From Anaerolineae bacterium (GTDB taxonomy: Bacteria; Chloroflexota; Anaerolineae; S140-20): a DNA stretch of 29,958 nucleotides. Position numbers and translations under genes: made by a program. The notes below the pieces were generated by a model, which saw nothing but the letters and a program-made list of their open reading frames with translations, made no database searches and was not told the origin of the DNA. Where the stretch lies: the NCBI GenBank assembly GCA_027021705.1, contig JALUTT010000116.1, forward strand, positions 1-29,958, written 5' to 3'. This document shows, in pieces, positions 1 to 29,958 of this stretch; position 1 is the first letter of the stretch; every line of letters begins with the position of its first letter.

Positions 1-42
1 ATGGGGGGGCTCCCAAGAGGGCTTGTCCAGACCTTCGCACCG

Positions 43-78
43 CTTCGTGCTCTTTGAGCTCTTGGTGCCCTTCGTGTT
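43..78. repeat. Four tandem 9-mers (CTTNGWGNN), a solo copy of the right arm of the 131-bp array unit
   Basis: cttcgtgct-ctttgagct-cttggtgcc-cttcgtgtt resembles the array arm cttcgtgtc-ctttgagcc-ctttgtggc-cttggtgac. Confidence 0.7.
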
Positions 79-344
79 TCCCGCCGTGGTCGGGGCGGAC
101 GAGCTGTCAACGGATTGGGGAACGGATTGAACGGGTGGGGGACGACGGCTCAGTGTCTTCACTTCCCTCAGTGCTTCAGGGATTCTGGGGGCTTTTGAAC
201 CGAGCGTGACCGGAAGCTGTTGGGAGAGAGATGCAGAGGCGTTGCGCTTCTACCGCCTCCAACCCATTTTGGTCACACTCATTTGAGAACGGATTGAGCG
301 GATGGGAGAGGACGACTCCAAGAACGGTTTATCAGAATCCGTCT

Positions 345-441
345 ACCCTCCCGCAGGTCACCAGTCGAGGGCGCTTTCAGCCCCGATGGGCTATTTGAAG
401 CACGGTCTCGCGTCGGAAACGCGCCTAACCTGCGGGAGGGT
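345..441. repeat. 97-bp REP/REPIN-like element with 14-bp perfect terminal inverted repeats
   Basis: ACCCTCCCGCAGGT (345-358) / ACCTGCGGGAGGGT (428-441); a second copy of the same length lies at 15113-15209. Confidence 0.8.
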
Positions 442-461
442 GAACCGTTACCACCGAGAAA

Positions 462-1310
462 CTATCCCTTAACCCCCGTCGAGGCGACGCTCTGGATGAA
501 CCAGCGCTGGAAAGCCAGGAAGAGGAGCAGCACCGGCAGGCTGGTCATCGAAGCGAAGGCCATAATGTCCCCCCACTCCCGGGGCCACTGGCCGAAGAAG
601 GTCTGCATCCCCACCGTGAGGGGCCGGTACTCGAAGCCCCGGGTCACCATCAGAGGCCAGAGGAAGGCATCCCAGTACTCCTTGAACTGGAGGATCGCCA
701 CCGTGGCGAAGACGGGACGGGAAAGGGGCACGATGAGCTGCGAGTAGATGCGGAAATAGCTGGCGCCGTCCACCAGCGCCGCCTCGTCGAAGTCCTTGGG
801 GATCCCGATGAAGAACTGGTAGAACAGGAAGATGGAAAAGGGATGGGCGATAAAGGGGATGATCTGCACGTGGTAGCTGTCCAGCCAGCCGAAGCGGTTG
901 ACCTCTAGCAGCAGGGGCACGGCGATCCCCTCAAAGGGGATGATGATCAGGGCGATGATGAGGGAGAGGATGAAGCCCCGTCCCCGCCAGCGCAGCCGGG
1001 CTAGGGCGAAGGCGATGAGGCTGTTGACGAAGAGGCCCAGGAGGACGATGGAGGAGACGATGATGACCGAGTTCAGGAAGAAGCGCTGAAAGGGCATGCG
1101 GTGAAAGACGTCGAAGTAGTTCTGCAGCGAGGGGCGCGTCGGGATGAAGGCCCGGATCGTCCCCATCTCCCGCAGGAGCTGGAGCTCGTCGGCCTTCAGG
1201 GAGGAGACGATCATCACGACGAGGGGGGCGAGGAAGATCAGCGCGAAGAGGCCCAAGAGGATGTATCCCACCACCTTCCAGAGGCGCTGTCGTGTCCGGT
1301 ATCCTGGCAT
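462..1310 (-). CDS. Carbohydrate ABC transporter permease (MalG-like)
   Basis: Multiple TM segments; EAA loop (DEAALVDGAS); typical C-terminus FQRWFIQSVASTGVKG. Confidence 0.95.
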   Translation of the reverse strand: MPGYRTRQRLWKVVGYILLGLFALIFLAPLVVMIVSSLKADELQLLREMGTIRAFIPTRPSLQNYFDVFHRMPFQRFFLNSVIIVSSIVLLGLFVNSLIAFALARLRWRGRGFILSLIIALIIIPFEGIAVPLLLEVNRFGWLDSYHVQIIPFIAHPFSIFLFYQFFIGIPKDFDEAALVDGASYFRIYSQLIVPLSRPVFATVAILQFKEYWDAFLWPLMVTRGFEYRPLTVGMQTFFGQWPREWGDIMAFASMTSLPVLLLFLAFQRWFIQSVASTGVKG

Positions 1311-2215
1311 TATGCCACCTCCCGCTCTTCCACCAGCAGCCGGCGCTGGATCAGGGAGATCGTCAACACGATCAGGACGAAGATCACCGAGATGGCCGAG
1401 GCGTAGCCCACTTTGAGCTGCCGGTAGCCCATGTTGACCATGTGCAGGACCATCGTCTGGGTGGCGTCCAAGGGGCCGCCCTGGGTCATCACCTCCACCT
1501 GGGTGAAGAGCTTGAAGGCCAGGATGGTGGTGGTCACCAGGACGAAGATGTGGGTGTTGCGCAGGGCGGGCATGGTGATGTACCAGAACTGCTGCCCACG
1601 GCTGGCCCCATCAATGGAAGCCGCTTCGTAGAGGTCGAGGGGGATCTCCTGGAGGCCGGCCAGGTAGATGATCATCTGGAAGCCCACCCCCTGCCAGATG
1701 GAGAGGATGATGATGGCAGGAAAGGCCAGCTTGGGATCGTCCAGCCAGCGGTAGGGTCCCAACCGGCCCCCCGAGATCAGGCGCAACAGTTCGTTGATGA
1801 GCCCCCCCTCGGTACTGTAGAGGAAGGTCCAGACGACGGCCACGACGACCATCACAGTCACGGTGGGCAGGAAGTAGATGGCCCGAAAGGCGGCGACACC
1901 TCGCAGCTTCTGGTTGACCAGGAGGGCAAGGCCCAGGGCCAGACCGCTTTGCACGGGCACGACGACGAGGGCGAAGATGAAGTTGTGCAGGATGGCCTTG
2001 CGGAAGACCTCGTCATTCAGCAGCCGGACGAAGTTGCGCAGCCCGATGATCCGGGTGGGCAGCGGGCCGGGGATCAGCCGCTGGTCGGTGAAGGCCAGGC
2101 CAAAGGCCATCGCGAAGGGGATGATGAGGAAGAGGAGCAACAGAAGCAGTGCCGGCGCGGAAAAGGCCCAGGCGGTCAGCTCCTCCCGCCTTGTCCGGTT
2201 CAGGTTCAAGCGCAT
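1310..2215 (-). CDS. Carbohydrate ABC transporter permease (MalF-like)
   Basis: EAA motif LYEAASIDGAS; TM helices; 1-nt overlap with the downstream permease. Confidence 0.95.
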   Translation of the reverse strand: MRLNLNRTRREELTAWAFSAPALLLLLLFLIIPFAMAFGLAFTDQRLIPGPLPTRIIGLRNFVRLLNDEVFRKAILHNFIFALVVVPVQSGLALGLALLVNQKLRGVAAFRAIYFLPTVTVMVVVAVVWTFLYSTEGGLINELLRLISGGRLGPYRWLDDPKLAFPAIIILSIWQGVGFQMIIYLAGLQEIPLDLYEAASIDGASRGQQFWYITMPALRNTHIFVLVTTTILAFKLFTQVEVMTQGGPLDATQTMVLHMVNMGYRQLKVGYASAISVIFVLIVLTISLIQRRLLVEEREVA

Positions 2216-2291
2216 CCCTTTGCCTCCTTCCCGCGCTTGCCTCCGCGCACGCTTGGCCTCACGGGGAGACCGGTCGAGAACGGGGAAAAGC

Positions 2292-2325
2292 GCCCTGGGG
2301 GGCGCTGTTCCTGGCCCCCCAGGGC
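2292..2325 (-). terminator. GC-rich hairpin downstream of the solute-binding protein gene (partial terminator or mRNA stabiliser)
   Basis: GCCCTGGGGG...CCCCCAGGGC inverted repeat followed on the minus strand by GCTTTT. Confidence 0.45.
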
Positions 2326-2346
2326 AGTGGGGAAAGGCGCTCCCGC

Positions 2347-3705
2347 TTAGGGTCCAAAGGGCGGGTAGCCCTGGTTGTCTTCGATGTCCTGATCAATCTT
2401 CTGGGCCGCCTTGTCCAGTTCACCGCGCACATCTGCTCCGGCGATGATGTTGTCCACCGCCTCGGCGAAGGCGGCGGTGATGGTGGGATAGGCCGGATGC
2501 TGAGGGCGCGGCACAGCGATGGTCTCCAACTGCTGCACGAAGATGTTCAGGGGGCCGCCGGCACCGTAGAGGTCCGACTTCTCCAGCGCCGACTTGCGAG
2601 AGGGAACGGCCCCGTTGGCGTTGGTCATCTTGAGGATCTGATCGGGCTCCAGCAGGAAGGTGAGGAACTTCCAGGCTGCCTCGGCCTTCTCCGACGTGGC
2701 GGGGATACCCCAGCACCAGGAGCCCATGCCGGTGGCTGCCTTCTGGCCGAACTTGGGCATCGGCAGCAGGATCAGGTCGTCCCCCAGCCCCTCCTTGTGA
2801 GGGGTCCACATCCAGTGGCCGACGAAGGCGAGGGCAGCCTTCTTCTCCCCGTAGAACATCGCATCGCCGGCATCGGCGGGCACCACGTAGCCCTTGTTGA
2901 TCCAGTCCTGGAACATCGTCATCGCCTCGACGGCGGCGTCGCTGTTGAGCGTGCCGGTGCTCCGCCAGGTGGTGCGGTCAATGAGGTCGGCGCCCATAGA
3001 CTGCAGGATGGGCGAGAAGCCGTAGGTGAACCACTCCCCCCGACCGTAGTTGAGCTTCAGGTCCAGCGCCCACTCCACCTCGGGCAGGGCCTGCAGCTTG
3101 GCCAGGGCGTCCTCGAACTCCTCACGGGTCCAGGCATCCTCCACGCTGGTGGGGATGCGCACGCCGGCCTTCTCCAGGTAAGCCTTGTTACCCCAGATGG
3201 CCAGGCCGGAGTCGAAGGTGCCGATGCAGTAGAGCTTGCCATCGGGAGGGTAGGTGCCCTGGGCAATGATGGAGGGGAGCAGGTCATCGCGCAGGTCGGC
3301 GCTCAGGAAGTCGTCCAGAGGGCGCAGGTAGCCCGCCCAGGTGTAGTTGGCCATAAAGGGGCCGTCGAAGTCCAGCAGGTCGGGGAGGTCACCGGCCAGG
3401 GCGGCGGCGTTCACCTGGTCGTTGTAGCTGCCCTCGGGCAACTGCACCGCTTCCACCTTGACCTCGTCTTGCATCGTGTTGAATTCTTGGATCTGGGACT
3501 CCAGCACATCCCGCTCCTCCCCCCGGCCGGAGTGGAACCAGACCTTGATGGTCACCGGTTCGGCCTTCTTGGGGGGAGCGGTCGGTGCTTCGGTGGCCTT
3601 GGGGGCCGGCGCCTGGGTGGGGGTGGCCTTGCCACCACAGCCGGCCAGGACCAGCGCCAGCACCAGCAGGCCGAGGGTCAACGGGAGAAGAGATTTGCGA
3701 AACAT
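2347..3705 (-). CDS. Sugar ABC transporter substrate-binding lipoprotein
   Basis: Lipobox LAGC; Pro/Thr linker; family 1 SBP-like sequence (AGDLPDLL); AGGAGG RBS. Confidence 0.93.
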   Translation of the reverse strand: MFRKSLLPLTLGLLVLALVLAGCGGKATPTQAPAPKATEAPTAPPKKAEPVTIKVWFHSGRGEERDVLESQIQEFNTMQDEVKVEAVQLPEGSYNDQVNAAALAGDLPDLLDFDGPFMANYTWAGYLRPLDDFLSADLRDDLLPSIIAQGTYPPDGKLYCIGTFDSGLAIWGNKAYLEKAGVRIPTSVEDAWTREEFEDALAKLQALPEVEWALDLKLNYGRGEWFTYGFSPILQSMGADLIDRTTWRSTGTLNSDAAVEAMTMFQDWINKGYVVPADAGDAMFYGEKKAALAFVGHWMWTPHKEGLGDDLILLPMPKFGQKAATGMGSWCWGIPATSEKAEAAWKFLTFLLEPDQILKMTNANGAVPSRKSALEKSDLYGAGGPLNIFVQQLETIAVPRPQHPAYPTITAAFAEAVDNIIAGADVRGELDKAAQKIDQDIEDNQGYPPFGP

Positions 3706-3822
3706 GGCGTTCCTCCTTTGCGTGTCTTACAGGGGCGGACAGATCAACGGGCAACCTCAAGCAATGCAATGGACGTTCGGTCCTCACCTCCTTTCCGGGA
3801 TTTCCAGCGTCGGTCTTCGACC

Positions 3823-4833
3823 TCACGTTCGTGCTTCATCGTCGCGCTTGCCTTCGTCTTTCGGGGTGGACGGCGGGGGGACCTCCCTCCAGAGTTGACG
3901 GTAGAGGGCGCGTCGGTCGGGCAGGCGGTCCAGAGGGCCAAAGGTGCGCAGCTTCATCTCGGCGACGTGCTGACCGAACTCGCCCGCCCGGCGGGGGGGG
4001 AGACCGTCCAGGAGCCCCAGGATCAAACCGGCCCAGAAGGCGTCGCCGGCTCCGGTCACATCGGCCACGGGCACGTCGTGGGAAGGGATGGGCCATCGCT
4101 CCCCGCTCTGCAGGGCCACGAGCGCCCCTCGGTGGCCCATCGTCAGGGCCACCAGTCCGACCCCCCACTCCAGAAAGCGGTCTACACAGGCGTCGGGGGA
4201 GAGGCCGGGGCCGAAGAGGCGCCGGCAATCGTCCAGAGAGGGCTTGGTCAGGTCCACGAGGGTGCAGGCATGGCGGAGCACTTCCAACGCCTCACCGTCG
4301 GGGGCCCACAGGCGCGGGTGGTAGTTGGGGTCCAGGGAGGTCCAGCAAGCGTGCTCGCGGGCCTGCTGGAGGGCGTGCAGGACAGCCTCGCGGCTGGGCT
4401 CCTGGGAGAGGGCGAAGGCGGAGACGTGGACAACCCGGCTGCGGGCGATGGCCTCCACGGGAACCTGGGGCGGGGAGAGCCGGGTGTCGGCTCCCCGGAA
4501 GATGAGGAAGTCGGGCGTGGTCGCGTGGCGGGTGATGACGGAGAGGGTAGTAGGCACCCCGGCCACCAACCGAAGGTACTCGGTCACCACGCCGACGGCG
4601 TTCAGTTCGCGCCGGATAAAGCGCCCGAACCCATCATCGCCCACACAGCCTACCACCGCAGCCCGCCCGCCCAACAGGCTGACGTTGCGGGCGACGTTGG
4701 CCACCTGCCCTCCAACGAAGGCACGGAAGGACCGGGCCTCTTCCAGCGAAGCCACCATCCGCTCGGAGATGAGGTCCACCAGGACCTCGCCGATGGCTAG
4801 GAGGTCGTAATCAGCGGCCGAGGCCGGCGACAT
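3823..4833 (-). CDS. PfkB-family carbohydrate kinase
   Basis: GEVLVD, GGQVANVA, VGDDGFG and DVTGAGDAF signatures; start placed at ATG 4833, downstream of the operator (exact start uncertain). Confidence 0.9.
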   Translation of the reverse strand: MSPASAADYDLLAIGEVLVDLISERMVASLEEARSFRAFVGGQVANVARNVSLLGGRAAVVGCVGDDGFGRFIRRELNAVGVVTEYLRLVAGVPTTLSVITRHATTPDFLIFRGADTRLSPPQVPVEAIARSRVVHVSAFALSQEPSREAVLHALQQAREHACWTSLDPNYHPRLWAPDGEALEVLRHACTLVDLTKPSLDDCRRLFGPGLSPDACVDRFLEWGVGLVALTMGHRGALVALQSGERWPIPSHDVPVADVTGAGDAFWAGLILGLLDGLPPRRAGEFGQHVAEMKLRTFGPLDRLPDRRALYRQLWREVPPPSTPKDEGKRDDEART

Positions 4834-4898
4834 AGGGGGCCGGGAGGGCTGCGGGGATGAGATCCCTCCCCCGGTCTGAGCGGTTTCACCCCGAGGTA

Positions 4899-4912
4899 TG
4901 GAACCGGTTCCA
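4899..4912. promoter_or_regulatory. LacI-family operator (TGGAACCGGTTCCA)
   Basis: Perfect 14-bp palindrome upstream of pfkB; identical to 6024-6037. Confidence 0.8.
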
Positions 4913-4995
4913 GACCCGGCCAACAAAAAAGAGGTTCCTGAGTGCATACTGCCTCCCTTGGGGGCGACCGCCCGCCCCCGGCCCCTTCTGATCCC

Positions 4996-6003
4996 TCAGG
5001 CGGGCGGCGGTGCGGTGGTCGCCCGCACGACCAGTTCGATGGGCAGCCGGTCGCTGATGGGCTCCTCCAGTGGCCGCTCAATGATCCGCAGCAGTAGGTG
5101 CACCCCCCGCCACCCCGAGTCGAAGAGGGGCTGGCGGATGGTGGTCAGGTGGATGTACTCGGCGATCTCGATGTCATCGTAGCCAATGACCGAGAGGGCC
5201 TGGGGAACCGGCACCTCGCGCTCTTGAGCCGCTTCCAGCACGCCCAGGGCCTGAACATCGCTGGCCGCGACGATGGCAGTGGGCGGCTCGGACAGGCCGA
5301 GCAGGTAGTGGGCCATCTCCCGGGCCTCCGTCCGCCCGTGGTCGCCTGTGACCACGTACTCCGGTCGGAAGGGGATCCCCGCCTCCTCCAGGGCCTGCCG
5401 GTAACCCAGGTAGCGGTGATGGCTGGAGGTGAAGTTGAAGGGGTTGGGATAGCGATCGCCCAGGAAGGCGATCCGCCGGTGCCCTAACTCCAGCAGGTGG
5501 CAGGTTGCGATGTACCCGCCGTTCACATCGTCAATGACGACCCGAGGCAGGCGGGGGTGATGGGCATCCACCAGCACCGTGGGAACGCCGGCGCTCTGGA
5601 AGCGGGCGACATCGGCATCGGAGGGGGAGAGGGAGATGATGAGCAGGCCGTCAATCCGCTCGGGGCGGGGAATGGTGCGAAAGTAGGCATCCCGCTTGGC
5701 CACGCTCTCCACGTTGTAGACGATCAGGTCGTACTCGGTCTCGGCGATGGCGGCTTCAACTCCCCGCAGGCGCTCGACGAAGGAGGGGCGGGTGAAGAAG
5801 GGAACGATGACGGCCAGGCTCAGCGCCTTCCCCAGGGAGAGGCGACGGGCGAAGGGGTTGGGGACGTAGTTGAGGGCTTCCATCGCCTCCAGGACCCGCC
5901 GGCGGGTGGCCTCGCTGACCTGGGGGCTGTTGTTCAACACCCGTGAGACGGTTCCCACGCCCACCCCTGCCAGGCGGGCGACATCCCGGATTGTCGTGCC
6001 CAC
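4996..6003 (-). CDS. LacI-family transcriptional regulator
   Basis: N-terminal HTH TIRDVARLAGVGVGTVSRVLN; C-terminal sugar-binding domain (SVIGYDD, LTTIRQP). Confidence 0.97.
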   Translation of the reverse strand: MGTTIRDVARLAGVGVGTVSRVLNNSPQVSEATRRRVLEAMEALNYVPNPFARRLSLGKALSLAVIVPFFTRPSFVERLRGVEAAIAETEYDLIVYNVESVAKRDAYFRTIPRPERIDGLLIISLSPSDADVARFQSAGVPTVLVDAHHPRLPRVVIDDVNGGYIATCHLLELGHRRIAFLGDRYPNPFNFTSSHHRYLGYRQALEEAGIPFRPEYVVTGDHGRTEAREMAHYLLGLSEPPTAIVAASDVQALGVLEAAQEREVPVPQALSVIGYDDIEIAEYIHLTTIRQPLFDSGWRGVHLLLRIIERPLEEPISDRLPIELVVRATTAPPPA

Positions 6004-6023
6004 TGTTCCCCTTTCCGCTGGTT

Positions 6024-6037
6024 TGGAACCGGTTCCA
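6024..6037. promoter_or_regulatory. LacI-family operator (autoregulatory site)
   Basis: TGGAACCGGTTCCA immediately downstream of the lacI -10 box. Confidence 0.85.
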
Positions 6038-6065
6038 TTCTACCACAAAGGCTTGAGGATGTCAA
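6037..6065 (-). promoter_or_regulatory. Sigma70-type promoter for the lacI/sugar operon
   Basis: TTGACA (6065-6060), 17 bp, TAGAAT (6042-6037), with extended -10 TG. Confidence 0.8.
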
Positions 6066-6076
6066 GAGGGATTTTG

Positions 6077-6231
6077 CGGTGATTACCCACAAGTGAGCGA
6101 GAGAGTGGTCCGTAGCAGGCCGTCCACGAATTTCTCACAAATGCACGAATGAGGCGGTCCTTAATTCGTGTATTCGTGCCCCATTCGTGGACGGCTAGTC
6201 TCCCTATCTCCAAAGATATGGGTAATCACCG
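6077..6231. repeat. Nested inverted-repeat element (MITE/REP-like)
   Basis: Outer 13-bp IR CGGTGATTACCCA/TGGGTAATCACCG; inner 13-bp IR GCCGTCCACGAAT/ATTCGTGGACGGC (6119-6195) with extra CACGAAT/ATTCGTG copies. Confidence 0.75.
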
Positions 6232-6258
6232 GGGATTTTTCACAGAGGGGTCGCCCCC

Positions 6259-7434
6259 CTACCCCGCCAGACGGGAGGTCACGCTGACCTGGGTGACGAT
6301 CCCCCGCTGGGCCAGCTCCTGGAAGAAGGGCTCCGGCTCCAGGACGGCCTCGGGAGGATAGACGCCGGGCGGGATGCGCCCCTGGGCCAGCCAGATGGCG
6401 GTGCGGGCCGGCGCGACGCCGGTGGGCAGCGCCCCCTTGGTGGTAAGGGTCCCCAGCCGGTAGGTGACGGGCTGGCCGTCCTGCATCCCCCGCACCTCTG
6501 TGACGATCTCCTTGACCCAGTTGGGGGGATGGTTGGTGGGCGGGGCCAGGAAGTCGGTGATGGGGGGAACGTGCTTCGAGAGCAGCGCCACCAGCAGGTC
6601 CCGGGGCACAACCGGCCGCCCCTTCACCTCCACCGGCTCCCGGCCGGCGAAGCCGAACTCCACGAGGACGCGGACCTTCTCCACCGCCTGGGGAGCCATC
6701 CCCCAGTAGTTGATCTTGAAGGTGCACTCCCGCAGCCCCTTCTCGCGGAAGGTGAGGGGCAAGGTGGCAACCTCCGAGTGAAGGGAGAGGTGGACCGGTT
6801 GGATGCCGATGGGCGGGGTGAAGGGGTAGTCCTCGAACTCGCTGAGGGGTTCACAGGCGATGAACTCCCCATCCCGGTAGACCATCGGGGCTTGGGTCAG
6901 CTCGTCCACGATGGTAGCGACGGCGTAGGTGAAGCGGAGGTCGTCGGGCGGCGGCGGCTTGATGCCGTCGTAGATGCGGATGCTCTCGACGGTCTCCAGG
7001 CGGTCGGCGGCGTAACGGGCTTGAACGTTGGGAATGCCGGGGGCGGAGCCGACGCCCAGCACGGCGCTGAGGCCGGCTTCGACGAAGCGGTCGTGCAGGG
7101 TCAGTTGCCGGCGGGTGGTGTGGAAGAGACCGCCCAGATCGGTGTAGGGAACGCCGGCCTCCAGGCAAGCCTCCATCACGGCCAAGTTGGTGTAGTAGAC
7201 GGTGGCGTTGAGGCAGGCGTCGGCCCCCCGCAGCAGCCGGACCAGGGCCTCCCGGTCCCGCAGGTCCACCGGCTGCACGGTCACTTTGGGGCTGCGCAGG
7301 TAGTCGGCCACGACGCGGGCTTGGGCCTCGTTGACATCGGCGATGACCACTTCGTCGGGGCGGGGGTCCTGGACCAGGTCTTGCACCGCAATGCAGCCCA
7401 TCTTCCCTGCGCCGCCGAGAACGATGATCTTCAT
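6259..7434 (-). CDS. Saccharopine dehydrogenase / carboxynorspermidine dehydrogenase-like NAD(P)-dependent oxidoreductase
   Basis: MKIIVLGGAGKMG Rossmann motif; YTDLGG, GSAPG, HSEVATLP and GVYPPE family motifs; RBS GAAGGAGAGG before ATG 7434. Confidence 0.88.
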   Translation of the reverse strand: MKIIVLGGAGKMGCIAVQDLVQDPRPDEVVIADVNEAQARVVADYLRSPKVTVQPVDLRDREALVRLLRGADACLNATVYYTNLAVMEACLEAGVPYTDLGGLFHTTRRQLTLHDRFVEAGLSAVLGVGSAPGIPNVQARYAADRLETVESIRIYDGIKPPPPDDLRFTYAVATIVDELTQAPMVYRDGEFIACEPLSEFEDYPFTPPIGIQPVHLSLHSEVATLPLTFREKGLRECTFKINYWGMAPQAVEKVRVLVEFGFAGREPVEVKGRPVVPRDLLVALLSKHVPPITDFLAPPTNHPPNWVKEIVTEVRGMQDGQPVTYRLGTLTTKGALPTGVAPARTAIWLAQGRIPPGVYPPEAVLEPEPFFQELAQRGIVTQVSVTSRLAG

Positions 7435-7455
7435 CGTGCCTCTCCTTCCGTAATG

Positions 7456-7464
7456 TGGTATAAT
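7456..7464 (+). promoter_or_regulatory. Extended -10 promoter for the TA pair
   Basis: TG-G-TATAAT 45 nt upstream of the antitoxin ATG. Confidence 0.6.
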
Positions 7465-7509
7465 AGGCTGGAAACGTTCCCGCAAAATGCAGGGGAGAGG
7501 AGACGAGAG

Positions 7510-7749
7510 ATGAACACAACACTCCTTCACGAGCTGGATCAGATCCGTGAAGACCTCCGAGTCCTCCAGACCTATGTGGAAGCCTTGGAAACCAGGGTGG
7601 AGACACTGCTCTCCTGGGCGCAGAGGGAAGCAGCAGCCGACGGCCGCCCGACCAAGCTCACCGACTTGCGGGGGCTTTGGAAAGGCGCAGATTTTGACTA
7701 CGAGACCATCAAGGCCTCTGAATACGCCATCCCCAATGAGACGCTATGA
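7510..7749 (+). CDS. Putative antitoxin (79 aa, coiled-coil N-terminus)
   Basis: MNTTLLHELDQ...LRGLWKG (motif typical of PIN-associated antitoxins); ATGA overlap with the PIN gene; purine-rich RBS. Confidence 0.75.
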   Translation: MNTTLLHELDQIREDLRVLQTYVEALETRVETLLSWAQREAAADGRPTKLTDLRGLWKGADFDYETIKASEYAIPNETL

Positions 7750-8129
7750 AGGTTTATGTGGTAGACACCCACGCATTGGTTTGGTATTTGAGCGATGATC
7801 CACGGTTGGGAGCTCGCGCCAAGGCCATATTCGAGGACGAAAGCGCCCACCTGATCATTCCTGCCATCGTGCTGGCCGAGATCAAGTACCTAGGCCACCG
7901 AGGACGCTTTGCCCAGACTTTGGACGAGGTCGTGCGCGTGCTGAGCACCGATCCACGCTGTACCATCTATCCCGTTGATCTGAGCGTGGTGAGCAAGGCC
8001 CCCCTCGGCCTAGACATCCACGATAGCCTGATCGTGGGTACGGCACTGGTCCAGCGCGATCCCGTAGCAGGAGTACTGACCCGGGATGAAGCAATCGCCT
8101 CCTCAGGCCTTGTTCCCATCACCTGGTGA
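7746..8129 (+). CDS. PIN-domain (VapC-like) toxin
   Basis: VVDTHALVW, E (LAEI), HDSLI and LTRD acidic PIN residues. Confidence 0.9.
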   Translation: MKVYVVDTHALVWYLSDDPRLGARAKAIFEDESAHLIIPAIVLAEIKYLGHRGRFAQTLDEVVRVLSTDPRCTIYPVDLSVVSKAPLGLDIHDSLIVGTALVQRDPVAGVLTRDEAIASSGLVPITW

Positions 8130-8134
8130 AGCCC

Positions 8135-10021
8135 TTACACCCCTAGCCCGTCGGCCACCCAGCCTAGCCCCAGTTCCTCCAGCTTGCTCCGGGTCGGCGT
8201 GCCCGTGGCAACGTCCCAGCCGGCCATCGCATAGTAGAGGTCCTTGGCCTGCTCGATCTCTTCCTCGGTCAGGGCAACGCCGTCGGTGGGGCCGCCCTTC
8301 AGCGCCTGGAAGAGCTTCTTGGGCAGCCGGTCGGCCTCCCGCCCGATCCCCTCGCGGGCGTTGAAGGCCCGCAACATGTTCAACCGCCGCTCCCCCACCC
8401 GCAGGACTTCCTCGATGGTCACGTCCCAGCCGGTGACCCGCCGCACCGCCTCCACCAACTGGCCGGCGCTGTAGAGGTGCCAGGCCGGTCCGAAGACGAA
8501 CTGGCAGACGTTGACGGAGTCCAGGAAGGAGTAGAGGCACTCGGTGGTCAGCGCGAAGCGGACTTTCTCCTCGTTGAGTACCCGGTCCGGCTGGGGGTTC
8601 GTCAGCCCGATCTCCGCCATCCGCTCCGGGTAGTGGCGGTAGGAGGGGTCGTGCTCGCTGGACTGGTGGTCGGCCCCGAAGGGGTTGACGGCGTAGATGA
8701 GGCCCAGGGAGCGCTTGACCTGGGGCATGTGGGCCGGCATCTCCTGTCCTTTCACCGCCACCACCAGGTCCTGCCCGACGCCCAGCATCTCGGCGGCCCG
8801 GGCCGACCCCTCGCCCAGGATGCGCCCGAAGCCCTCCCGCCGGCCGATCAACTCGACCATCTGGACCATCGCCTCCGCGTTGCCGAAGCGCAGGTCAATC
8901 CCCCCCGTCTGCTCCTGGGTGATCAGCCCCCGCTCGTAGCAGTCCATCGCCCAGGCGATGGTCGCGCCGCAGGAGATGGTGTCCATCCCGTACATGTTGC
9001 AGAGCTGATTGGCGTAGGCGATGGCCTCCAGGTGGTCCACACCGCAGTAGGAGCCGAAGGTGGCGATGGTCTCGTACTCGGGTCCGCCATGGCGCGGGTC
9101 CACGCGGTAGGGACCTTCGGTCACCTCGACGACCCGCTTGCAGCGGACGGTGCAGGCGTAGCAGGTGTCCCGCTCCTTGAGGATGGTCTCGGCCATCCGG
9201 TGGCCGCTGATGGCCTCGGCCCCCTCGAAGTAGCCGCTCGTCCAGTTGCGGGTGGGCAGGCCACCCCGCTTGTTCTGGGAGCGGACGATCTCCGAAGTGC
9301 CCAGCATTCCCAAGCCGTAGACGTCGGACTCCGGGAAGGCAGAGGCTCCCCAGCGGGCCAGTTCGTTCAGCCCCTTGGGGTCGGCCAGCGGAGGGCGCAT
9401 CTTGCCGCGCACGACGATGGCCTTGAGGCGCTTGCTCCCCATCACCGCGCCCATGCCGGTGCGTCCGTTGGCCCGGTTGGCCATGTTGATGAGCGCGGCG
9501 AAGCGGACGCCCTTCTCACCGGCCGGCCCGACCTGGAGGACCTGCACTTTGTTGTCGCCCAACTCCTCCTTCAGGAGGTCTTCGACCTCGCCGGTGGTCT
9601 TGCCCCAGAGGTGGCCGGCGGGGCGCAGTTCCGCCTCGCCATCGTGGATCCAGAGGTAGACGGGCTCCTGGGCACGCCCGTGGATGACGATGGCGTCATA
9701 GCCGGCGAACTTCAGTTCGGCGGGGAAGAAGCCGCCCGCCTGGGAGTCCCCCACAGCGCCGGTGAGGGGGGATTTGGCCGTGGCGGTGATGCGGCTCTGG
9801 CCGGAGATGGGCGCACCGGTGAGGACGCCCAGGGAGAGGATCAGGGTGTTCTCCGGCCCCAGGGGATCAGCGCCGGCCGGTGTGTGTCGGAGCAGGTAGT
9901 GGAGTCCCAGGGCGCTGCCGCCCATGTAGGTGCGGTAGAAGCGCTCGTCGGGCTCTTCGACCGCCAACCGCCCCTCCGACAGGTGAACGTGCAAAACCTT
10001 CCCGTGGTATCCGAAAGGCAT
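8135..10021 (-). CDS. aor: Aldehyde:ferredoxin oxidoreductase family (tungstopterin) enzyme
   Basis: KSPLTG, GRTGMGAVMGSK, CYACTVRC cluster motif, GPEYET, GMDTISCG and PTRSKLEELGL motifs; AGGAGG RBS. Confidence 0.95.
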   Translation of the reverse strand: MPFGYHGKVLHVHLSEGRLAVEEPDERFYRTYMGGSALGLHYLLRHTPAGADPLGPENTLILSLGVLTGAPISGQSRITATAKSPLTGAVGDSQAGGFFPAELKFAGYDAIVIHGRAQEPVYLWIHDGEAELRPAGHLWGKTTGEVEDLLKEELGDNKVQVLQVGPAGEKGVRFAALINMANRANGRTGMGAVMGSKRLKAIVVRGKMRPPLADPKGLNELARWGASAFPESDVYGLGMLGTSEIVRSQNKRGGLPTRNWTSGYFEGAEAISGHRMAETILKERDTCYACTVRCKRVVEVTEGPYRVDPRHGGPEYETIATFGSYCGVDHLEAIAYANQLCNMYGMDTISCGATIAWAMDCYERGLITQEQTGGIDLRFGNAEAMVQMVELIGRREGFGRILGEGSARAAEMLGVGQDLVVAVKGQEMPAHMPQVKRSLGLIYAVNPFGADHQSSEHDPSYRHYPERMAEIGLTNPQPDRVLNEEKVRFALTTECLYSFLDSVNVCQFVFGPAWHLYSAGQLVEAVRRVTGWDVTIEEVLRVGERRLNMLRAFNAREGIGREADRLPKKLFQALKGGPTDGVALTEEEIEQAKDLYYAMAGWDVATGTPTRSKLEELGLGWVADGLGV

Positions 10022-10048
10022 CGTTCCCTCCTAGAGATTGCAAGGTAT

Positions 10049-10802
10049 GGAACCACAAAGGGCACAAAGATCACAACGAGGCAAAGAAATTTACTTCCGT
10101 CTTTGTGTCCTTTGAGCCCTTTGTGGCCTTGGTGACCACCACGCCCCAGAGAGAGGCAAGACCAACTCAGGGAACCACAAAGAGCACAAAGGACACGAAG
10201 TTCACAATGAGACAAAAAGACCACATTGCGCCTTTGTGTCCTTCGAGGTCTTTGTGGCCTTGGTGACCACCACGCCCCAGAGAGAGGCAAGACCAACTCA
10301 GGGAACCACAAAGAGCACAAAGGGCACAAAGTTCACAATGAGACAAAAAGGTCACGTTTCGTCTTCGTGTCCTTTGAGCCCTTTGTGGCCTTGGTGACCA
10401 CCACGCCCCAGAGAGAGGCGAGACCAATTCAGGGAACCACAAAGAGCACAAAGGACACGAAGTTCACAATGAGACAAAGAAGATCACGTTTCGTCTTCGT
10501 GTTCTTTGAGCCCTTTGTGGCCTTGGTGGCCACCACGCCCCAGGGAGAGGCAAGACCAATTCAGGGAACCACAAAGAGCACAAAGGACACGAAGTTCACA
10601 ATGAGACAAAGAAGATCACGTTTCGTCTTTGTGTCCTTTGAGCCCTTTGTGGCCTTGGTGATCACCACGCCCCAGGGAGAGGCAAGACCAACTCAGGGAA
10701 CCACAAAGAGCACAAAGGGCACAAAGTTCACAATGAGACAAAAAGATCATATTTTGTCTTTGTGTCCTTCGAGGTCTTTGTGTCCTTGGTGATCACCACG
10801 CC
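10049..10802. repeat. Tandem array A of 131/132-bp hairpin-forming units (~5.8 units)
   Basis: Units start at 10049, 10171, 10302, 10433, 10565 and 10697; each has an (A)CCACAAAG-type 9-mer arm and a complementary CTTTGTGNC arm. Confidence 0.95.
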
Positions 10803-11215
10803 TAGAGAACCAGACGACGTATACCGTGTTTGAGCAAGCGAACGTTGAAGTTCAAAATGTAGCCGAGCCGAAGGCCGGTGGCCTTTAGGTAGGACAGCAA
10901 TTGGGCTTCGTGAATAGAGCCTATGGCCTCTACCGCCTTGATCTCCGCGATGACCACTCCACCCACGAGAACATCCAGCCGCTGCCCTGGGATGAGAATA
11001 TCTTTGTAGGGAACGTTGATGACCTTCTGGCGCTCGAAAGGAATGCCGCGCAGACGGAGTTCGTAGCACAGGGCATCCTCGTAGATTCGCTCGAGAAAGC
11101 CCGGTCCCAAATGGCGATGGACCTCCATAGCCGCATCAAGCAGAGCTCGTCCCATCTGCTCGACTTCCGCCGGGATCGGCAAGAACACCTTTTTCTGTCG
11201 GCTCTTCCCTGACAT
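10802..11215 (-). CDS. GxxExxY protein (PD-(D/E)XK nuclease superfamily)
   Basis: HRHLGPGFLERIYE (GxxExxY); RLDVLV...EIKAV catalytic D...ExK; HEAQLLSYLK; LGYILNF; 137 aa; visibly lower GC than flanking genes. Confidence 0.95.
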   Translation of the reverse strand: MSGKSRQKKVFLPIPAEVEQMGRALLDAAMEVHRHLGPGFLERIYEDALCYELRLRGIPFERQKVINVPYKDILIPGQRLDVLVGGVVIAEIKAVEAIGSIHEAQLLSYLKATGLRLGYILNFNVRLLKHGIRRLVL

Positions 11216-11229
11216 CTATTTGCCCCTGG

Positions 11230-11793
11230 TCTTTGTGCATTTCCGCATATCTTCGTGTCCTTGGTGACCACCACGCCCCGAGAAAAGCGAGGCCAGCTTA
11301 TGGAATCACAAAGGGCACAAAGAGCACGAAGTTCACAATGAGACAAAGAAGATCACGTTTCGTCTTTGTGTCCTTCGAGGTCTTTGTGACCTTGGTGACC
11401 ATCACAACCCAGGGAGAGGCGAGACCAATTCAGGAAACCACAAAGGGCACAAAGGGCACGAAGTTCACGATGAGACAAAAAGATCACGTTTCGTCTTTGT
11501 GTTCTTTGAGGTCTTTGTGACCTTGGTGACCATCACAACCCAGGGAGAGGCGAGACCAATTCAGGAAACCACAAAGGGCACAAAGGGCACAAAGTTCACG
11601 ACGAGGCAAAGAAGATCATGTTTTGTCTTTGTGTCCTTCGAGGTCTTTGTGGCCTTGGTGACCACCACGCCCCAGAGAGAGGCGAGGCCAGCTTATGGAA
11701 TCACAAAGGGCACAAAGAGCACGAAGTTCACGATGAGACAAAAAGATCACGTTTCGTCTTTGTGTTCTTTGAGCCCTTTGTGGCCTTGGTGAC
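11230..11793. repeat. Tandem array B of the same 131/132-bp units (~4.3 units)
   Basis: Partial unit, then units starting at 11302, 11434, 11565 and 11697; same orientation as array A. Confidence 0.95.
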
Positions 11794-11797
11794 TGTA

Positions 11798-13114
11798 CTA
11801 GGATCTGCTCTTCACCTCCCGGACCGCGTCCTCGAAGGCGGTGAGGGTGTCGGCGATGACCTCTTCGTCGTGGCTGTAGCAGAGGAACCAGGGCTCCCGA
11901 CCATCGGCATCGGGCATGACCCCCCGCTCGATGAGAGCCATCACCAGCGCTTCGTAGAGGTCCTCGTCCCCCTGGATGTACCCCCGAAAGTCCACCGGCT
12001 CCTCATCGGTCCCCAGGATGAAGCTGAAGATGGGCGGCAACCCGGTCATCGCGTGGGGGATGTCAGCCCGGGTCAGGATCTCGTGGATGCCCTCCATAAG
12101 CTGCCGGCCCCGCCGGAAGATGGTCTTGATGATGGGCTTGGTCTCCAGCACCTCCAGCGTGGCGTCGGCGGCAGCGGTGCCGACGGCGTTGCCGGTGTAG
12201 GTGCCGCCGTGGGAGACGCGCCCCGGCTCCACCGTCGCCATCACCTCCCGCCTCCCGCCGATGGCCGCGATGGGGAAGCCGTTGCCCATCGCCTTGGCAT
12301 AGGTCACCAGGTCGGCCCGCACCCCGAAGTACTCCTGCGCCCCGCCGTTGGCGATGCGGAAGCCGGTCTTCACCTCATCGAAGATGAGGACGATGCCGTA
12401 CCGATCGCACAGCTCCCGAATCTTCTCCAGCCAACCGGGGCGAGGGAGGATGCCGGCGGCGTTGCCCAACAGGGGCTCCACGATGATGGCCGCCAGCTCG
12501 TGCCAGCGGGCCTCCACCGTCTCCTCCAGCCGTTCCACGTCGTTGAAGGGCAGGTTGATGACGTAGCGGCGGATGCCCTCGGGAATGCCGGAGCTCATCT
12601 GGACGTTGATGGGGTTGCGGCGGGAGCCCAGGGCTGAGGCCGGCGTCCCGGCCGTGGTGAAGAGGACGTAGTCGTACATCCCGTGGTACTGGCCCTCGAA
12701 CTTGATGAACCGCTCCCGACTGGTGTAGGCCCGGGCGATGCGCAGGGCGTGCATCGTCGCCTCGGTGCCCGTGTTGGAGAGCCGCACCTGGTCCACACCG
12801 GTCATCCGCACGATCCGCTCCGCCACCTGGACCTCCAGGGGGGTCGTCCAGGCGAAGGTGGTGCCGTCACGGATCGCCTCGGCCACCCGCTCTACCACAG
12901 CCGGGTAGGCGTGGCCCAGGATGATGGGGCCGAAGGCCAGCCGGTAGTCAATGTAGCGATTGCCGTCGGCGTCCCAGATGTAAGCCCCTTCGCCCCGCGT
13001 CGCCACCAGGGTCTCCTCATCGCCCCAGTAGCGGAAGTTGGAGTTGACGCCGTAGGGGATCACCTGTTTGGCCCGTTCAAAGAGGGCGCGGGTCTTGGTC
13101 AGGTCTCGTGCCAT
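11798..13114 (-). CDS. Class III PLP aminotransferase, glutamate-1-semialdehyde aminomutase-like
   Basis: GVNS, DADGNRYIDY, GTEATMHALRIAR, KFEGQYHG, LIFDEVKTGFR and catalytic K in YAKAMGNG; GGAG RBS favours ATG 13114 over 13126. Confidence 0.9.
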   Translation of the reverse strand: MARDLTKTRALFERAKQVIPYGVNSNFRYWGDEETLVATRGEGAYIWDADGNRYIDYRLAFGPIILGHAYPAVVERVAEAIRDGTTFAWTTPLEVQVAERIVRMTGVDQVRLSNTGTEATMHALRIARAYTSRERFIKFEGQYHGMYDYVLFTTAGTPASALGSRRNPINVQMSSGIPEGIRRYVINLPFNDVERLEETVEARWHELAAIIVEPLLGNAAGILPRPGWLEKIRELCDRYGIVLIFDEVKTGFRIANGGAQEYFGVRADLVTYAKAMGNGFPIAAIGGRREVMATVEPGRVSHGGTYTGNAVGTAAADATLEVLETKPIIKTIFRRGRQLMEGIHEILTRADIPHAMTGLPPIFSFILGTDEEPVDFRGYIQGDEDLYEALVMALIERGVMPDADGREPWFLCYSHDEEVIADTLTAFEDAVREVKSRS

Positions 13115-13162
13115 AGGAAACTCCATGTTGCGTGATGCGTGATGCGTATGGAGCGCGGCAGG

Positions 13163-13564
13163 CTATGGGAGGCGGGCGCGACGCCGGTCGTTCTCGCGGG
13201 CCAGCCGCTCGAAGAGGCGGACGATCTCCCGGATGGGCATCTTGGCGGCAGCATCTCGGTAGAAGCGGGCCGCCGTTTCCTCCAGCCGCTCGGCCTGGCG
13301 CAGCCGCTCCGCCTCGTCCACCGTGGCGTCCAGATCCACAGTGTACGCCTCGCCCTCCAGGCCGGTGATGGATTCCAGGATCATCTCGTTCACCAGCTCC
13401 CGCCGGGCCTGCTCCAGCCGCCGGTGCCGCTTGCGGGAGCCCCGGGCCAGCTCCGCGAAGTCCTCGGCCAGCCGCCCCCGAGCTCCCGCTTCGTAGAAGG
13501 CAGCCGCCCGCTCCTCCAGCTCCAGCGCGAACTTCAGAATCGCCCCGAACGTTCCCAGTTCCAC
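13163..13564 (-). CDS. Ferritin-like / rubrerythrin-type four-helix protein
   Basis: Duplicated A-x-x-LEE...FY helical pattern; GTG start with GGGGAGG RBS. Confidence 0.75.
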   Translation of the reverse strand: MELGTFGAILKFALELEERAAAFYEAGARGRLAEDFAELARGSRKRHRRLEQARRELVNEMILESITGLEGEAYTVDLDATVDEAERLRQAERLEETAARFYRDAAAKMPIREIVRLFERLARENDRRRARLP

Positions 13565-13616
13565 GTCGGTCCTCCCCCACGAGATGCGGGATGCGCGTTG
13601 CGTGCCGCACGTCCGG

Positions 13617-15071
13617 TCAGAACCAGCGGGTGATGACGATCTTGCAGTCGGTGAAGAAGCGGATGGCGTCGCGGCCCTGGCCGTGCAGGTCGCCGAAGAA
13701 GGAGTCCTTCATCCCGCCGAAGGGGAAGGTGGCCACCGGGGCCGCGATGCCGATGTTAACGCCCACGTTGCCGGTGCGCACCCGGTACTTGAACTCCCGC
13801 GCCCACTTGCCGCTGGTGGTGAAGATCGAGGAGGCGTTGCCGTAGGGCAGCCCCTCGATGATCGCCAGCGCCTCGTCGAAGTCGGCGACGGGGATGATCC
13901 CCAGCACCGGCCCGAAGATCTCCTCGCGGGCGATGGTCATCTCCGGGCGCACCCGGTCGAAGATGGTGGGGCCGACGAAGTGGCCGTTGGGATAGCCCTC
14001 CACCCGGACGTTCCGACCGTCGAGGATCAGCTCGGCCCCCTCCTCCAGCCCCTTCTCGATGTAGCCCAGGATGCGCTCCTTCGCCTTGCGGGAGACGACC
14101 GGCCCCATCTGGACCCCTTCCTCCAGGCCGTACCCCAGCTTGATGCGGGAGGCCCCCTCGACCAGTTGGGCCTTGAGGGGCTCGTAGACCTCCCCCACGG
14201 CGAGGACGAGGGCGCCGGCCAGGCAGCGCTGCCCCGCCGTGCCGAAGGCGGAGCTGAGGATGTTGGGCACGGTGCGGTCGAGCACGGCGTCGGGCATCAC
14301 CACGAGGCAGTTCTTGGCCCCCGCCTGGCACTGGGCCCGCTTGCCGTGGGCGGCGGCGGTGGCGTAGATGTACTTGGCCACGGGCGTCGAGCCGACGAAG
14401 GAGACGCCGGCCACGTCCGGGTGGGCCAGCAGCACGTCCACGACCCCTTTGGCCCCGTTGACCAGGTTGACGACCCCCGGTGGGAAGTCGGCCTCGTCCA
14501 GCAACTCGAAGAGGCGGTTCTGGCTGACGGGGCAGACCTCCGACGGCTTGACGATGTAGGTGTTGCCGGTGGCCACAGCGTAGGGCAGGAACCAGAAGGG
14601 AACCATCGCCGGGAAGTTGAAGGGGGCGATGGCGGCGAAGACGCCGATGGGCTGGCGGATGCACTCCTCGTCAATCCCCACGGCGATGTCCTCGGCGTTG
14701 TAGCCCATCATCAGGGAGGGGATGCCGGCCGCTGCCTCAACGTTCTCGATGGCCCGGCGCACCTCTCCCCGCGCCTCGTCCAGGATCTTGCCGTGCTCTT
14801 GGACGATGGTTCGGGCCAGGTCCTCGAAGCGCTCTTCCATCAGGGCCTTGAGGCGGAACATATAGCGGGCGCGAACCATCGGCGGCGTCTCCCGCCACTC
14901 TTGGAAGGCCGCCTTCGCCGCCGCCACCGCCCGATTGACCTCATCCTCGGTGGAGAGGGGCACCCGGGCGACCAGCTCACCGGTTGCCGGATTGCGCACC
15001 TCGAGGAGATCACCGGATTGGGAAGGAACCCACTCTCCGTTGACGTAGTTCTTGAGCGTGCCGTACTCCAT
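13617..15071 (-). CDS. mmsA: CoA-acylating (methyl)malonate-semialdehyde dehydrogenase
   Basis: PFNFPAMVPFW, SFVGST, GAKN (in place of the usual ELGGK), GQRC catalytic Cys, EEIFGPV, FGGMKDSFFGDLH. Confidence 0.92.
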   Translation of the reverse strand: MEYGTLKNYVNGEWVPSQSGDLLEVRNPATGELVARVPLSTEDEVNRAVAAAKAAFQEWRETPPMVRARYMFRLKALMEERFEDLARTIVQEHGKILDEARGEVRRAIENVEAAAGIPSLMMGYNAEDIAVGIDEECIRQPIGVFAAIAPFNFPAMVPFWFLPYAVATGNTYIVKPSEVCPVSQNRLFELLDEADFPPGVVNLVNGAKGVVDVLLAHPDVAGVSFVGSTPVAKYIYATAAAHGKRAQCQAGAKNCLVVMPDAVLDRTVPNILSSAFGTAGQRCLAGALVLAVGEVYEPLKAQLVEGASRIKLGYGLEEGVQMGPVVSRKAKERILGYIEKGLEEGAELILDGRNVRVEGYPNGHFVGPTIFDRVRPEMTIAREEIFGPVLGIIPVADFDEALAIIEGLPYGNASSIFTTSGKWAREFKYRVRTGNVGVNIGIAAPVATFPFGGMKDSFFGDLHGQGRDAIRFFTDCKIVITRWF

Positions 15072-15112
15072 CGTTTCCTCCTGGTGATTGCGGGTCTTCT
15101 GGCCGATTTGTC

Positions 15113-15209
15113 ACCCTCCCGCAGGTCACACGGTGCCCGGTGACACCGATGGTCCGTCGGAGACCGCCTGGGACGCCCTCCAGGTCGTGGGGAGGGCCTG
15201 CGGGAGGGT
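15113..15209. repeat. Second 97-bp REP/REPIN-like element
   Basis: ACCCTCCCGCAGGTCAC (identical to 345-361) ... CCTGCGGGAGGGT (15197-15209). Confidence 0.8.
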
Positions 15210-15211
15210 TC

Positions 15212-16372
15212 CTAGACCAGTTCCCCCTCTTCAACGATCTCCTCTTCGACCGTGATCCCCCGGCGGGCCAGCTCGGCGAAGAATCGGTCGGTGGGGAAGG
15301 CCCGCTCCGGCGGCAGGACGCCCCGGCCGGTGGTCTCGCCGTGGGCGATGAGCTGGGCACCGATGGAGAGGGGGATGCCGACGTTCTTGAAGTAGGCCGA
15401 CTCACCTCCCCAGACCTCCTGAGGCGGGTGGTGGTTGCGATAGGTGCAGGTCACCCGCCGGCCCTGCCGCTCGCCCGTCACTTCGACGACCAGCCCATAG
15501 GCCCAGACGGGGTTCTCGCGGGCGAAGGGGCTGTCGGCCAAGAGCGCCCGCACGACGTCAATGGCCGGCATCTCCACCCCGCCGATGGTGACGGGCCGAC
15601 GGGAGAGCAGCCCCGCCCGCATCAGCGCCCCCATCAGTGCCATCACGTGGGGCGGGAAGCAGCCCCGCACCGCCGCCCGGCGCAGCGTGGGGAAGGACCG
15701 GGGCAGGGTGTTGGCCTCGTCGTGGGGCACGTAGTAGACCTTCTGCTCTCCGATCTGCTCGTGGAAGCGCACCACCTGCTCGCCGGAGAGGGGCGGGGCC
15801 GGATGCCAGTCGCCGTCCTCGAAGTAGACCGCCTCGCGCTCCCCCTCCTCGGGGTTGAACTCCCAGAGCGTCGTCTGGAGCAGGCCGGGGGCCGGGGCCA
15901 GGCAACGAAAGGCGGCGAAGTAGATCTCAACCCGCTCCATCCGGTCCACCACCTCCGACGCCCGCCGGACCATCATGTTGGTGATGCCGGGGGTCGCCCC
16001 CACGCCGGGGACGAAGAGCATCCCCTTCGCCAGCGCCTCGTCGTGGAGGGCGAACTGGGGATCGTCGCTGGAGAGGTCCAGCCCGTTCACCCCCACCTCG
16101 ACGCAGGCTTTGTTGACCGGGTAGTCGTACTTGAAGGGCAGGCCGTTGACGACGACGTCGAAGCCGGGGAAGAGGCGCAGCATCCCCTCGTAGTCGTTGG
16201 CGTCGAAGGCGATGACCCGCAGCCGGGGATCGCCGATCTCGTCCACCAGGGCCTGGGCCGCCGCCACATTGTAATCGGCAACGACGATTTCGTCAAAGTC
16301 GCTGTACTGCGCCAAGTCGCGGGTGGCCTCCCGACAGACGGCCCCCGCGCCTCCCAGGACCAAGGCTCGCAT
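15212..16372 (-). CDS. Saccharopine dehydrogenase-like oxidoreductase (second paralog)
   Basis: MRALVLGGAGAV, GVGATPGITN, HDEANTLP and GVLPPE motifs; AGGAGG RBS before ATG 16372. Confidence 0.88.
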   Translation of the reverse strand: MRALVLGGAGAVCREATRDLAQYSDFDEIVVADYNVAAAQALVDEIGDPRLRVIAFDANDYEGMLRLFPGFDVVVNGLPFKYDYPVNKACVEVGVNGLDLSSDDPQFALHDEALAKGMLFVPGVGATPGITNMMVRRASEVVDRMERVEIYFAAFRCLAPAPGLLQTTLWEFNPEEGEREAVYFEDGDWHPAPPLSGEQVVRFHEQIGEQKVYYVPHDEANTLPRSFPTLRRAAVRGCFPPHVMALMGALMRAGLLSRRPVTIGGVEMPAIDVVRALLADSPFARENPVWAYGLVVEVTGERQGRRVTCTYRNHHPPQEVWGGESAYFKNVGIPLSIGAQLIAHGETTGRGVLPPERAFPTDRFFAELARRGITVEEEIVEEGELV

Positions 16373-16438
16373 ACGGTTCCTCCTGCGTATCGCGTCGTGG
16401 GTATGGCGTGGTGCGTGAGGTCTATCATCCACCGGGGA

Positions 16439-17428
16439 TCAGGGGGTCAGCCGCTCTCCCAGGCCGAGGGCCAGGGCTCGCCGGTAGACCTCGGGCAGGA
16501 TGGCCGCGTACTCCCCCCAGATGCCCAGGGCGATGTAGACGATGACCTCGTCGGGGGATTCGCGGCCGGGCTTGCGTCCGGCGACGATCTCCGGCCACTC
16601 GGCGTGGAGGTCCTCCCGACCGAAACGGCCCTCCTGGGCCAGCACCTTCAGCTCGGGGATGCGGGGTCGGACGTAGCCCCAGTTGTCCACGACCACCTTG
16701 TCAGCCTCGGTGATGACGTCCAGGGCGACCTCCTGGTAGGAGCCGAGGCGGGCGACGAAGGCCCCCGGACGCAGCCAGGCCCGCTCCACCAGGGGCTGGT
16801 TGCCCGTGGTGACGGTGATGATGAGGTCCGAGGCCCGGACGGCCCGCTCTCGCTCGTCCAGGGGGACGGCCTCCACCGGCAGGCCCAGTTCGGCGCCCAG
16901 CTCGGCGGCGTAGGAGGCGGCCACCTCCGGCAGGATGTCCACGACGTAGGCCCGCTGTAGGGCGAAGCGGTGGGTGAGGGCCCGCAGGTGCATCCGGCCC
17001 AGCCCGCCCGCGCCGAAGATGGTGACGGTGTCGGCTCCGGGCCGGGCCAGGGTGGCAGCGGTCACGGTGGTCGAAGCGCCCGTCTTCAGGGCGGTGACCC
17101 AGCCGGCCTGCATGATGCAGACAGGCAGGCCCGTCTCGGCGTCGAAGAGGAGGACCACCGAGGAGGTAGCCGAGCGGCCAAACCGCTCCGGGTTGTCGGG
17201 GAAGAAGCTGAAGGTCTTGACGAAGGCCAGCGTCTCGCCGGCCATGTAGCCGGCGAAGGGCTTGATGAAGCCGGCGTCGCCCACGGGCATGTAGAACTTG
17301 TCGCCGACGACCCGGCCGGCCGCGTCGGCCCGGATCCCCTTCTCGGCCAGGTCCACCGCCTCGGCGACGCTCAACGTTCGTTGAACATCCGCATCCGTCA
17401 GGTAGAGGATAGAGTCAGGAACCGACAT
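16439..17428 (-). CDS. Ornithine cyclodeaminase / mu-crystallin family protein
   Basis: LFDAETGLP, VTALKTGA, IFGAGGLG, KPGRESPDE motifs. Confidence 0.9.
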   Translation of the reverse strand: MSVPDSILYLTDADVQRTLSVAEAVDLAEKGIRADAAGRVVGDKFYMPVGDAGFIKPFAGYMAGETLAFVKTFSFFPDNPERFGRSATSSVVLLFDAETGLPVCIMQAGWVTALKTGASTTVTAATLARPGADTVTIFGAGGLGRMHLRALTHRFALQRAYVVDILPEVAASYAAELGAELGLPVEAVPLDERERAVRASDLIITVTTGNQPLVERAWLRPGAFVARLGSYQEVALDVITEADKVVVDNWGYVRPRIPELKVLAQEGRFGREDLHAEWPEIVAGRKPGRESPDEVIVYIALGIWGEYAAILPEVYRRALALGLGERLTP

Positions 17429-17436
17429 AGGCCCCC

Positions 17437-17841
17437 CTACTCTGCAATCACCTCCGCAGGTGTTTTCCTTCCACGATACGTGCGGTCAAAATCTTGATCG
17501 AAGCTGACAATGCTCAAAGCATACTTTTCAGCCACCACATACTGATAGGCATCGTCAAAATCCAGTCGGAACTTCTGGGCAGCGTTAATCACCGCTTCCA
17601 TATCCCCAACCCTCAAGCCAACTACCGCTACCCCGGCCCGCTGCACCACATCCTCTAGGAATTCCCGAAAGACGCCGTGCAGTCCACGACGGAACAGCAG
17701 CAATCCGATGGAATGGACAGCAAAATCGGAGAGGAATAGATCAACCCTATCCGATGCCGATAACAAGGCACGGGCCTCATCAGCGTGCTCCTGGGCCAGG
17801 AGCACCTCGAGAACGATATTGGTGTCTATTAGCAGCCTCAC
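17437..17841 (-). CDS. PIN-domain (VapC-like) toxin
   Basis: GTG start overlapping the antitoxin stop (GTGA); LLIDTNIVLE, LDFDDAYQY, SFDQDFD. Confidence 0.9.
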   Translation of the reverse strand: MRLLIDTNIVLEVLLAQEHADEARALLSASDRVDLFLSDFAVHSIGLLLFRRGLHGVFREFLEDVVQRAGVAVVGLRVGDMEAVINAAQKFRLDFDDAYQYVVAEKYALSIVSFDQDFDRTYRGRKTPAEVIAE

Positions 17842-18050
17842 TTGGAAGCCCCTCTCCACTCTGCAATCTTGTGCTGGAGCTCCACGGAAGTATACTGTTC
17901 GCGCAGGTCCTTGAGCGTTCCTGCCCATCGGAAATTCGGTTTTCCTTTAGACCTCTGCCTTCGTCGTTCCAACAGGAAGTCTATGAACTCCGCTACCTCC
18001 TGTTGCAGCTCAGGCGGCAACTGTCTGACCATTTCCTCCAGGTTCTTCAT
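17838..18050 (-). CDS. Putative antitoxin, DUF2281-like
   Basis: LPPELQQEVAEFIDFL and FRWAGTLKDLREQYTSVELQH; GGGAGG RBS about 8 nt before ATG 18050; TATAAT at 18140-18135. Confidence 0.82.
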   Translation of the reverse strand: MKNLEEMVRQLPPELQQEVAEFIDFLLERRRQRSKGKPNFRWAGTLKDLREQYTSVELQHKIAEWRGASK

Positions 18051-18196
18051 AGCCACCTACCTCCCGTAGCAATGCGATCCCGAAAAGACGAACAACGAGC
18101 CTTAATCCTTTTTGGCAGAGCGCTCTTGATACAGATTATAACCTGGATGTGCTCCAAAAGTAAAGCAGATGGACGACCCCGTAAAACTGAGGTGGG

Positions 18197-19000
18197 CTAG
18201 AAGATCATCCCTTCCCCCCCCTTCTGCCGCATACGCTCGCCCAGGTAGACGAGGAGCATCTCCACGACGACGATGATGCTGGAGACGGCGTTGATGACGG
18301 GCAGGTTCTGAGGATAGCGCAGGGCCGACCAAACCCAGATGGGAAAGGTGACCTGGGAACCGATGACGAAGTGGGTGACGACAAAGGCGTCGAAGGACCA
18401 ACTGAAGGCGAAGATGCCGGCGGCGATGACGGCCGGCGCGATGATGGGCAGCGTTACCAGGCGGAAGGCGGTCAGCGGCCCCGCCCCCAGGTCCCGCGCC
18501 GCTTCCTCCAACGCCGGGTCGAACTGGTGCAGGCGGGCGGCCACGATCACGGCCACCAACGGCACGTCGAAGCTGATGTGGCTCAAGATGACGGTGAACA
18601 TCGAGAGGGGCAGGCCCAGCCAGTTGAAGAAGAGGAGCAGGGCGATCCCCAGCAGCAGCCAGGGCATCACGAAGGGGATGGCAATGTACCCGGTGAAAAG
18701 GGTGCGCCCCCGGTAGCGGTAGCGGGCCATTCCGTTGGCGGCCATCACCCCCAGCACCAGGCTGACCGGCGTGACGATGGCAGCCACCCAGAAGGAGTTC
18801 CACAGGGCCTCCAGCAGGTCCTCCCGGCTCAGCACCTTCTCGTACCAGCGGAGGGTGAAGCCGCTCCAGGGCAGGCTCATAATGGTCGAGTCGTTGAAGG
18901 AGAAGATGATGAGCAAGACGATGGGCAGGTAGATGAGCAGCAGGATCACCGCCGCTGTGTAGAGCCCCAACCAGAACCGCCCTTCGCGCAGTCGCTTCAT
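18197..19000 (-). CDS. Polyamine ABC transporter permease (PotC-like)
   Basis: YLPIVLLIIFSFN, GFTLRWY, LEEAARDLGA, FSWSFD. Confidence 0.92.
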   Translation of the reverse strand: MKRLREGRFWLGLYTAAVILLLIYLPIVLLIIFSFNDSTIMSLPWSGFTLRWYEKVLSREDLLEALWNSFWVAAIVTPVSLVLGVMAANGMARYRYRGRTLFTGYIAIPFVMPWLLLGIALLLFFNWLGLPLSMFTVILSHISFDVPLVAVIVAARLHQFDPALEEAARDLGAGPLTAFRLVTLPIIAPAVIAAGIFAFSWSFDAFVVTHFVIGSQVTFPIWVWSALRYPQNLPVINAVSSIIVVVEMLLVYLGERMRQKGGEGMIF

Positions 19001-19013
19001 CGGCCCCTCCCCG

Positions 19014-19907
19014 TCACATCAGCTCCTCGACGCCGGCTACCTTGATGACGATGGCCACCAGCAGGATGGTGACGAAGAGCAACACGAATCCGATGGCCGC
19101 GCCCAAGCCCCAGTTGCCGGCCGAGAGGAATTGGGACTCGATGACGTTGCCCAGCATGTAGCCGCCGGGCCCCCCGACGATGGCCGGCACGGCGAACTCC
19201 CCCAGCATCGGGATGTAGACGAGCACGAAGGAGGCGAAGAGCCCCGGCACGCTGAGGGGCAGCAGGATGTGGCGGAAGACCCCCCACCGCCCCGCTCCCA
19301 GGTCCCGCGCCGCCTCCAGCACCTCCGGCGCGATCCCCTTCAGGGCGACGTAGATGGGGATCACCACATAGGGAAGCCACTCGTGGATGAGGACGATGAC
19401 CACCGCCGTCCGGCTGTAGAGCAGGAAGCGGAGGGGTTCGTCTATCAGCCCCAGCCCCATCAGCAGGCTGTTGATGATGCCGGCCCGCCCCAGCACGATC
19501 TTCCAGGCGTAGATGCGCACCAGGTAGTTGATCTCCACGGGGATGATCAGCAGGTAGATGACGAGGGCATCGTACCCCCGGGCCACGCGGGCCAGGAAGT
19601 AGGCAATGGGGTAGCCCACGATCACCAGCCCCGCCATCGCGCCGGTTGCGGTGACGAAGGTGTTGAAGAGCACCCGCCGGTGGATAGGGCTGGTCAAGAA
19701 GGCCCGGTAATTGGCCAGGGTGAAGGCCGGTTCCAGCGTCATGAAGCCGGACTTCCAGAAGCTCATCACCAGGAGGATGGCCATCGGCGCGTAGAAGAGG
19801 AGCAACAGGTAGATGAAGGGCGGGAAGACGTTGAGCGTCAACCCCAGGTATCGCTGCACCGTCCTGCGCCAGCGGTCCTGCTCCTGGGCCACTGCGAGCG
19901 TCGTCAT
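19014..19907 (-). CDS. Polyamine ABC transporter permease (PotB-like)
   Basis: GYPIAY, NYLVRIYAW, GIINSLL, LEAARDLGA; ATG 19907 overlaps the upstream TGA. Confidence 0.92.
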   Translation of the reverse strand: MTTLAVAQEQDRWRRTVQRYLGLTLNVFPPFIYLLLLFYAPMAILLVMSFWKSGFMTLEPAFTLANYRAFLTSPIHRRVLFNTFVTATGAMAGLVIVGYPIAYFLARVARGYDALVIYLLIIPVEINYLVRIYAWKIVLGRAGIINSLLMGLGLIDEPLRFLLYSRTAVVIVLIHEWLPYVVIPIYVALKGIAPEVLEAARDLGAGRWGVFRHILLPLSVPGLFASFVLVYIPMLGEFAVPAIVGGPGGYMLGNVIESQFLSAGNWGLGAAIGFVLLFVTILLVAIVIKVAGVEELM

Positions 19908-21310
19908 CAGGCCACTCCTCTGCCCTGCTCCCGGGAGACCTCGGCGACGGCCTCTTCGATGAGGTCGCACCCCCGGCGGAAGAGGTCGGGGGGCATGTTG
20001 AGGGCCGGCAGCAGCCGGATCCACCAGAGCCCCGCCTCGTGGATGGCGATCAGCCCTTTGGCGAGGAGGCGGCGGTGGATGGCCCGGGTGAGGGTCGGTG
20101 CCGGTCGCTTGCTCTCCTTCTCTTCGACGAACTCCAGGGCGATGTAGACCCCCTTGATGCGCACGTCGCCGACGATCTCGTAGCGGTCCACCAGCGACGC
20201 CAGCCGCTCCTGGGCGATCTGCTCCAGGCGGGCGACGTTCTCCAGGACCCGCTCCCGCTCCATCGCTTCGATGCCGGCCAGGGCACCGGCACAGGCGGCC
20301 GGCTGCCAGGCGAAGGTGCCGCCCAGGTAGATCTCGTCGGAGGCGGTCATCACCGCATCGGTGCCCAGGACGGCGGCGATGGGCAGCGCCCCACCGGAGA
20401 GGGCCTTCGCCAGGGGCATCAGGTCCACCTCTACCCCCGGCCAGTGCTCGATGGCGAACATCTTCCCCGTCCGCCCAAAGCCGGTCTGGACCTCATCGTC
20501 CACCATCACCCAGCCGTACTTGCGCCCCATCTCGTGCAGCCCTTCGATCCAGCCGTGGGGGGGGATGTAGACGCCGTTCTCCCCCTGGATGGGCTCGTAG
20601 AGGACGCCGGCGATCTGGTCGGGCGTGGTTTCGTAGCGCAGCACCACGTCCTCGATGTAGTCCAGGCAGGCCAGGCCACAGGCCGGGTAGGTCTGTCGGA
20701 AGGGGCAGCGATAGCAGGTGGGATAGGGGACGTGGATGAAGCCGTGGATGTATTCCTTGATGCCCCGGGTGACGTCGGGGGAGAGGGGGCCGGCACCGGC
20801 CGCTCCATAGTTGCCCCCGTGGAAGGAGCCGTGGAAGGTGATGACGAAGTAGCGGCCCGTCTTCTCCCGCGCCAGCCGCAGGGCGGCCTCCACCGCCTCC
20901 GTTCCCGTCGTGTCCGGGGCCACCCGCGTCAGGTTCGGCGGCGAGATCTCCACCAGCTTCTCCGCCAGGTCGAAGAGGTGGACGTCGGTCACGTAGTCGG
21001 TGCACTCGACGCCTCCGCTCTCCCGCAGCACCTCGATGGTCCGCTCGATAACGGACTCGTAGCCGGCCCCCAGCGGTGTCGAAGCCCAGCCCGTCGCCAT
21101 ATCAATGTACCGGTTGCCATCCACATCCTCGATGAGCCAGCCCCGCTTGCGCCGCATAATGAGGGGCACATCCTTGTCGGTGTACCAGGCGGCGAAGAAG
21201 AGCCGTTTCTCCCGCTCCATGTAGGCCCGGCTCTTCGGCCCCGGCGGAGGAGTTACGATGCGGGGTTCGATGGCCGTCCGTTGGTGCTCGCTCTCCCTCG
21301 ATGGGCTCAT
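19907..21310 (-). CDS. Class III aminotransferase, 4-aminobutyrate aminotransferase-like
   Basis: DVDGNRYID, GTEAVEAA, SFHG, EPIQGENG, DEVQTGFGRTG, AKALSGG, GGTF. Confidence 0.9.
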   Translation of the reverse strand: MSPSRESEHQRTAIEPRIVTPPPGPKSRAYMEREKRLFFAAWYTDKDVPLIMRRKRGWLIEDVDGNRYIDMATGWASTPLGAGYESVIERTIEVLRESGGVECTDYVTDVHLFDLAEKLVEISPPNLTRVAPDTTGTEAVEAALRLAREKTGRYFVITFHGSFHGGNYGAAGAGPLSPDVTRGIKEYIHGFIHVPYPTCYRCPFRQTYPACGLACLDYIEDVVLRYETTPDQIAGVLYEPIQGENGVYIPPHGWIEGLHEMGRKYGWVMVDDEVQTGFGRTGKMFAIEHWPGVEVDLMPLAKALSGGALPIAAVLGTDAVMTASDEIYLGGTFAWQPAACAGALAGIEAMERERVLENVARLEQIAQERLASLVDRYEIVGDVRIKGVYIALEFVEEKESKRPAPTLTRAIHRRLLAKGLIAIHEAGLWWIRLLPALNMPPDLFRRGCDLIEEAVAEVSREQGRGVA

Positions 21311-21316
21311 CGGTCC

Positions 21317-22429
21317 TCACTCCGTCAGGATCAGGCTGCGTTCGGGACGCCAGTAAACCCAGACGCGGTCGTCCCAGGTGATGGTCCAGATTTCGTCTTC
21401 CCGGCTGATGTTCTGGGCGAAGACGCGCACCCGGTGACCGTTCTTCAGCCGGACGATGAACTCGGTGCTGACGCCCAGGTAGATGAGGTCCTCGACAACC
21501 CCCTCGACGGCGTTGTAGCCGGGGTCGGTGGGGCGCCGTCGGGCGATGCGCACCTTTTCGGGTCGGACGGAGACGGTAACGGAGGCGCCGACCGTCACCG
21601 GGCGGGTCGGAACCCCCCAGACCTCCATCAGGCCGGGCACATCCACCCGTGCCCGGTCGCCGGCCACCTCCACCACCTTCCCCTCGAAGAGGTTGGTGTT
21701 GCCGATGAAATGGGCGACGAAGCGGTTGACCGGGTGCTCGTAGATCATCTTGGGATCGCCGATCTGGAGGATGCGCCCCTGGTCCATCACGGCGATGCGG
21801 TCGGCCATCGTCAGCGCCTCGCCCTGGTCGTGGGTAACGTAGATGAAGGTGATGCCGACCTCGTACTGGATGTTGACCAGCTCGAGCTGGAGCTGCTGGC
21901 GGATCTTCAGGTCCAGAGCCCCCAAGGGTTCGTCCAGCAGGAGCACCTGCGGGCGGGTGATGAGGGCCCGGATGAGGGCGACCCGCTGCTTCTCGCCGCC
22001 GGAGAGCTGGCGAGGGTACTTCTTCTCGTAGCCGGTGAGGTGGACCATCTCCAGGAGGCGGCCCACCTCCTGGCGGATCTTCGCCTCCGGCCAGCCCTGG
22101 CGGCGTGGTCCAAAGGCAACGTTCTCGAAGACGTTGAGATGGGGAAAGAGGGCGTAGTTCTGGAAGACGATGTTGACGTCTCGCTTCTCCGGCGGCCGGT
22201 AGGTGATCTGCTCTCCGCCCAGGTAGACCTCCCCGGCATCGGGCACCTCGAAGCCGCCGATGATGCGCAGGATCGTCGTCTTACCGCTGCCGCTGGGACC
22301 GAGGAGGGAGAAGAACTCGCCGGCCGCGACGGAGAAGGAGACGTCATCCACCGCCGTCAGCGTTCCAAATCGTTTGGTCAGGTGGCGTACTTCCAAACCG
22401 GGTGCCTGCTCGACCATCGCTCTCTCCAT
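21317..22429 (-). CDS. Polyamine ABC transporter ATP-binding protein (PotA-like)
   Basis: Walker [37 protein letters not shown]-like C-terminus. Confidence 0.95.
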
Positions 22430-22480
22430 CGGTGGGTGGCCGACACCGGGCTCTGATGCCGGGCACCCTTTGGGTTCAGC

Positions 22481-23680
22481 CTACGGCGCGGCCAGCACCT
22501 CTTCCCAAACCTGCAACCAGCGGTCGTAATCGGGAGGCGTGATCTCGACGTGGGCTTCCTGGACCGCTTCGGGACGATCCAGCCCGACCAGGGCGATCTC
22601 CTCATCGCTCAGCAGGTCCAGCACCTGCTGGTTGGCGACGAAGTACTCGAAGTCGGTGGCCTCGATGTACTGGAGGTCGGGGCTCAGGTAGTGGTTGAGC
22701 AGGGCGTGGGCGGCATAGGGCATCTTGGTGCCCTTCAGGATGCTGTAGCCGCAGACCCAGGAGAGAGCGCCTTCCTTGGGCGAGATGTACTCGACCGGGA
22801 CGCCTTCCTCCTCGCGCAGGGTGCGGGCGTCGGCGGTCCAGCCGAAGGAGATCCAGACGTCGCCCGACTTGAAGAGCTCCCGGATCTCGGTGTCCGACTC
22901 GAAGTAGTTGAGCAGGAGCGGCTTCTGCTGGATGAGGTACTCCTTGGCCTTCTGCAGTTGCTCCTCGGTCAGGTTGAAGGGGTCCTCGTAGCCCAGGGCC
23001 AGGGCCGCGACGGCGATGGCGTTGCGGGCGTAGTCCTGCATGGCGATGTGGCCGGCGTACTTGGGATTCCACAGGTCGTTCCAGGAAGTGGGGGGCGGGT
23101 CAATCTTGTCGGTGCGGTACATGATGCCCTCCAACCCGGCATCCACCGGCACCATCCAGACTTTCCCCTCGCCGGCCTGGATTTCCTTCATATCCCGGAA
23201 GAAGGGGAAGAGGTACTTCCAGCGGGGGATGAGGGAAGTGTCCACCGGCTCCAGCAGGTCCAGGTTCGTCAGGATGGGGATGTAGTCCACGCAAGGGTTG
23301 AGCACATCGGCCTTGTAGCCGCCACGCAGCTTGGCCACCGCCTCGTCCAACTCGCCATAGACGGCGGTGCGCAGTTTGACCTGGGGGTAGGTCTCCCGGT
23401 AGCCGTCCAGGAACTCATCGGTGACGGTCTCCTCGTAGCTGTAGACCAACAGTTCACCGGCCTCCACCCGGTCCGGCGGGAGGATGTCGGCCTCTCCCTC
23501 GGCGGGGGGCTCGGTCGGCGCCATCTCTTGCTCCTCAGGAGGCTGAGCGGGGGGTTGGGTGGGGGGTTGGGTAGGGGCCGCCGTGGGGGTCGCCTTTCCA
23601 CCGCAGGCCGTCAGCACCAGCCCACCGACCAGGAGCAACACGAGCAGCAGGGATCCGTAGGAGCGAATGAAACGTCTCAT
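22481..23680 (-). CDS. Polyamine ABC transporter substrate-binding lipoprotein (PotD/PotF-like)
   Basis: Lipobox LTAC; PTSWNDLW and PKEGALSW motifs; AGGAGGAGG RBS before ATG 23680. Confidence 0.9.
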   Translation of the reverse strand: MRRFIRSYGSLLLVLLLVGGLVLTACGGKATPTAAPTQPPTQPPAQPPEEQEMAPTEPPAEGEADILPPDRVEAGELLVYSYEETVTDEFLDGYRETYPQVKLRTAVYGELDEAVAKLRGGYKADVLNPCVDYIPILTNLDLLEPVDTSLIPRWKYLFPFFRDMKEIQAGEGKVWMVPVDAGLEGIMYRTDKIDPPPTSWNDLWNPKYAGHIAMQDYARNAIAVAALALGYEDPFNLTEEQLQKAKEYLIQQKPLLLNYFESDTEIRELFKSGDVWISFGWTADARTLREEEGVPVEYISPKEGALSWVCGYSILKGTKMPYAAHALLNHYLSPDLQYIEATDFEYFVANQQVLDLLSDEEIALVGLDRPEAVQEAHVEITPPDYDRWLQVWEEVLAAP

Positions 23681-23706
23681 AATCCTCCTCCTTGTGGATT
23701 CAACGT

Positions 23707-25035
23707 TTATCGCGCAAATTCGTCTGCGATCTTCAGGGCTTCGTCTACCACGGCCAGCCCCTCGGCGATCTGGTCGGCGGTGATGGGCAGGGGCGGGATG
23801 AGGAAGATCCAGTTCCACTTGTTGAAGGTGTAGAGGCCGTGCTCGCGCATGAAGCGGGTCAGCGCCGGCGTCGGCCCCAGCTCATCGGGTCGAGCGTTCC
23901 AGGGCACCAACGGCTCCCGCGTCTCCCGGTCCTTCACCAGCTCCAGCACCCAGAAGAGACCCAGGCCCCGCACGTCGCCCACACTGGGGTGACGGGCCTG
24001 GAGGTCGGCCAGCTCGTCGGCCATCACCCGCTCCATCTGCCGGGTGTGCTCCAGCAGCTTCTCCTCTTCGTAGACCTGGAGGGTGGCGATGGCGGCGGCG
24101 CAGGACATCGGATGGCTGCTGTAGGTGAGCCCGCTCCAGAACATGTGGTCCTCGAAGTAGTCGGCGATCCGCTCGGAGACAATGACCGCTCCCAGAGGGA
24201 GGTAGCCGGAGGTGATCCCCTTGGCCATCGTGATCATATCGGGCACGACGCCCCAGCGGTTGACGGCGAACCACTCGCCCGTGCGCCCGAAGCCGCTCAT
24301 CACTTCGTCGGCGATGAGCAGGATGCCGTAGCGGTCGCAGATCTCCCGCAGGCGGGGCCAGTAGTCGTCAGGGGGAACGATGATGCCGCTGGTGCCGGTC
24401 ACGCCTTCGATGAGGAGGGCAGCGACGTTCTCCGGCCCCTCGAATCGGATGATCTGCTCCACGTGGGCGATGCACTCCCGGTGGCAGCTCTCCGGCTCCT
24501 GGCCGAAGGGGCAGCGGTAGCAGTGGGGGTCCAGGATGTGGACGACGCCGGGAATGCCGGGCTCGACGGGGAGGCGGCGGGGGTCTCCGCTGGCGGTGAT
24601 GGCTCCATAGGTCGCGCCGTGATAGGAGCGGTAGCGGGTGATGATCTTCTGGCGGCCGGTGACCAGACGGGCGATCTTGATGGCGTTCTCGTTGGCGTCG
24701 GCCCCGCCCAGGGTGAAAAAGGTCTTCTTCAGGTCGCCCGGAGCGATCTCGGCCAGCCGGCGGCCCAACTCGCCCCGCACCTCCGTGGCGAAGGAGGGGG
24801 CGGCGTAGAGAAGCCGGTCCGCCTGCTCCTTGATGGCCTGGATCACCCGGGGATGGCTGTGGCCGATGTTGACGTTCATTAACTGGGAGGCGAAGTCCAG
24901 GTAACGCCGCCCCTCGGCGTCCCAGAAGTAGACGCCCTCGGCCCGCGCCATCGGGATGGGGTCCACCGTTCCCTGGACCGCCCAGGAGAAGAAGGTGTAC
25001 TCCCGGTTCAGTCGGACGATCTCCTGTGCGTTCAT
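23707..25035 (-). CDS. Class III aminotransferase (omega-amine/beta-alanine/taurine:pyruvate type)
   Basis: FFSWAVQ, YLDFASQLMNVNIGH, SYHGAT, DEVMSGFGRTG, AKGITSGYLPLG; GGAGG RBS before ATG 25035. Confidence 0.92.
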   Translation of the reverse strand: MNAQEIVRLNREYTFFSWAVQGTVDPIPMARAEGVYFWDAEGRRYLDFASQLMNVNIGHSHPRVIQAIKEQADRLLYAAPSFATEVRGELGRRLAEIAPGDLKKTFFTLGGADANENAIKIARLVTGRQKIITRYRSYHGATYGAITASGDPRRLPVEPGIPGVVHILDPHCYRCPFGQEPESCHRECIAHVEQIIRFEGPENVAALLIEGVTGTSGIIVPPDDYWPRLREICDRYGILLIADEVMSGFGRTGEWFAVNRWGVVPDMITMAKGITSGYLPLGAVIVSERIADYFEDHMFWSGLTYSSHPMSCAAAIATLQVYEEEKLLEHTRQMERVMADELADLQARHPSVGDVRGLGLFWVLELVKDRETREPLVPWNARPDELGPTPALTRFMREHGLYTFNKWNWIFLIPPLPITADQIAEGLAVVDEALKIADEFAR

Positions 25036-25127
25036 CGTTCCTCCTGTGGTGTGGAAAGACCGGGGGTGGGAGCCCGCGACCGATCGCTCGGTCCCGGGGC
25101 CCCACCCCAACCCCTTTCGGCCTGACC

Positions 25128-25661
25128 TCAGCCCTGTCGTCGCGGAACGTCCGTCTCCCGATCGTGCCCGTTCCGGGGCTCCCCCTCCGGCGACCCCCAG
25201 GAGTAGATCTCTTTCACGATCTTCAGGTAGATGAAGGTCTCCGTGTCGCGCACGCCCTCGACGCTGTAGAGGCGTTCGGTGAGGAAGCGGAGCAGGTGGT
25301 CGTTGTCCCGACAGACGACCTCCACCAGCAGGTCGTAGCTGCCGGTGCAGAGGACCAGGTAGATCACCTCGTCGAAGGCGGCTACCTGCTCGGCGATCTC
25401 CTCCAGGCGGTTGCCGTCGGCCTTAACACCGATGAGGGCCATCGTGGGATAGCCCATGAGGAGGGGGTTGGTGACGGCGACGATCTGGAGGACGCCTTCC
25501 TGCACCAAGCGGTGGAAGCGCTGGCGGACCATACCGGGGGAGACGCCAAGCCGCTGGGCGATCTGGGCGAAGGGCATCCGCCCATCCTCCTTCAGCGCGG
25601 CGATGATCTGGCGGTCCATTGCGTCAATCTTATTGGGGTCTGGGGGATTCTGAGGGCTCAT
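25128..25661 (-). CDS. Lrp/AsnC-family transcriptional regulator
   Basis: DAMDRQIIAALKEDGRMPFAQIAQRLGVS HTH; TGSYDL RAM domain; start codon uncertain. Confidence 0.9.
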   Translation of the reverse strand: MSPQNPPDPNKIDAMDRQIIAALKEDGRMPFAQIAQRLGVSPGMVRQRFHRLVQEGVLQIVAVTNPLLMGYPTMALIGVKADGNRLEEIAEQVAAFDEVIYLVLCTGSYDLLVEVVCRDNDHLLRFLTERLYSVEGVRDTETFIYLKIVKEIYSWGSPEGEPRNGHDRETDVPRRQG

Positions 25662-25776
25662 CGGGATCAGGGGGAAAGGTGCTCGGGAACCTGTCGGCGG
25701 CCGGCACGGTTGGCGGGGGCGAAGCAAGCCGGCCAGGTCGCGGTCACACGATGACGATTCCGCGATCCTGGCCGGT

Positions 25777-25805
25777 AGTTTACCACAAATCGGCACAAAA
25801 GTCAA
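25777..25805 (-). promoter_or_regulatory. Sigma70-type promoter for the Lrp/polyamine cluster
   Basis: TTGACT (25805-25800), 17 bp, TAAACT (25782-25777), with extended -10 TG. Confidence 0.65.
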
Positions 25806-25860
25806 GAGTTTCGTGCCGATTCGTCACAAAATCAGCTTTTTCAATACCGAATCGTCGGCG

Positions 25861-26045
25861 CGGTCAGGTGGTCAGGTGGTCGGGGGGGCGAGTGGTCAAG
25901 GGGTTGGGTGGTCGGCGGTCGGCCGCCGGCGGTCAGTCACACACCCCTCGGCCCTCGGTGCCTCGGCCCTTGACACCTCCCTTGACCGGCGGTTGGCCGC
26001 CAGCAGTGGGTCACACAGTCCTCGGTCCTCAATGCCTCAGCCTTT
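25861..26045. repeat. Mosaic of degenerate 7-8-mer tandem repeats
   Basis: GGTCAGGT-type 8-mers, GGTCGGC 7-mers and CCCTCGG/TCCTCAG 7-mers. Confidence 0.55.
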
Positions 26046-26053
26046 AGCGCTTC

Positions 26054-26800
26054 CTACTTCCCCAACAGCCGGAGGAAAGCCCCCACGATCAGGAACAGGA
26101 TGCTCACCCCCCAGCAGACGAGCCCGCCGATGAAGGTTTGAACCGGCAAGCCGGAGAGGTAGGACACATAAGCTTGGGGCGATCCGGCGTAAAGGGCGCG
26201 GGCGGTGAGCCACTCTTCCCCTTCCCAGGTCCCCTCCAGCGTCAGCGCCTGGCCGGGGAAGTAGCCCACGTAGCGGCGTGCCTCCTGGGAATCCTCCGCC
26301 CCCTCCGCTCCTTCCTCAAAGCGGTGGGCGTTCAGGAAAGCAGCGGTGGGAAGCACCTGCACGGTGATCTCGGTCCCGTCCTCCAGGCGCATAGGCACCG
26401 AGAAGGCTTCCGAAGGCTCCCGCTGCCACCGGGAGGAACGGGTTGTGCCCCTCTCACCATCGCCGGCGGCAGAAGGGTCGGCAACCCGCCGCTCGGTGTA
26501 GAAGAGGGCCAGGCCGTAGGGGCCGGCGGGGGCGTCTTCGGGCAGCCGAGCCGAGAGCAGGATGGACGTCCCCGGGGCCAAGGAGGAGAGCGCTGCCGGC
26601 TCCGGCCGGGGCAGGGCCGCAACCTGGCGCGACCGCCCCCAACTCACGGGGGTGCCGAAGATGACCAGCATCCCCCCCATCAGGCAGCCGAACAGTCCTC
26701 CCAGCAGGAAGAGGAGGGAGATACCCGCCTTACGGCGATGGCGGCCCAGGAGCCACCCCGCCAGGAAGGCCAACTTGGGGTCAGGGGAAGAGCGTGACAA
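26054..26800 (-). CDS. Hypothetical membrane protein
   Basis: N- and C-terminal TM helices flanking a soluble domain; GGAGG RBS upstream of the TTG start. Confidence 0.7.
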   Translation of the reverse strand: MSRSSPDPKLAFLAGWLLGRHRRKAGISLLFLLGGLFGCLMGGMLVIFGTPVSWGRSRQVAALPRPEPAALSSLAPGTSILLSARLPEDAPAGPYGLALFYTERRVADPSAAGDGERGTTRSSRWQREPSEAFSVPMRLEDGTEITVQVLPTAAFLNAHRFEEGAEGAEDSQEARRYVGYFPGQALTLEGTWEGEEWLTARALYAGSPQAYVSYLSGLPVQTFIGGLVCWGVSILFLIVGAFLRLLGK

Positions 26801-26920
26801 AGGACACCTCCGGAAAGGTCTTGGTCCAGCCCGGAATCCAGAAGCACCACGCCCGAAGTTAGACCCCTCACCGCCTGACCGTGGGCTGCTGGCAGGGTGG
26901 CAACGGATGTCAAAAGCACT

Positions 26921-27736
26921 TCAATAGGCAAAGGTATCCACCAGGTTCCCCTGGGAATCCCTTAAGAACGCGACATCGCCGTCGTTGTTCCAGACGGCCT
27001 CGTTCTCCAGCCCCCAGTAGAGGGCTTTTTTCGTATCCCGTCCCTTACCGCTGTAGACGCGCACCTTCTGGCCCGGCTCCAACACGAAGGAGGGGAAGGT
27101 GTAGATGTGGTTGGCCTCGTCCTTGAGGGTGTAACCGGTCAGGTCCACCGGTGCATCCCCCGTGTTCATCAGCTCGATCCACTCCCCGTTGGGGTTCTCT
27201 CGGTCCGAGCCGGGTGCGTCAGCGTTGATCTGGGTGATGCGCACAGAGGCTGTGGAAGCGGCCCAGAGCCCCCGGCCGGCCTCCCGCGCTTCCCGTTCGG
27301 CCTCCCGGAGGAGGGATTCGTACTTCACGTTGGGGGGCACGGTGTAGACGTTGGCGTATCCCTGGCGGACCATCTCCAGGTTGACCATCGTGTCGTCCAC
27401 CCAGACGTAGGCCAGCAAGCGACCGTACTGGTCCATCGTGTCCAGGTCAAACTCCAACCGCACCCGCCGCCCTTCCACCAGTCGGCGGTTGAAGTCGGTG
27501 GCTTCTTCGTAAAAAGGCTGACCGCGCTCCGGCGTGTTGACGCCGATGTAGCGAACCTTGCGCCCATCCTCCAACTCAATGGTATCCCCATCCACCACCC
27601 GGCTGACGCGGACCGTTGGCCCCGCTTCGCCGCCTTGCTTCGTCGGCGCTACCAAGGAACAGGCGGTGAGGAGGAGAAGGAGGAGGAGGAAAAGGGAGAG
27701 GGAGGCTTTCAGAGCAATCCGTCGTTTCGTTCTCAT
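26921..27736 (-). CDS. Thermonuclease (SNase) + lamin-tail-domain lipoprotein
   Basis: Lipobox LTAC; VVDGDTI, VRYIGVNTPE, DQYGRLLAYV, GRGLW; LTD motifs EWIELMN, DLTGYTL, WNNDGD; AGGAG RBS before ATG 27736. Confidence 0.92.
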   Translation of the reverse strand: MRTKRRIALKASLSLFLLLLLLLTACSLVAPTKQGGEAGPTVRVSRVVDGDTIELEDGRKVRYIGVNTPERGQPFYEEATDFNRRLVEGRRVRLEFDLDTMDQYGRLLAYVWVDDTMVNLEMVRQGYANVYTVPPNVKYESLLREAEREAREAGRGLWAASTASVRITQINADAPGSDRENPNGEWIELMNTGDAPVDLTGYTLKDEANHIYTFPSFVLEPGQKVRVYSGKGRDTKKALYWGLENEAVWNNDGDVAFLRDSQGNLVDTFAY

Positions 27737-27776
27737 CGCTGGCTCCTGACGTACCGGGAATTCCGTAGGACTTGGG

Positions 27777-27827
27777 ATTATACGTCGAAACGGGCGACTG
27801 GACAAATGGGCGGAACTGCGGTATACT
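27777..27827. promoter_or_regulatory. Overlapping divergent sigma70 promoters (nuclease and rpsT)
   Basis: Plus strand TGGACA (27799-27804)-17-TATACT (27822-27827); minus strand TTGTCC (27805-27800)-17-TATAAT (27782-27777). Confidence 0.6.
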
Positions 27828-27906
27828 TCGGCCCTGCTACGTCCTGCTACGTAGGAAGGGGACGGCCCCAAAAGCGACGAATCCCGGATGTCAGGAGGGA
27901 AGGAGA

Positions 27907-28194
27907 TTGGCGAACACGAGATCGGCCATCAAACGACTGCGCAGCGCTGAGCGCCGGCGGCTTCGCAACCGCTACTACCGGGGGCGGGCGCGGACCTTCA
28001 TCAAGAAAACGCGCCGCCTGATCGCCGAGGGCAAGCTGGAAGAGGCTCAGGAGATGGCGCGTCTGGCCATCAGCGCCCTGGACAAGGCCGCCGAGAAGGG
28101 GATTATCCACAAGCGCAACGCCGCCCGGCGCAAGTCCCGCTTGATGCACCACCTCAACAAGGCGCTACAGCAGCAGCAGGCTCAACCCCAGTAG
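27907..28194 (+). CDS. rpsT: 30S ribosomal protein S20
   Basis: TTG start; [11 protein letters not shown]...[22 protein letters not shown]. Confidence 0.97.
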
Positions 28195-28309
28195 GTTGGC
28201 CGGGCGCTGAGGGGATCCTTGTCCACCTCCTCTAGCCGATTTATCCTGCTGCGCTGCATTCCACCATCCCTCTCCCCCGAGGCGAGAGGCCGTCGGGTGA
28301 GGGCACGCC

Positions 28310-28338
28310 CCCCTTCGGGTTCCCGGAGGGGTTTTCTT
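28310..28338 (+). terminator. Intrinsic terminator after rpsT
   Basis: CCCCTTCGG-gttc-CCGGAGGGG stem followed by TTTTCTT. Confidence 0.7.
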
Positions 28339-28391
28339 GCTTTGGGGTGGCTCAGCCCCCTTACCGCTCCAAGACCAACTCCCCCGCTACC

Positions 28392-28427
28392 AGAGAAAAG
28401 AGGCCAGGCAGCGTTGCCTGGCCTCTT
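28392..28427 (-). terminator. Intrinsic terminator for the DUF11 gene
   Basis: Perfect 13-bp stem AAGAGGCCAGGCA/TGCCTGGCCTCTT with a U-rich tail on the minus strand. Confidence 0.75.
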
Positions 28428-28466
28428 CGTATCACCTCCTCAAGCGACCAGGGACACCCTTGCACA

Positions 28467-29957
28467 TCACCGACCGCGTATGACGAGCGGCAGGTAGGTG
28501 CTGTAGGGCGGCCGGACCGGTCCGAAGACGTTGTTGTACTCTTCGTACTCCGGCACCAGCGAGTAGGGCCGGGAGGGGTCTTCTCGGAAGTTGTCCACTT
28601 TGACGTAGAAGAACCGAGGCGGGACAGATAGCGGCAAGAAAGCAATGGGGATGGTGACCACTTTGCCCGCCGGAATGGGCTCAACTTTGCTGTAGAACTC
28701 GCCGTACCGATCGTAGGGGTAGGACTGGGGCGGCGGGTCCGGGTTCACGTAGAGGTCCACGAAGAAGGGCGCACAGAAGTCCGGCGGGGAGTCCGGACCG
28801 GGGACCGAGTTGCAGGCCGTGCCGGTCCCCTGGTTCTTGATCACCACCTGGACGACCCCTGCCTGGTTGCCCCAGACCTTCCCTTCCACCACCACGTCCA
28901 CGATGGTCAGGTCCGGCACCCCCAGCGGCGCTACTATCTGGTTGTCCGAAGGCCGGGCCTCGGCCCCGCTGATCCCGCTATCTCCGATGGAGAAGCGGAT
29001 GTCGAAGTTGGTCATCTCTCGGGTGAAGGTCAAGGGCACCTGGATGGCGAACTGCTGGGTGCCTGTCATCCAGGCCGACAGGTCCCCGGTCGCCAGGTAG
29101 AGGACGTCCGCGGACTTGGCCGATTCCTGCCAGAGCGCCCCAGGCCCCACATAGGTCACGGAAGGAGGCTTGGTCGCCGTTAGGACCACCCCCGTCGTGC
29201 CGATGGCGGCGTTGTTGGTGTAGTGGACGGTGAAGGTCACCACCTTGCCCGGATAGGGCGGCGTGTCTATGTAGTCCACGCTGATCTGGAGATCAGGATG
29301 GGTGGTGACTACATCCGTGTCTTGGTCACCGTTGTTATCCGGTGGGTCACCCGGCGTTGGAGTGGTGAGCACCACCGTCGCCGTGAGGAAGCGGGTACCA
29401 GCCAGCAGCGTCTCGTTCACCTTCACAAAGACCTGAGCGGTGTGGTCGGTGTCGGCATCCACCCGGTCCATCTGAAGGAGGACCTGACGGCTGTTGACGA
29501 GGCTGCAAGTGGACCCGGCGACCGGCAGGCAACCATCGAAGCTGCTGTACTCCGGCAGCGTGAAGGTGATGCGCACGCTGTAGGCCGGCCCGTTGCCCGC
29601 GTTACCGTAGTTCAGGCTGTAGGTCAGCCGCTCTCCGACCCCTGCCCCGAGCTGGCCGTCGGACAGGTTCACCCAGAGATCAGGAGCACTGCTGACCGTG
29701 ACGGTGGTCCAGGCCGTGGTGGGGTAACCGTCATCCTGAGCGGCCAAGCGAGCGCTGTTGGTGAGCAGCACGCCGTCATCCAAGTTGTTGGCCACCTTCA
29801 CGACAAGGGTCGCCGTCCCCTGCCCGCCCAAGCGGCCCAGGTCGCCCAATTGCCAGCTCACGATGCCACCGGCGTAGGAGCAGGGAGCCGGCGCACAGCT
29901 CTGGAAGCTGGTGTTGGGGTCCAGCGTGTCCGTCAGGAGCAGCGTATGGGCATCGGC
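28467..29957 (-). CDS. Partial extracellular DUF11/CARDB-like Ig-repeat protein with C-terminal YLPLVIR motif
   Basis: Frame stays open to the window edge; repeated LTYSLNYGNAG / VTFTVHYTN / PDL motifs; PEYEEYNNV; ends in STYLPLVIRGR. Confidence 0.85.
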   Translation of the reverse strand, partial: ADAHTLLLTDTLDPNTSFQSCAPAPCSYAGGIVSWQLGDLGRLGGQGTATLVVKVANNLDDGVLLTNSARLAAQDDGYPTTAWTTVTVSSAPDLWVNLSDGQLGAGVGERLTYSLNYGNAGNGPAYSVRITFTLPEYSSFDGCLPVAGSTCSLVNSRQVLLQMDRVDADTDHTAQVFVKVNETLLAGTRFLTATVVLTTPTPGDPPDNNGDQDTDVVTTHPDLQISVDYIDTPPYPGKVVTFTVHYTNNAAIGTTGVVLTATKPPSVTYVGPGALWQESAKSADVLYLATGDLSAWMTGTQQFAIQVPLTFTREMTNFDIRFSIGDSGISGAEARPSDNQIVAPLGVPDLTIVDVVVEGKVWGNQAGVVQVVIKNQGTGTACNSVPGPDSPPDFCAPFFVDLYVNPDPPPQSYPYDRYGEFYSKVEPIPAGKVVTIPIAFLPLSVPPRFFYVKVDNFREDPSRPYSLVPEYEEYNNVFGPVRPPYSTYLPLVIRGR

Positions 29958-29958
29958 C

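Follow-up and report, generated by a model that had tools for sequence, protein, structure and literature searches.

The closest described systems to the locus reported here are the REP/REPIN repeats with their RAYT proteins, known from Pseudomonas and enterobacteria (PMC3116915, PMC3337134, PMC3733652), where a REP is defined as a palindrome of 20-40 bp, one end of which has a conserved tag, GTAG or CGTC (PMC3733652), and the intervening sequence of the Coxiella burnetii 23S rRNA, which carries an S23p ORF (PMC4990558). The function of the GxxExxY family is given as unknown in a 2012 survey of PD-(D/E)XK proteins (PMC3424549), and among the papers covered by our literature search none was found that links the GxxExxY/PF13366 family to repeats. 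Here we have analysed a stretch of 29,958 nt from an Anaerolineae bacterium (assembly GCA_027021705.1, contig JALUTT010000116.1; the window in what follows), in which a GxxExxY gene lies between two arrays of hairpin repeats. In our reading, for which we see about an even chance, the locus is a resident copy of a widespread selfish nuclease cassette with its cognate repeats, and the arrays are a local amplification.

The original prediction for this DNA was of a GxxExxY gene between two co-oriented arrays of 131/132-nt hairpin units, each with three-word arms, a loop, a stem of ~26 bp and a linker, and the ten units that we found have this anatomy. They were cut at starts 10053, 10175, 10306, 10437, 10569 and 10701 in array A (10053-10801), whose six hairpin-plus-linker units measure 122, 131, 131, 132, 132 and 101 nt, and at 11306, 11438, 11569 and 11701 in array B (11306-11797), with four units of 132, 131, 132 and 97 nt, the last of which ends one base before the stop codon of an aminotransferase gene. 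Tandem Repeats Finder (TRF) gave a period of 131 for both, with 5.7 copies and 91% matches for array A (10054-10802) and 4.1 copies and 87% matches for array B (11250-11793), and the start-to-start spacings of the repeat are 131, 132, 131, 132, 606, 131, 131 and 132. Each unit runs from a left arm (CCACAAAG-RG-CACAAAG-RR-CACRAAG) through a 32-nt loop to a right arm (CTTYGTG-TY-CTTYGAG-SY-CTTTGTGG) and a linker of 47-48 nt; the arms are 26 nt long, 92% complementary, and made of three phased CACRAAG words, one every 9 nt. Standard pairs fill 89.6% of the 251 pair cells of the ten units, a share that falls to 37-60% if the partner is displaced by 1-3 columns, and one unit folded as DNA reaches -24.4 kcal/mol (z -3.66), with none of 200 shuffles as good. 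Arrays A and B are not due to chance. No covariation beyond that of shuffles was seen in the ten units, because they are too alike: mean column identity is 90% over the hairpins, and loops and linkers are conserved as well. Full-length matches to the 131/132-nt unit were found only at the window locus (contig C116), the remaining 14 matches being arm-level pieces of 29-98 nt, so that the arrays represent local amplification and not transposition products.

The junctions between the gene and the arrays are as tight as had been predicted. Array A ends at the stop codon of the GxxExxY gene (10802-11215, minus strand), base 10802 serving both as the next linker base and as the first base of the stop codon's complement. 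On the other side, a leader of 15 nt (11216-11230, minus strand), in which an AGGGG ribosome-binding-like motif can be read, separates the ATG from the first repeat-derived word, which starts at 11231. This word opens a degenerate arm directly upstream of the gene (11231-11257; CTTTGTG-CA-TTTCCGC-ATAT-CTTCGTG, the middle word being degenerate) that in gene sense reads CACGAAG...CACAAAG, the canonical left-arm position. Its inverted partner is the far arm (10701-10726) of the complete hairpin nearest to the gene's 3' end (10701-10783), and these two arms bracket the gene with one extra arm in between. A linker copy (11258-11305) joins the degenerate arm in a direct repeat, composed of the right arm and the start of the linker, that flanks the gene (10758-10802 and 11231-11277).

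The gene encodes a protein of 137 aa with a GxxExxY/PDDEXK_3 nuclease fold, matched by the profiles PF13366 (8.1e-39, 133.1 bits, cut-off 22) and TIGR04256 (1.7e-38, 131.5 bits, cut-off 35). The D...ExK residues had been predicted to be intact, and the catalytic D81, E91 and K93 are indeed invariant across the six GxxExxY genes of the genome; in a family alignment of 45 sequences G39, E42, D81 and K93 never vary, and Y45 and E91 are conserved in 90% or more. The AlphaFold2 model (pLDDT 95, pTM 0.86) has an alpha-beta core and predicts a minimal PD-(D/E)XK core of 115 aa without any extra domain. A wide structure search with VIA-align gave no neighbour at Z of 8 or above and generic PD-(D/E)XK folds only, the best being Cas4 SSO0001 (Z 7.8), with Hjc at Z 6.2. 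Neither the search of solved structures by sequence (E up to 1) nor that of the PDB with Foldseek (E <=0.001) returned a match, and PADLOC reported only Cas4b, at E 0.0054. A homodimer prediction with two copies (alignment A2) scored 0.01, a value informative neither way. The family is large, since the window protein as query retrieved 6356 proteins at E 1e-10 or better, and its distribution is patchy and multi-copy: 17 of the 31 related genomes have it, with 0-10 matches in each, fragments included.

The host genes on both sides of the block are a class-III aminotransferase gene upstream (11798-13126, minus strand; PF00202, 3e-69) and an aldehyde:ferredoxin oxidoreductase (AFOR) gene downstream (8135-10021, minus strand; PF01314, 7.9e-127, and PF02730, 6.6e-76), whose orthologues in relatives show 59-73% amino-acid identity. 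The AFOR start is separated from the last hairpin by a spacer of 31 nt (10022-10052, minus strand), in which a GGAGGG ribosome-binding site can be read as kept. In the relatives G018 and G029, with aminotransferase orthologues of 82% and 79% identity and AFOR orthologues of 73% and 70%, the gap between the two genes is only 55 and 61 nt, respectively, as against 1776 nt in the window, which identifies the 1.74-kb block as an insertion. At another locus (L034, 67% protein identity), an AFOR gene follows 69 nt downstream of the GxxExxY gene, which has a single right arm beside it and no array. The window is a useful specimen because the amplified state with ten units, the simple orthologous state of L034 and the empty sites of G018 and G029 come together. 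Co-transcription of the cassette with the surrounding cluster, in which the annotated genes are metabolic, transport and regulatory, is plausible on sequence grounds, since the minus strand carries all three genes, the gap in the relatives is so short and the scan of the minus strand at the locus found no promoter-like or terminator-like site.

Repeat enrichment beside GxxExxY homologues had been anticipated, and it was found. Comparison of the two 150-nt flanks of the gene revealed an inverted repeat shared between them at 35 of 73 homologous loci, drawn from many phyla, and in 2 of 248 shifted controls (p 5.5e-24, odds ratio 113); a 6-mer present two or more times upstream and, as its complement, two or more times downstream was seen at 29 of 72 loci and in 3 of 247 controls, and phased 7-12-nt arrays were detected in 31 of 153 flank windows and in 23 of 882 control windows; as the loci of related genomes are not independent, these p-values overstate. 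A crude control with intergenic gaps gave a weaker difference (28/56 and 24/84, odds ratio 2.5, p 0.013), probably because of gene-less copies in other gaps and rough ORF calls, and the arms are detectable at only 40-48% of the homologous loci. They have a polarity: of the 29 loci positive for the 6-mer, at least 21 have CAC-words upstream and the complement on the downstream side, and 3 have the reverse order. The close homologues L036-L040 have canonical arms of the window's own word bracketing the gene, and in L036, L037 and L038 the whole arrangement can be read as stop-AAC-CACGAAG-GG-CACAAAG-GGCA-CACGAAG-GT-CACGAAG-RBS-gene on the upstream side and stop-ACC-CTTCGTG-TC-CTTTGTG-AGTC-CTTCGTG-CC-CTTCGTG-RBS-next gene on the downstream side. 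The cassette is a GxxExxY PD-(D/E)XK gene plus inverted arms, each of 3-4 phased 7-nt CAC-purine words. The claim that the gene is embedded in arrays holds for the window and does not generalise: arrays lie beside the gene at 4 of 80 homologous loci elsewhere, and the usual form has two tight inverted arms around the gene.

A correspondence between protein clade and repeat sequence had also been proposed, and the sequences compared bear it out, with the repeat word tracking the protein clade and not the host. A protein clade of 33 members (support 96/96), which spans at least nine phyla with short branches, has CACGGA words in 16 members by a strict test, and a Chloroflexota clade of eight (support 100/99), the window included, has CACAAAG/CACGAAG words. 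At four other loci of the same genome, read whole or in the TRF output, there is a different word at each. Among 20 loci orthologous to that of L036 in its relatives, we found four full cassettes, one site with two gene-less hairpins, one with a solo right arm, two with remnants, six empty short spacers, three occupied by another gene, one with other phased words and two that were unreadable.

Other repeats are abundant in this genome, which has 578 TRF rows with a period of at least 40 nt and 505 phased-word segments. CACRAAG clusters in both orientations occur at nine places on seven contigs, two of the places being the window arrays, and 100 permuted words gave a mean cluster count of 0.43 with a maximum of 11. 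The most abundant family of CAC-purine-word hairpins has the word CACGAAT and makes up the core of a MITE 153 nt long, which has terminal inverted repeats of 13 nt, direct repeats of ~7-12 nt at its ends and 103 near-full copies (median identity 97%). Its spread looks like ordinary DDE-type transposition; the search of the assembly for an autonomous partner, as a pair of the terminal repeats 250-6000 nt apart, found none. Two Y1_Tnp genes (PF01797) are present as well, on contigs C14 and C49, each inside its own, different GC-rich palindromic repeats. The possibility that the CACAAAG hairpins are the REPs of these two genes was rejected, given that other palindromes flank them.

Several other explanations of the locus have to be considered. 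That the tandem arrays are an artefact of a mis-assembled metagenome bin is very improbable. The assembly has 183 contigs, many of them ending in repeats, and the number and order of the units go beyond what short-read contigs can confirm; however, contigs of run X1 match without differences over all three junctions (9900-10127, 10753-11316 and 11764-11900), and five unit-specific pieces have 62-165x in that run, near the single-copy depth of ~73x. X1 may be the source sample, so that this match is not independent, and run X2, from another study, carries the hairpin-to-gene junction (10645-10840) at ~93% identity. Variants of the locus were also seen, as run X3 has one additional CACAAAGGG word after 10053 and in a contig of run X4 position 10078 is joined to 11798 with 787 other letters between. 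It is hardly more credible that the nuclease uses structured guide or scaffold RNAs encoded in the arrays, in the manner of CRISPR or of TnpB and its omega-RNA, an idea put forward in the original prediction that found no support. Stable hairpins do adjoin a nuclease gene, but, unlike in a CRISPR array, the loops and linkers are conserved and there are no unique spacers, the neighbours being metabolic, transport and regulatory genes. Moreover, the usual cassette has just two short arms without an array, the predicted minimal core offers no further domain, and Rfam at E up to 1 returned eleven matches, mostly microRNA-like hairpins, all far below the gathering scores. We also regard as improbable, although less remote, that the repeats are independent REP/MITE-like elements, spread by other enzymes (RAYT-type Y1 or DDE) or by slippage, which share permissive intergenic spots with the gene. 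The wealth of other repeats and the Y1 genes would suit it, as would the CACGAAT hairpin that spreads within a MITE, the several different inserts at the orthologous site in the relatives of L036 and the gap of G029, where a small hairpin of another word, ACGTAAA, lies between the same two genes. Against it, the word goes with the protein clade across at least nine phyla, paralogues of one genome have different words, the arm polarity around the gene is fixed, both Y1 genes have their own palindromes, and shifted controls at the same loci are almost never positive.

A further alternative, to which we give a minor but real share of probability, places the element at the RNA level, in the manner of the 23S rRNA intervening sequences that carry an ORF. 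In the operon transcript the arms would pair around the small ORF, the stem being processed (e.g., by RNase III) or insulating the host genes, tandem hairpins would act as mRNA stabilisers or processing sites, and the nuclease would be cargo with no part in the spread of the repeats. The cassette is co-oriented with both of its neighbours, and by crude ORF calls so are the homologous loci with the upstream neighbour in 56 of 70 cases and with the downstream one in 59 of 69. Such values, 80-86%, are little above what is usual for adjacent bacterial genes, and we give them little weight for this reason. The minus strand without a terminator-like site and the ribosome-binding sites kept by downstream genes agree with a role in RNA, and one unit folded as sense-strand RNA reaches -52.5 kcal/mol (z -5.06; 0 of 200 shuffles as good). 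In addition, the genes of the four-helix-bundle family PF05635, the family of the 23S rRNA intervening sequences (PMC4990558), have inverted phased arms of the same style (8-nt words) and no nuclease at six of six loci in this genome, so the arms may not need the nuclease. However, the long-range stems of 42 loci have 62 mismatches of G.U type and 78 of A.C type in the sense strand (p 0.20), and the G.T pairs of the window units are mostly on the antisense (+) strand. Pairing in the transcript accounts for the tolerance of the element, but not for the arrival of gene and arms at new sites and in new phyla.

The selfish nuclease cassette with cognate repeats thus remains the reading that we develop here. 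The nuclease may recognise its own word arrays, as duplex iterons, a folded hairpin or a cruciform, and cut there, and repair of the breaks by the host would then, much as in homing, copy the cassette or keep it in place; solo arms, gene-less hairpins and tandem arrays would be by-products. In the window, a gene-less hairpin derived from the cassette arms was probably the precursor that was amplified, and the ten units could have arisen from it by local tandem amplification, through slippage or unequal recombination between arms; the cassette would be transcribed by read-through of the operon. More tentatively, and with more doubt than confidence, we propose that the GxxExxY cassettes (7-nt words in an 8-10-nt phase) and the PF05635 cassettes (8-nt words) form an unrecognised class of bacterial mobile DNA in which a tiny protein reads phased words at both ends of its gene; the GxxExxY nuclease would cut the word array, folded or as duplex, and drive copying, excision and tandem amplification without a known transposase, and the gene-less hairpins of many phyla, both dispersed and in tandem, would be non-autonomous offspring. 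The genomic grammar described here, in which inverted arrays of a word specific to the clade enclose the gene and related genomes have gene-less hairpins, solo arms or empty sites at the same position, provides the GxxExxY family with its first testable hypothesis. The cassette would also account for intergenic hairpin and tandem repeats that lie inside operons and interrupt metagenome assemblies. Should the nuclease act on the arms, the cassette would be a selfish system of repeat and enzyme whose fold is not known to mobilise DNA unaided.

When compared to known systems, the cassette shares with the 23S rRNA intervening sequence its size (~0.4-0.5 kb), the single small ORF within stem-capable inverted repeats, the insertion in a transcribed region without destroying host function and the arm design, which in this genome is found with the intervening sequences' own protein family. 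It differs in lying in the spacer between two protein-coding genes and not in rRNA, in having a PF13366 and not a PF05635 ORF, in arms that are phased word arrays and in stems with no sense-strand G.U bias. As in MITEs and insertion sequences, forms with and without the gene have common ends, and those without it fold back on themselves, but there is no gene of a transposase family. The ends of the unit, TCACCACGCC... and ...GGCCTTGGTGA, have 8 of 11 bases in common in inverted orientation; neither terminal inverted repeats nor a target-site duplication could be defined for the cassette or the 131-nt unit, occupied and empty sites being too diverged for the junctions to be placed. I-Ssp6803I is a homing endonuclease with a PD-(D/E)XK fold, and like the free-standing genes of such enzymes the cassette has a small nuclease whose gene could spread through cleavage of an empty site followed by copying during repair, for which the flanking repeats would supply the homology. 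Unlike them, it has no intron or intein context, and its target would be a repeated hairpin instead of a unique allele.

Regarding REP/RAYT systems, the two Y1 genes in their own repeat arrays are classical examples within this same genome. The cassette is like them in that the protein gene, present once or a few times, has short palindromic repeats of its own on either side, in that gene-less hairpin copies occur, some in tandem clusters, and in the match of repeat sequence to protein lineage. On the other hand, the window protein has the PF13366 PD-(D/E)XK fold and is not a Y1 HUH transposase, its arms are 3-4 phased 7-nt words and not a single 20-40-bp palindrome, the units begin with CCACAAAG and lack a GTAG or CGTC tag, the gene is found within operons, enclosed by tight inverted arms, and no strand-transfer mechanism is evident for a lone nuclease. 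The original prediction of a RAYT-independent REP-like system is consequently sustained in one part, as the Y1 genes belong to other palindromes, and not in the other, as the 131-nt unit is not dispersed and is complete only at the window locus. In summary, the cassette resembles REP/RAYT systems in its layout while lacking the Y1 transposase and the tagged palindrome that define them.

At this locus a GxxExxY cassette with arms of cognate phased words lies as an insertion within an operon, where local amplification has produced ten hairpin units. The GxxExxY gene, on the minus strand at 10802-11215, encodes 137 aa with matches to PF13366 (8.1e-39) and TIGR04256 (GxxExxY, 1.7e-38). Its neighbours on that strand are the genes for an aldehyde:ferredoxin oxidoreductase (AFOR) at 8135-10021 and for a class-III aminotransferase at 11798-13126. 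Tandem Repeats Finder (TRF) detected a 131-nt period on both sides of the gene, with 5.7 copies and 91% matches in 10054-10802 and 4.1 copies and 87% matches in 11250-11793, and a repeat search of the window gave spacings of 131, 132, 131, 132, 606, 131, 131 and 132 nt together with numerous 26-nt arm pairs that are 92% complementary. We delimited ten units, six in array A (10053-10801) and four in array B (11306-11797). In each, three CACRAAG words spaced in 9-nt phase form the left arm; a 32-nt loop separates it from its complementary right arm, and a 47-48-nt linker completes the unit. All these data confirm the original prediction of a nuclease-fold gene inside arrays of 131/132-nt hairpin units. 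Furthermore, a direct repeat made of right arm and linker start brackets the gene (10758-10802 and 11231-11277), its copy upstream of the gene being degenerate.

Standard pairs occupy 89.6% of the 251 pair cells of the ten hairpins, compared with 37-60% when the partners are slid by 1-3 columns, and one A.A position of the stem is unpaired throughout the ten units. In folding, a single unit did better than each of 200 shuffles, with z -3.66 for DNA and z -5.06 for sense RNA. Covariation in the ten hairpins did not rise above shuffles. As a test for selection at the RNA level, the sense strand of the long-range stems of 42 loci was scored; it has 62 G.U versus 78 A.C mismatches, which lends no support to a purely RNA-level role. 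In the protein, D81, E91 and K93 are conserved, and the AlphaFold2 model (pLDDT 95, pTM 0.86, from a 45-sequence alignment) has only generic PD-(D/E)XK nucleases as fold neighbours (lambda exonuclease, Cas4, Hjc and restriction enzymes), with zero matches at Foldseek E ≤0.001 and none at Z ≥8; a sequence search of structures gave no solved homologue. The family is patchy, being present in 17 of 31 related genomes (0-10 hits each, fragments counted), and accounts for seven hits at six loci in the window's own genome. One of these loci (L032, contig C36:10098-10838) encodes a fused two-domain protein whose second domain lacks E-x-K (VAAFAV), and tandem matches in four related genomes (G001, G011, G012 and G013) suggest the same form there, which gives only a hint that the protein might dimerize.

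Among 30 relatives, the aminotransferase lies directly before AFOR in G018 (82 and 73% identity, respectively) and G029 (79 and 70%), where 55 and 61 nt separate the two genes versus 1776 nt in the window. Judging from this gene order, the repeat-plus-gene block is an insertion into an operon spacer. The G029 gap (L119), nominally empty, contains an ACGTAAA-word mini-hairpin extending into the last aminotransferase codons, and ACGTAATCCGT words are found at the equivalent place of the G018 gap (L116). In another Anaerolineae assembly (L034), the GxxExxY protein is 67% identical to that of the window and its partner in the tree (support 98/42); its gene precedes an AFOR gene by 69 nt and has a single right arm and no array. 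Because the minus strand between 9800 and 13400 showed nothing resembling a promoter or terminator, transcription of the cassette by operon read-through is plausible.

Usually the cassette consists of one gene enclosed by tight inverted arms. The nearest homologues (L035-L040, Chloroflexota, 67-74% identity) share the window's word. At L036, L037 and L038, four CACGAAG/CACAAAG words begin directly after the stop of the upstream gene and lead, via a ribosome-binding site, into the GxxExxY gene; beyond its stop lie four CTTCGTG/CTTTGTG words and then the next gene's ribosome-binding site. When we scored 80 homologous loci from many phyla, an inverted repeat linked the 150-nt upstream and downstream flanks at 35 of the 73 scorable loci and at 2 of 248 controls (positions shifted by 1.6 or 2.4 kb), bearing out the expected enrichment of hairpin repeats beside GxxExxY homologues. 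A 6-mer repeated two or more times upstream, whose complement likewise appeared two or more times downstream, occurred at 29/72 loci versus 3/247 controls, with CAC-words on the upstream side in most positive loci, and strictly phased 7-12-nt arrays in 31/153 flank windows versus 23/882 control windows; when intergenic gaps were compared in a crude way, the contrast was far weaker (28/56 versus 24/84). As the scored loci derive from related genomes, the p-values of these tests overstate the evidence.

According to a maximum-likelihood tree of 78 GxxExxY proteins, the repeat word follows the protein and not the host. A clade of 33 proteins with short branches (support 96/96) draws its members from at least nine phyla and has the CACGGA word in 16 of them by a strict test, and a Chloroflexota clade of eight that includes the window (100/99) has CACAAAG/CACGAAG. 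Within the window's genome the word differs among the loci that were read (CACGGAT on C162, ACGCAGAG on C145, CGCGAAT on C83), and TRF found other short repeats adjoining the genes on C52 and C36. The proposed link between protein clade and repeat sequence is upheld by this sorting; by inspection, a loose C-R-C-N-R-A-G/T pattern fits most words across clades.

We also followed the L036 site through 20 orthologous loci whose upstream gene is 76-100% identical. Four have the full cassette (L152, L154, L157 and L159), with the left arm tandemly triplicated in one; L156 has two tandem gene-less hairpins of the cassette's word, L163 a solo right arm, L158 and L165 remnants, and L168 other phased words. 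An unrelated gene for an HExxH-motif protein of 289-312 aa, preceded by three GTCGCAGG words, occupies the site in L155, L160 and L161; six loci are short empty spacers (L164, L166, L167, L169, L170 and L172), two are unreadable (L162 and L171), and more distant genomes are mostly empty. Such a range of states is what one expects if an insertable unit decays into hairpins and solo arms; its junctions have diverged too far for a target duplication to be defined.

The arrays of the window are a local amplification. When one unit was searched by BLAST throughout the 5.19-Mb genome, full-length copies were confined to this locus and the remaining 14 matches were arm-level pieces of 29-98 nt, so a spread of the full 131-nt unit, suggested as one possibility, is not supported. 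Tandem hairpin-unit arrays adjoin the GxxExxY gene at only 4 of the 80 homologous loci, on both sides, as in the window, at L088 only; they are common in this genome (4/6 loci), whose overall content of tandem repeats is very high (578 TRF rows with a period ≥40 nt). Public contigs reveal variation of the locus among populations. Those of run X1, possibly the source sample, cover the three block junctions without differences and include five pieces specific to single units, with a depth close to single copy. The hairpin-to-gene junction is present in X2, from another study, at about 93% identity, and the first unit appears in X3 with one extra CACAAAGGG word; unit number and order lie beyond confirmation by such short-read contigs. 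In X4, from another hydrothermal-vent metagenome, one contig has 787 unaligned letters between AFOR and the aminotransferase where the window has 1719 (10078-11798), and the related population sampled there has a shorter or different insert.

Several other genes and elements of this genome carry comparable repeats. All six PF05635 four-helix-bundle genes (23S rRNA IVS protein/Avd-like; C63:23350, C155:16257, C89:21009, C73:73513, C10:24947 and C144:55293) are bracketed by inverted arrays of an 8-nt word, different at each, and the inverted-arm architecture therefore needs no nuclease. Mobilisation of the CACAAAG hairpins by a RAYT is argued against by the two Y1_Tnp (RAYT/IS200-type) genes, as both sit in their own, different palindromic arrays: one (C14:16109-16453) beside a GC-rich array of 109 nt x 16, the other (C49:17825-18169) between CCCCGCCGTGGAACCGGCGGGG-type GC-rich arrays. 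The genome shows three unrelated small genes each sitting in 'their' repeats. Its commonest CAC-word hairpin (CACGAAT) makes up the core of a MITE of 153 nt that has 13-nt terminal inverted repeats and flanking direct repeats, mostly of ~7-9 nt, visible at many of its 103 near-full copies (median identity 97%). The copy at 6076-6231 of the window has the terminal inverted repeats GGTGATTACCCAC and GTGGGTAATCACC and, internally, a hairpin of three CACGAAT-type words, and it is flanked by an 8-nt direct repeat GGGATTTT. The spread of this family resembles that of an ordinary transposon derivative; its autonomous partner was not found in the assembly. The contig begins (1-460) within a mosaic that combines a CTTCGTG/CTTTGAG arm with the AACGGATT/ATCCGTT word family and a CCCTCCCGCAGG...CCTGCGGGAGGG palindrome, modules that all recur elsewhere, both on numerous contigs and at the ends of contigs. 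CRISPR-like repeat-and-spacer arrays, in which a 37-nt repeat (GTTTCAATCC... and GTTTCAGTAT...) recurs every 72-73 nt, lie at C32:16-3429 and C172:628-1087.

That the nuclease acts on its own arms is the reading we prefer, not a result, and we would give it roughly an even chance. We found no description in the literature of GxxExxY proteins (PDDEXK_3, TIGR04256/PF13366) paired with repeats. The idea of a RAYT-independent, REP-like system of nuclease and repeats is partly supported, as to layout, the link between word and clade, and the placement of the Y1 genes in other palindromes. The cassette is laid out like REP/RAYT and like MITE/IS pairs, yet it fails the defining features of REP/RAYT, does not clearly show those of a MITE/IS pair, and likewise fails those of the rRNA intervening sequences.
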